Assembly: GCF_009914755.1 (NCBI RefSeq)
Contig: NC_060929.1
Length of the DNA: 64,000 nt
Direction: 5' to 3' (one strand)
Source of the DNA: the human T2T-CHM13v2.0 reference genome, Homo sapiens
Shown here: one piece after another, positions 1 through 64,000 of the stretch
Position numbering within the stretch: the stretch's first letter is position 1
How the letters are laid out: the number at the start of each line of letters is the position of its first letter
Program-made: the position numbers and the translations under genes
Notes under the pieces: model-generated
Told to the model about the DNA's origin: nothing
The model's input: the letters and a program-made list of their open reading frames with translations, nothing else
Databases searched by the model: none

Positions 1-1505
1 AATCTCTAAGTGGCACAGCACCTACAGCCTGCCTGGGTTCATTTCAGGCAAAATGTGTGTGTTCTCTTTAGGGTGAGGCAAGAGCCAAGCGCCCCAGGCC
101 AAGGATGGAGGATGTGCTTGCCCTCATCCCAAGCCCATGTCTCTGCCCCACTGCGCCAACATCACCCCCCACCGCCCTGCTCAGGCATAACCTTCATGGT
201 CCCTCTCTTCTCCTTACCAAATCTAAAATGCTGAGAAAGAATCTGATTTCCTTGTTTACTCCTCAGGTTGATTTAGCACTTACATCTTAAAACCTAGCCG
301 TAATTTTTGATTTACAGGCTTTGTTTTTGCTGACTCCTTTCAACTCTCACCTTCCAGCATCTTCAACTGTCACCCCAAGCCCAGAACAGTCATCATCATC
401 AGACTGAAGTGTCTTACCCATTGCTTCTGTGAACTTCTAAGAGCAAAAGTATGGGGAGTTTCTTCACTGAAGACGCTCTCCCTGACTTCCTGTTCTCCTC
501 ACATCCTGTCACTAAGCTCCTGGCTTCATCGGGTCAGTTCTGACTTGCAGGGGTGAAGAGAGACTGGTAGAGGCAGAGGGAGGTCACATGCTGGCTCCCA
601 GGTCAGGGTGCAAAGCAGTCTGCAGCCTCGGAGAGAGGCTGTCTGTTGTCATTTCTCTCTGTAAGGGTCCAGGCCTTGCCATGAGGGTGAAGGTCACCCC
701 AAAAGTCCACTGCAGTTTTCCATCCTCTAATCTGAAGCCAGACCTTTGTTCTGGCCCCTTCAGCTCTGAAGCGGCTGAACCATTTCCCTGCTGGCCTCAT
801 GTCCAAGCTCTTTGACTTTTGGGTGCAAACGATGTCTGGACAGCTGCTGGCCTTAACTTGGCGGCTGGACCTCTGGGCTCTGCTCTCGGGAAGTCTGACT
901 CACTTTGCTGGGGTTATGCCCTCCCTGTTTCTTTCCATCTCCTCTCCCCTTTTTTCCTTTTGGGCTCAGACACTGGGCGGCCCCCAGCCCCTCTTGCTCA
1001 ACCTACAGACCTCTTCAACCTCTTTTTGCCTTAGAAAAATCAGTTTTGTAAAATCCATTAACGTCCTAACAAGAATTCCAAGTCACAAGCATTCCCATTA
1101 GGGTGCCCACCTCCCAGTCATTTCTCCCCTTCCCCACCTCCCTCTGTGGGGATTTGTAGTAGAAATGCGTAGAAGAAATGCTTGTGGAAGGAACTATCAT
1201 CTTTCCCTGTGAAGTCCTGAAGATCTCCCCTTAATGTTTCGAAAATAGTGGAGCCTACAATTGCTCTTTGAGTTGGGGGCATTGTTGGCCATTTGCTTGT
1301 TTTTCAACTACAAGAGCCTTTTCCCTCCTTCAAAAACCAACCACACACACAAAAACCCACATGAGCCATCCTGTCTTGGATATGCATCCCTGGGGTTAGC
1401 CCAGTGCTGGTTTTTATGTGTCTGCAAAATTCCTCCATTACCCACCCTAAATTGTCACCTCATTTCTTGCCAGTCTGGATCTACACACTGAGACCAGGAG
1501 ACCAT

Positions 1506-1600
1506 AAAAAAAGAGAGAGAGAGAGAAAGGAAGAAAGAGAAAGAAAGAAACAGAGAGAGAAGAAAAGAAGGAAAGAAAGAAAGAAGAAAGAAAGAAAGAG

Positions 1601-1646
<46 letters not shown>

Positions 1647-1705
1647 GAAGGAAGGAAGGAAGGAAGGAAGGAAGGAAGAAAGGAAGGAAGAAAGAAAGAG
1701 AAAAG
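1506..1705. repeat. Compound purine microsatellite (GAAA)n/(GGAA)n
   Basis: 200 nt of A/G with a single C at 1551; (GAAA)11 at 1602-1645 then (GGAA)8 at 1646-1677. Confidence 0.97.
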
Positions 1706-2269
1706 CACATACATACAGCAAAGAGGAATTGATTGTGTTTGCTTCTTGCCTCAGGGATAGTTTGTTGCCATTGATTTCAGGTCATCTGGAATATACAATT
1801 TTGCCAGTCCTTTAACCACAGTTTTAGTAAATAGGATAATTAATTGAGCAGATTTTAAAAACAAAGTTCTATGAGAGATCTCTCCATGGTAGCCCCCAAA
1901 TCCAGTGCTCTGTCTTCTCTCAATGCTACAATGACTCTCCACTGTGCTCAAATGCATGCCATTTGTGCATCCACTTCTGGCCTCTAACAGGAGGTGAATA
2001 ATTTTGCTGAGAGACTGGAGAGTTGTAGAGAATTAGAGATAATTTCTCTGCTCCTGTGCTCTGTGTACACAAACACAAGCTGGACACAGGCCCGTGGGAA
2101 TAAACCCCGGGTGCAGGCAGTATTTCCTGAAACCTAAGACACTGCATGCTGGACTCACTAAACCTTAAGGATGGAGGCAGTGTGGTTAAACACCTCCAGT
2201 TTTCAGATAAATAGACAGGTCTGTGATCTTCTGGAAGCAGAGCAGAAGATGGAAGCTTGGACTCTGGCA

Positions 2270-2800
<531 letters not shown>

Positions 2801-2841
2801 TAGACCATGGATGAATGAATGAATAATTCAACAGGGACTGG

Positions 2842-2930
2842 TGTACCCACTTCGCAGATCAAGAAATGAGGCTAGAGAAGTTATGGGGTGCACCCAAGGC
2901 TACAAAACTAGTGAGAGGTGACATGAGGCC
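2842..2930 (-). mobile_element. MIR fragment
   Basis: 'cccacttcgcagatcaagaaatgaggctagagaag...cccaaggctacaaaactagt' resembles the reverse MIR core. Confidence 0.6.
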
Positions 2931-3267
2931 CCAAAAGCAGCTCCTGGCCCCCTGCCACCACATCACATGGTCACCCCATTGCTGATGACCCCGGTAAAGC
3001 TCAGCAAGCCAAGGTGCGGTCACCTCGGTCCTGTCCTGCCTCCGACACTCAGCGAATGACCTGTCCTCAAACCTGGCAAACAGTAGGCTCTATGTGCAAA
3101 GCACCAGCTTTAACCCAGCACCTCCTCCCACTCCAGTGGGGCAATTCACTGTCGAATCTTCTCGGCGACGCAGGTAGGAAACCCCCGGCATCTGCTCATT
3201 AGGGCTCCTTCTCATTTTTTAAACGGAATTGTCATACTGGCTACCTCTGTGCTCGCACAGACTACCA

Positions 3268-3287
3268 CAGCGCTGCCACCAAGTGTG
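3268..3287 (-). promoter_or_regulatory. Candidate CTCF motif
   Basis: Minus strand reads ACACTTGGTGGCAG, 12/14 to CCASYAGRKGGCRS. Confidence 0.45.
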
Positions 3288-4456
3288 AGGAGCCCAAGAT
3301 CTTTGTTCTCTCTTTGTTCTGAAGGTGACTATTTCTTCAGGGCACGCCTTCCATCCCTCTCCTCTGCCCACCCCTACTTGCTATTCTGATGGAGTTCTCT
3401 GTCTCAGATGAGAAGAGGGGACTCCGACTGTGCGGTCCCCGCTTCCCTTCTCTCCCTTTGTCCTCCTCCCTCCATCAGACATCACGATACTCTTCTTTGC
3501 CTGCTTTCCTCTGCCTGTTCTTCTTATTTTATGCCCTCTGTGCTCTTAAGGGGGAAGAAAGGGGGGCTTCCAGTGATAAGCCCTCAGCTCCCTGTTCCCA
3601 AATGCATCCTAATCAAAATGGGACAGTTGTGACACCACATCCTAGGACTATTAAAATGTCCTCTTTGTTGTTTCACCCCACAGCGGACAGATTAAGGACA
3701 CAGGCATCTGTTGGGAAGCATAATTGTCACTGCTCAGTTCCATTATCCCAAGGAGCAGCCTCCTCTGACGTTATCGCAAGTGACCTTGAGCTGCCCAAGA
3801 AAAATGCTGTGTCTGTTCTAACGTTCTTGGCGACCAGAATTCCCCCAGAGGAGCAATTGCGTCAAGGATGAATAAGATCAAGAGCAGCAAAAATCACATC
3901 ATTCATCCGGTACAGAGGGAGGATTTCAGGCTGGATTTTATGTGGTTAGGTTGCAAGTTTTTTTGTTTTTTGAAGATGTTTTATTGCTTGGGAAGGTGAA
4001 GTGTAGCCTTAAAGTATTCTCATTCTGTGATGACACCCTGGCCCCAGGGGAGAGCTCTGGCAAATGCTCAGGGGACCCTCCCTCCTAGCCTTTGTTTTTT
4101 TAGTGATGACTGTGGATGTGGAGAATGCAGGAGGCACAATCTTCTTGGCAATGTGTTTCTGCTGTCGTCACACTGTGCACTTTAAGTACAGATTTCTATT
4201 TCACTTTTCCTCTGCACCCGCCCATCTCACTCTTGCATCTGGTGCCCCCCGCCCCTCCCCCGTGTTGCTGGCTTCTTTTCCACCCCTGTGTGTTCTTTGA
4301 GCCACTTGAATTTCACTCTGTCCTTTGACCTTTGCCGCGCCATGAGCTTGCCTTTCTCACCTCCCTGAGTTACCCTCAGCCTAAAGGCCAGACCGATGAT
4401 ACTGTGGCCTGAGGAAGCTCACAGATGGCACCCCCGAGGAACAATGGGATAAATGC

Positions 4457-4490
4457 TGCACGTGGCAGAAATCACCGCCAGATGGCACTC
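4457..4490 (+). promoter_or_regulatory. Candidate CTCF site, core plus upstream-module-like TGCA
   Basis: CCGCCAGATGGCAC at 4475-4488 (13/14 to consensus); TGCA starts 18 nt upstream of the core. Confidence 0.6.
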
Positions 4491-4597
4491 TACTAAATTC
4501 CCTGCACATCTCGGCTCTGATGAGAAATTACCAACTGTTTATTATATAAAAAAAAAAAAAACAGATCACTGAAAAGCATCATGAGAAGTAACTCAGC

Positions 4598-5271
<674 letters not shown>

Positions 5272-5363
5272 TGATTAAAATATTCTCAATCTACCAAGTT
5301 CACATACTATAGCTGTTGAGGCAAGACGTTATAACAGATGTCAAAGATTCAGAGTATAAAACA

Positions 5364-5642
5364 ATATGCATTGTTCTCACTTCTAAGTGGGAGCTGAACC
5401 AATGTGAACACATAGACACAGGGAGGGTAACAACACACACTGGGGCCTATCAGAGGGGCGGGGGGCGGGGGGAGAGCATCAGAAAAAATAGCTAATGCAC
5501 GCGGGGCTTAAGACCTAGGTGATGGGTTGATAGGTGCAGCAATACACCATGGCACACATTTACTTACGTAACAAACCTGCACATCCTGCACATGTACCCT
5601 GGAACTTAAAAAAAAATCTTAAAAAAATGAAAAAAATAAAAA
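5364..5642 (+). mobile_element. L1PA 3' end (older L1PA, about PA13-16)
   Basis: L1 3'UTR 'gttctcacttctaagtgggagctgaac...aaacctgcacatcctgcacatgtaccctggaacttaaaa' plus A-rich tail. Confidence 0.92.
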
Positions 5643-5666
5643 GTAAGAGACAGGGAAAAAAATGTG

Positions 5667-6188
5667 TGTATCAGCCAGGAACTTAGTTGTGAACAATATA
5701 ATCCACTCTTATTATTTTAAGGAAAAAGGAATTTATTAGGTGGCTTATAGAATTTCTTGCAGGACCAGTAAGCTAGGGTTAGATAATGTGCTGTAGCCGG
5801 AAGAAATAATCAACCACCCAAGGGATATTCTGGTGGAAATCACTGATGCAGTTGCCCATCACTCTGCACCAGTGACACCAGGGACCAGAGAGTGCAAACT
5901 CTGCTAAAGATACCGAGGGGAGGCATGCTTTGGCTACCCCACTTGCAAAGAAAGTTGAGCTCCCTGAACAGATGCAGCCACATGCTACCATGAAGGAAGA
6001 AGAGACCAATGCAAAGCCGGGGCTTCCTCCTTCACTGTAGCATGTGGCTACATCTGCTCAGCAGAACCTAGGCTGTATCCAGAAGCAGGCATCAGGGGAA
6101 TCTCTCTAACTCTCCTATCTCTGCTGTGGAAAAAGGAAAAAGAGACTGGAAGGGATGTTGAAGGAGTCTGTGCATAGAATCTGTTACA
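5667..6188 (-). mobile_element. Old MaLR LTR (MLT1 family)
   Basis: 'tgtatcagccaggaacttagttg...aaaggaatttatt' typical reverse MLT1 end. Confidence 0.65.
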
Positions 6189-6874
6189 ATAGTTTCCATT
6201 TGAGGAGAAAGGCCGATGCATACTTTAAGCTCTCACATGGAAAATTCTGGGAGGCTAGTTCAGGACCTGTCATAGCTACATGGCTGGGCTCTTGGATTTC
6301 AGCCTGAGTCAGCTATGGGTTCCTGCTACAACAGGTAAGCTCTGAAGTGCTTCCTACCTGAGGCAATTTTTTGTTTCCCCATTGCATATCTGACTTTCAC
6401 CCACTGCTGCATTTTAACTTCCAAATTCTCCTTGGTCTCTGTTCCTATTTATCTGCCTGAATTTTAAGCTCAGTTTTATATTCACCCCCATTTCTTCCTG
6501 ATCCCTACCTCTTCCCTGCAAACAGATAGTTGCTTCGCTGCTTCATCTAACATTTGGCTTTTATCCAGTCCCTTGTCTTGCTCACTATCTTCCCTAGACA
6601 TTGGCTGAATCTCCTGCTTATCTTCATCTCAATACACATGGCTCTGCCTCAGCTACAGACCAAAAGAAATGGGGCTCTGGGAATGGGGTTATATGGAAAA
6701 TTGGAAAAATGAATGCTCAATGAGGACAATTGAAGGCAGGGGTGCTCTTTGGCTGACTGGAGAGCAGCTCATATTGGGAGCATGAAAGGGCCTATGTAAG
6801 CAAAAGAAAAAAGAAAGGTCTTTATAAGGAAGGTAAGGTAAACACTACAATATACCAAAAGCCAAGATCTCCTG

Positions 6875-7290
6875 ACATCTTAGATAGACTTAGATGTTAT
6901 GACACAGAGTGTTAAAAGTAAATTAGACAGCTCAAAGTTGATTTCTTTTCCATAAAAATCCAAGCTGATATTGTAGCTCTTCTCCTCAAAATTGTCAAGA
7001 GTCCAGGCTTCAATGCATTCTTCCAACTCACAATGTCCACCATCTTGTCCAACAAGAATAAGGAATTGGAAAGGAGAGGGTACACACTTCCCTTTGGAGG
7101 CACAACCCAGATATTGCACAGTACACCTCTTCTGTATCCAGTGAGCCAGAAAGCAGTCATCGGGCCCCACTAAGCTGCAAGGGTAGCTGCGAAATAGGGC
7201 TTCTGCTAGCTATGTAGCCAGCTAGAACTTCTGTTCATATGTAAAAAGGAAAGAATGAAGATCGGAGGATAACTAGCCCTCTCTGCCACA
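6875..7290 (-). mobile_element. MLT1J-like MaLR LTR
   Basis: 'gccagaaagcagtcat...agctgcaagggtagctgcgaaatag...ctctgccaca'. Confidence 0.7.
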
Positions 7291-7559
7291 CTTAGTGTGG
7301 TGTGACTAGGCCACTGGAGAAGTTCTCGAGGAAAGAGTGCTACTGTCTCACAGAATGAGGCTGAACAGGAGGGTCTTCTCCGGAGGAAGTCTGAAGCAAG
7401 AGAGCCAATGCCTTCCTAGAAAACATCATAGTTACTGACATGCACAGTCCTTTCATATGGGATTAAAGGCATATGAGCGAATGCAAGGTGACATTGCACC
7501 ACCAGTCTCCATTCACCCAACATCTGCCCCAATTCACAGCCTGGAGTGAGAGCCTATGG

Positions 7560-8200
7560 AGCACTTCAGAGCTCTGCATCTGGTCACACAGGTCCAGGTT
7601 CAAATCTCAGCTCTCCAGTCAACCACCTGTGTGCACTTGAGGAATTTGCCCTTCCTCCCTATGCTTCCTGCAATAGTTTGAATATTCCACCTCTCCAATC
7701 TCATGTTGAAATTTCATCCCCAATGTTGGAGGTGGGGCCTAATGGAGGGTGTTTGGGTCACGGGGCAGATCCCTCATAAATACATTAATGCCCTCCCTTT
7801 AGGATGGGGGGTTCTCACTCTGTTAGTTCCCAAGACAGCTGGTTGTTAAAAAGAGCCTGGCACCACCTTCCTCTCTCTCTCTTGCTCCCTCTCTTGCCAT
7901 GTGATTTCTGTACTTGCCAGCTCTGCTTCACCTTCCACCAAGAGGGGGAGCTTCCAGAGGCCCTCATCAGAAGTGGATGTTGGTGCCATGCTTTTTGTAC
8001 ATCCTGCAGAACCATAAGCCAAATAAACCTCTTTTCTTTATAAATTACTCAGTATGAGGTATTCCTTTTCAGCAACACAAACAGACTAAGACACTTCCAT
8101 TTCCTTGTCTATAAAAGAGACAGTAATAGTGCCTACCTCATAAAGGTTGTTCTGAGGATTAAATGAGCTAATGCACATGTATGTTGGAAGGTAGTTAAAA
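7560..8200 (+). mobile_element. MIR split by an MST LTR
   Basis: 'ccaggttcaaatctcagctct' before the LTR; 'atagtgcctacctcataaaggttgttctgaggattaaatgag' after it. Confidence 0.8.
7669..8093 (+). mobile_element. MSTB-like MaLR solo LTR
   Basis: TG...CA termini, 'tctcatgttgaaatttcatccccaatgttggaggtggggcct', AATAAA, exact 5-bp TSD CTTCC. Confidence 0.92.
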
Positions 8201-8673
8201 ATAAAAATTTGGGTAGTTCACTGCATGCCCTCATCAATAAACATTGATAAAACATAAAACCGTCTAACAATGGAACTCTCCAATTGTTTAAAATCCATCT
8301 GAGGAATTCCAAGTTCCACCAATGACAGTGGAAACACTTGCTATGATGGTTACAATCAGCGTCATCAGAAGCATTATCAATAAATCTACGTTTTAACACC
8401 CAAGCTGCTCTTAATATCCTGGCTTACACTGCCACCCAACCCAAAGCATCTGAATAAAACCCTGAAAAAATTAGCACCTATATCACTTTATACCCTTCCC
8501 ACATATACCAGCAGCTTGCTGCATTTGTTAGGAATCTACAAAAATAATTCTCAGAGGTAGAGGAGGAGGATAGAGCTCCCCTTAAAGGAACTTCTCAGAA
8601 TCATCTGGGGTGCTTTTCAACTGCATACTATATACATTGCCCCAGAGATTATAATCCACATTTACCCACTCAC

Positions 8674-9209
<536 letters not shown>

Positions 9210-9740
9210 CCACCTACCACTGAGACACTGAAGTAAGGGCTCATGTTACTAAGGATAATGTAGTGTTTCTCTGCCTCTGGGCATGTTGCAGTGAATAAAG
9301 GATGAGAATTCAATGTCCTAGAGTATGTGGAGAAAGATGTTGGGTGCTGCAAGGTCTGTGTTCTCCAGAAGGGTCAGACGTGTGATGACCCCAGGTATAG
9401 TGATGAGCTCAGCTCTGCTTCCATGAAAAATCACTATGGAAAGCCCTGTTGGGTGGAGACACCAAAGAGCATTGGGCACGTTCTCTGCCCTTGGGATGTT
9501 TCTGATTTGGATGATAGACAAGTTATAAACCACAAAACAGTGAATAATATATAATATATAATATACAATAACATTTGAAGAGGTGCCAGATGACTGGGGT
9601 AGATCATAAGTACTCAATGGAGTCGGAGGAGAATTGATTGAGTGACTCGTATGTGACAGGCACAGTGCCAGGTTCTGGAGACTCAAGTAATCAAGACAGA
9701 CCTGATTGCTGGCTGACCTTGAAGCACCCACCATCTAGTG

Positions 9741-10150
9741 CAGTGTCTCTCAAGGTGTGGTCTGGTGACCACCTGCATCAAAGAAGTCTTGAATAATAAC
9801 ATGTATTAAGAGCATATTATATGCCAGCCACTGAACTAAGTGCTTTACATGGATTATAATTTTATTCTCAGACAAACCCTATATTTGACCTATTATTATT
9901 ATCCCCACTTTACAGATGAGAAAACTGAGACAAGAGAAGCTAATTACCTTGCCCAAGATCATACTATTATAAAACAGCAAAGCCATGACTCTAACCTGGA
10001 ACCCCATGCCTTTAACTTACATTAAAAAGACTGATTCCTACAGCCCAGAGTAACTGAAACAGAATCTCTGGGCCTGGATCCCCCAAATTTTACATTTTTA
10101 ATTGGTTCCCTAAGTGACTGTAATTCCTACAAGTATTGAGACCTAATGGC
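9741..10150. mobile_element. MER5 (hAT-Charlie) split by MIR
   Basis: 'cagtgtctctcaaggtgtggtct...acctgcatca' at 9741 and 'gactgattcc...actgaaacagaatctctggg' from about 10029. Confidence 0.7.
9795..10020 (-). mobile_element. MIR, near full length
   Basis: 'tattattatccccactttacagatgagaaaactgagac...accttgcccaagatcatac'. Confidence 0.9.
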
Positions 10151-10819
10151 CTAGAGATCAAGTCAGACAATGCAACAAGCAATTATAAAAATAGCATTTG
10201 GTAAGTGTTGTGGAAGGGAAAAATACAGGATGCTAAGGGAATGCTTAGCTTAGATGTGGTCAGGGAATGCTTCCGAAGGGAATCGCTCACACCTGCACAA
10301 AGGTAGGCATTTTCCATTTTCTTTTATCTCTATCTGGGAGCTTCTGAGAAAGCTTTCAAGTAACAGGGCCAGAGTAAAGAAAGCTGCCAGGCCTTTGAAG
10401 AAGTAAAAGAAATCCATTGTGGCTAGAGGGTTGGAAGGTGAGACTCTTCCTTAAGAGATGAGGCCAAAGTGACAGGCAGAGGTGAGTCAGGGTTAGCAGT
10501 GGCTCTGTATTAGATCTGGAAGGGTTTTATTTATAACTCATGTTCAGAATGTGGACAATAAGTAGAGGTTAAAGGATTCTAAAAAGTGGAGTGGCATGGT
10601 GAGGTTGGGTGTTTGAAGGTCACAGGTTTCAACGGCATATGCATTCTATGAGCACAAGGGTTGTAAATTGTTCTCTACATTGAGGTCACCACTGTGGTTC
10701 CTCCTGTCTCAGGAGGCTACAAATTCCTTCCCAACAGTTGGGACACTGTTTTCTCTAATACATTCCTAGAATGTCACCACCCTATCTCCCCCGCCGCCAA
10801 CCCTTGGCTTGTTCACATG

Positions 10820-10985
10820 CCAAGCCCTTTACACGGCATCACACTTGATTCTTACAACTATATTTACATGTAAAGAAAGCAAGAGTCAGAGAGGTTAAGT
10901 AATGTGCCCAAGGCCACAGAGCTGTAGGTGTAGAACTTGAAAACAGGTATTTTTTGTTCCCAAAGCTCTTGCAATTACCACTGTA
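10820..10985 (-). mobile_element. MIR fragment
   Basis: 'tcagagaggttaagtaatgtgcccaaggccacagagct'. Confidence 0.75.
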
Positions 10986-11134
10986 CTTAACTGTGTCCAA
11001 GTCTATACAATCAAAGTAAAACCAGACTTTCCTAGTGTTCCTATATAATAAAACCCACATGGAGATTTCAACAGGTTTCAATTCTCCCCTTAATCTTCCA
11101 TATCACAGGTAGCTATGAATGAATAAAAACTATT

Positions 11135-11640
11135 TGCACCAGATAAGACTAGTTCAGCTCACAATGACAGAAACACAACTCAAAGTGACTTAAGCCAACA
11201 ACTTAAATGGCTCATGGAAATAACAAGCCTGATTTTGAGCCCAGTAGGTCATAAGGCCTTGGTCACTCCCACTCCATCTCTGCTTTGACTCTCTCTGTGT
11301 GGCTTATCTGCAGTGAGCTCTCCCCTGGTGACAGGTTAGACAATAGCAGCTGCAGCTTGCAGCTTACCTTCTTAGCCACTTCCACTAGAAAAGTGCCTTT
11401 CACAGTGGATTCAGAGAAAGTTCTATCCAAGAGTTCCATTTGTTAGATCTGGGCCCCTCCAGAGGGAGTAAAGTCAACCCCACTTGATCACATGGTCTAC
11501 ATGGTCTAAGAGTTTTTACTCTTAGACTAACTCTTAGATTACTTTTCACTCTGACTAGCACTCCAAAGGGAAATGAGATGCTGTTATCAAAGGAAGAATT
11601 GTGTAGTAAGCAGGGGGAAAATAGTTTCTAGAACCCCACA
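11135..11640 (-). mobile_element. MLT1K/L-like MaLR LTR
   Basis: 'tgacagaaacacaactcaaagtgacttaagc...gatgctgttatcaaaggaag'. Confidence 0.6.
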
Positions 11641-12133
11641 GAATTTCCTAATCCCACCTACTTAGACCCAGTAAGATCACACTGGCTTCACTTTTCCTAC
11701 AAACTTCTGGGTTTCTCCATGGCAGTGATGATGTGAGACCTTTCTTGATGAGAACTGCCAGAAAAAATATCTGATTCCTTTTTCTGGATTTTGTGTACTT
11801 TAACACAAGAAACAAATTAAAGAAAGACCAAAGGAAAGTAGAGTCCTTGATTTTATGAGAAATAGAAAATAATGTACTGAAATAATTGGAAATGTTAATA
11901 ATAAAGTAACAAACCTAAAAGATGAGACTATTATTCAGTTTACCAAAGATCTGAGGCCAAAGAGAATGAACAAAGTTGGAGGACAGAAAAAAATTATTCT
12001 AAAAATCAAGATGTCAATTATGGGAAAATCAGTCAATGATGGATGTTTAAAGAAAGTAGAAATCAATTAACATAATCAAGATTTCTATGTTAATATTGCT
12101 GTGCTAACAAGCATGCTGCTTTTTCCAACATGA

Positions 12134-12683
<550 letters not shown>

Positions 12684-12944
12684 TGATATGAGAGGAAAAT
12701 AATTATTTTTCCACATTTGAGTGAATAGCACTTTATCATTTGGGGATAATTCCATCCTCCAGCTGCATGGGAGAAGCATCTCACAGAGGATTAAATCTGT
12801 CCGCTCCTGTCCCCAGCACAGAACATCAGAAATTACCACTGCAGGTTCAGATACTCTCTTAGGATCTAGTAGTTTAATGTTTTATGATAATAAAATAGGT
12901 GGTCATATTAATCCAGTCACAATTATCATTATCTTTAAAATCAT

Positions 12945-13105
12945 CAAAATAGTGACTGTTTATTAAGTGCTTTTCATGTGCCAGACACTATGCTAAACAC
13001 TTCCTGTGTCCTATTTTATTATAGGAAAAACTGAGGCTTAGAAAGCTCAATTACTTGCTTAAGGGGATGAATCCAGGAATTAGCAGAACAAAGATTCACA
13101 TATTG
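12945..13105 (-). mobile_element. MIR fragment
   Basis: 'tttattaagtgcttttcatgtgccagacactatgctaaacactt...aaactgaggcttagaaag'. Confidence 0.75.
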
Positions 13106-13379
13106 GGTTGTTTATCCTGGTTGGCACCCCACATTAATGAAGACCGACCATGAATTAAATGCATACTAGGCCAATTAGCCCCATGACACTCTAAGGCCAA
13201 AGAATTCATTCTTGTCTTTTGCGACTAAAATAATTACTCAAAAAGGGAACTGAACAAGTGCATGTTCTTCAGCTGTTACAAGCCCCGCTCACAATGTGTG
13301 CAGTGATAATCAGCATTGTCCTCCTCATATGTGAAGCTTAGTATAGGATTATTTTATATTCACAAATTATAATTACCTA

Positions 13380-13920
13380 CCCACTATGCACAGGGTACTA
13401 ACCCCGTAACTTTGGGAAGAACAATTATGAGTTAAGGTGTAGCCATTTTTTCAAAGAGTTTACAATATGGAGCAGGAGTAGCAGCTCAGAGAAGCACTCT
13501 ACAAGTGAAACATTTAGAAAAACACCACAAAAGAGTTATAAAATATCATAGGAGTTCAAAGACAGAGAGGAATCCCATGCATTTATGGAAAGGCTTCCCA
13601 AAGGATGTACCATTTGGCAGAGTCCTGGAATATTGGGTAGGATATCAGCATGCACAGAGGAAAGGAAAGAAGGGAAGGCCAGACAGAAAGAATGGCCTAA
13701 GAAAAGGCAAGTACCCTGTGATTGTGTGGTCAGGCGCACACACTCACAGGATGGATAAAATAGCCCAGTCTGGTTTGAGATAAACATGTGTATGGAGGGA
13801 GTAATGAGAGGCAAGGTCAGAAACAGGTTGGAGATATTGTGCCCAGCCGTTATGGTTAAGCTGAAAAGTTGGATTCAGTTTGCCCAGCAGACCGCTGAGC
13901 AATGAACAACCGGACTGGAT
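13380..13920 (-). mobile_element. L2 remnant
   Basis: 'tcaaagagtttacaat...ggaaaggcttccc...gagataa' reverse L2 pattern. Confidence 0.55.
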
Positions 13921-13934
13921 AAAAAACTATTCAA

Positions 13935-14225
<291 letters not shown>

Positions 14226-14291
14226 AAAAAACTATTCAATTGAAATGATGTGACCAGGTTGTTAGGACAACACCTAACAAAGTGGTTGGGC

Positions 14292-14458
14292 CAGCACTTC
14301 TTGAGTTTTAAAGTTCCTAAGAATCACCTGGATATCTTTTTAAAATACACATTCAGATTCAGTAGTTTTGAGCTGGTAAACTGAGATTCTGAATTTGCAG
14401 CAGGCTCCCACATTAATCTGAAGCTGCTGGTCCACAGACCACACTTTGAATAGCAAGG
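14292..14458. mobile_element. MER5-family DNA transposon
   Basis: 'agaatcacctgga...attcagattcagtag...gctgctggtccacagaccacactttgaatagcaagg'. Confidence 0.8.
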
Positions 14459-14864
14459 GATTACAGTTTAAATAATTCACCAGGGTGATATGAAAAAGTT
14501 AAAGTAATTCCAGTTTTTTATAGTTCTTTTTAAAATAAATTTGCTCAAATTCTTCTTTGCTTTTAAGCAAGAATTCAAAAACATAAGTCTATGTAAAATG
14601 ATTCATAAGATATCCTTGGGCATTTAGCCGTCATTTGTTATTACCAGTTAGTTATTTGCCCAGATATTTTTTATTGTTTTGCATTTAAGACCACAACTCT
14701 GAAATTTCCACCTGCATCTTCTCCTGTCCTCCCATTGTTTAACTCTTTAAATACAACCTTAAAGAATAGGAAGAAATAAATAGATTAAAAATGAGGTCAT
14801 TTAGGCAATTTGTGTTTTCTGCTACAGATTTTGGTTATCTTAAAAGGAAGCAGAAAACATGTGG

Positions 14865-15200
14865 GTGTATAAATAGAGGTGTAGAACACAAGTTCACAGA
14901 AATTTATTCTCTCACTGTATAAGGATGAGCTCCCATTTAGAATGCAGGGCTTGAAGCTGGTTGCCTTGCTGAGAAGTGGGATACTAGTTATGCAAGGACA
15001 AGTGGAGCAATTTAGGTCTTCCTGTCACTGGCTGTGGACCAGATGCTGGGGCTTTGGCCTCTGGAGCAAATTAAAACTGAAGGCATTTAATAGCAACCTA
15101 AATCTTAAAGGCTGAAATAGGAAACACAGCAGAGGACTTAAAACTGGGTCAAGGAGGAAACTCTAGTAAACCTTTTGAAATGGCTGACTTTTCAAACACT
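14865..15200 (+). mobile_element. L3/CR1 LINE remnant
   Basis: 'aaatagaggtgtagaacacaagttcacagaaatttattctctcactgtat' and 'aatagcaacctaaatcttaaaggctg' resemble degenerate CR1 3' ORF2. Confidence 0.45.
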
Positions 15201-16217
15201 GTATTATTCTTCAGATTAGTCATTTTCAAAAGGAAAGAATGTTTTTCCCAAATGGTTTCTTTTCTGCCCCTAAAACAAGATATGTAGGCAGTTGTGCATA
15301 GAAAACCATAGGAATAAAATCCAAGCCAGCTTCTGCAATACCCAACCTTGCTTTCCTACCCCTTTGTGTTACACTGCCTCCTGGCCACATGATGTAATGA
15401 AGACAGGAGCAAACTGCCCCAAGATGAGAAGCACCCATAAGGGAACAGATTACACTATGGTTTGGGATCATTGTAGTTTTATCCATTTTCGATGGATTGC
15501 TTGGCTGATCTGACTGACTGAACAGATGGTGGCAGTGTCCATGCATAAGTCCTGGTCACTTCCCTATTCAATGCCCACTTACATACCAAGGAAGAGATTA
15601 GCTAAGTGCAATTGACAATCTAGACCAAGGTTAGAGGAGGTTTCACCCACACTCTCGAAAAATCTCATGGCATTCTCTTTCTTGCAATGATGTTCCTTTG
15701 AGAGTAAAGAAATAAAATCTTCTCAATTCCACCTGCATATTTTCTTTAAAAAGCTTAATAGATCACTAATAGGAAATATCATAAAGTGAATGAGTAATCA
15801 ATCATTCTTATGTCAAATTAATGTAATACATGTGGGACAAGACATTGCTGGAGCTATGAGAGGTTTCATTGAAAACAGTGTTTATGGCAGACAGCCATTG
15901 TGTGAGACCTTCAGTCCCTTTGAGAAAAACTGCCCCAGTGAAAAAAGGAGCCCCAAGTAGTAGTTCCAGCAGGACCAGCAATGTTGGGGCCCCATGACCT
16001 GACCTAGCACAAAAACTACCAGTCCTTAGACTGCCCTAGACCTGTGATGTGGCTTTACACAAAAAGCTCTGTGAAAAGAGAGATGATGATAATAATTAGG
16101 TTGCAAGTCAAGAATTTGGACTGGGAAAATATCGGGATAATCAGCACTGGGGAAAAAAAGGAGGAAGACACAAAGACAATCAGAAACAGCATAGTGGAGC
16201 CATAGAAAAGTGGTGTT

Positions 16218-16530
16218 GGCCAGGCTCGGTGGCTCACGCCTGTAATCCCAGAACTTTGGGAGGCTGAGCCGGGCGGATCACGAGGTCAGGAGATCAAGAC
16301 CATCCTGGCTAACAGGGTGAAACCCCATCTCTACTAAAAATACAAAAAAATTAGCCGGGCGTGGTGGCGGACGCCTGTAGTCCCAGCTACTCGGGAGGCT
16401 GAGGCAGGAGAATGGCGGTGAACCTGGGAGGCGGAGCTTGCAGTGAGCCGAGATCGCACCACTGCTCTCCAGCCAGGGCCACAGAGCAAGATTCCGTCTC
16501 AAAAAAAAAGGAAGAAAGAAAGAAAGAAAG
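16218..16530 (+). mobile_element. AluY with (GAAA)n tail
   Basis: 'gatcacgaggtcaggagatcaagaccatcctggctaaca', 'gaatggcg', 'ggagcttgcagt'. Confidence 0.96.
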
Positions 16531-17678
16531 GAAACTCGTGCTGCCGGGGTGCTTGAAGGTGCCTGGGGATTCCAAAGGCTCTTTCTGACTCATGGGCTGT
16601 GTGCGGCCCCGTTGATTCAATGTTGTGAGTTTTCACTAGACCCACGTTTAGACTAAGATTCCTGTTGACAACACTTGAGTCTCAATTCCTCAGTCCATAT
16701 TAATGAAAGTGATCAAATGCTTAACTAACAAGAACGTGGGAAGAGAAGAAGGAAAGACTTGGAGGAAAGATAAAAGAAAATAGGCAGGAGTGCAGGCCCT
16801 GGGAGGAAAATTCAAGTAGTTTCCAGATCTTGGTCATGAGTAGAGGTTCTTACCAGCATGTCTGTCAGGCAAGACCTTTGAATTTGAGACACCTTGCTAA
16901 AAGTGGTCAGCAGTAATTGAAAACAAAGAATAAAAAGGTAAGAGTATGTTTTTTTTTAAACTGTTTCAAAATAACAACTATATTTTTAATAAATTTTATT
17001 ATTACTTTTAAGATCTCCAAAATTCTTATTTGGTATTCTCAGTATTTTTCATTGAACTCACAGACCAGTTTTATTCTATTTTGTCACATCTTGTCATCCT
17101 GAAAATGAGGGTCTCTCAGATAAAAGACACAACTTTTTATAATCTGGTTAAAATTCTGAAAAACAGAAAAAGAAATATTCATTTGTTTCATGCCTCAATC
17201 CTCCTTCCCACTCAATTCATCCCCAAACTGGGAGCTCAGAACAAAATTTTTTCAATATTTTAGAGATACTATTGCAGTGAGGATAGAAAGTTCTCTCACA
17301 TCCCAGGGTCATTCCTAGTTCAAAATAACATTTTTTTGTTTACAAAATTTATTTTTCTTCCCTTTTGGTCACTCCATGACAACTCCTCCTGCTATTCAAA
17401 TATTTTATGCTATCATTTGAAATGCAGCCTGCACCACGGGTGAGCACTGTCACTTGAAATCTCTCTAGTGGATTGTCACGAGGAGAGGATCCTTGATGAG
17501 GCTGAGCACAATATCTCTGGCTACAGTGAGGATAGACACCACCATGGCAACATAAGCAGGGCTAAGAAGAACAGCATTATTGTGCCCTCGTGGAGTGATG
17601 CGGCAGAAAGGGCTTTGGGCCCTCAAACTCATCCTTCTTTACATCCTGTTAGGCCTCTCACCTCCTTTTGCTGTTGGA

Positions 17679-17743
17679 AGCTACCTTCTCCCTCCTGTGT
17701 ACCATTCTCCCTCCAGCTACTTTCTCCCTCCAGTGTACCATTC
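17679..17743. repeat. 36-bp imperfect tandem duplication
   Basis: agctaccttctccctcctgtgtaccattc and agctactttctccctccagtgtaccattc, 36 bp apart. Confidence 0.85.
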
Positions 17744-18646
17744 AGCACACTGAGAAATGCTATGTATAAAACAGATATATCCATAAATCACCAGGTACTC
17801 ACCTGAGAATCCCTAAAACATTATGTATGATTAAAATGGAGCCTTAGGATAAACAGGAAATCCAAGAATTTTAAATTATTTTCCCAAGTGCCAATCTTCC
17901 AATCACTAAAGTAAATAAACAAAAGGTAGCAAGACCTTAGATTTTGTGTGATATAGCATCATGCTATAAAACACATCTCAATGTTTTATATACATCATTA
18001 AAATTCTAAGGGCTATTAAAATTTCTTGTTACAGTAAAGAATGAACTGTGATTAGGTGTAAACTAACAGAGCCAACCACTTGAGATGAAATCTTTAAAAC
18101 CTAGCATGATTTGCTTCCTTCGTAAAACTTATACTCTCTCCTTTGCCTCAGGGAAAGTAAAAAATCCTAAATTGGCAAATTAAACTCAAAAATAACATCA
18201 GTTATTTTTATTCAATCTTCTAGGTTGGTATAAGACATGGTATGGTATTGTGTTAACACTTCACTGTGTATGTAACCAACGTCAAGTTAATAACTTAGCA
18301 ATTTAGGAGAATGAGGAAACGTTGGTAAGTTCTCTAGCCAGGAGAACTGGGTTGCAACTACAGCATCGTCACTACCTCACCATATGAGTCTGAGCAAATC
18401 AATCACCACAACTCATATTCCCCAAACGTTAAATTAAGCTAACACTCTTGCTTCCTTGTTTACCTTCCAGCAGTGGTCCTCAGCATTTTATTCCTCAAGG
18501 TCATAACTGTGGACAACAGCCATGCCTTGGATACACTCCCACAAGTCAAGATGGCTCACTGGAGGGTGCAAGTTAGGCTGCAGGTTATACTCAATTCCTC
18601 CAACTGCCACTAACTCTTTCTTCTCTTGCTGATTCAGAGTTATCAG

Positions 18647-19228
18647 TGTGGCAGGCAGCTGCCTCTAAGATGATCCCCAGTGATCCTCACCTCCTGGTAG
18701 TGATACCATTGCACAATCTTCTCCCCTTTGGTACAGCCTGTACTTAATGACTCTCTTTTAAAACAGAATACAGAAAAAGTGATGGGATATCCCTTCTGAG
18801 ACTACATAATAAGAAGATGTTCACTACATCTTGTTCACCCTTTCTTGCTCTCTCTTACTCATTCTGAGGGAGCCAGCTGTCATGTTGCTGGTTGCCCTCT
18901 GGAGAAGTCCATACAAAAATGAACTGAGGGAAGCCTTCGGCCAAAGAAGTGAGGCCCTCAAAGCCCACCAGGAGCTAAATTCTGCCAACAAGCATGTGAG
19001 GGAGCTTGGGAGCAAATCCTCCTGCTCCCACAGTCAAGCCTTCAGATGAGATCACAGCTCTGGCCAATACCTTGATTGCAGCCTTATAAGACACCTTGGG
19101 GGGCAGATGCACTCAGCTAAGCAATGCATAGATTTCTGACCCACAGAAACCATGAGATTGCAAATGGGTGTTGTTTTAAGCCACTTAGTTTTGAAATAAT
19201 TTATGTGCAGCAATAGATAACTAATAAC
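18647..19228 (+). mobile_element. MLT1E/F-like MaLR LTR
   Basis: 'tgtggcaggcagc..ctctaagatgatccccagtgatcctcacctcctggta' to 'gttttaagccact...gcagcaatagataactaata'. Confidence 0.85.
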
Positions 19229-19339
19229 AAATATGGTCAGAAACTATGGTAGAGAATATTTGCCTTCAAATGGCATTTTTTCAAATGTCTGTGTCTCAGT
19301 CCAGTCTAATGGCTATGATTCAATTTAGTGATCTGGTGA

Positions 19340-19525
19340 GCTTCAATCAGAATCCTTTGGGGACATGGAATGGAATGGAATAGAATTGAATTAAAAAAGC
19401 AGAACTCATTGTTAAGAATAAATAATATTGTCTTGTGAAACTTTCATTTCATAAGTATATTTCACATGCTAGGTCATGATGTATATTTTTTACTATGAGT
19501 TGTCCAAAAATGTTTGAATGGCACA
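19340..19525. mobile_element. Charlie4-like hAT remnant
   Basis: 'gtgaaactttcatttca...ttactatgagttgtccaaaaatgtttgaatggcac'. Confidence 0.5.
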
Positions 19526-19979
19526 ACCCTAAGTGACAATTATAAACATCAAATGAGAAAATCAATTGAACTCTCTTCCCTTCTGCTTGGCCAAATTCAA
19601 CCATGTTTTAAGTCTTAGTAAGATTTTGCTCAAGTCTTACCCTTCTTTAAAGCCTCCCTTCACATTCTAGCCCACTGGTTTTCTCCACCTCCTCTTGGAA
19701 TACAAGTCCTACAAGAATCCAGTGTCAGTGGTGCACTGCCTTGTGAAAAGTTACATTAATCTGCATTATTATCTGTAATTGAGCATGGAATGTATATTTC
19801 TCCCAAAATAGATGGCAAGAGCCTTGAGAGAGAGGGCTGTTTTCATTTCTCTACATCCTGCATAGGATATATTGTGTAAGTATAAAACATGTAACTAAGG
19901 GGCATTTGGACGATCTTTCATGATAGAGGTTTATTGTGAAGGAGCACAGGAATGCGAGATAGCACTGCAATTGTCTCTT

Positions 19980-20478
19980 TGTGGTAGGCTGAAAAACAGA
20001 CCCCCAAAATATATCTCTGCCCCAATCACTGGAATCTGTAAATGTTACTGTGTTACTTTGTATGGAAACAAGACCTTGCCATATAAAATTAAGTTAAGGA
20101 TTTTGAGATGGGGAGAGTTTCCTGGACTGTCAGGGTGGGCCTTAAATGTGATTACATGTATTCTGATAAGAGGGAGGGAGAGGAAAATAAAACACAGACA
20201 GAAGAGAAGAAGCCAAAGCAGCCACGGAGGTAGAGATCAGAGTAATGCCGCACAAACTAAGACATGCCGGTGGCCACCAGAAGCTGGAAGAGGTAAGGAA
20301 GGATTTCTCTCCTTGAGCCTCTGGAGAAGTGCAGCCCTGCTACCACCTTGATTTCAACCCAGTGATGCTCACTGAATTCAGCAATCTGGACTGCAAAACT
20401 GTGAGAGAATAAATTTCTATTGTTTTATACCACCAAGTTTGTGGTAATCTGTTCCAACAGCCACAAGAAATTAATATA
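19980..20478 (+). mobile_element. MLT1C/D MaLR LTR
   Basis: 'tgtggtaggctgaaaaa...attaagttaaggattttgagatggg...ccaccagaagctggaagagg...agaataaatttct'. Confidence 0.9.
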
Positions 20479-20747
20479 CCTCTCAATACCATTTTTGCCT
20501 TTGGGTCCTAGAACATCCAACATTACAATGTACTGTGTGCCTTATTAATGTTCAACAATGTTTTTTCACATCTTTTTGGAAAATAACCTGAAATGCAGTA
20601 GCCAACTTTCTGCCTAAGAAGATCAGGCTGGGTTGGTTTGTTGCCACGTAATATGGAATATCCCCAGTGGGCAGTACTCTTGACAAATTATCTTGAAGGC
20701 AGCTGGATTCTTTTATATCCATACGATTTGTAGTGACTTTGGGGTCC

Positions 20748-21035
20748 TGCCAGTCTTGAACAAGATTATCTAAAAGCAGAGCCTAACACAGGGATTCTTG
20801 TTCAAATAAGTGATTGGGGAATGCTCTCAGGAGTCAGGGGAAAAACTTAGCCAGGTATGGTCTCAATCAGAGACTAACTTCAGTCTGATCCTCCAGAAAG
20901 GCTTTGTACCACAAAGTTAATCCCACCTTGAGTCAAGGGGAAAGCCTTTTTCTACCCACCTTATCACTCAGAGATTGGGAGATTCGCATGGGAGTGGGAT
21001 GGTAAGGTGACAGGGAATCATGGCCTCCCAGGCAA
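20748..21035 (-). mobile_element. LTR33/LTR16-like ERVL LTR fragment
   Basis: 'aagcagagcctaacacagggattcttgttcaa...gaatgctctcaggag'. Confidence 0.5.
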
Positions 21036-21369
21036 AAAAATAGGGACTTCTTATAGGAAATGATTAATAAAAGAAAACCACAAATGCAAAGCATTATATA
21101 AACAATTAATGAATTTAACTAGTATAAGATATTGTCAGGATAAATTTAAATTAATCCTGATGTGTTGGCCAAATGGCAGTCAATGAGTATTGTTTGTCAA
21201 CTCTGATTTGAGCTTGGTTCCCTTAGCCTGTGACATAGAATGGCAGCCTGGAAAATCCCAATCAGGTTGCAAAACCAAACGTGACCTCAGTAGAGTATCA
21301 GTGGAATAATGCTCAACTCAGATAATGCCTTCAAAAGACATTACATAAAGGTGGAGGTGGCCACATGTT

Positions 21370-21519
21370 CTTTGCTGGGTTTATAGACTTCACCTGCCAT
21401 GGAGGGACCCCTCAGTGGTGAGGGTCATGAGCCCCCACAGCGGCTGCTTTGCTGGGACTCCTCCATGGCAGGTGAAGTCTATAAACCCAGCAAAGCAGCT
21501 GCTGTGGGGGTTCGTGACC
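21370..21519. repeat. Two overlapping inverted repeats (36 bp perfect; 34 bp with 3 transitions)
   Basis: 21370-21405 is the exact reverse complement of 21460-21495; 21423-21456 matches the reverse complement of 21486-21519 at 31/34. Confidence 0.97.
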
Positions 21520-23166
21520 ACATTAAAATTCTTATTTGAGTCAAGGATGAGAGACCTGATCCAAACATGGCCTACATGGAGCCAGGCTGTTTTGTTTCTT
21601 CCTTAGGCAGACAGAGTGAAACAGCAAAAAAAACTAAAAAGGTGCAAATTCCACCCTTCATGCGGTAGAAATGTGTGACCTGCAAGGCCTAGATTTTGAT
21701 CATTTAAATCCAACACTTCTGAGCAACTCCTTGAAACTTAGGAAATACCTCATGAATTTTCAAAACATTTCTGAAACATGCTAGACTGCCACATTTGTTG
21801 AAGTCAGCTAGGAGCAAGGGCCAGAGCAGAGGTGGGGACAGTGGAGAAATGAAGCCACTGCCTCAGAGAGGTGAGCCGCACCTGCCCAGTGCCCATGACC
21901 CCAGCACGGAACACCCTCGGCTCTGTTCCTAACCAGTGTTTATTTACCACAGATATCCTTGAATTTCCCTGACTGGTAAGAGATACATGAGAGACAAAGA
22001 GACAGAGAGGGAAAAAGAGAGAGGAGGTCAGAGAATGACCAAAATAACATTGCATTCTTTTTTGTTTAAAGGACATTTAAAAACAAAACATCAAAAAATC
22101 ATTCATTATCATCATTTCATGAATAAAAGCCATTTGAATACCCATAAAAAAAGAAAGCACACAATGCCAGAATAAAGGGTAGTCCTTCAAGATCAATGGA
22201 TTTAGTTTTAGAAAAAACTCACCACATTTGCTTACATTTTCATTTTACCTCACATCAGCACTCTAAGTGTTCTGAGAACCACAGTTTAACAGTTGAGCCC
22301 GTTTAAGCTCACGCCTCCTGTCATTCTCATACAAACTGAAAAGAGCTGGGCTCCTTCTGGCCCAGCTTAAATCAAGAACAAATTAACTACCTGTCCCAAA
22401 TAAAGGACATCCAAAGGTCATGGAAACCTTTAAATCATTCTCAATTTCTAGTTTTTTGAAAACCCTAGCAAATTTCTCATTATCAGTAGGATTGCTAGGG
22501 GCAGTTTCAATAACCTACAAACTAAAGTTTAACTTTTAAAGTAACTGCTTCTGTCATTTAATGCTTTAAAAAATAAAGTTGAAGGCAGAGTTTGTTCAAC
22601 ATTTACTGAGTGCCTAATTATATGTCAGGTAATATGCTACAATAAGGGAATATGTGCATGCATTTTTCCCTGTTTTTCAAATTCAAGTATTATTTACATA
22701 CAATAAAATTTAGCCCTCTTCAGCATACAATTCCAGAAGTTTTGGCAAACACATAAGTTATACAACCATCACCACAATGAAGACACAGAACATTTCCATC
22801 AGCCCCAAAATCCCTCTCACCCCATGTACTCAACTCCTGCCCCTACCTACAGGCCCTGGAAACCACTGATCTGTCCCTATAGTCTTGCCTTTTACAGAAT
22901 ATATAATTATATTCATAATTATTTACATAATAATCTTCCAGAATTCCACATTAGTGTAATCACGCAGTATGTAGCCTTTTGAGTCTGGCTTCTTCCACTC
23001 AGCAGAGTGCATCTAACATTCTTCTGTTGTTGCTCGGATCAATAGTTCCTTCCTTCTTACTGCTGAGTACAGCATGGTTTGTTTATCCACTCCCTGGTTG
23101 AAGCACAGTTGAGTTGTTTCCATTTAGGTAGTAGAGAAAATATAAACAAAGCTGCTATAAATATCC

Positions 23167-23564
23167 TGTATTAGTCTGTTTTCACACTGCTGATGAAGAT
23201 ATACCTGAGACTGGGCAATTTACAAAAGAAAGAGGTTTATTGGATTTACAGTTCCACATGTCTGGGGAAGCCTCACAATCACGGCGGAAGGCAAGGGGGA
23301 GCAAGTCACATCTTACATGGATGGCAGCAGGCAAAGAGAGCGTGGGCAGAGAAACTCATGTTTTTAAAACCTTCAGATCTCATGAGACCTATTCACTATC
23401 ATGAGCACAGAAACTATCACGAGCACTATCATGAGCACTAACGGCACAGAAAATACCCTCCCCCATGATTCAGTCATCTCCCACTGGGTCCCTCCCACAA
23501 CATGTGGGAATTATGGGAGCTACAAGATGAGATTTGGGTATGGACACTGAGCCAAACCATATCA
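23167..23564 (-). mobile_element. THE1 MaLR solo LTR
   Basis: 'tgtattagtctgttttcacactgctgat' to 'gccaaaccatatca'. Confidence 0.95.
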
Positions 23565-23680
23565 CATTCACATACAGGTTCTCATGTGACTATAAGTTTT
23601 CATTTCTGTTGGGTAAATGTCTACGAGTAGAAAATCTGAGTCTTATGGTAAGTGTATGTTTAACTTTATAAGAAATTGCT

Positions 23681-23988
23681 GGCTAGGCATGGTGGGTTAT
23701 GCCTATAATCCCAACATTTTGGGAGGCTGAGGTGAGAGGATAGTGTGAGCCCAGGAGTTTGAGATCAGCCTGGGCAACATGGCGAGACCCTTCAACTACA
23801 AAAATTTTTACAATTAGCCAAGCATATTGGTGCATACTGGTCTCAGTTACTCGGGAGACTGAGGTGAGAGGATCATTTGAGCCCAGGAGGTCGAGGCTGC
23901 AGTGAGCCATGTTCACACCACTGCACTCCAGCGAGGGTGACAGAATGAGACCCAGTTTCAAAAAAAAAAAAAAAAGTAAAGAAAAAAG
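23681..23988 (+). mobile_element. AluJ
   Basis: 'tgagcccaggagtttgag', 'gaggtcgaggctgcagtgagccatg'; TSD aagaaattgc. Confidence 0.93.
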
Positions 23989-24121
23989 AAATTGCCAAAT
24001 TACTTTCCAAAATGATTGCATCATTTTGCATTCTCAATAGCACTATGTGAAAGTTGTACTTGCTCTGTATCTCTGTTAGCACTTGGTATTGTCAATTTTT
24101 ATGTTGTTTTTATTTATGCAC

Positions 24122-24152
24122 GTGTGTGTGTGTGTTTGTGTGTGCGTGCGTG
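24122..24152. repeat. (TG)n microsatellite, imperfect
   Basis: gtgtgtgtgtgtgtttgtgtgtgcgtgcgtgt. Confidence 0.9.
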
Positions 24153-24199
24153 TAGAGAAAGAGAAAGAGACTTTCTAGTAGGTTCCGGTTAAGCAGTCA

Positions 24200-24965
24200 T
24201 TCCCTATCCACCACCCAAACCACCCAAGTCCCCGCCAACTACTATTCTACTTTTTCTGTTTCTATAGATATTTCACATATATTTCATATTTTATATCTAT
24301 TCTGGATATTTCATTAAAAAGGAATCATATAATATGTAAACTTTATATCTGGTATCTTTTTTTTTTTTCGAGAAGGAGTCTCACTCTGTCACCCAGGCTG
24401 GAGTACAATGGCATGGTCTTGGCTCACTGCAACCTCCGCCTCCCAGGTTCAAGCGATTCTCCTGCCTCAGCCTCCTAAGTAGCTGGGACTACAGGCACAT
24501 GCTACCACACCTGGCTAATTTTTATATTTTTAGTAGAGACAGGGTTTCACTATGTTGGCCAGGCTGGTCTCAAACTCCTGACCTCGTGATCTGCCCGCCT
24601 CAGCCTCCCAAAGTGCTGGGATTACAGGCGTGGGCCACCGCGCCCAGCCCTGGTATCTTTCACTTAGCATAATGTTTTTGAGACTCATCTGTGTTGCAGT
24701 ACCTTCCTTTTTATGGATGAATAATATTCCATTGTACGAATATAGTGCATTTTGTTTATCCACTCATCTGTTATTGAACATTTGGGCTGTTTCCATTTTT
24801 TGGCTATTGTGAATATAGTGTTGCAATAAACCTTACTGATTTCAATTATTTTGAGTATAATTGCTGAGTCATATGATAAGTCTTTAACTTTTTGAGGAAC
24901 TACCCAACTGTTTTTCCACAATAGCAGAACCATTTCACATCTTCATTATCAACATATGAAGGCTC
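24200..24965 (-). mobile_element. L1MB-like 3' region split by Alu
   Basis: 'ctattctggatatttcat...ggaatcatataatatgt', 'cacttagcataatgtttt...ataatattccattgta'. Confidence 0.85.
24357..24649 (-). mobile_element. AluS (Sg-like)
   Basis: 'ctcctgacctcgtgatc'; TSD ctggtatcttt. Confidence 0.95.
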
Positions 24966-25157
24966 TTTACAAGAGATAGTAATAGAAAGGGCAAGGAAAC
25001 AAGACAGATTTCCATTCTCACACAGCCCTGGGTGAGGGAAAGGGGATCAGAGAGAGAACAGGAACACTGGGATCAAAGAAGAAATGAAAATTAAGAGATT
25101 TTGATACTTGTAGATAGGTAAGAATAGCAACTCAAATAAGAAGTGGTAGGTAGGGCT

Positions 25158-26705
25158 GTGTTGGGGCACAGAAAGCAATACCCCAAAATATACCACCTTG
25201 GCATGCTGATTGCTTCGAATGAAAGAATATTGAAAGACCTCAGAAATAAGCCACAAAACCAAAGTCTCTCTCTGTCCTCCCCAACTTCCCTGTCTCTCTG
25301 ATCCTCCCTTTTCCCAAAGTACCATGTGGTACCCTCTCTGGAACTTTTTGTTGTTGTTAAGTTTCTAATTAGAATTATCATTCCACATCTCTGGAACTTT
25401 TTTATCTGACTGAAAAAGCTTCTTTTCAAAACAAATGCAATTGTCTTAAGACCTCCTTCCTAGGAATCTCATCAAATTACCAGGAAAGCTTAACCACGAG
25501 AAAAGAGACTGGGAGTTGTCACTATGCCCAGACAGACTTTTCATCTATTCTTCTGAGAATTGCTGTGAAAGATTATCTGGAAGGCTTTATCTGCATAATA
25601 AGACAACTTTTATTCACAGTGAACTTCCACTCCTTATCTACCTGAGAGCTCACAGACTTTATCCCAGACTACTGTTATTTGGGCTCATACTCATTTCCCC
25701 TGAAAATCATTCACTTCTACAACCTCCATTACCCCTTCTATGAAGAAGGCTGTACAAGCATCTGGACATCATGGGATTATTAGGTAATCACACTCCTGTG
25801 ATTTTTCTCTCTTGCAGGTGAGGAATAACCTCTGATTTTTTTATCTTGCCCAAATTCCTATCTAAGGAGTCTGGGGAGTCATGGTCTACAAATAATGAAT
25901 TCTCATCAGAAGGATTTTATTTAACCCTGTATATTGTCACTTACTTTCCAACCTGACTCTGGCATAACATTACAAAACAAGGAAGAAAAACAAAATATTT
26001 TACCCCAAAACATGTTTCTTTGCCATATTTCAAAATGGCCCTGCAAAGCTATTCTTTGTGGGGGAAAATTTGCATCTGTAAAGAATCTCTGTTAGCATAG
26101 CTAGATATTTGTCTTCCAGACTCACCCAGTCCTAAAGAGATTATCTAAGATCTGAATGGGAAACATTTGTCATCTATTGTCTCTAAGCGCAGCCACTATA
26201 AGATTTCAAAAGAACTTTGGTCTCCACAATCTTCATCTTAACCTGAACATTCCCTTTCTGTCAATCCCAGGTCTTTAGACAGACTCAATCAATTGTCAAC
26301 CAGAAAATGTTTAAATTCACCTGTAGCCTGGAAGCCGCACCCGCTCCCCCCGCACCCGTCCCTGCCCCCGCCCAGCCCTGTTTGAGTTGTCCTGCCTTTC
26401 TGGACCATACCAATGTATTTCTTAAATGTATTTGGTTGATGTCTCATGCCTCTCTAAAATATATAAAACCAAGCTGCACCCACCTTGGCACATGTTCTCA
26501 GGACCTCCTGAGGGCTGTGTCACAGGCCATGGTCACCCATATTTGGCTCAGAATAAATCTCTTCAAATATTCTACAGAGTTTGAATCTTTTCATCGATAC
26601 ATGTTAAATAAATATTATATGCTGTTTTGTGCTACGAGTCTGCTTTCTGTTTATTTTTGGCAAACTCTGAGTGGACAAATACATAGCTTTCCCTCTGCCT
26701 TTACA
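25158..26705 (+). mobile_element. MER39-like ERV1 LTR split by a MER4 LTR
   Basis: Starts 'tgttggggcacagaaagcaataccccaaaatat'; resumes at 26600 'catgttaaataaa...ctttccctctgcctttaca'. Confidence 0.75.
25819..26599 (+). mobile_element. MER4 (D/E-like) ERV1 solo LTR
   Basis: 'ttatcttgcccaaattcctatctaaggagtctggggagtcat', 'tttggctcagaataaatctcttcaaatat'; flanks cagg/catg as a degenerate 4-bp TSD. Confidence 0.88.
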
Positions 26706-26928
26706 GCTGCCTCCACTGAAAATTTCTAAGTTCTCAAAGAAAACAATACCATCTCAAAAGCCACTTTCAGAGACAAGAGTATATACAGAGTTGGATTCTA
26801 TTTCTAATATTAGGTAAGGTACAGTGCCAAAAAGACTTTACCCCAGTGAATATAAGTTTACAGGTCTTGGAGTCTGGAAAATTGTCATTCCTGACCAGCA
26901 TCCTAACAAAACTAAAATCAAAAAGTCT

Positions 26929-27145
26929 GGTTGGGTGCGGTGGCTCCCTAGCACCTTGGGAGGCTGAGGAGGGTGGATTGCTTGAGCTCAGGAGTTTGAG
27001 GCCAGCCTGGGCAACATGATAAAACCCCATCTCTACTAAAATGCAAAAAATTATCTGGGCGTGGTGGTGCACACCTGTAATATTAGCTACCCAGGAGGCT
27101 GAGGTGGGAGAATCACTTGAACCTGGGAGGCAGAGGTTGCAGTGA
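26929..27145 (+). mobile_element. Alu, 3'-truncated, no tail
   Basis: Alu sequence stops at 'ggttgcagtga'; short internal deletion near the 5' end. Confidence 0.92.
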
Positions 27146-27459
27146 TGTGGGCTGACCACAGAGTTCTTCTCCAATTCTCCAGATTGTAAGGCTTATATAG
27201 GAAAGCTTCCCACAATGATTGATTTGTCTAATCTCAATTTGTTCAGAATCTATATATTTGGAGATCCCACAGAGATCTCAACCAGAATGAGCAAAGAAGA
27301 CATTCCATTTCAATTTTATAAGGCCTTGTGGAGGAACTGATATCTGTGCCTTGAAGCCTAGAGAATACAAATACTGGGATTTTCAGGTTGAGACAATGGC
27401 GTGAACAAAGGCAGAAAAGAATTGGATGCATACAACCCCAGCAATATGTGATCTGCTTC

Positions 27460-27945
<486 letters not shown>

Positions 27946-28095
27946 TATTCACATACTCAGTGTGTGAAAGGAAACAGGGGGCAGATTGTGGGGACCTACA
28001 ATCTCAGGCTGTGGGTTTCTGATTTTATTGGAAAAATCATGAATTCAAAGTACTTTATGACAAAGGTGGTTAAACTCTGATTTGCATTAACTATT

Positions 28096-29373
28096 TGTGG
28101 TGAGAGACAGGACTAGCCGGATTTCCTAGGCTGACTAAGAATCCCTAAGCCTAGCTGGGAAGGTGACCGCTTCCACCTTTAAACACAGGGCTTGCAACTT
28201 AGCTCACACCGGACCAATCAGGTAGTAAAGAGGGCTCACTAAAATGCTAATTAGTCAAAAACAGGAGGTAAAGAAATAACCAATCATCTATTGCCTGAGA
28301 GCACAGCGGGAGTGACAAGGATGGGGATATAAACCCAGGCATTTGAGCCAGCAATGGCAACCCCCTTTGGGTCCCCTCCCTTTGTATGGGAACTCTGTTT
28401 TCACTCTATTTCACTCTATTAAATCTTGCAACTGCACTCTTCTGGTCCGTGTTTGTTACAGCTCGAGCTGAGCTTTCGCTCGCTGTCCACCACTGCTGCC
28501 GGCCGCAGTCGCAGACCCGCCGCTGACTTCTATCCCTCTGGATCTGGCAGGGTGTCTGCTGTGCTCCTGATCCAGCAAGGCACCCATTGCCACTCCTGAT
28601 TGGGCTAAAGGCTTGCCACAGTTCCTGCACAGCTAAGTGCCCAGGTTCATCCTAATTGAGCTGAACACTAGTCACTGGGTTCCATGGTTCTCTTCTGTGA
28701 CCCATGGCTTCTAATAGAGCTATAACACTCACCACATGGCCCAAGATTCCATTCCTTGGAATCTGTGAGGCCAAGAACCCCAGGGCAGAGAACACGAGGC
28801 TTGCCACCATCTTGGAAGCAGCCACCACCATCTTGGGAGCTCTGGGAGCAAGGACCCCCCAGTAGCAGTGGTAGGCTTATAAAGACCTCTAAAGATATCC
28901 AGGTCTTAATCCCTGGAATTTGTGAATGATACCTTATATGGTAACAGAGTCTTTGTAGTTGTGATTAAATTAAAGATTTTGAGATAAGGGGATTAGCCTG
29001 GATCATTAAGGTGGGCACTAAATGTAATCACAAACATCCTTATAAGACAAAGGCAGGTGGTGAGTTGAGCACAGAAGAGCATGTGATGGAAACAGAGTCA
29101 GAGAGAAGGTGTTACAGCACTGGCTTTAAAGATGGAGGGAACAGCCATGAGCCAATGAATGCAAGGAATGTAGCTCTCCATGCTGAGAAAGGCTAGGAAA
29201 CAAATTCCCCCCAGACTCTCTAAAAGGAGCACAAAGCTGCTCACACCTTGATTTCAACCCAGTGAAACCCATTTGGACTTCTGACTTCTAGAACTGTAGA
29301 AGAATAAAAGTATGTTGTTTTAAGCCACCAAGTCTGTGGTTAATTTGTTACCTTGTAATAGGAAACTAATGCA
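28096..29373 (+). mobile_element. MLT1D MaLR LTR interrupted after its 5th base by LTR17
   Basis: tgtgg at 28096 continues as gtggtaggc at 28868; ends 'ggaaactaatgca'; exact TSD CTATT (28091-28095 and 29374-29378). Confidence 0.88.
28101..28867 (+). mobile_element. LTR17 (HERV-W) complete solo LTR
   Basis: Starts 'tgagagacaggactagc'; CCAAT at 28214 and 28280, GATATAAA at 28326, ATTAAA at 28418; exact 4-bp TSD GTGG. Confidence 0.95.
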
Positions 29374-31390
29374 CTATTAAAATAAAGTTGGCATACAATA
29401 CATTGGATCTCTAAATATAGTAAAGCCAAAAGGAGCAAAGGGGCTGCACTGGAGAGGAAGGAGTGAGATAGAGAAAGAGAGTAGCTAAGGCGCTGAATAT
29501 AGAATAATAATAATAATAAAGCCCTTGAATTCAGAAACAAAAGACAGGAGACTGAAATTCACAAGTAACAGACAGCATCCACAATAGTCACAACTGGAAG
29601 TCTCATAGTAGTGAAGATACAAAAGCCCAGCAGAAAAAAAGGGTGAATGGAAAATACGTGAGAAGTATTCAAACTCAGAGTGAGAAGTTTACATCCAAGG
29701 TTGTGTTAACTGTATTCCTACTGTTTCATTAATTTATTTATACACAGCCTTTTCTCTAAAGATTGAAATGGAAGAAAGTGGCCCAATCTTTTTATTTTCT
29801 TCTCCCTGTTCCTAGACATATAAATGTGAAACAGAAAAATAACACAGAAAGAGAGTGTAGAAAAACCCTTTTTGCTAAAGGTAGTGGAGCCGAACAGTAA
29901 GTCAGAAGGCTTCTTTGTGCAGAACAACTTGGCCCCAAAGGTAAGTACAAGGAATGGACTCACTAGACATAGTGTTGCTGATATAATGAATTGCTTCAAG
30001 AAAAAGGATCAAATATTAAGAGTTCCAAATACAATTCATGCACTCAAAATTAATGAAATAAAACTTTTTTTAAAAAGCAATTTCTGACTTTGGACTCCAC
30101 ATGATAGTGCCAAAGGGACCTCAAATGGAAGCAACCTGACAGGCTGGTACCAAAAATAGAGTAGTTGTTGCCAAGTGCTGCTTCCATGGGATCCTGGACT
30201 TTCACATAGACCTTCTCTTTATATGTCCTTCAACCTTGGAAATCACCATCGCTCTCATGAAGGGGAGATTCCTTTTCCTTCTTTGCTTCTTTTGCAACAG
30301 GAAGGCAATCCAATTAGATGGGATCATCCAAGCACTGTAACTAGACATTTCTCTTAATAGACTAAAAAACCTAAAACATTTGCCATTCTGTCAAACCAGA
30401 ATCAGTTACTTGCATGTGTCACAGTAACAGATTTTAACATATGAGTTTGCCAGTGAAGAAAAAGAGAGAGTAAAATATTACTCTCTATTTTTAATTTATC
30501 AACAATTTGTTTGGTTGGTGAGGGCGAGGCAGTTATATTTCCTTATAAATCATGCTTAGGTGCTTCTATTGAGTGAGGGACATAGCTAAAGGAAATTTGT
30601 TTGGGCAAAGCATTTCCTCTTCCATTTTGCTGAAGTGATACTTTCTGTTAAAGTCAACTTTCTTCAAAAAGACTTCATTGTTTGCCTTGGCTCCTCTGGC
30701 TATAGTGACCATATAACTTCTTGTCAAACTGAGATGTTGGATGTGAAAGGGGGCAATGGGTGTAAACCAAGACTTCCAGATAAACCTGGTTCCCATACGT
30801 ATGACATTTCCTCAATGATCTTGCTGTGTTTATGGCTTGTTTTACGAGTATCATGCACTGTTAATTATCCTTTCAAGTGTAAGTTCTGAGTCAAGCTTTT
30901 TTTTTTTTTTTTTGATTGAAAAGAACTGAAACAACTTAAATAAGGTTAATCTAAAAAACAAAGGGGGAAGGAGATTTATTTAAAGGCTGGAGGCAATCCC
31001 ATGGAATCCAAGAAGAGAGAACACAAGTCTCATGAGACCCTTGCAGAGCCAGAGACAGGGGAAGCATTGGAAACCAAGGGCATTCACCAGTGTGTGGTCT
31101 GTGTATTCTCTCTACTTCTCTGCTTGAGTCTTTTCTTTCTCTGAAACCACAAATGAGGGAATTTGTGAGAAACTGTGGAGTGCAAAACTTCTGGGTACAC
31201 AATAGTGCTTCCTTAGGAGATGTTTCATGCAGACGGCCATGTGGTATCCTAACTCTTCAACCCTTCATAGTCACTTATGAAAGAGGCTTGTGTTTTTATT
31301 ACTGACTTCTGTTTTAATATAGAGTTTCTTAACCAAATTTCTTTTTTCCAGGGGGGCATTTGGAAATGTGTATGAGGTGGGAGGAAGAGA

Positions 31391-32150
31391 CATCACAGAG
31401 ACATACTTTTAGGGGCCTGTGGGCCCCCAAGCATGGAAATAAAGAAAAGTCTTGGATTTCTTCAAGGGAAATTCCTGGCACATAGCAATCTTTGAGAAGC
31501 AAATAAGCAACTCAATAAACAAGAAAGTAATAGAGCTTAAAACAATAACCAAGGAAGTTAGAGTAAGGAGATGTTTGGTTCCCCTATGGAAACTAAAGGT
31601 AACATCTTAACATATGTCTCTGAGTTGTTTTTCAGAAACCCAGACCCCCACCAAACAAATCGGCTGGCATGTAGACCTCAGGTAACAGGGAACTAAAGAC
31701 TAAGCTCTGACCATCATTCTTGGTTCTAAATTTCTTGCTGAGGGGCCTGGAGGGAATCACCCCCTGAGCTGGTTAACTTTCTATTCTGCGGACCCCAAAT
31801 TTTTAAACAAAGCTTCTCTTCTTTAACCAATTGCAAATTAGAAAATCTTTGAATCTACCTATGACTTGTAAACCCCTGCTTCAAAGTATCTTGCCATTCT
31901 ATGCCAAAACCAATGCATAACCTCCATGTATTGATTTACAATTTTGCCTGTTACTTCTACTTTCTTGAAATTTATCTCTGCCTTTAAAAAGCCTTACCTG
32001 AAAGCCACTGGGGAGGTCAGGATTTGAGCACTGGCTTCCTGGTCCTCCTTGCTTGGTGCCCTGCAATCAAGTGCCTTCCTTTCTGTCACTGCAAATGTGG
32101 AGACCTGGTTCTACAGCACTGGGGCAAGCGAGCCTCAGTTCGGTTCTATA
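31391..32150 (+). mobile_element. ERV1-class solo LTR (MER4-group, subfamily unassigned)
   Basis: 'tttaaccaattgcaaattagaaaatctttgaatctacctatgact', 'aaaccaatgcataacctccatgtattgattta', 'tgcttggtgccctgcaatcaa'. Confidence 0.75.
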
Positions 32151-34282
32151 ATGGGGACAGACATGCTAGTCATTCTTCATTGCAAGGGACAACCCTATAC
32201 AATGAATTGCCCAATCCCACCCTTCACTCCCAATGCCAGTAGGGTTCTCACTGAGAGATGCTTAGACACAGCATGCCACCTGCAGGAGCCTAGGTGGCTA
32301 ATTGAAATTTTTAAGTCACTGGATTGAAATGAAGCATAGTGCTCTGGTGTTCAGATTCTATAATCAGGGTGTGATGACAGAGAAGTACCTGGTCCTGGAT
32401 GGGAAAATAAAAACTATATCAGAAGAGTGATTTCTGCTTTTGTGTGCCTTCATACACTAGCTAAGCCAGACGTCAATAAGAAACATTTGTGGTTCTGGCC
32501 ACACTGACTGTAAGCCACGGTAACAAAACCTGGCATAATAATGCTGAAATAGACATCACTTACACACACTCGGGACATGCTGACCTTCTTCATAAAGCAA
32601 ATGTTAAAACTCCCCAGACTAAGGTGAGTGCCCTGTGTATGCTGACAAGGCGCTGGGTGTTAAAAATAACCTATTTTGATCCCTGGGATAGTTCAACCAA
32701 TCTTATCAAAGGATTTTTCAAATGTCAGACTCTTTCATCACCCGATTTTCATTGACTCCCTGACCTGCTATTTCCCACACTGATTTTTAGGGGCTATTTG
32801 GACTATAAACCACAAAGCATTGAACTCCAAAATATAGACAGCTGAACTGGCTCTGTTCGGGAGTCTGTAATTATTTCCAAGATGAGATTTTGGGCTTTTC
32901 ATGTCATAGATCCTTGACCTGGGGAGCTACTAAGCTAGAGCCCAAATGGGAACTTGAAGCCCCACTCTTAGCATTTCTCCCCTACCCCTAGGCACACCAC
33001 TGCCTTCCTCTCCTTTGTTATGGATGGATGGGTGGGTGGAAACTTGGCTCGCCACCCCACCCTCCCTCCCTCATTCCCAGCTGATCCCTTGGAGAATAGT
33101 TCAAGCTGTTCATATCTAGTATCAGGAGACAAGGAGTAGGTTTACATTGACATCTTCCAGTGTTATCTGATAGCTTTCCTGAATGATGGAGGAACAAGAA
33201 ATCCTAAAGTGCAAAAATAAAACTCATCAGCATCATCAAACTTCACAGCAGAATAGCCTCTCATCCCTCTTCATTATTAATGAAGTCAAAAGAGAGTCTG
33301 GAGCTTTGATCCAGGAAACATCAAGGGTAAATGTGGTAAACCAGCCTTGCCTCTCAGGCTCAGGGTTGACGTCTTTCATGGCAAGCAGCTCATTGCTGAG
33401 CATCTGGCCTGTGAGCCAGGTGCATGTAGGTTTGCTGTGCATGCAGGTAGAGACTGGGCACCGGCCTGGCATAAAAGGATGGCAGGTCACTGGCACACTT
33501 TTCCTGGCAGAATTTAAGGCAAGAAAACAGATCTGGACTATCATAGAATTTTCTGGAATGTAATTGTTAATGTCTTACTCCTTCCAACCAGATGAGCACT
33601 TTTATTTTCCTGGAACACTGAATTCAACTGTGTTTATCTTTATCCTCAAGAACTCTGTCATTTGACAGCAACTGCTGTTAAATTTACTCAGTTTATTGAA
33701 CAGTTGGGATCTTTTGGCCTGTTTATAGATGTGATTATTGAGAATAAAGAGCATGGTGGGTATTCAAATTTATTTCAGCTGAAGTCGTGTCTTGTTTTTA
33801 GCTTTTCATTCTTTTACTCTGAGTCAGACATCAGTAAAGTTTTTTTTTTCTTGCTTCAATTCAAAATGTCTAATGTTAAAAGAACAATGTGTGACGTGTC
33901 AAGTCCATAAAAGGAAATCTGGTGGTGGCTGCTGAACTGGCTCATTATGTGATAGCTAGCACTAGAGTTAAAGCTAGACCACTTCTCCAAGATATAAACA
34001 TACATTTATATGCATAGACTTGTTCTGAACATGTCATCCCTAGCCAGAGATGACCCTCCCAGGCCCTCCCTGTGGATCCTATGTCTTCCCTGCCCTGATG
34101 ATGGGCTGGTTGAGTGCACCCTTTCCTTTACCCTGCTCTGCTGCCTTTGCTCCCATGATAAAAAGGTAAAGGGTCCAGAAGTGGAATCCTGAAGGACAGA
34201 ATCCAGAAAATCACTTTATTTATTTATTTTTTATTTATTTTTGTTTTTTCCACTGGGTGATATTTTTAATTTTACTACATAA

Positions 34283-34630
34283 ACTCATATATCACTTAAC
34301 AATATGGATACATTCTGAGAAATGCAATGTTAGGCAATTTCATCATTGTGTGAACATCATAGAGTGCACCCACACAAACCTATACGGTGTAGCCTACTAC
34401 ACACAGAGGCTACATGGTCTAAACTATTGCTCCTAAGCCAAAAACCTATACAACATGTTACTGTACTGAACACTGCAGGCAGTTGTAACCCAGTGGTAAG
34501 TATTTGTGTATCTAAATACATCTTAAGGTAGAAAAGATACAGTAAAAATATTGTATTATAATCTTTTATCATACCATCATATGTACAGCCCATTTTTGAC
34601 CAAAATGTCATTATGCAGTAAATGACTATA
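34283..34630 (+). mobile_element. Tigger3a (Golem) DNA transposon
   Basis: 'tacattctgagaaatgc...tagcctactacac...tgaccaaaatgtcattatgcag..atgacta'. Confidence 0.9.
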
Positions 34631-35878
34631 TATGCTTCCAGTCTCAGGGGAGGTCCACAATCTAAGTTAGTTCTGTGAATTGCCCTTTAAAACCAGGAGA
34701 TCACTTTAAAGGAGTCCAGGGAATCAGCTAGGAGACAATTATTGAAAATCAGTTTTTACCTATTTTGCTGTTTTATCACAAAATATTTTCCTGCCACCCA
34801 TTTTGCCACCTTTTTAAAGATTTTGGGGAAAACCGTTTTTCAAGACTTTTTTGTTGGATTTTTCTTTTGAGACAAACGATAATGAGAGAGCAAAAAGGCT
34901 CAGATTGACTTCAATTTTGTCTACATCTTAGCACAAACTGTGAGAGCTGAGTAAAAGCAAGGTTTTGCTGAAGACAGGCAGAGGGTTCTAGAAGGAGGTG
35001 TGTGTGGCAAGGCACCCTGACACACTTTGCCTCACCACAGTTCTACCCTGGGCTAGCCCCCCTGATGTCCTTGTTGTTGGCCCTCTCAGTGTTCTTCCTG
35101 CGTCAAAGGAGTACCCGGGCAGCTGCCACCAGGGAGTGGAGCAGTGGCAGCTGGGACTAGGCGGAAGTCCAACTGCTTCTGGCTGCCAATACTCCAGGCC
35201 CTGCCCGCCTACGAGGAAGTCAAGGGCAGACCCTCTCCATTTCCTCCCCAGCCCCACCGATGTCCCAGGGATGACCTTGTGGAATGGTCCCCCGGCAGAA
35301 ACACATTGATGTCAAATCCTCCCTTGAAGTCCACCTCAGGCCATACATTCCATGAGACTCTTCCAGGCCAAACCCGTGAGGTGTGGACAGAGGAAACTTA
35401 AGCAGAGGAAGTTGGCACTCAATTGCAAATCTGGCTGCCTGCGAGGAGATTTATAACCAGAGAATTCACTGCCTTTGTGGTGCTTTTAGAAAACAGTCCC
35501 TGGCTTGACTGAGGGAGAGAAACTTTTGTGGAAAATGCCTGTCGTTCATGTTCCTGGCAGATCTGCAAGTATTTCTACGGCGCAAATGTAGCTCTGATTG
35601 CTCACTCAACAAACACGGACGGAACCTTTGTCAGGACGCTGGCTGCAGTGTGTGCCAGTTGGCAGATAGGGCTCAGAAAAACAGCAAGAGGTAATTCTCC
35701 CTTCTGAGCAGCAGAGGAGTGAGGACATGGGCTGGCTCCAACACCTTCTAATCCCAACCCAACGATGCACCACCCCCACTCCCCGCCCACCTTAAGGATG
35801 AAATTATTTCCCTCTTATCTATCACACCATAATGATATCCCTCATACCTGGGAAGCGTTAAGCTAAATTGATTCCAAA

Positions 35879-36519
35879 TGTTGTGTGTTGAATCCTATCC
35901 CCCAAAGATACGTGCTTCTTTTCTGTTTTGTTTTTTTTAATATTGAAGTTCACATTTTTTTTTATGGAGATGGGGTCCTCTTATGTTGCCCAGGTTGGAC
36001 TCAAACTCCTGGCTTCAAGCAACTCTCCCATCTCAGCCTCCAAAAGTGCTGGGATTACAGATGTGAGCCACTGAGCCTGCCCAAACAAAGACCAGGATTT
36101 CAAAATGTGACCTTGTATTTGGAAATATGGTTGTTTCAGATGTAATTAGTTAAGACGAGGTCATCCTGGAGTAGAATGGGCCATTAATCTAATATGACTG
36201 AGTGTCCTTATAAGAGAGAAAAATATCCTGGGAAGACATAAAGACACAGAGGGGAAAATGGCCATGTGTTAGGTGAAGGCAGAGATTGGAGTGATGCATC
36301 TACAAACCAACGAATGCCAGGAGGGCCAAGAACTGCTAAAAGCTAGAAAGAAGTAAGGAGGTATTCTCCTCTAGAACCTCCGAGAGAGCACGGTCCTGCC
36401 AACACCTTGGCTGCCAACACACTTCTCGACTTCAGAACTCAGAGAGAATAAATTTAGGTTGTTTTAAGCCACCCAGGTTTTTGTACTTTGTTACGGCAGC
36501 CCTAAGAAATTAATTTACC
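35879..36519 (+). mobile_element. MLT1B/C LTR with an inserted Alu monomer
   Basis: 'aatgtgaccttgtatttggaaata...gtaattagttaagacgaggtcat...ttgttacggcagccctaagaaa'. Confidence 0.88.
35955..36082 (-). mobile_element. FLAM / Alu left monomer
   Basis: 'gagatggggtc..tatgttgcccagg...caaaagtgctgggattacagatgtgagcc'. Confidence 0.85.
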
Positions 36520-36631
36520 AACCAACAATGGCTTGATCATTGTCACCCTAAGCTGGCAAAAGTGCAGAAGAGAACTGGTAGCAATCCCAGTTAAATTTCC
36601 CATCAGGAGCACCCAGCAAACAACATGTACC

Positions 36632-36657
36632 AAAAAAAAAAAAAAAAAAAAAAAAAA
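36632..36657. repeat. Poly-A (A26)
   Basis: 26 consecutive A with no adjacent SINE or LINE body recognised. Confidence 0.9.
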
Positions 36658-37654
36658 GCTTTTTGGTTTTCTAGCTAAGTAGGCTTCTTCTTCACTGGGC
36701 CTTAGGGGATTTGTAATCCTTTTTTCCTCTCAAACAGACTAAAAGTATTCATAGTTGTCACCTAGTCCAGTAACAAATGTACAGTAACAAATGTAGTAAC
36801 TCCTTGAGCCTTTTCCCTGTGATTTAGACTTGTTGGACAAGAAAACAGTCCTTGGGGGTAAAAACTCAATAATCTCTATTTGGTTTCAAAAGGAGAATTT
36901 CTAATCATCCCAAAGAAAAAAACCTGGTTAGGCTTAAGGGCCTGGGAAACTCACCACATCACCCTTGGGCTTTATTCATCCACTTCTCGTTAAAGTTTGG
37001 GGCTGAATCAACATAACCTTAGCTTTTAGTCACTTCAGTGAACTACCAAAGAGACCTTGAGTTGTCTACAAAGAACGTCGAGTTGGCATCACTTTGGAGA
37101 TTAAATGAAGGGGAAAATTGACTGAAGAGGGTGGCAGGGTAGAGACTGTGTAATCTAGGCATGATGAAGTCGCTACTTAAGCCAGGACAGGATGACAAAG
37201 TTTAAGGGAACAGAGCCGTTTGCAGAGAAACAACTCTACCATAAGGAGAAAAAGGCTCTAAACATTGTGGCAAAATTCTGGATTTGGCAAGGGAATATTT
37301 AAGGGAATTTGCCTTGTCTCATTCAGAGAAGAGAGAGTTTGTTTGATTGATTTAAAAACATCTAGATACCAAGAAATATTCCAGGCATCTTATAAAATTA
37401 AACATTATGTAAAAATGGGACAACTAAGGTTAAAGAACAGAAAAGAGATTATATAAAAGAGACAAAGGAGTAGGTGCTACCAGGCTCCTGCATAAAAGGA
37501 ACTGTTACAACTGGAAACGAAAGCAAAAAAAGAAGTCATCATTAGTTTTCACTGTATACACATACAAACTCATTTAAAGACAAACTTTTTCCTGAAAGTG
37601 AGCTATGGAAGTTTTTATCACATTAATCTATGAAGATTCCTTATGAAAATACGG

Positions 37655-37775
37655 TTTTATATATATACACACACACATACATATATACACACATACAGAC
37701 ATATATATTTCTCTAGGTGTATATGTAAGTTTACATACATATGTATATATATGCACATATAAACACATATATAAA
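37655..37775. repeat. TA/CA-rich low-complexity tract
   Basis: Mixed (TA)n and (CA)n runs. Confidence 0.85.
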
Positions 37776-37880
37776 ATTTTACTACAACTTACTGTGCTGA
37801 AATGAGATTCAGTTTAAAGTTCATGAATGGATTCCCTGATTTCTGTGATTGTTATCCTATCCTTAAGAAACACAAGGCAG

Positions 37881-38189
37881 GGCTGGGCACAGTGGCTCAT
37901 GTCTGTAATTCCAATACATTGAGAAGCCGAGGTGGGCAGATTGCTTGAGCTCAGGAGTTCAAGACCAGCCTGGGCAAGAGAATGAGATCCCATCTCTACA
38001 AAAAATACCAAAACAAATTATCCAGGCGTAGTGGCATGCATCTGTGGTCCCAGCTACTCAGGAGGCTGAGGTAGGAGGCTGACCTGAGCCCTGGAGATGG
38101 AGGCTGCAGTGATGCAGTGAGAAGATCACTCCACTGCCCTCCATCCTGGGTGACAGAGCCAGACTTTGTCTCAAAAAAAAAGAAAAGAA
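37881..38189 (+). mobile_element. AluJ
   Basis: 'ttgcttgagctcaggagttcaagacc', 'ctgtggtcccagc'; exact 15-bp TSD aagaaacacaaggca. Confidence 0.95.
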
Positions 38190-39096
38190 AAGAAACACAA
38201 GGCATGTGATAAGGAGCCAGATAAAACATAGGCATGATTTTACTGGCAAATATATTCTCCCTTACCCATTCTCAAGTGTTTGAGCCAGAGAAGCAGCTAT
38301 GGGTGGTAATTGAAAGACAATCAGTCCTATGGTCTTACACAGCAAGAAACAAAGATGATACCTTTAATCCTCCTGGGGTGTAATTATCCCATGAAAACCC
38401 CAGCCAAGTAGGGAAGTCTCCTTGCTATTATTAGATTTCTTTCAGTTTAGGATGTAAGTACATGCAGAAAGTCATTCACTGAAAATTACTGGTTTCCCTA
38501 TCAGTATGTTTGAAATCTGAGCTCGGTGGTGATTAATTTGGTCCTTGAGCTAGGTGAAGCTCCACTTTGGCTCTCCCTTAGTGCAAAGCCTGATTCTGAA
38601 TGAACTGGCACACGGCCCCTTATTCTACTTTTGTGTGTGTTCCCAGAAAACAGCAGGACTGTTCTTTTGGACTGCTGAGAGTTCTCTGAGTTCAAGACTT
38701 TGTTCCACTGACTATTTTTTCCTTCAGCAATTTCAAAGGTTCTCAGTGAAATTTGTTTTTTAATGTCATAACCATTGTGAATGCTGTCCAATTACCTGGT
38801 CAAAAGAAAGCCCTCTCATCACGCCACTCGATTTCACATGTTTCCCCCCAGGCTCTGTGGGATGTTGTCACATTTCCCAGAATGTTTGAGCAATGGGCAA
38901 AAATGACTAACCTGCAGGTCCAAAAGGATGAATAAAATTAAAAGTGAGAGTTATATATGTAAATGAAATATGTAGAGCAGTATTAATTCTCTTTATCACT
39001 CTCTCCACACATGCACACACATATTTACTGGCCAGAAATATAGAAAACTTTCACTTTATCCGAGTAACCAACTACAAAATAAAATGGGAAAAGACC

Positions 39097-39557
39097 TGCA
39101 AACTGAAAAGTATCTGAGACAGATCTCCATCAATTTACAAGGTTATTTTGCCACGATTAAGGTTATGCCCAGAGGAAAAAAAATGTGGAATCAAAGAAAC
39201 AGTCTGTGGTCTGTGCCTTTCTCCAAAGAAACTTATGAGGGCTTCAGTATTTAAAGGGAAAACACAGGCTTCAGGGGAAAGAGGAAGGGCAGGGTCAACC
39301 ACGTGCTGCAAAGCAAAAGGAGCAGGCAGGGGAATAGTCGATTATGTATTTGTCTTGCGCCCAGTAAATCGGCACTTCACATAAGATAAGGTGAACATAG
39401 AGTAGCTACCTGTGGAAATATTTAACTCTTTCTCCGGAGCTATCTGCTTAGAGACAAAAGGAAATGCAGTTTCTTGCATGATTCAACTTTCAATTTATTA
39501 TTTTTTTTCCTTTTGCCATAGTAAACTGGGGTTCTGAATTTTCATTTCCCTTTCACA
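39097..39557 (-). mobile_element. MER4-group (MER4C-like) ERV1 solo LTR
   Basis: Minus strand starts 'tgtgaaagggaaatgaaaattcagaacccc'; plus strand carries 'aaaagtatctgagacag'. Confidence 0.8.
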
Positions 39558-39584
39558 GATCTATTCCATATTCAGTGAACAATG

Positions 39585-39775
39585 TTAACATTTGTTGGAC
39601 ACCTCTATAAGCCAGGCATTGGAGACACTTTATGCAAAATACCTATGGCATCCTAAGTAACTCTGCTAGGCAACCAATGAGGAAAGGGAGGCTTTGCAAG
39701 GTTAAGTAACTCCCCCAAGACTGTGAACCTACAAAACTAAAGCAAAAATGTGAACTTGCATCTGTATCATTTCAC
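39585..39775 (-). mobile_element. MIR fragment
   Basis: 'atgaggaaagggaggctttgcaaggttaagtaactcccccaag'. Confidence 0.65.
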
Positions 39776-40694
39776 AGTTATTCTTTTATTCTCTTTCTAT
39801 TTCACCATGGATATTGCCAGCAACGGGTTAAATAGAAAGTAACTCACTTCTATGATACATGTGTGTTAGTCAGTAAATTGATGATGTTCACTCCAGCCAC
39901 TTCAGAATTACCTATTACATAATCATTATTGAGTCTTTTGTTCTCCTTTGCACAAGTCAAATGAAACTTACTAAATTCTTAACCCAAGTCAGTGCTTTTG
40001 GGTAAATAGTCTTCTGACTGGTGAGCCAGCTTCTTCCTCTTCTTTCTTTTTTCGTCAGAGCATGGCAGCAGCCTTAGTGCTTGCTCTACTACCAATCCCT
40101 CTGTTTTCCCTGGCTTTGTAAATGAAGATTTGGATAATTTATCAGCCCACAGAATGCTCAGCCTTGGAAAACCTTGCACCTTCATCCTCCCAATATTAGC
40201 TGTTTGTGTACCTGAACAATGGGAATTTCTCAATGACCAGCTCAGGGACCAGAAGGGAAAACAGTAGCCAAACTGACCTATGACATCAGAGGCAAACTCT
40301 GCTTCATTTTGGTGGCTTCATGAAACTATTGAGAAAATTGCCCTCCAATTTTGCCAACACCTAGAAACTCACCTACATGTAATTATCACTCCCTCACACT
40401 GCTCTCCTGTGAACTCCCATATTACCATAACCTCCCCAATCTTTCTTTCCTTCTTTCTTGTTTTTCCTTCCTTTCTTTTTACCTCCCTCTTCTTGTTTTC
40501 TCATGAACCTCAGATGCAGATAATTGTCTTAAGCCTAGGTCTCAGATTATGATACACTACTAGGAATCACACAGAAACTCTTTTTTATTTTGCGTGTTAT
40601 TCTTCCTCTGCTATCCTGGTGCCCACTCTCATTCCTTCCTCCTTAGGCCCCCACCCTAATGTGTTTGATATGTGTTCCTTGAATATGCATGTTT

Positions 40695-41105
40695 GTGGCA
40701 GGCGCTGCTCTTTGTCCTCCTCTTTGCATAGTAATAGAATTTGTAGCTGGGCACTAGGCATGACTAAGTGACTTAATTTTGGCCAGTGGGATATGAGAAA
40801 AAATGATGTGTGGAACTTTCTGGATTGTACTTTTACAGGGCAGAAGTGTGTCCTTCCCTTCCCTTTTCCCACTTCCCACTGGCTGGGTTGTGATTGTGGT
40901 GGCAGGAGATTAAGCAGTGATAATAAAAGCCATCAGTCAACTGGGCAAAGGAAAATGATAGAAGCAGCTTGGGCCCCTGATGGTGTTGAACCACCATATG
41001 CCTCTGAAGTGCCTACTTGAGTTTTTACAGGAAAAAAAAAAAACTATCCAGCTTAACTCATTATTATTTTGTGTGCTCCTGTTGTAGCCATTGATCACAT
41101 TTCCT
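40695..41105 (+). mobile_element. MLT1J-like LTR inside an old L1M
   Basis: 'ttgtagctgggcac...catgactaag...ttttggccagtgggatatgag'. Confidence 0.7.
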
Positions 41106-41217
41106 AAATAAATACAATACCTTTGCAAAATATGTAAGGACATCCAATATGTCTGCATGTGTTTCAAATTTTAAATGGTATTGTTCTGCTTCTCAGGCTT
41201 TTCACTCAGCACTCTTT

Positions 41218-41765
41218 ATCCCGTTACTGGGTATATACCCAAAGGATTATAAATCATGCTGCTATAAAGACACATGCACATGTATGTTTACTGCAGCACT
41301 ATTCACAATAGCAAAGACTTGGAACCAACCTAAATGTCCAACAATGATAGACTGGATTAAGAAAATGTGGCACATATATACCATGGAATACTATGTAGCC
41401 ATAAAAAAGGATGAGTTCATGTCCTTTGTAGGGACCTGGATGAAGCTGGAAACCATCATTCTCAGCAAACTATTGCAAGGACAAAAAACCAAACACCGCA
41501 TGTTCTCACTCACAGGTGGGAACTGAACAATGAGAACACTTGGACACAGGAAGGGGAACATCACACACCGGGGCCTGTCGTGGGGTGGGGGGAGGGGGGA
41601 GGGATAGCATTAGGAGATATACCTAATGTTAAATGACGAGTTGATGGGTGCGGCACAGAAACATGGCACATGTATACATATGTAACTAACCTGCATGTTG
41701 TGCACATGTACCCTAAAGCTTAAAGTATAATAAAAATAAATAAATAAACAAATAATTTTAAAAAA
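41218..41765 (+). mobile_element. Young L1PA (about PA3-4), 5'-truncated: ORF2 C-terminus plus 3'UTR
   Basis: Translates to IPLLGIYPKDYKSCCYKDTCT...HRMFSLTGGN*, the L1 ORF2p C-terminus; G-rich 3'UTR; A-rich tail. Confidence 0.97.
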
Positions 41766-41769
41766 TCTC

Positions 41770-42250
41770 TTTTCTGTGTCACGCATGTCTAGTTGTTGCT
41801 TCTGACAGCTGCAGAGCAGATCATTATGTGCATCTACTACACTTTTCTTACACAATCCCCTAGTGATAGACACCTATCGCTTCCAACTTCCCTCTACCAC
41901 AGAAAACACCATGCTAATATCCTTGATGATGTCCCTTATGAACTTTTAAATGAGTTTCTCTTGGGTATGTGTGCAAGAGAATTATTGCTGGTCATAGAGT
42001 ATTGCCACATTTAATTCTAAGTTCTGCCAAATCACTTTTCAGAATGGTTGTACCAGACTGCACCTCTGTTGGCAATGCCTGAGAGCTCCTGTTTCTCAAC
42101 ATCCTTGCCTGTGCTGTGTATTATGGACGTTTCTAATTTTTGCCAATCTCAAGCGACTCATTTTTGTTTGCCGTTCTGTGATTATTTGTGTTTGTGTAAC
42201 TGTTCATATACTTGTTAACCATTTGAGTTTACCCTTCTGTGAATCCCCTC
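41770..42250 (-). mobile_element. Old L1M remnant
   Basis: 'ctgccaaatcacttttcagaatggttgtacca...tttctaatttttgccaatct'. Confidence 0.7.
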
Positions 42251-43589
42251 TTTTCTGCCCCTTTCCCACTTCCTGGTATCCTCTTGAGATTAATTCATAT
42301 TGCTTTTAGTCACTTCCATCCCTGATCTTTCAAGGCAGATATCTTTTGTACCTTATTCATAAAGACACTGTAGCCATTTGATATCAGTTCCCACATTAGT
42401 CTGCAACTCATATCCAATTCCCATGTGGATGTATACCCTCACCCCAAGCCTAGTCATGCCCCTGACATTTCCAGTGTCACTGAGCTGCCAAGTGTCCTCA
42501 GCCTACAACCACTCCACTGGTGATTCACCTCCCCTTCTCTCCATATTTTAGTCCTCAAGTCTGAATGTGGCCATAAGATGTCAACATGATTCCTTTCCTG
42601 TGTCCGTCTTTGCCTTCTCTGCAGTTAAGGAGCAGGGGGTAACAGGACAGGGTTTGAATTGTGCAGCCAGAGGCTAACACTCAAGACTTCAACATTTAGA
42701 AATGGAAACTTAAATGAAAAACTCTTACAGTCCCTCCTGATTCTAAAATGTCTGACTCTTCAGAGTACATGTGGGAACTGACAGAGCTTTTTGTTTTCGA
42801 ACCAAGAGGTTTCCATTGGAATACCTTAGACAGAGTCTAAGGAAGATGTCAGCCTCTGAAAATCAGTGCAAAAAAATTTCACGCAGCTAAACAGAGGGAA
42901 ATCTTTTGAGAGCAACACTGACTAACACATCAGGTAGGAAATAAAGCTGGTTTCCCTCTTAGAATAGAAAGAGGAAGAATGTACTACTACTAGAGACCCC
43001 TGAGATTGACCAGGGACATAAACGGGAGGGTCCTTTATGACATAATGGTCTCTTCACTATCACTTAGGGCCCCGATCACAGTTCACTGATTAAACCACTC
43101 TCACTCTGGCAGTCAATGCTCTCAATGTCTTAACCTTTTATTCTCATGCTACTCCTGCATAAGAAAACTCCAACCCTGGATTGGTTCAGCCGTCCTCTTT
43201 CTCTACTCCCATAGAGACATACTCCAGCTGAGTACTTCTGGCAAAGGTCATACAATGGTGCTGATTGAGACTCTTGACTAATCCACGGTCCCTGACCTTA
43301 GCTGGGTTTTCAACACTGCTTGGCAACCTTCTCATGGCAAACAGTGCTCACGTACCAGGGTGGCTCTTCAGACTTCCTCTCTCTCTTATGTTACTTTCCT
43401 CAAGTTTACTTCTTCCTTCACTGTCCACTCTCCACACATCTTAGCCTATTTGACAGAAGATGGTGGATGGGATGACTTATTCAACTTCATGGCCCCCAAA
43501 CTTTGACTTATTTGGATCTCTTTCGCTTAATCTTTCTGTATAGCAGTGTCTATTGGTTTCTCCTGCTAAATGTCTCTACCTTTGCTGGT

Positions 43590-44297
43590 GATTCTCAACT
43601 GGATCAGACCCAGTGACCTTTTTTTAATAAAAAAAAATATATATTTTGTAACGCGCTTCCTCTTGACTATTGAGAAATTAATATAACCCACCCAGAAATA
43701 TAATTAATTTTAGTTAATGCTGTGAATATAAAATAAAGGGGGAAATAATGTGTATTTCAATATGTGCTCAGTGCTTAGGCATTGCCAGAATACATAATTC
43801 AGTAGACAAATGCTTGCACTTACTGTAGACTCACTATGTGACAGTTATGAATGTGTAAACTGATACAGGTGCTCAGTATTAGAACTCAAAAAATAGAAGC
43901 AAAAATACCCTCCCAAAACAACAAACAACCCTTGCTAAAACTCCCAGCAAAACACTGTACAATCTTTCCCTGATTGACACAGTGGCAGCATCCTTGGAAA
44001 ATGTAGTCTACATTAATTCTGTATAAAAACTACATTTTGTTTATATGAAAAACAGAGTTAATTTCTAAACTCACATAATTCTAAATAGGTGTTCACCTTC
44101 CTGACTTCCTAGGGGACCATTTGAGAACTGTTCTAAATGTAGAACTATTCTTCATTATGCTACCCATTGTAAGACATAACACAGCCTTGGACTCTTCTCT
44201 TAAGACACCCAAATCACTGTGACAACCCCAACTGTCCCACACATCTCCAAAATGCCCCCTGGAGAGAGCTGCCACCTTTGTGTAGAAAACTACTGGT
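43590..44297. mobile_element. hAT-Charlie / MER20B-like remnant
   Basis: 'tgattctcaactggatcagaccc' ... 'cacacatctccaaaatgccccctggagag...agaaaactactg'. Confidence 0.55.
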
Positions 44298-44399
44298 CTG
44301 TTCTGGATCTGTCTTCAGTGACTTTGTTTGGTCAGTTCTCCGTTTGTCTCATCCTTCCACCTCACCTTCTCTACTCGTCATTTGTCCTGAATTCTATCT

Positions 44400-45468
44400 C
44401 AGAATTAAATCGAAACAAAACACCATGACCCCCATAACACTAGATACTCCTCTTGCTAGTGCACAATCTCCCTCCTCCTCTTCCTGGTGTTTCTTCCCTC
44501 TGCCTCCCATTCACTCCCTAACCCACTGTTACCTCTCTTTGGCTCCTACCATGCCATTGAAATTATTCTTGAGTGGTTTACATGTGATCTCTTAGTTCCT
44601 GATTTTTCTTCTTTCCAGTTGGCTGTTTTTGTTTCCTTATTCCTCCACAGATCCCTTATGTTTGCCCATCTTTTAAGTAAATACCTCCACCAATATCAAC
44701 ACGTTAATGGATGGCATAGCCAGCCACCCAGTTGTCCAATCAGAAACCAGGGAATCATCCCCCAGCACGCAGCCAGACATGAACTTCTATTGCTTCTCCT
44801 TGCGTAACATCTCTTAAGTCTTTTCTCTTTTCTCTACCTCTGTTAGTCCTGTATCTCTCACCTAGATTACTACAAAAAATTCCTCTTTCCCACCCTCTTC
44901 ATACTATTCATCAATCCTTGTCACTGTCTTTGAAAAAACTTTCAGTTGCTATTGAATGGCTTCAGGACAAAATTGAAACATCTGGGCACAGCAGAAACAA
45001 TCCTTCTAATCTGACATCACTCCTATTTGCCCAGCTTCATGGCTTGTCAATTTAGTCCTCTGCAAACAAATCTGGCCATGATGAATTACTGGTTGTCTCT
45101 CCAATGCACCAGGCTCTCTTACGCTCCTTAGTATTTGCATGTGCTGTTTCTTCCTGGATTGCTACCCCACCCTTCATCTGCTTCTTCTGTTCAAGTTTCA
45201 CGACATAGCTCAGACAACCACTCCTCCAAAAAGACTTCTTTGAACTACCTGTCCCCAAACTGCAGCAAAGTCGGGTGACCATCCTTTGGTTGTCCTACCA
45301 GTGTCTGTCAGAGCATTTAACACAATGCATTGCTTGTCTGGCATCTCCCCGGACAATGGGGAGGGAGATTCTCTGCTGTTTCTTATCTCTGCAATACCAG
45401 TGTCTAGTACACTGACTAGTGCTCAATAGAAGTTTGTGAAATAAATAAATAAGTAAACAAACAAATGG
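44400..45468 (+). mobile_element. L2 remnant with 3' end
   Basis: 'tctctcacctagattactac', 'tttgcatgtgctgtttcttcctgga', ends 'gtgctcaatagaagtttgtgaaataaataaat'. Confidence 0.8.
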
Positions 45469-45777
45469 ACAGGTTAAGAGTGCAGCTGATACCCACAAAC
45501 CATGGCCAGTAACCCAAGAACTACTCCAGCAACTTGCTGGCTCAAACGAAAAACAATCATAAGAAAATTAAAAAGTTCTCTATTTGTCAGTCATCAACTC
45601 CACCATAAATCCTTGTCAGTCCCCAAAGGCTGTAGTGATTAGTTAAATGTTCTGCAGGATAAATGTTCACACCAAAACCACAGGTAGACCTTCTCCATTT
45701 TGCATAATAAGACAAGGAGAGACTTGTATAAGGACAGGAAAAGGTCCAGCCTAGTAAACACAGGAGATTCTGCAGGA

Positions 45778-46114
<337 letters not shown>

Positions 46115-46123
46115 CTACATTAA

Positions 46124-46318
<195 letters not shown>

Positions 46319-46781
46319 AGGGACATGTTTTCACAACAGTGGGGACCTTGCTTGCTCACCTCTGTATTTGCCACAACTAAAATCATGCCTGGTATATTAT
46401 AAGCACTAAACAAATATTTGATGAATTATTAAGTCAATCCTTGATTGGTAAGACAATGAAGTGTTAACAGTGGTTGTGCTGGGTGTGCTAGACTTTTTTT
46501 CTCTTGACTTTTTATGCTTTTTGGTTTTATCCAAACTTTTAAAAATGAACATGTATTCCTTATTAATTACTTTTATTATCAGAAATATTTCATGGAAGCA
46601 AAAGAAAGCAATTATGCAATGTGATCCTGTGGTAGTGTGGGTGGTGGGGGTGGTGATACTAGTGTAGAATCAAGCGCTACCTACCCATTATTTCTTTATG
46701 CCTATCAGGTGAAGGAGTGCCTTACACACAGCAGTTAAGAATAAAAGGCCATCACAGACTCCAAAGCTTGATCTGTGATAT

Positions 46782-46830
46782 CTCTGTTCCTCTCTCTATT
46801 TCTCTCTCTCCTCTCTCTCTCTCTCTCCCC
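46782..46830. repeat. (CT)n tract
   Basis: Imperfect CT dinucleotide run. Confidence 0.85.
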
Positions 46831-48022
46831 CTCCCAGCCCCACCCATTCCTCTGTCTTTCACATAGAACAAAGAACTGCGTGGGCTGCATGTGAAGAGGG
46901 TGCAGAGACAGAAAAATAATAGGGGTTTTCCATGCCTTCACAAAACTGTGGGAATCAGTTCTTTACAAATCAAATGAAAAGCTATTTAAAAGCCAAGTCA
47001 TATTATGAACCGTGCACTGGGACGGATCTCTTAGGATCTTTCTAGTGTGTACAAATCAAGTACTCCCATAAGTCCCTGCATAGCCTGAGAATCCCCCAGT
47101 GCGGTGGCATTAAACCAGATTTAAAGGTTCCGGAGTTCTGATAACATCACTCACTTCCTCCCCCAGCCTCCTCCAAACAACAGTATCATCAAATACTTCA
47201 TACTATTGCCAATGAAAAGACAATCACCAAGGGTAACTAATACTAAACAAGAGCAAATGGAGCCACAAATTAAAGGGCACGGGAAATGGAGGAAAATAAA
47301 TGCTTTCAGCTGGAGTTTGAGAGAAACTGGAGCTGATGGTCAAATGAGTCAGAGAGAGAAAGAGGGAGAAAGCCAAATCCTAAGGGAAGTTACCAGACCA
47401 ACAAGCCTGTCTACAAATGGACTGTTCACATTTAGGTATAAACTCAAAGTCATTTCAACCCATTCAGATCCTTTGATTTCGCCTTCCAAGAAGCCAACAA
47501 TAATGACATCATTGTCCAAGGTAAAGTCCCTCAGGAGGCAGGAAGAAGAATCCCACCATTCACAGATACATGGTGCTTACCCCAAATATAACATGCTTGC
47601 CCATCTATTCAAGAAACACAGTTATTTGTGCCTCTTATGTCACCAGTGCTATCACTTTCTGCCATTAGATTCAAAGTATGCTTATTATTAAACACGTATA
47701 AATTTTCTACCATCTAGATTCCTGAGCCATCTTATTCCACTCCAAAATCACTGAATTTACCCACATCCCTGCCCATGATCAAATCCAAATCCCATTTCCA
47801 TACTGTTGTTTTTTTTGGTTTCTGCCCAGATTTGTCATCCATAACACACTATTTTATTATCCAATCGACATGGAAATCCAGAATACGATTCCCTCTCTTT
47901 GTTCTTTCCTCCTCACCTCTCTAGCCACTTCTCTAGGGTCTTGACACAAAAGATGGTCAAGAAACACTGTGGAGTTGATTAAAAACTGTCATTTTGCTGA
48001 TTCTTTTCCCATTAACTTTTAG

Positions 48023-48390
<368 letters not shown>

Positions 48391-48633
48391 TAATAGAGCA
48401 AATCCTAAATATTATAGAACTCTCATGGTTTTAATTATCAACTCTATAATTGAGAATGGCAAATTAGTTTATCTAGCCTTGCATTTTTATCTGCCTCCAG
48501 TGTCTCCCAGCCCGAGGCACTTGCACTGAGCATCCTTTTTATAAGGTAAGCTAATATGCAAAATTCTGTAGCCCTCCTGCAACAGGAATGCATCACTCTT
48601 CTTCCAGTAGACTCTGGGACAATATTACATATA

Positions 48634-48919
48634 TTTTTTTTTTTTTTTCTGAGATGGAGTCTTGTTCTGTTGCCCAGGCTGGAGTGCAGTGCCGAGATCT
48701 TGGCTCACTGCAAGCTCCGCCTCCCAGGTTCACGCCATTCTCCTGCCTCAGCCTCCCGAGCAGCTGAGACTACAGGCACCCGCTAATTTTTTTGTATTTT
48801 AAGTAGAGACGGGGTTTCACCGTGTTGGCCAGGATGGTCTCGATATCCTGACCTCATGATCTGCCCGCCTCAGCCTCCCAAAGTGCTGGGATTATAGGCG
48901 TGAGCCACCGCTCCCGGCC
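48634..48919 (-). mobile_element. AluY with ~12-bp internal deletion
   Basis: 'gcaagctccgcc', 'cacgccattctcc'; 'ggcacccgctaatt' lacks the caccacgcccgg segment. Confidence 0.93.
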
Positions 48920-49087
48920 TACATATCTTTTAAGCAAGAAGCAACAGAAGAAGTTATCAGATTACACCCGGCCAAATCTTGACAATTCTGCATGTAACAC
49001 CAATCTCATCGTCCAGCCCTTTCCCCCATTTTCTCTTCTACTTCTGGCCTTAGTTGCTCTGTGGGTTAGACCCCTGCTGATCTTGCC

Positions 49088-49390
49088 TTTTATTTATTTA
49101 TTTAGTTTTTTGAGACAGGGTCTCACACTCTGTCACCCAGGCTGGAGTGCAGTGGCGTGATCATGGCTCACTGCAGCCTTGATCTCCCTAGCTGGATAGA
49201 TCCTCCTACCTCAGCCTCCTGAGTAGTTGATACTACAGGCAAGTGCCACCATGCCTGGATACTTTTTTAATTTTTTGAGAGATGAGTCTCACTATGTTGC
49301 CCTTGCTGGTCTCAAACTCCTGGGCTCAAGCAATCCTCCAGCCTCGGCCTCTCTAAGTGCTGGGATTACAGGCATAAGCTGCCTGACCTG
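49088..49390 (-). mobile_element. AluJ
   Basis: 'gatcatggctcactgcagcct', 'ctcctgggctcaagcaatcctcc'. Confidence 0.93.
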
Positions 49391-49599
49391 ATCTCACCCC
49401 TGACCACAGCATTAGTCTTCCTGCTTTGCTTTGAGTATCCTGCCTCCTCCAAATAACCTAAAATAGTTACTATCTGGTTCCTTACAGAAAACGTGTGCCT
49501 AGTATGAATGCACATGTGTTATCCGAAAGGGGTAAAACGGTGGGCCATTGGCAAGTACTCACAGTTTTAACACGAAGGAATCACATCGTAATGGAGTAG

Positions 49600-50565
49600 G
49601 GTACAGGAGGATGGCGTGCTCAGGCACTAGGGGGATGCCGGAGCAGGGCGTGCAGGCACTGGCTGTGATAGGCAGAGCCAAGATGATCCCCAGGTTCCCA
49701 GAAAAATGATTTGGTTGTGGGAGGCAGCAGCCATAGGGCAGCCCTTCTACTGGGGGTGGGGGCGGGGGCGGGAGCAGGGGAAGGGGAGGGGCGGGGGCGG
49801 GAGCGGGGGGGGCGGGGGGGCGGGAGCGGGGGGGGGGGCGGGGGCGGGGGCGGGCTTGCTTTCAGTGGCAGCTGCCATAAATAGGCAGCTAGGGCGCGCT
49901 CGCTTCAGCCCAATTGCTAACTACAAGTAGGGTAGTCTGTCCTCAGAGTGCTTGTAAATGCATGGCAGGACTGCTACTGGGCCACCTGGGTCCCTGTCAA
50001 TGACTTGTGCTTCAGCCTTGGAGGCAGCAGCACCCCGATTTCAGCAGAGGATGTCTGTGGGGCTCCAGGTATGCGGAGTTGCAGGGGTTGCTGGGCCTCA
50101 GGGCAGGATGTAGTCTGCTGGGGACTGGGCTCTCAAAATGGCGTCTTGCTGTGGCTGCTTAGGGCTCAGGGGATGTGTGGGACCTAGCGTGAGTTTCCCC
50201 CTGGAGCAATGCCATCTGTGATCTCCAGGACGCTCCCTATGTTAGTCACAGGGCTTGTGTGGGTCGAGGGGCTCTCGTAGGGCTGGGATTGCAGTAGTCC
50301 ATGATGGGAATGCAGACCGCTGTGGGTAAGTCATTTACTCTTTCCTCACACTGGGGAGCCTCTCCAGGCTCCCAGCCAGTCCTGGCAGACTGTCTCTCTT
50401 ACCGCTTGCGCTCCTTCCTCACCTCAGGTGTTTTCTGTCACTTCTCCGTTAAATCCAGTGTTCTCTTTTTGGTGGTGTATTAAACGTGTGATTATGCGCT
50501 GTTTCACTTCTTGATGGAGGAGGCAAGGACCAGATGCCTCTAGTTAGCCATCTTGGAGCCCCTCC
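49600..50565 (-). mobile_element. Isolated L1 5'UTR (L1PB/L1MA-type)
   Basis: Minus strand begins GGAGGGGCTCCAAGATGGC, an L1 start with YY1 site; colinear with the L1 5' region at 61950-62600. Confidence 0.82.
49752..49854 (+). repeat. G-rich (GGGGC-like) tract; G-quadruplex / GC-box cluster
   Basis: 103 nt dominated by G runs; 11 intact CpG. Confidence 0.92.
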
Positions 50566-50819
50566 AAGGCCCTACTTGTCAATATCATTACAACAGGGAA
50601 TACGTTTTAATCTAAACTGTGGAGGAAGTGCATTCAAACCATAACATTGTACTTTACAAAATGAATAAATTAATTTGTGGGAAAATGGCCTTTTATCAGA
50701 GTTTGAGATGCGTCCTCTAGAGGAGTCTAGCACCGCTGGGAAATCAGTCCAGAGGCATTTCGACAGTTGGGATATGAAAAAAAGGAAAATTTCCTAAAGA
50801 AGATGTCGATTTCCAATGC

Positions 50820-51290
50820 ATTTAAAAACAACCACAAGAAGAAGCCACTGATTAACAAAGTTATCTAACAATGGCAGTGAGGGAGAGCAACACCTTGACA
50901 GCGTTTTCATGGTGTCTCAGAAGGGGAAAGATTACGGACAGATGTTTATAGGATTTGTGGTCTTGCATCAAATGCTTTGAGGCAGCTCTCTGAAGGCCAG
51001 GATTTATGGGGCTTAGACAAAATTTATTATATAGCAGTTTAGGATTGATGGATACAGCCAAGGTGAGTGTCTTAAAGCTACCTGATTCAGTAAACAGTGG
51101 TTGCTTAAGCAAGCTGTTTCCCCAGGTGAGCAACCTGTTGTCTGAATAAATTGGTTTTCAGGAATTTCCGGAAGGAAACAGCAATTTATTGTTAGACAGA
51201 ATTATTTTCCTGGGCTAGAATTTCCTGGAACAAATAGTCAATTCTTGTTGACGTTTAAGTGGTCTCAGTTTTCAGTATCGATGAGTTAAC
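50820..51290 (-). mobile_element. Old LTR, copy 1 (family unassigned)
   Basis: Colinear with 54080-54605: shared 'gcaacaccttga', 'tctgaataaattggttttcag', 'gaacaaatagt'. Confidence 0.55.
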
Positions 51291-51744
51291 CCACAGGAGG
51301 AAGCGGGAGACTCATTTCTCGGTTCTCTGTGTGATCATTCTTCAGCTGTGATGGAGGATAGCCATTACCATGTGGGGACTTGATCCATTTGAATCTGCAC
51401 TGTACTTTGTGGTGTGATCATGAATCAGGTTTCCTGGTAGGCAATTTTCCTGCTTTTTGTCGGATAGACATTTGGTTGGATGATTTGACAGTGCTATGGC
51501 TGCGCAGCAGCATTTTTAAGACTGAGTTCATGCATTTGAGCGCTGTAACACAGAGTGATGCTACAGTGAGGAGTCATGGTGAGACTTCTATGCCAGGAGC
51601 CAAGAATGTCCAGATTAAAACAAGAGAACAGATCCCATCCCTAATTTGAAGAGCCAGAGTAGCCATACTCAGCGGAGGGGGATTAATATCCAAATTGCCT
51701 AATTTTAGGGTCTCTTTGTTTGCTGCACAATCTTACAAGATTAA

Positions 51745-51848
51745 GCCAGGGTCAGCAAGCAATTGCCAGCAGGCCAAATCTGCTCTCTTACCATCTGTTT
51801 TGTAAATAAAGTTTTATTGGAACATATGGCTATGCTCTGCTGACCCTA
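51745..51848. mobile_element. MER58-like fragment
   Basis: 'ccagggtcagcaa...caggccaaatc...tgttttgtaaataaagttttattggaaca'. Confidence 0.75.
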
Positions 51849-51897
51849 ATGATATTTCTAATTTTTTTTAAGGTGTAAGCTGAAGTTATTAATTTGA

Positions 51898-52222
<325 letters not shown>

Positions 52223-52269
52223 AAGACCTTGTATCCTAATATTAGACTTTCTCTATTTTTAAGCAATTT

Positions 52270-53505
52270 GTTGACCTTCTTGAATCTGTGGTTTTCATAA
52301 ACTTTGGGAGATTTTTGGCCATTATTTTTTCAAATATTTTTTTCCAACATATCCCTCATTTCCTTCAGGGACTGCAATTTACGCATTAGTTTGAAGTTGT
52401 CCCATAACTCACTGACACACTTCTGTTTCTCATTTTGTGTACTTTTTATCTCTCAATTCTTAAAGTCACTAGTCTTCTGAAATTTCCAATTTGCCTTTAA
52501 TTCTACTCAGTGTGTTTTTCATCTCACATAATGTTTTCATCTCTAAAGTTTGATTTTTAGTCTTTTTATATCTTCCATGTTTCTGCTTACCATGTTCAGT
52601 CTTTCCTCTGGCTTCTTGAACATGCGAAGTACAATTACAGTTCTTCTAATGTCTTTGCCGATTCTATCATCTTTGTCATTTCTGGGTTAGTTTCAAATGA
52701 CTGATTTTTCTCTTCATTATGGGTCATATTTTTGTGGACAGTTTTTGGATCCTTTTGTATTTCTATAAATACTTTTGAACTTTGTTCTGGAACACACTTA
52801 AAATTACTTGCAAATAGTTTGACCCTTTATCTTAATTTTGTGCTTTGTTAGATGGTATTTCTATAAATATTCTTGAACTTTATTTTGAAACTCAGTTACT
52901 TATAAACAGTTTGATTCTTTTGGGTCTTATTTTGAGTTTCATTATGTGGTATCAGAGTAGTATTTAGTCTAAGTTCTATGTTACTGCATGACTGAAGCAA
53001 AAATTCTTCCAAGTATGCTACTCAATGCCCATTTCCTATAGAAACAGGAATGATTCTGAGCCCTGGATTCTATACCCCGTAATCATTCCAGCTGATTCTT
53101 TCCCCAGTCATGGGTAGTTTCCTCACATGCATATGCTGACTCATGCTCAGCTGAAGACCCTGTACAGATCCCCAGTGTTCTCTCTGCACAGCTGTCTCCT
53201 TTCCCATATCTTTCCTTGCAAACTCTACTCACTTTGCCCTCCCCAGACTCCACTTAGGGAGATGGCAGGGTTCCATCTGGGTTTTCCCTTTCTGTACCAC
53301 AGTCTTGATACTCACTCCAGACAGTAAGCTGTGGCGAACATAAGATTCATCTTGTTTCTTGTTTCTCTTGGATCACTATTCTTCATTGCCTGATGTCTTG
53401 AAAAATCTTTTTATTTTTCAATATTGTGTCTGTTTTTTTCCACTGGTTTACTGGAGAGTAAATCTGGTCCCTGTTTCTTCATTTTGGCCAGAAGCAGAAA
53501 TCTAT
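52270..53505 (-). mobile_element. Old L1M 5'/ORF1-proximal remnant
   Basis: 'tcttgaatctgtgg...ttggccattatttttcaaatatt', ending 'ttggccagaagcagaa'. Confidence 0.75.
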
Positions 53506-54079
53506 TCATAGTATTTTTTCAAAAAGCTTCTCTGGTGGTTTTTATTCACACCCTCAATATACAACTGCTGCTATAAATTTTCTGTAAGATATTAGTAAGT
53601 GACCCAGAGCAAAGTTTATTCTATAAGAATGCCAGTTTGATGAGACCCGCTGATATTATTGTATCTTTGAGCCAGTTTGAGGACAAAATTGCCAGGTCTA
53701 CGGCTGTCTTCTTCCCTGTGAGCTTCTTCTCATAGACTCACAACAAATAGGATAAAAGACAAAAAGAGTAATGTTACTAGTAATAAAACATTTCCACAAA
53801 GAATAAACATTTTCAAATCTGATCAGATAATCCAGGAATTTCTTAAAAGTTTCTTATTTCTAGGAAGAAAAATAAACAATTTAAGAGCTTTATGGAAAGG
53901 ACACCGGGACTCAAATCCAATGAGAGACTTACCTTAACACTGCAGTGGGGGAGGCTTCCAAATGGCAAACTTCAGAAGAACGCACTGTTTAGGGCTAAGG
54001 TTCTTAAACTGCAGGAGCAGAAATTATTGAGTGAATCCTACTGAGGCCCCAGAACTGTTGATTGCTGACTTTCAAAGAA

Positions 54080-54605
54080 GACCATCAGAATAAACTATTG
54101 ATCAAACAAAGCTAAGTTTATTAACCTGCAGTAAGAGAGTGCAACACCTTGAAAAAGTCCTTATAATTCTCAAAAGGGAGAGGTCACAGGTAGATATTTA
54201 TAAACATTAAGGGTCTGAGCTCAAGTGGTTTAAAGTCAGGCCTTTCAAGGAAGAAATCTGGTGGAAATTCGGCAAAGTTCATGATATTATAGTTTAGAAT
54301 TGGTGGACATTGTGATAAGAGGGTCTTGAAGTCCTGAAAAATAGATCTTTGATAAACAAGTTATTAGACTTGGAGAGGAATCTGTTGTCCTGAAAAGGGG
54401 TTTATTTTTTCAAATGAGCAATCTATCATCTGAATAAATTGGTTTTCAGAAATTTTCTGAAGTAAACATTGATGTTATTTATTGTACACCGTCTTATCTT
54501 CCTGGACAAGAATTTTCTTGAACAAATAGTAAAGTCATAGTGACACAGATGGTTTGTTTTCCATACTGATAGTTAAGCTATGAGGATGCAGGTGGTCTCA
54601 GTTAG
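54080..54605 (-). mobile_element. Old LTR, copy 2 (same family as 50820-51290)
   Basis: Shared colinear blocks with copy 1; plus-strand tttatt is AATAAA on the minus strand. Confidence 0.55.
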
Positions 54606-54946
54606 AGATAAGAACGGACCTATTGAAGAGGAAAGCCTACAGAACTGGGTATGATTAGACTTCATAGGGTCTGGTTATGATCTGACCAACAAACTAGCTG
54701 GAAGATTTGAACAAATGACATCACCTTTCTGAGCCTCACTGGACTTAACAGCTGGACTGACACTACCTGGGACACCACCACACAGAGCCCAGAGTGAACA
54801 GAGTGCAGCTCTTCACCCAGAGCTATGCCCCTCTACCCTTTGTATAATTCCTGGTTCATGGGACGGTAACAGATTTGAGGTCTGTCATACCTGGGCATCA
54901 GAATGAAAAGTTGCCTCCTGGTAGGTGAGTTGCCTCTATTGAATGT

Positions 54947-55266
54947 TGCTGCAGTCTGAATGTTTGTGTCTACCCAAAATTCATATTTTGAAATCCTAAA
55001 CCCTAAGGTGATGGGGCTTTTTGATAGGTGATTAGGTCATCAGGGTTGAGTCCTCATGATCGGGATTAGTGTCCTTATAAATCAGGCACAGAAAGTGACC
55101 TTGCTGCTTTCACTGTGTAGGGATGGGACCACACCAGACAGTGAATCTGCTGGCAGCATGATCTCGGACTTCTCAGCCTCCAGAACTGTGAGAAATAAAT
55201 GTTCGTTGTTTATAAACCACCCAGTTTATGGTATTTTTGTTAAAGCAGCCTAAATGAACTAAGACA
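54947..55266 (+). mobile_element. MLT1A0-like MaLR LTR, internally deleted
   Basis: 'tctgaatgtttgtgtc...cccaaaattcata' to 'gaactaagaca'; exact TSD AATGT. Confidence 0.88.
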
Positions 55267-55889
55267 AATGTTTATATAACTTGGGTTTTCCAAGGCCTCA
55301 CCACATTGTAAGTAGAAATAGGGTTACGTTAACAGTAACAACTAAACTTTAGTGGTTCTTGCCACTAGCAAGGCAAGCAAGACCCTACTACTTCCTGGGG
55401 AGAAGGGAGTCTCGCAAGGGCTCCTTGCATATGTGCACATACACAAGTCAAGGCCACTGCTGCTTCTGCTACCCCTTCTCAGTGCTATTGCTCCTATCCA
55501 GCGTCTGCTGGGAACCCCTCTCCCAGAAGGTCTAAGAGGAACTGCCTGGTGTCCCAGGTATCTCCTGAGAAAGGGACCACTGTTGTGCTGGCTCCCTCAG
55601 GGAGCTAGAGCTGCCCAGAGGTCTCTGGGGACAGGGAAATTGGCTCTCCCCATTTTGTGTTATAATCAGTTGAATGATCCCTATGGTATCCTTGAATTCC
55701 TTTGTGTTATAGAGTTTAGTAAAACAACACTTTCAATTGATCCTCCCAGTTAGAGGTATATTGAATACACATTTTGGCCATATATGGAAAGGCGTAGTTT
55801 GGCATAAGCTGAGGCTAAAGATAAATATCAGCATCATAGAGTACACTTATGGAATGTGAATACATCTGAAATTTTATTTTAAAATTGAT

Positions 55890-56870
55890 GATTATACTAT
55901 ACAATTCCATTTATATAAACTTCTCAAAAGATGAAACAATTGGGATGGAGAACTAGTAGCTGTTCCTAGTGTCATGGAGTAGGGTATTATGAGGAAGCTT
56001 TTTAGGTGGTGAAACTGATCCAGATGGTGATCCTACTGGTGGTTACATGAACAATGTTTGTGTTAAAATTTACAGAACTGTAACTGTCTAATGGGTTCTT
56101 CTTGCCTGCTGCTCAGATAAAGCTGATTTATCAAGATAGGGCAATTGCAGTAGAGAAAGAGTTTAATACAAATAGAGCCAGCTAAACAGGAGACCAGAGT
56201 TTTATTATTACCCAAATCAGCCTCCCTGAAAATTTGGAGGCTAGAGTTTTTCAAGAGTAATTTGGTGGGCAAAGGAATGGGTGCTGCTGATTGGTTGGGG
56301 ATGCAATCATATGGGTGTGGAAAATGGTCCTCGTGTGCCCTGAGTCAGCTTCCAGTAAGGGTCCACAGAGGAGTCACTGGTTCAGGACACTGGGTCATCA
56401 GAAATGCAAAAGCCTGACAAGACATCTCAAAAGGTCAACTTTAGGTTCTACAATAGTAATTTTAGGTTCTACAATAGTAACGTTATTTACAGGAGTAATT
56501 GAGGAAGTTGAAAATCTTGTGACCTCTGGAATAATGGCTGGTAATCACTTAACTATGCCTATATCTTAGCAGAATTCAGGCCCTCCTGTCTTCGTAAACT
56601 GGTGGCCTTTCATTAGTTTTACAAAGGCAGTTTAGTTTTGGAAAGAGCTATTATCATTTAAACTATAACCTAAATTTCTCCCAAAGTTAGCTTAGGCCAT
56701 GCCCAGGAATGAAGGGCAGTTTGGAGGTTAAAGGCAAGGTGGAGTTGGTTAGGTCAAATTTCTTTCACTGTCAAAGTTTTCTCAGTGTTGCAATTTTTGC
56801 AAAGGTGGTTTCAGAACTGTACATCAAAAGGAAAAAAAATCAATTTTACTGTATGATAATTTTAACAATA
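55890..56870 (+). mobile_element. L1ME 3' end split by LTR8
   Basis: 'aattccatttatataaac...ggtggttacatga...aaaatttacagaac' resumes as 'gaactgtacatcaaaa...aattttactgtatg'. Confidence 0.75.
56079..56813 (-). mobile_element. LTR8 (A/B-like) ERV1 solo LTR
   Basis: 'tgtaactgtctaatgggttcttcttgcctgctgc' to 'tttgcaaaggtggtttca'; exact 4-bp TSD GAAC. Confidence 0.9.
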
Positions 56871-56998
56871 ATATAAATTAATGATTAGTGCAGGGTTTTT
56901 TTTTAAGTTGTATAAAATTTTTATAGTTTGACATGATAGTGACTCAGAATTTTCAGCTGCCAGATTCCTTTTGTGGTCACCATCGCATGTTTCTGATA

Positions 56999-57867
56999 CA
57001 GATTGAATATCCCTTGTCCTAAATGCTTGGAACTGGAAGTGTTTTGGATTTCATTTTTTTGAAATATTTTGGGATATACACAATGAGATATCTCACTGAT
57101 GAGAACTGTCTAAACACAGAATTCTTTTCTATTTCATATACACCTTTTACACTGACAACTGAAATGAGTAATTGAAGCATAAGTTTCAAAGCATCAAGCT
57201 TTGTTGAGCCAGCTTGAAGGCATACCTGGGAAAATAGAGAGTCACAGAAGCATGTGTGACTGTTTTTTCCAAAGAGGTTCTTAGGAGGTTTAGTATTTAT
57301 ATATTTTCCTTAAAAGGCAGGGGAGGTGGTGGGGCAGCAGTGAGACAAATGATTACATACTTGTAAAACTTTAGTTAGTGCCTGGTAAATCTACATCTTA
57401 CATAAAATAAGGTGAGCATAATGAATCTCATCTGGACTGTTACGTATCTGGGAAGATAAGCTAGTAGTCTTTTGGAAAGGCTGGTTTCTGTTTAGCTGTT
57501 AAGGAAGAAAACCTAACGACTGTTAGCGAGGGTGGGGATATAATGAGGCATATGCCAAATCTCCCATCCCATCATAGCCATGAATTCAGCTTCCAAGGTT
57601 TTGCTGGGGTTCCCTTGGCCAAGAGAGAATCCGCTGGGTCAGTCGGAGGGACTTAGAGTTTTATTTTTATTTCCTAACAAATAGCCTGAAGATAATTTTA
57701 TACATATTTTAAAATAGTTTTGTTCATGAAGCAAAGTTTTGATTGGTACCCATCACATGAGATCAGGTGTAAAATTTTCTACTTGTGGCATCATGTTGGC
57801 ATTGAAAAAGTTTCAGATTTTGGAGCATTTCAGATTTCAGATTTTCAGATTAGGGATGTTCAACCTG
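56999..57867. mobile_element. Tigger4b/MER46-type element split by an LTR
   Basis: Terminal inverted repeats 'cagattgaatatccct' and 'agggatgttcaacctg', flanked by TA. Confidence 0.85.
57152..57679 (-). mobile_element. ERV1 MER4-group solo LTR
   Basis: 'ggggttcccttggccaagag...ggggacttagagttttatttttatttcctaaca'. Confidence 0.75.
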
Positions 57868-59135
57868 TACTAAGGAGTTACTGGCTTTCGAATGGCATGT
57901 TTAATAATTTCACCTTCTGGGGAATAACACAGCCAAATACAAATCAGGAAAATGTCTTTCAGTAATTTGTTTTCTAGAAGAAACTTTGCATGCATTTACA
58001 TAGCTTAGATAAATGAGAAACTCCGAAGCTTCAACTATTGAAAATATTTGCTAGCTTGTAAAAATCAATTTAATATTAGAATAGTCTCTATAAATTCAAA
58101 ATAAGAAATTGTCTTCTGTGTTCTGAAGTTTGATTTGTGAATAAAATGCATGTCAGAACTCAGCTAAAATACATTCATTTTTTTCTATCAAATTTTACTT
58201 ATCTTTTTGGTGTATATGATTTCAGATACATTTCTCTCCATGAAATTTTGAAATGTCAGATGGCATTCTGCTTTTAATTCAGCCTCATATAATGCAAAAA
58301 ATAAGACTTATGACTTACTGGAATTAAATAATTAAAAATATCATTCTTTAAGCTTACTTTTTGAGTATTGTGAATGCAATTATACCAAAACAATTCTACA
58401 AAGATTCTAATTATGAAGTAATCTAATATCATCATAGTAATTTATATAAGCTTTTGTTGACTCAATACAATTATATTATTTTCTACATTAGTTATCTAGC
58501 TAATCCTCTTAATATTCCTACTGCCATTCAAGCTCCCAAATTTAATTACTTAAACATTTTATTAATAGCTTTTTTTTTAACATAAATTAACAGCTCTCAT
58601 AAACATTATTTGTTGGAATATCTTATTTTGGGGATAAGCCGTATACATTTCTTCCTCAGCTGACTGGTAGAATTTCAACATATAAAGCACCTAAGAAGAT
58701 TTCACTCCAAGTTAGAATGCTTACATATGTTTGAAAGGCAATGTAGAGATATTAACAATATCTTTAATGACATGCCTTCTTTAAGTAGCTGATGTTGTTA
58801 CACTGATTAGATATGTAATCATATGATCACAGGGATGCCAGAAAGAATGATGAAGTGGGCTCTCTGAAGGCTGAAGCAGAAAGACTGATTATTGCCAAAT
58901 GCTGAACCAAAACCAAGTCTGTGCAGTCCTACTTACAAGCTTTTCTATCAACAACATGGGCACCTACTTCCTGTTGACAAAGTCTGAAAAAGAAAAAACA
59001 AAACAAAATACACCCACACAGTCATGAATCAATTGAGCTGGGTAGAGCAGTGTCTAAAAAACAGAAGATACCATGCTGTATTGAGAAGTACTTCTCCTTC
59101 TGACTCTGGCTTAATTACTGAATCCTGCCAGGTTC

Positions 59136-59466
59136 TCTTTTTCTTTTTCTCTTTTCTTTTTTCTTTCTTTCTTTTTTTTTTTTTTTTTTTTTTAGACTGA
59201 GTTTTGCTCTTGTTGCCCAGGCTGGACTGCAATGGCGCGATCTTGGCTCACAGCAACCTCCGCCTCAGCCTCCCGAGTAGATGGGATTACAGGCGCCTGC
59301 CACTATGCCTGGCTAATTTTTGTATTTTTTTTTTTTTTTTTTTTTTTAAGAGACAGAGTTTTACCATGTTGGCCAAGCTGGTCCTGAACTCCTGACCTCA
59401 GGTAATCCACTGGCCTCGGCCTCCCAAAGTGCTGGGATTACAGGTATGAGCCTCCGCGCCCAGCCA
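59136..59466 (-). mobile_element. AluS with internal deletion and expanded middle A tract
   Basis: 'aacctccgcctcagcctccc' lacks ~25 nt between two gcctc; T23 at 59325-59347. Confidence 0.93.
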
Positions 59467-59717
59467 TGGTTCCGTCTTTTTCTAAGTCCTCATGACTTGA
59501 TTGTGCACAGGCCCACCGTTCCAACCTTCCATGCTATCATATATTCCTGAGTGTATCTAAGTTCCTGTTAGCCTTCTGCTACATGTATATACATATACAT
59601 ATTATTTTTTAGTACCTGCTAAATAACAGGCACTATGTATGCTAAAAAAGAGAGTGTATATCTATCTATATTCATATGTGTGTATATATTTCTAATACAT
59701 TTCTAATATAATTTTAT

Positions 59718-60680
59718 GAGGGACTTCCACTTAAACATGGGGATTGAATGTACATATTTTTCTATTTCTCCACAAAAACGACAGCAAAAGAATTTTTTAA
59801 AACGGCATAAGCTTGCAAGGACAAAGGCAATGGAAAAGAAGCTGACACACAACATTTCAGAAACTGGAAGCAGCCAGGCAGGTCATAATTGACTTGGGAA
59901 CAGAGTGAGCAGAAACCTAAGGCAAGTAAGGGAAATGCATCAGTAAGCTAATTTACTCCATAGAATTCCAGGAAGACTTGGAAAATTGAGGATCCAGGGA
60001 CTTATGGAAGTGGGGACACTGGTGGGTTTCAAACACAGGAGGGTCAGTTGAAAATTTATAAATGAAGCAGTTAAAATATTTTCACCCACCTCATGTCATT
60101 GGATGACTACCTTTCACTCACGCCGGTTCTAAACATACACCCTCTGGAGAGGCTGATTCCAAAGGGATTCAGGACTCAGATGTGGCAACCATTGCTGAGA
60201 AAAAGGCTACAATATTAGAACCAGACTACCATATTAGAACCAAGTACATATTCTGCATTGAGAAACCCCAGCTCCTTCTCATACTCAGCTGGTAGAATTA
60301 TGGCACCAAAGAGATTGGAGTAAGATCACCAGGAAAACCAACAATCCAAGAAAAAAAATCTAAAAACAGCAACAGGTTTTTGGATGTCCTTCAGTGAAAT
60401 GTCCAAGCAAGAATATCCCCATGAAGCTTTCCAGTCAACAAACCTTGTACACACACAGGATTTTCACTTGGCTTTCTAATGTCTAACTCTTCAATACGAA
60501 CTGACTGCCAAGGATTATCAGACAATGTGAGGAAAACCTCTCGCATAAAAGACCAAAAAACAGAAAAGAAACTAAGATGACACAAGAACTGTGAGGTGAG
60601 CAACAGAAAGTCTAAAGCAAATTCTAATAAATACCAGAAGGTAACACATCCATGAAATGGATGGAAATGAGCCATGTAAG
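59718..60680 (+). mobile_element. HAL1 / ancient L1-like 5' remnant
   Basis: 'gagggacttccac..aacatgg...gcataa...caaggacaaag', 'caaggattatcagaca'. Confidence 0.6.
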
Positions 60681-61473
60681 AATTTGACTTGTAAACAATG
60701 TAACTATATTACTCCTACAAATTTATTTCTTTAATTTAAAAAACGAATTAGTAAATAAAACAGCCATGTGTAATGACTCTTACAAGAAAGAAAATTGGAG
60801 CTCAGATTAAAGAATATGCCCAGAGTGACACATTTGAAGCTGGGTGTGTCTCATTGCAGGTCCAGACATTTCCAGATTTCTCCTGGAGTCCAAGGGGCAT
60901 GTCAGTGGACCCCGGATGTTTCAAGCAGTATCTTGGATTGCTCTTGGGAAAAATCTCTCTACATTCTTCACCCTTAGGTTACTGTCACCCTTCATTACTA
61001 CTACAAATCTTCCTCAAGACAAGTTTCAGGCTGGGGATATACATTGAAGAACTTCAACTCTTTCTTAAGTTCTTAAGTGAGAGAGCAATCTCATCAGCAT
61101 ATTTTTTGAAAGCCACTGCTCAGATCAAAAGCAGGCCTGGGAATGATTCAGGAAGAAACACTTGGCTCTTGTACCATGAGACCTGAACCTGGAATTTCTC
61201 TTGAGGTCTTCCTTGATGGACGGAATGCTTTTATTCTTCTTATTCAAGAAAACGAGTTCACATAGGTCATGGTACTAGTAACCTTAGCATAACAAGAAGG
61301 AAGGATGGAATTATAAAATGCTCTTGGGTATGTTTTTTCTTCTCCTTCATCCTGAATAACCCTAGGGCTATGTGGGGAGAGAGGAGACTACATTCTCAAC
61401 AGTGAGACCTAGTTCCTGGCAAGGTAAGTTTGTGTTTTGAAACTAGCTGCTTGTTAGCATATGCGTAAATTAT

Positions 61474-61741
61474 AGAAAAAAGGAAAATGTTCACAGGAGT
61501 CAAACTTGTTCTCCTCTTCCTCTTCTTCGTAAGTTCTAGAGCTGACAAACACTGGGGTATACTGCAATAAACCATGTTCCAATTCCTATAAAAAATACTA
61601 ATTATTGTCAGAATTATTTCATGAATCCTGAACACATTTGATGCTCATTGACTTCAAGAAAAGGGACGAGACTGGCTGCTACAAGAAGGCATCTACAAAA
61701 CATTTGAGAATGCCAGGAGTGCAAAGAATGAATTGCTAGGA
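61474..61741. repeat. Donor copy of a 268-bp local duplication
   Basis: Matches 62180-62448 except 3 substitutions and a 1-nt indel. Confidence 0.98.
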
Positions 61742-61949
61742 TTTTCTGTGTTCACCCCTATTCAACTAGCCTTAAACATGGGAATAAAAATGTTTTAAGT
61801 ACACGTACATGAACATGTATATATGTGTATGCATATCAGAGGCTTGGTCAAAACTCAGCCAACATAGGCTAGAAACTGCTTTGCCACTCTTGGAAGCCAC
61901 AGATTTGCTGTTTTAACTTCTCTGCACTTATATTTCTAACTTGTAAAAT

Positions 61950-64000
<2,051 letters not shown>

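What the first reader, a model, noticed from the sequence alone, without database searches (positions are those of the whole stretch)
21361..21523. The inverted arm reads across the head-to-tail junction of a 77-bp unit: circular-template or serial template-switch signature
Seen: CTTTGCTGGG occurs as a direct repeat at 21370-21379 and 21447-21456, bounding a 77-bp unit A-spacer-B. The reverse complement of 21460-21519 is B joined directly to A through that 10-mer, an order absent from the linear left half. CCACAT flanks the whole structure (21361-21366 and 21518-21523) like a TSD. Known: microDNA circles form between short direct repeats, and FoSTeS/MMBIR or Pol theta joining produces serial inverted templated segments. 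Inference: either a small circle was copied back in inverted orientation, or the right half is ancestral and was copied twice by template switches. The different arm divergence (0/36 versus 3/34) hints at two events or at hairpin-driven conversion of arm A.
Basis: partly seen in the sequence, partly recalled or inferred. Interest (0 to 1): 0.7.

Follow-up and report, generated by a model that had tools for sequence, protein, structure and literature searches.

The report
Crossed inverted copies from replication slips
A single-copy 160-base stretch between two human genes holds two overlapping inverted repeats, most likely an old scar left when the copying enzyme briefly switched strands twice; this is a tidy case of a known mutation process, with no good sign of a DNA circle or of a function.

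Summary
No second locus was found in the genome. The circle reading is not needed. Two inverted copies of overlapping pieces of a linear template give the same 'head-to-tail junction' and 10-bp direct repeat in 473 of 500 simulations, and the arm covers only 60 of the 77 circle bases. Copying the right half twice rebuilds the locus with 3 mismatches and nothing left over. Two other local template-switch histories fit almost as well; only primate outgroups can choose. Two of the three arm-B mismatches are CpG decays, one in each copy, and two ages are not significantly better than one (p 0.08-0.11). CCACAT is within chance as a 6-mer (3.5-12%), though its 9-of-10 extension is rarer (0.4-1.7%). 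Verdict: an uncommon, compound product of short-range template switching (four-point model), a known process. No function is evident. Interest is low.

The parts
21370..21405 (+). Arm A, left copy (10-mer X at 21370-21379 plus 26 nt); likely an inverted copy of 21460-21495
   Evidence: 36 of 36 complementary to 21460-21495; no CpG; only these two sites in the genome within 3 mismatches. Direction inferred.
21406..21422 (+). 17-nt spacer S, single copy; likely ancestral sequence between the two copied pieces; holds most of a small hairpin (21409-21414 with 21419-21424)
   Evidence: No partner in the inverted arm; best other ungapped match 13 of 17 in 325 kb; a 6-bp stem occurs in 134 of 21,300 19-nt stretches of the window; -5.3 kcal/mol.
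21423..21456 (+). Arm B, left copy (24 nt plus 10-mer X at 21447-21456); likely an inverted copy of 21486-21519
   Evidence: 31 of 34 complementary; mismatches at 21428, 21431, 21442, the first and last at CpG. Direction inferred.
21457..21459 (+). 3-nt linker between the left and right halves
   Evidence: Read from the sequence.
21460..21519 (+). Right half, 60 nt: partner of arm A (21460-21495) and of arm B (21486-21519), overlapping by 10 nt (21486-21495); likely the ancestral template
   Evidence: rebuild with 3 mismatches. Ancestral status inferred.
21357..21366 (+). Left copy of a 9-of-10 direct match that includes CCACAT; probably chance, not shown to be a target-site duplication
   Evidence: family D8; chance rates.
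21514..21523 (+). Right copy of the 9-of-10 direct match; overlaps the end of arm B

Best explanation
The stretch is two crossing inverted repeats at one locus, likely made when a replicating polymerase twice left its template, copied a short piece just ahead from the opposite strand, and returned (short-range template switching), with the right half as the likely original. Shown: the geometry, single copy number, and that this history rebuilds the sequence. Inferred steps: (1) the ancestor was about 70 bp shorter and ran left flank, spacer S, 3-nt linker, right half; (2) a switch about 56 nt ahead copied 36 nt backwards (arm A) and returned at S; (3) after S, which ends in a small hairpin, a switch about 63 nt ahead copied 34 nt backwards (arm B) and returned at the linker. 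The two templates overlap by 10 nt, so both copies carry that 10-mer: the direct repeat and the 'head-to-tail junction' are by-products. The two steps may be one stalled-fork episode or two events with arm B first; the data do not separate these. The product is likely neutral: two mutually exclusive hairpins in single-stranded DNA, no gene or element annotated. Local template switching of any of the three forms in this report: about 0.87; this form: 0.45.
For: Rebuild from the right half: same length, 3 mismatches, no leftover base; an ordering with arm B's right copy derived fits equally (H2). Signature in 473 of 500 simulated double copies in crossing order, 0 of 500 in nested order. Each step is of the commonest class, 1-4-3-2 / 3-2-1-4, 0.49 of gold-standard great-ape events (PMC7954356 S1 Table), and 34-36 nt lies inside the observed range (median 12, maximum 128). 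It needs no pre-existing repeat. Single locus. One CpG decayed in each copy of arm B, so the structure is old and not an assembly fold-back. A 6-bp stem ends at the S/B junction (134 of 21,300 by chance); PMC7954356 reports a small rise in ancestral structure near switch point 1. Arm A being slightly cleaner is the direction expected if it came second (p 0.08-0.11).
Against: No outgroup sequence was available, so the ancestral state is not observed. It needs four switch junctions, against two or three for the rivals, which also rebuild the locus with 3 mismatches. Both copied pieces are about three times the median length. Two switches at one site lie outside the published four-point model, which does not cover successive rounds (PMC5453318). 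No priming match is visible beyond the arm ends except 3 bases inside arm A, though microhomology would be hidden inside the arms. The 9-of-10 flanking match (0.4-1.7% by chance) is left as coincidence.
Confidence: 0.45

Rival explanations
1. Left half ancestral, with the 10-bp direct repeat already present. The nascent strand folded back and copied arm A, slipped from the first 10-mer to the second, copied arm B, and returned. One episode, three switches, no circle.
For: Rebuilds the locus with 3 mismatches from an ancestor 60 bp shorter, nothing left over (H3). One age fits. The second hairpin has the smaller loop (29 against 54 nt), so the slip is physically plausible. Three bases pair just inside arm A after three mismatches, a possible priming remnant.
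Against: Needs a chance exact 10-bp direct repeat at 77 bp and a slip exactly there. Hairpin A is the more stable one when complete (-53.7 against -40.0 kcal/mol).
Confidence: 0.22
2. One four-point event of type 3-1-4-2: the middle (21423-21495) is an inversion flanked by duplications, the return switch using a 10-bp inverted repeat that was already there, with 17 extra bases at the first junction.
For: This type is described as making two inverted repeats around an inverted spacer (PMC5453318). Only two switches. Rebuilds all but 17 nt, with 3 mismatches (H1). One age fits.
Against: The 17-nt spacer has no source: best match 13 of 17 in 325 kb. The type is rare, 1% to 3%. It needs a pre-existing 10-bp inverted repeat.
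Confidence: 0.2
3. A 77-bp circle formed between the two 10-mers and part of it was copied back, inverted, beside its origin.
For: The arm matches the doubled circle at 57 of 60 across the junction. MicroDNA ends show 2-15 bp direct repeats (PMC5587290). Circle-mediated duplications are described in the human genome (PMC7188851).
Against: Only 60 of 77 bases are present and no base is read twice, so nothing requires a circle. The signature arises from linear templates. 77 bp is under the usual 100-400 bp. The copy sits 3 nt from its source, while PMC7188851 describes reinsertion at an independent site and excludes as false positives cases where one piece flanks the other on both sides, a pattern resembling this one.
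Confidence: 0.04
4. An inserted element (a small palindromic transposon or captured fragment) with CCACAT, or its 10-nt extension, as target-site duplication, later rearranged inside.
For: The 9-of-10 flanking match is uncommon (32-152 of 9,100 window pairs). The locus is richer in G+C than its flanks (56% against 42%).
Against: No second locus by DNA search, by arm A with up to 3 mismatches, by a terminal-repeat-like pattern (0 matches) or in viral contigs. No terminal inverted repeats at the ends: the repeats cross. A shared 6-mer occurs in 320-1,110 of 9,100 pairs. The DNA search can miss old or common repeats, so this is not excluded outright.
Confidence: 0.04

Closest known systems
Short-range template switch mutations, four-point model (PMC5453318; PMC7954356; PMC9435742)
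   Same: Reverse-complement copies of DNA within 100 bp, making new near-perfect inverted repeats in unique sequence; lengths within the reported range (maximum 128 nt). Crossing repeats are the described result of type 3-1-4-2.
   Different: No single four-point event that I tried explains every base (17 nt left); a complete fit needs two events or three switches. Published cases are called from an aligned ancestor, which I lack.
FoSTeS / MMBIR / serial replication slippage (as summarised in the introduction of PMC5453318)
   Same: Successive switch-and-return steps leaving inverted templated segments.
   Different: Those are typically thousands to millions of bases and long-range; here all templates lie within about 65 nt. 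Junction microhomology cannot be seen without the ancestor.
eccDNA-mediated duplication (PMC7188851) and microDNA (PMC5587290)
   Same: Circularly permuted order of two pieces; a short direct repeat at the would-be circle ends.
   Different: The copy is incomplete (60 of 77), adjacent and inverted; the unit is far smaller than the segmental duplications studied and below typical microDNA size.
De novo microRNA hairpins made by template switching (PMC10710096; search listing and supplement search only)
   Same: A switch creates a long, nearly perfect stem in one step.
   Different: No transcript is annotated here (hub table); no Rfam family reaches its curated score, best 37.1 bits against 100.

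Membership tests
Short-range template switch mutation (four-point model) | New segment is a reverse-complement copy of nearby sequence | tested here: met
   36 of 36 and 31 of 34 complementary within 150 bp.
Short-range template switch mutation (four-point model) | Copied length within the known range | tested here: met
   34-73 nt depending on the history; reported median 12, maximum 128; up to 97-180 in unmasked human data.
Short-range template switch mutation (four-point model) | One switch-and-return explains the whole cluster | tested here: not met
   The single 3-1-4-2 history leaves 17 nt. An exhaustive scan of single events timed out; other single types were considered by reasoning only. 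Two such events do explain it.
Short-range template switch mutation (four-point model) | Ancestral allele seen in an aligned genome | not testable with these tools
   No primate genome is held: the genome has no relatives here.
eccDNA-mediated duplication / microDNA reinsertion | Permuted order reading across the circle junction | tested here: met
   57 of 60 against the doubled circle, but not specific: 473 of 500 linear simulations give it.
eccDNA-mediated duplication / microDNA reinsertion | Whole circle present, opened at one point | tested here: not met
   60 of 77 bases; 21406-21422 absent from the arm.
eccDNA-mediated duplication / microDNA reinsertion | Inserted at an independent site; size of 100 bp or more | tested here: not met
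   3 nt from the source; 77 bp against 100-400 bp; definition.
Miniature inverted-repeat transposon | Dispersed copies | tested here: not met
   Only the own locus; 0 matches. The DNA search may miss old families.
Miniature inverted-repeat transposon | Terminal inverted repeats bounded by a target-site duplication | tested here: not met
   The repeats cross instead of closing the ends; CCACAT overlaps arm B and is within chance as a 6-mer.
microRNA precursor | Match to a known family; processed transcript | tested here: inconclusive
   15 Rfam matches at E up to 5, none at its curated score; expression not testable here.

The most novel reading that the evidence does not exclude
A 77-bp circle, smaller than typical microDNA, closed between 10-bp direct repeats in the germ line and served as the template for an inverted copy beside its origin; this would be a fixed fossil of microDNA feeding back into the genome, and a searchable signature for such events.
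Probability: 0.04. Interest if true: 0.6.

Novelty: new member of a known kind. Interest (0 to 1): 0.2.

Why it matters
As a locus it probably does not matter: intergenic, single copy, no annotated element. It is a clear teaching case that a 'circular permutation' signature with a bounding direct repeat can come from two overlapping inverted copies of a linear template, so scans for circle reinsertion need this control. If outgroups show both copies arose on one branch, it would be a resolved example of serial short-range switching, which the published four-point scans do not model. If they show hairpin B alone, it would show one hairpin site being hit twice.

Tried and rejected
1) An older, diverged repeat under the structure. 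21404-21440 resembles 21454-21495 by eye, and a targeted shuffle looked significant (2 of 20,000 global). A fair null removed it: 140-306 of 987 complex 100-nt windows self-align as well. Rejected as evidence. 2) A palindromic transposon whose ends would be that resemblance: 0 matches genome-wide, 6 per strand for the reversed control. 3) Paralogues that would show the ancestral state: the flanks 20520-21369 and 21486-22600 gave one short outside hit each, away from the structure; the 2.2-kb search scored 40 of 616 candidates, all outside hits at the first 90 bases. 4) Viral origin: 0 exact matches to arm A in viral contigs. 5) Tandem repeat: none over the locus at score 30. 6) Known RNA family: none at curated score. 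7) Two ages: not significant. 8) Exhaustive single-event fit: timed out with no output; replaced by forward rebuilds of named histories. 9) A wider genomic background for crossing repeats was not obtained; the background is 325,521 bases, mostly around this locus, too small for a genome-wide rate. 10) Listing in print: not found, see the full report for the limits.

Full report
Observation. The window at 21361-21523 reads: left flank, arm A (21370-21405, beginning with the 10-mer X), a 17-nt spacer S (21406-21422), arm B (21423-21456, ending with X), 3 nt, then a 60-nt right half (21460-21519). The first 36 nt of the right half are the perfect reverse complement of arm A; its last 34 nt complement arm B at 31 of 34; the two partners overlap by the reverse complement of X. 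The repeats therefore cross, and the two hairpins exclude each other (-53.7 and -40.0 kcal/mol as DNA). Folding z is -9.4, 0 of 200 shuffles as good. In 325,521 bases held (window plus 40 loci) there were five other inverted repeats of 20 nt or more and no other crossing pair. The feature is real.

Copy number. DNA searches of the own genome with the whole locus and with 21423-21495 returned only this place. Arm A with up to 3 mismatches matched only its two copies. The flanks are close to unique; a dispersed repeat lies at about 20400-20490, some 900 bp away (40 of 616 candidates scored). The tool warns that old or very common repeats can be missed. No viral contig matched arm A exactly. No Rfam family reached its curated score; the microRNA models that score do so far below it, as any long stem would.

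Is a circle needed? No. If two inverted copies are taken from overlapping parts of one linear template, both carry the overlap, which then appears as a direct repeat, and the template appears to read across a head-to-tail junction. In simulation this signature was recovered in 473 of 500 cases in crossing order and 0 of 500 in nested order. The arm matches the doubled 77-bp circle at 57 of 60 but covers only 60 of 77 bases and never passes its own start. The published signature of circle-mediated duplication is a whole circle, opened once and inserted elsewhere (PMC7188851), and its authors discard cases in which one piece flanks the other on both sides. MicroDNA averages 100-400 bp, with 2-15 bp end repeats (PMC5587290).

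Which history? I rebuilt the locus from four named histories. Right half ancestral, two inverted copies: 3 mismatches, ancestor 70 bp shorter, nothing left over. Two events with arm B's right copy derived: the same fit. Left half ancestral, fold-back with one slip between the 10-mers: 3 mismatches, ancestor 60 bp shorter. One event of type 3-1-4-2: 17 nt unexplained, and S has no source nearby (best 13 of 17). All are local template switching. I favour the double copy because it uses only the commonest event class (0.49 of gold-standard events, against 0.03 for 3-1-4-2; PMC7954356 S1 Table) and needs no repeat to pre-exist. A small hairpin ends at the S/B junction (134 of 21,300 stretches by chance), a possible stall site; this was noticed after the fact and is only suggestive. 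Against it: four junctions, and copied lengths about three times the median of 12 nt. The ranking among the three local forms rests on this reasoning, not on data; only outgroups can settle it.

One event or two? The arm-B mismatches are at 21428, 21431 and 21442. The first and last are CpG decays, one in the left copy and one in the right; arm A has no CpG. Fisher's test gives p 0.11 for 0/36 against 3/34 and 0.43 without CpG sites. A likelihood test with an assumed 6- to 15-fold CpG rate gives p 0.08-0.11 for two ages, and a single-age divergence of about 4%, support interval 1-11%. With recalled genome divergences (chimpanzee about 1.2%, orangutan about 3%, macaque about 6.5%), the structure is likely older than the human-chimpanzee split. 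Decay in both copies also argues against an assembly fold-back artefact.

CCACAT. Two windows 157 bp apart share a 6-mer in 320, 663 or 1,110 of 9,100 pairs for widths of 15, 20 or 25 nt. The match extends to 9 of 10, which occurs in 32, 87 or 152 of 9,100. This is the one result against my reading. But the right copy overlaps arm B, the left stands 3 nt off arm A, and no donor for an insertion exists in the searches above, so I treat it as probable chance (insertion rival 0.04).

A lead that failed. Positions 21404-21440 and 21454-21495 look like old diverged copies. A targeted shuffle supported this; a fair scan of 100-nt windows did not (140-306 of 987 as good), and a pattern for the implied element ends found nothing. 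It is not used.

Print. The four-point model and its event types: PMC5453318, parts 1-3 of 6 read; it states that successive rounds are not modelled. PMC7954356: passages, section 8 part 2, section 10 and S1 Table read; its event list (S2 Data) has no chr5 row beginning 5889, 5890 or 5891. The GRCh38 place, about chr5:58,908,800, is my estimate from the hub's T2T gene ends and recalled GRCh38 gene ends; S1 Data was too large to read. Absence is expected if the event predates the apes compared. PMC9435742: passages and 11 of 22 supplement files searched, no hit. PMC10710096: listing and 3 supplement files searched, no hit, one further file unreadable. PMC7188851: parts 1-2 of 4. PMC5587290: passages. 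Two full-text searches for this locus or this exact arrangement found nothing relevant; some searches were seen as listings. Unread supplements could list the site.

Verdict. A real, single-copy, probably primate-age scar of short-range template switching, compound and uncommon but of a known kind. Local template switching about 0.87 in all (double copy 0.45, fold-back and slip 0.22, single 3-1-4-2 with an insert 0.20); circle 0.04; inserted element 0.04; other 0.05. No function is indicated. Interest 0.2.

Noticed in passing
window 5970-6055: A second inverted repeat in the window: 19-nt arms with one mismatch (13 perfect) around a 48-nt spacer; it looks like a simple template-switch product or part of an old repeat.
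   Followed up: no
L033:9436-9518 (G000:C5, about 59,599,440-59,599,520): A 37-nt inverted repeat with 1 mismatch and a 9-nt spacer, A+T-rich; a likely cruciform-capable palindrome inside the RAB3C span.
   Followed up: partly
window 46016-46050 and 46237-46271: A 35-nt inverted pair, 186 nt apart, the left arm inside a masked repeat; probably neighbouring Alu-type copies in opposite orientation (family recalled, not from a call).
   Followed up: no
window 20400-20490: A dispersed repeat of about 80 bp, 81-89% identical to many sites, not in the hub's list of longest masked stretches; family not identified.
   Followed up: no
window 21280-21292: An 11-of-13 match to 21513-21525, the end of arm B and the next bases (family D3); probably chance.
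   Followed up: no
L035:1340-1425 and L028:2331-2422: Further short inverted repeats (26 nt with 2 mismatches; 21 nt with 2 mismatches) in the background set.
   Followed up: no

What the first reader, a model, noticed from the sequence alone, without database searches (positions are those of the whole stretch)
21370..21519. Interlocked double inverted repeat: two mutually exclusive long hairpins (possible bistable fold)
Seen: arm A (21370-21405) pairs perfectly over 36 bp with 21460-21495. Arm B (21423-21456) pairs over 34 bp with 21486-21519. Both need the same CCCAGCAAAG (21486-21495), and most of A's partner lies in B's 29-nt loop, so the full helices cannot coexist. All three B mismatches are G-U wobbles in plus-strand RNA, giving an unbroken 34-bp stem in a 97-nt hairpin of pri-miRNA-like size. 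I recognise no transposon here. Inference: a young hairpin locus that could yield small RNAs or dsRNA, switch between two folds, or extrude cruciforms. Function is unproven; three wobbles on one strand is weak evidence by itself.
Basis: partly seen in the sequence, partly recalled or inferred. Interest (0 to 1): 0.8.

Follow-up and report, generated by a model that had tools for sequence, protein, structure and literature searches.

The report
Template-switch scar forming interlocked hairpins
This single-copy stretch of human intergenic DNA holds two overlapping inverted repeats that look like the footprint of DNA polymerase briefly copying the wrong strand, a known and common kind of mutation, and nothing shows that it has a function.

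Summary
Arms 21370-21405/21460-21495 pair perfectly over 36 nt. Arms 21423-21456/21486-21519 pair over 34 nt with three transition mismatches, all G·U on the plus strand. The two repeats share one 10-mer. Chance does not explain it: the longest perfect inverted repeat in 30 surrogate windows was 11-15 nt.

The locus is single-copy in T2T-CHM13, whereas two masked control stretches gave 4494 and 598 candidates. It has no target-site duplication, so it is not a MITE. No Rfam family reaches threshold.

The right-hand 60 nt is one contiguous unit. The left holds its reverse complement, cut at the 10-mer and placed in swapped order. That layout fits short-range template switching: either one "3-1-4-2" event or a chain of two snap-back copies. 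Both are described in human genomes (PMC5453318, PMC9435742).

Two of the three mismatches are CpG decay and arm A has no CpG, so both repeats can be the same age, roughly tens of millions of years.

The region is not bistable at equilibrium. Fold A wins by 8.5-9 kcal/mol, and fold B makes up about 4e-7 of the ensemble.

It is most likely a neutral mutational by-product. Primate orthologues would settle the history.

The parts
21370..21405 (.). Arm A (segments m + y). It is the perfect reverse complement of 21460-21495. Its first 10 nt (21370-21379) are the shared 10-mer m.
21406..21422 (.). Segment s, 17 nt between arm A and arm B. It has no partner in the large repeats. It forms a small local stem-loop with the first bases of arm B. 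It is either ancestral forward sequence or junction filler.
   Evidence: No other copy in the window at up to 3 mismatches.
21423..21456 (.). Arm B (segments x + m). It is the reverse complement of 21486-21519 with 3 transition differences. Its last 10 nt (21447-21456) are a second direct copy of m, 77 nt after the first.
21457..21459 (.). Segment t, a 3-nt connector between arm B and the right-hand unit.
21460..21519 (.). The contiguous 60-nt right-hand unit (y' m' x'). Positions 21460-21495 partner arm A and 21486-21519 partner arm B. The shared m' lies at 21486-21495.
   Evidence: In one search the 60-mer matches only itself plus the two left arms in the whole genome.
21423..21495 (.). Under the single-event '3-1-4-2' model, this is the 73-nt fragment copied in reverse complement (F2).
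   Evidence: Inference from the layout and the four-point model as described in PMC5453318.

Best explanation
The 150-bp structure is the footprint of short-range template switching during DNA synthesis. A growing strand left its template, copied nearby sequence in reverse complement, and returned.

Write the locus as P0 [m y] s [x m] t [y' m' x'] P1. The right 60 nt is one contiguous unit. The left holds its reverse complement, cut at the 10-mer m and placed in swapped order. That swap is what interlocks the two repeats.

Three sub-models fit, and I cannot separate them:
(i) One four-point '3-1-4-2' event. The ancestor is P0-m-y-(complement of t)-m'-x'-P1, which already carried the 10-bp m/m' inverted repeat. 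The 73-nt fragment 21423-21495 is the reverse-complement copy. One jump is primed by the 10-nt homology, and the 17-nt segment s is filler at the other junction.
(ii) One chained event with two snap-back copies (34 nt, then 36 nt) of the same 60-nt source, separated by the 17-nt forward fragment s.
(iii) Two separate events, B first and A later.

The product is most likely neutral: an untranscribed or unprocessed hairpin-capable stretch of intergenic DNA. If it were transcribed, the 36-bp helix A would dominate at equilibrium. Helix B could persist only as a kinetic trap, mainly on the minus strand, where its two arms emerge first.

Shown: the anatomy, single-copy status, non-chance status, the energetics, and the CpG nature of the mismatches. 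Inferred: the mechanism, the age, and neutrality.
For: - Both repeats are exact or near-exact reverse-complement copies within 150 bp, and the source is contiguous on one side.
- The locus and both flanks are unique in the 3.1-Gb assembly, with 1 first-look candidate per query. Two masked control stretches of similar length gave 4494 and 598 candidates.
- A repeat of this length is far beyond chance.
- In the PMC7954356 supplement s015, 46 rows carry type 3142. The six commonest types I counted total 1349 rows.
- PMC9435742 (passages) reports two adjacent 62- and 32-bp TSM fragments separated by a 16-bp forward fragment, and states that local TSMs can be chained. It gives the longest TSM in complex sequence as 90 bp. 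The present fragments (36 + 17 + 34 nt, or 73 nt) fall within that range.
- PMC10710096 (Results read) reports 53,666 putative TSMs in genic regions on the primate-to-human lineage. Of these, 31,007 create new RNA stems and 6,054 are miRNA-sized. Two loci were hit twice, and multi-switch cases were seen.
- Two of the 3 differences in B sit at CpG sites, one decayed in each arm, and arm A has no CpG. Equal age of A and B is therefore not rejected: P(all 3 in the x part) = 0.059, and P(0 differences in A at the ML age) = 0.31.
- A second single-copy 39-nt, 87% hairpin lies in the same window. Such loci are therefore not rare.
Against: - No outgroup sequence could be examined, so the defining test of a TSM, derived versus ancestral state, was not done.
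- Sub-model (i) needs an unexplained 17-nt filler and a pre-existing 10-bp inverted repeat.
- Sub-models (ii) and (iii) show no microhomology at the junctions that can be read from the present sequence.
- The locus is not among the 4,016 great-ape TSM events of PMC7954356: 0 rows on chr5 start with 5889-5892. This is weak, because the GRCh38 coordinate rests on gene positions I recalled, and because that study detects only events on the human, chimp and gorilla lineages.
- Neutrality is assumed from the base rate and the intergenic position. It was not measured.
Confidence: 0.8

Rival explanations
1. The structure is a repair scar rather than a replication error. A double-strand break next to 21459/21460 was repaired by polymerase-theta-type end joining. 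The 3' end of the right-hand break end snapped back on itself twice, copying x-m and then m-y, with short filler (t, s) between rounds. It was then joined to P0, giving a pure 90-nt insertion (21370-21459).
For: Read on the minus strand, the layout is P1' x m y | t' m'x' s' y'm' | P0'. That is what iterated snap-back synthesis from a single 3' end would produce, and it needs no pre-existing repeat. Templated inverted insertions at end-joining junctions are an established class. That statement is recalled knowledge, not from a call.
Against: As I recall, templated insertions from this pathway are usually much shorter than 34-36 nt per round. The priming positions that can be read show no microhomology (reading). 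Without an outgroup this cannot be told apart from the replication models.
Confidence: 0.1
2. The locus is a palindromic MITE or other DNA transposon remnant, and its terminal inverted repeats are the arms.
For: The arm lengths (34-36 nt) and total size (97-150 bp) resemble some human MITEs. That comparison is recalled, not from a call.
Against: - There is no other copy in the genome for the 201-nt locus, the 60-nt unit, either flank-plus-arm query or the 1.8-kb surroundings. The same tool found hundreds to thousands of candidates for two masked controls.
- No target-site duplication flanks 21370/21495, 21423/21519 or 21370/21519 (reading).
- The interlocked, permuted layout is not a TIR-spacer-TIR element.
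- No Rfam MITE-derived miRNA family matches.
Confidence: 0.02
3. The locus is a functional hairpin RNA gene: an unannotated primate-specific miRNA or endo-siRNA precursor, or a two-state RNA switch. It would have been created by template switching and later recruited.
For: - Both stems (36 and 34 bp) lie near the 35-bp optimum for pri-miRNAs quoted in PMC10710096.
- Isolated hairpin B folds at -77.0 kcal/mol on the plus strand.
- TSM-born hairpins have become miRNAs (PMC10710096).
- The three B mismatches are wobbles on the plus strand.
Against: - No gene is annotated in the window (hub table). The nearest RefSeq enhancers, at 3233-4432 and 49568-50791, are 17 kb or more away.
- Rfam has no hit at gathering score. 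The best match is 37 bits against a cut-off of 100.
- Only 0.9% (57 of 6,054) of suitable TSM hairpins in genic regions are annotated miRNAs, and 89% of TSM miRNAs are intragenic (PMC10710096).
- Fold B is about 4e-7 of the equilibrium ensemble.
- Hairpin B on the plus strand carries 0 of 3 pri-miRNA motifs at the expected places (motif rules recalled).
- Perfection of arm A is expected under neutrality (P = 0.31).
Confidence: 0.03
4. The structure is an assembly or sequencing artefact, such as a chimeric fold-back read.
For: None from my calls. Inverted repeats can arise as library artefacts in general (recalled).
Against: - The three diverged positions in B, two at CpG sites, indicate evolutionary age, not a fresh artefact.
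- The locus lies in unique sequence of a finished assembly.
- I could not check it against a second human assembly.
Confidence: 0.01

Closest known systems
Four-point-model template switch event of type '3-1-4-2' (Loytynoja & Goldman 2017, PMC5453318; their Fig. 2D example is at GRCh37 chr2:135684492-135684613)
   Same: One reverse-complement copy that spans both the sequence before switch point 1 and the sequence after switch point 4 yields two crossing inverted repeats in the order a, c', a', c. That is exactly the order of arms here: A, B, A', B'.
   Different: This locus needs a 17-nt unexplained insert (s) at one junction. The two right-hand arms overlap by 10 nt, which forces a pre-existing 10-bp inverted repeat in the ancestor. 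The ancestral state was not observed. I saw only passages and the figure legend of that paper, not the figure.
Chained local TSMs (Loytynoja 2022, PMC9435742: chr19 locus with 62- and 32-bp fragments separated by a 16-bp forward fragment)
   Same: Two reverse-complement fragments (36 and 34 nt here) are separated by a short forward fragment (17 nt here), within about 100 bp.
   Different: Here both fragments copy overlapping parts of one 60-nt source and sit in swapped order. The published case is a rare human variant with the ancestral allele known. Its supplementary figure is a PDF I could not read.
TSM-born miRNA hairpins such as hsa-mir-4713 and hsa-mir-576 (Monttinen et al. 2023, PMC10710096)
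   Same: A single-copy, lineage-specific hairpin with a near-perfect stem of about 35 bp, created from unstructured sequence.
   Different: Those loci are transcribed, 89% are intragenic, they show processed read stacks, and they are annotated. This locus is intergenic and unannotated. I have no expression data for it, and its MFE fold has a 54-nt structured loop.
MITE-derived hairpins (for example MADE1 / mir-548; recalled, not from a call)
   Same: A short palindromic unit with arms of about 35 nt that can fold into a long hairpin.
   Different: MITEs are multi-copy and carry target-site duplications. This locus is single-copy with none.

Membership tests
Short-range template-switch mutation (four-point model) | A fragment that is the reverse complement of nearby sequence (within a few hundred bp) and longer than chance matches (the paper filtered at 14 bp or more) | tested here: met
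   Fragments of 36 nt (100%) and 34 nt (91%) lie within 150 bp. Surrogate windows reach at most 15 nt. The 14-bp threshold comes from PMC5453318.
Short-range template-switch mutation (four-point model) | The state is derived: a cluster of differences against the ancestral or outgroup sequence is explained by the reverse-complement copy | not testable with these tools
   No primate or other vertebrate genome is reachable. The locus is not in the great-ape event table of PMC7954356 (0 of 4,016 rows at chr5 58.89-58.93 Mb, coordinate recalled).
Short-range template-switch mutation (four-point model) | The locus lies in unique, complex sequence, not in a repeat element or low-complexity DNA | tested here: met
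   Only self matches in the whole genome. Controls gave 4494 and 598 candidates. Old, highly diverged repeat families were not excluded.
Short-range template-switch mutation (four-point model) | The whole change is explained by one 2->3 fragment with an observed switch-point order (point 1 before point 4) | tested here: inconclusive
   The layout fits order 3-1-4-2 with F2 = 21423-21495, but 17 nt (21406-21422) stay unexplained. Alternatively, two 3-2-1-4 fragments explain it (reasoning).
MITE / DNA transposon | Multiple dispersed copies in the genome | tested here: not met
   against controls 36, 37
MITE / DNA transposon | A target-site duplication flanking the terminal inverted repeats | tested here: not met
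   Reading of the flanks shows no direct duplication next to any of the three possible element boundaries.
miRNA gene (pri-miRNA hairpin) | A stem of about 35 bp with an apical loop of 10 nt or more | tested here: met
   B has a 34-bp stem and a 29-nt loop. A has a 36-bp stem and a 54-nt, partly structured loop. The size rule is quoted in PMC10710096.
miRNA gene (pri-miRNA hairpin) | A match to a described miRNA family, or an annotated miRNA gene | tested here: not met
   Rfam gives 0 matches at gathering score in the window. The best sub-threshold hits are 37 bits against a cut-off of 100. The hub table lists no gene in the window.
miRNA gene (pri-miRNA hairpin) | Transcription and Drosha/Dicer processing (read stacks of about 22 nt) | not testable with these tools
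   No expression data are available here.
Bistable RNA / conformational switch | Two alternative folds of near-equal free energy, both populated | tested here: not met
   Plus-strand RNA ensemble energy is -103.7 (A forced) against -94.6 (B forced), and B's share is 3.6e-7. Minus-strand RNA gives 5.9e-9. DNA gives 4.5e-9 and 2.5e-10. The bare helices are close: A -68.6 and B -73.0 on plus-strand RNA.
Bistable RNA / conformational switch | Conservation or covariation supporting both folds | not testable with these tools
   No homologous sequences could be obtained.

The most novel reading that the evidence does not exclude
The locus is an unannotated, primate-specific hairpin RNA gene born by a rare double-repeat template switch. 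Its transcripts partition kinetically between two crossing helices. On the minus strand B forms first co-transcriptionally and A is the ground state. A plus x:x' could also form a pseudoknot-like intermediate. The locus would yield different small RNAs or dsRNA substrates depending on strand and folding path.
Probability: 0.02. Interest if true: 0.6.

Novelty: new member of a known kind. Interest (0 to 1): 0.22.

Why it matters
The locus is a clean example of how one or two polymerase template switches can create long, perfect, interlocked inverted repeats in unique human DNA. Such repeats are raw material for new hairpin RNAs. They also cause clustered 'mutations' that confuse alignment and variant calling.

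Its double, crossing layout belongs to the rarer classes: 1% of events in PMC5453318, and 46 of the 1349 rows in the six types I counted in PMC7954356. It could therefore serve as a test case for multi-switch models, which the authors of PMC10710096 say their algorithm does not capture.

Beyond that it is ordinary. The published counts run to tens of thousands of such events on the human lineage, and nothing here indicates function.

Tried and rejected
- **Rfam.** The permissive scan of 20800-22100 gave 19 matches at E up to 10. All were below gathering score and were generic long-hairpin similarity to single-species miRNA families. The whole-window gathering scan gave 0 matches.
- **Origin of segment s.** No second copy exists in the window at up to 3 mismatches, so I could not trace its source.
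- **Paralogues for reconstructing the ancestor.** The 1.8-kb query gave only two short unrelated hits, 64 nt at 82% and 44 nt at 91%, both outside the hairpin. The flank queries matched only themselves.
- **Published event tables.** The PMC7954356 table has no row at the estimated GRCh38 position. The PMC9435742 supplements are PDFs that cannot be read here, so I could not check whether the locus is a known human polymorphism. I did not open the PMC10710096 datasets, because they cover miRNA and genic loci only.
- **Refolding barrier.** findpath gave saddle energies of about +5.5 (+) and -1.6 (-) kcal/mol. The nested model must open one helix fully before forming the other, because the helices cross. 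The number is therefore an upper bound on the barrier, not a kinetic estimate.
- **pri-miRNA motif check.** The result is uninformative. It found 0 to 2 of 3 motifs depending on hairpin and strand, using slack windows and recalled rules.
- This was an unfinished script that printed nothing.

Full report
**1. Observation**

- Arm A (21370-21405) is the exact reverse complement of 21460-21495: 36 nt, with a 54-nt spacer.
- Arm B (21423-21456) pairs with 21486-21519 over 34 nt with three mismatches and a 29-nt spacer.
- The two right-hand arms overlap in the 10 nt at 21486-21495.
- 26 nt of A's partner lie in B's loop.
- The mismatches are 21428 T/21514 G, 21431 G/21511 T and 21442 G/21500 T. All are G·U in plus-strand RNA and C·A on the minus strand.

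Chance is excluded.
- The longest perfect inverted repeat with a spacer of 300 or less is 36 nt in the window. It was 11-15 nt in 30 of 30 first-order Markov surrogates.
- Among the 15 inverted-repeat pairs of at least 18 nt in the window, only this one is perfect.
- RNA folding of 21360-21530 gives -101.1 kcal/mol (+, z = -8.95) and -99.7 kcal/mol (-, z = -10.45). None of 200 shuffles did as well.

**2. Anatomy**

Write the 10-mer at 21370-21379 as m. The locus then reads P0 [m y] s [x m] t [y' m' x'] P1.
- y is 26 nt, s is 17 nt (21406-21422), x is 24 nt, and t is 3 nt (21457-21459).
- The right-hand 60 nt (21460-21519) is a single contiguous unit.
- The left side holds its reverse complement, split at m, with the two pieces in swapped order.
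- As a result m occurs twice in direct orientation, 77 nt apart, and once inverted.
- The arm order A, B, A', B' makes the two helices cross in a pseudoknot topology. They also compete for m'.
- Segment s forms a small local stem-loop with the first bases of x (folds). It has no other copy in the window at up to 3 mismatches.

**3. What it is not**

It is not a dispersed repeat.
- Whole-genome searches of the window's own assembly (3.1 Gb) found only the locus itself and its own inverted self-matches, with 1 first-look candidate each. This held for the 201-nt locus, the 60-nt unit and two flank-plus-arm queries.
- The 1.8-kb surroundings added only two short unrelated hits outside the hairpin.
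- The same tool returned 4494 and 598 candidates for two masked stretches of similar length, with 40 scored each at 89-94% identity. The negative result is therefore meaningful for young to middle-aged families. Very old, diverged families are not excluded.
- No target-site duplication flanks any possible element boundary.

It is not a member of any Rfam family.
- The whole window gave 0 matches at gathering score.
- The permissive scan gave 19 sub-threshold matches, the best at 37 bits against a cut-off of 100. These are generic long-hairpin similarity.
- The hub's table lists no gene in the window.

**4. Is it bistable?**

Not at equilibrium.

| Molecule | Ensemble energy, A forced (kcal/mol) | Ensemble energy, B forced (kcal/mol) | Share of fold B |
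|---|---|---|---|
| Plus-strand RNA | -103.7 | -94.6 | 3.6e-7 |
| Minus-strand RNA | -102.6 | -91.5 | 5.9e-9 |
| Plus-strand DNA | -61.6 | -50.1 | 4.5e-9 |
| Minus-strand DNA | -61.7 | -48.4 | 2.5e-10 |

- These figures come, with all pairs of one helix forced in the 171-nt context. Plus-strand RNA MFEs are -101.1 (A) and -92.6 (B).
- The minus-strand B constraint forces three non-standard pairs.
- The bare helices are close on plus-strand RNA: A -68.6 and B -73.0. A wins through extra structure inside its loop and at its base.
- Because the helices cross, a nested-model refolding path must melt one helix completely. The findpath saddle energies are +5.5 and -1.6 kcal/mol. Whichever helix forms first would therefore be long-lived.
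- By order of synthesis this favours A on a plus-strand transcript and B on a minus-strand transcript. This is my inference and is untested, and there is no evidence that either strand is transcribed.

**5. Most likely origin**

The layout is what short-range template switching produces.
- Loytynoja & Goldman (PMC5453318; passages) define a four-point model. [quoted passage not shown]
- Under that model the output is L a c' b' a' c R, the same arm order as here.
- Fitting it gives this reconstruction: the ancestor is P0 m y (complement of t) m' x' P1, the copied fragment is 21423-21495 (73 nt), one jump is primed by the pre-existing 10-bp m/m' repeat, and s is unexplained filler.
- In the great-ape table of Walker et al. 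(PMC7954356, file s015), 46 rows carry type 3142. The other counts are 410, 331, 237, 191 and 134 for types 1432, 3214, 3124, 1342 and 1324. Each count could include a stray match in the ID column.

The alternative is two snap-back copies of one 60-nt source (34 nt, then 36 nt on the minus strand), separated by the forward fragment s.
- Loytynoja 2022 (PMC9435742; passages) reports this pattern: 62- and 32-bp fragments with a 16-bp forward fragment. [quoted passage not shown]
- Monttinen et al. (PMC10710096; abstract and Results) report loci hit twice, and multi-switch cases that their algorithm misses.

A repair version, iterated snap-back synthesis at a double-strand break, gives the same product as a pure 90-nt insertion. 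I rate it lower, on recalled size ranges.

**6. Age, and one event versus two**

- Two of the three B differences lie at CpG sites. The right arm keeps the CG at 21513-21514, and the left arm keeps the CG at 21441-21442.
- Arm A and its partner contain no CpG.
- The contrast of 0/36 against 3/34 differences therefore does not show that A is younger. P(all three fall in the 24 x positions) is 0.059. Given the ML age, P(no difference in A) is 0.31.
- Using recalled human rates (3.8e-10 per non-CpG site per year, 9e-9 per CpG dinucleotide per year), the ML age is 43 My with support from 11 to 113 My. This is very rough. It ignores gene conversion between arms and faster ancestral rates.
- This age fits the absence of the locus from the great-ape event table: 0 of 4,016 rows at chr5 58.89-58.93 Mb, and the single match was on chr8. 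That coordinate rests on recalled gene positions, so the evidence is weak.

**7. Function**

- Nothing indicates function.
- Perfection of A is expected under neutrality.
- All-wobble mismatches on one or other strand have a 1 in 4 chance for three transitions.
- The site is intergenic, 28 kb or more from RAB3C and 60 kb from PDE4D (hub table).
- Only 57 of 6,054 suitable TSM hairpins in genic regions are annotated miRNAs, and 99 of 111 TSM miRNAs are intragenic (PMC10710096).
- A second single-copy hairpin lies in the same window: 5964-6002/6023-6061, 39 nt at 87%. Loci of this kind are therefore common.

**8. Verdict**

It is an instance of a known mutational class, and one of that class's rarer double-repeat forms. 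The bistable-switch and small-RNA readings are unsupported. The decisive test is comparison with primate orthologues, which I could not run with these tools. I could not read the supplements of PMC9435742, which might list the locus as a human polymorphism.

Noticed in passing
window 5964-6061: A second hairpin-capable inverted repeat: arms 5964-6002 / 6023-6061, 39 nt, 87% complementary, 20-nt loop. It is also single-copy in the genome (only self matches). It is probably an older template-switch hairpin.
   Followed up: partly
window 45977-46070 / 46217-46310: A 94-nt, 81% inverted repeat with a 146-nt spacer. It overlaps a stretch the hub lists as masked (45771-46104). It is probably two oppositely oriented copies of an interspersed repeat.
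   Followed up: no
window 21135-21160: A small AT-rich near-palindrome (17-18 nt arms that overlap, 94% complementary), 210 bp upstream of the finding. It is within the size range that chance gives.
   Followed up: no
window 23131-23343 and 28599-28861: These masked stretches were used as positive controls. They belong to abundant interspersed repeat families, with 4494 and 598 first-look candidates genome-wide and best copies at 89-94% identity.
   Followed up: partly
window 903-912: A fourth exact copy of the 10-mer shared by the two repeats. The shuffle expectation for the window is 0.34 copies, and the three copies inside the locus explain the excess. The distant copy is probably coincidence.
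   Followed up: no
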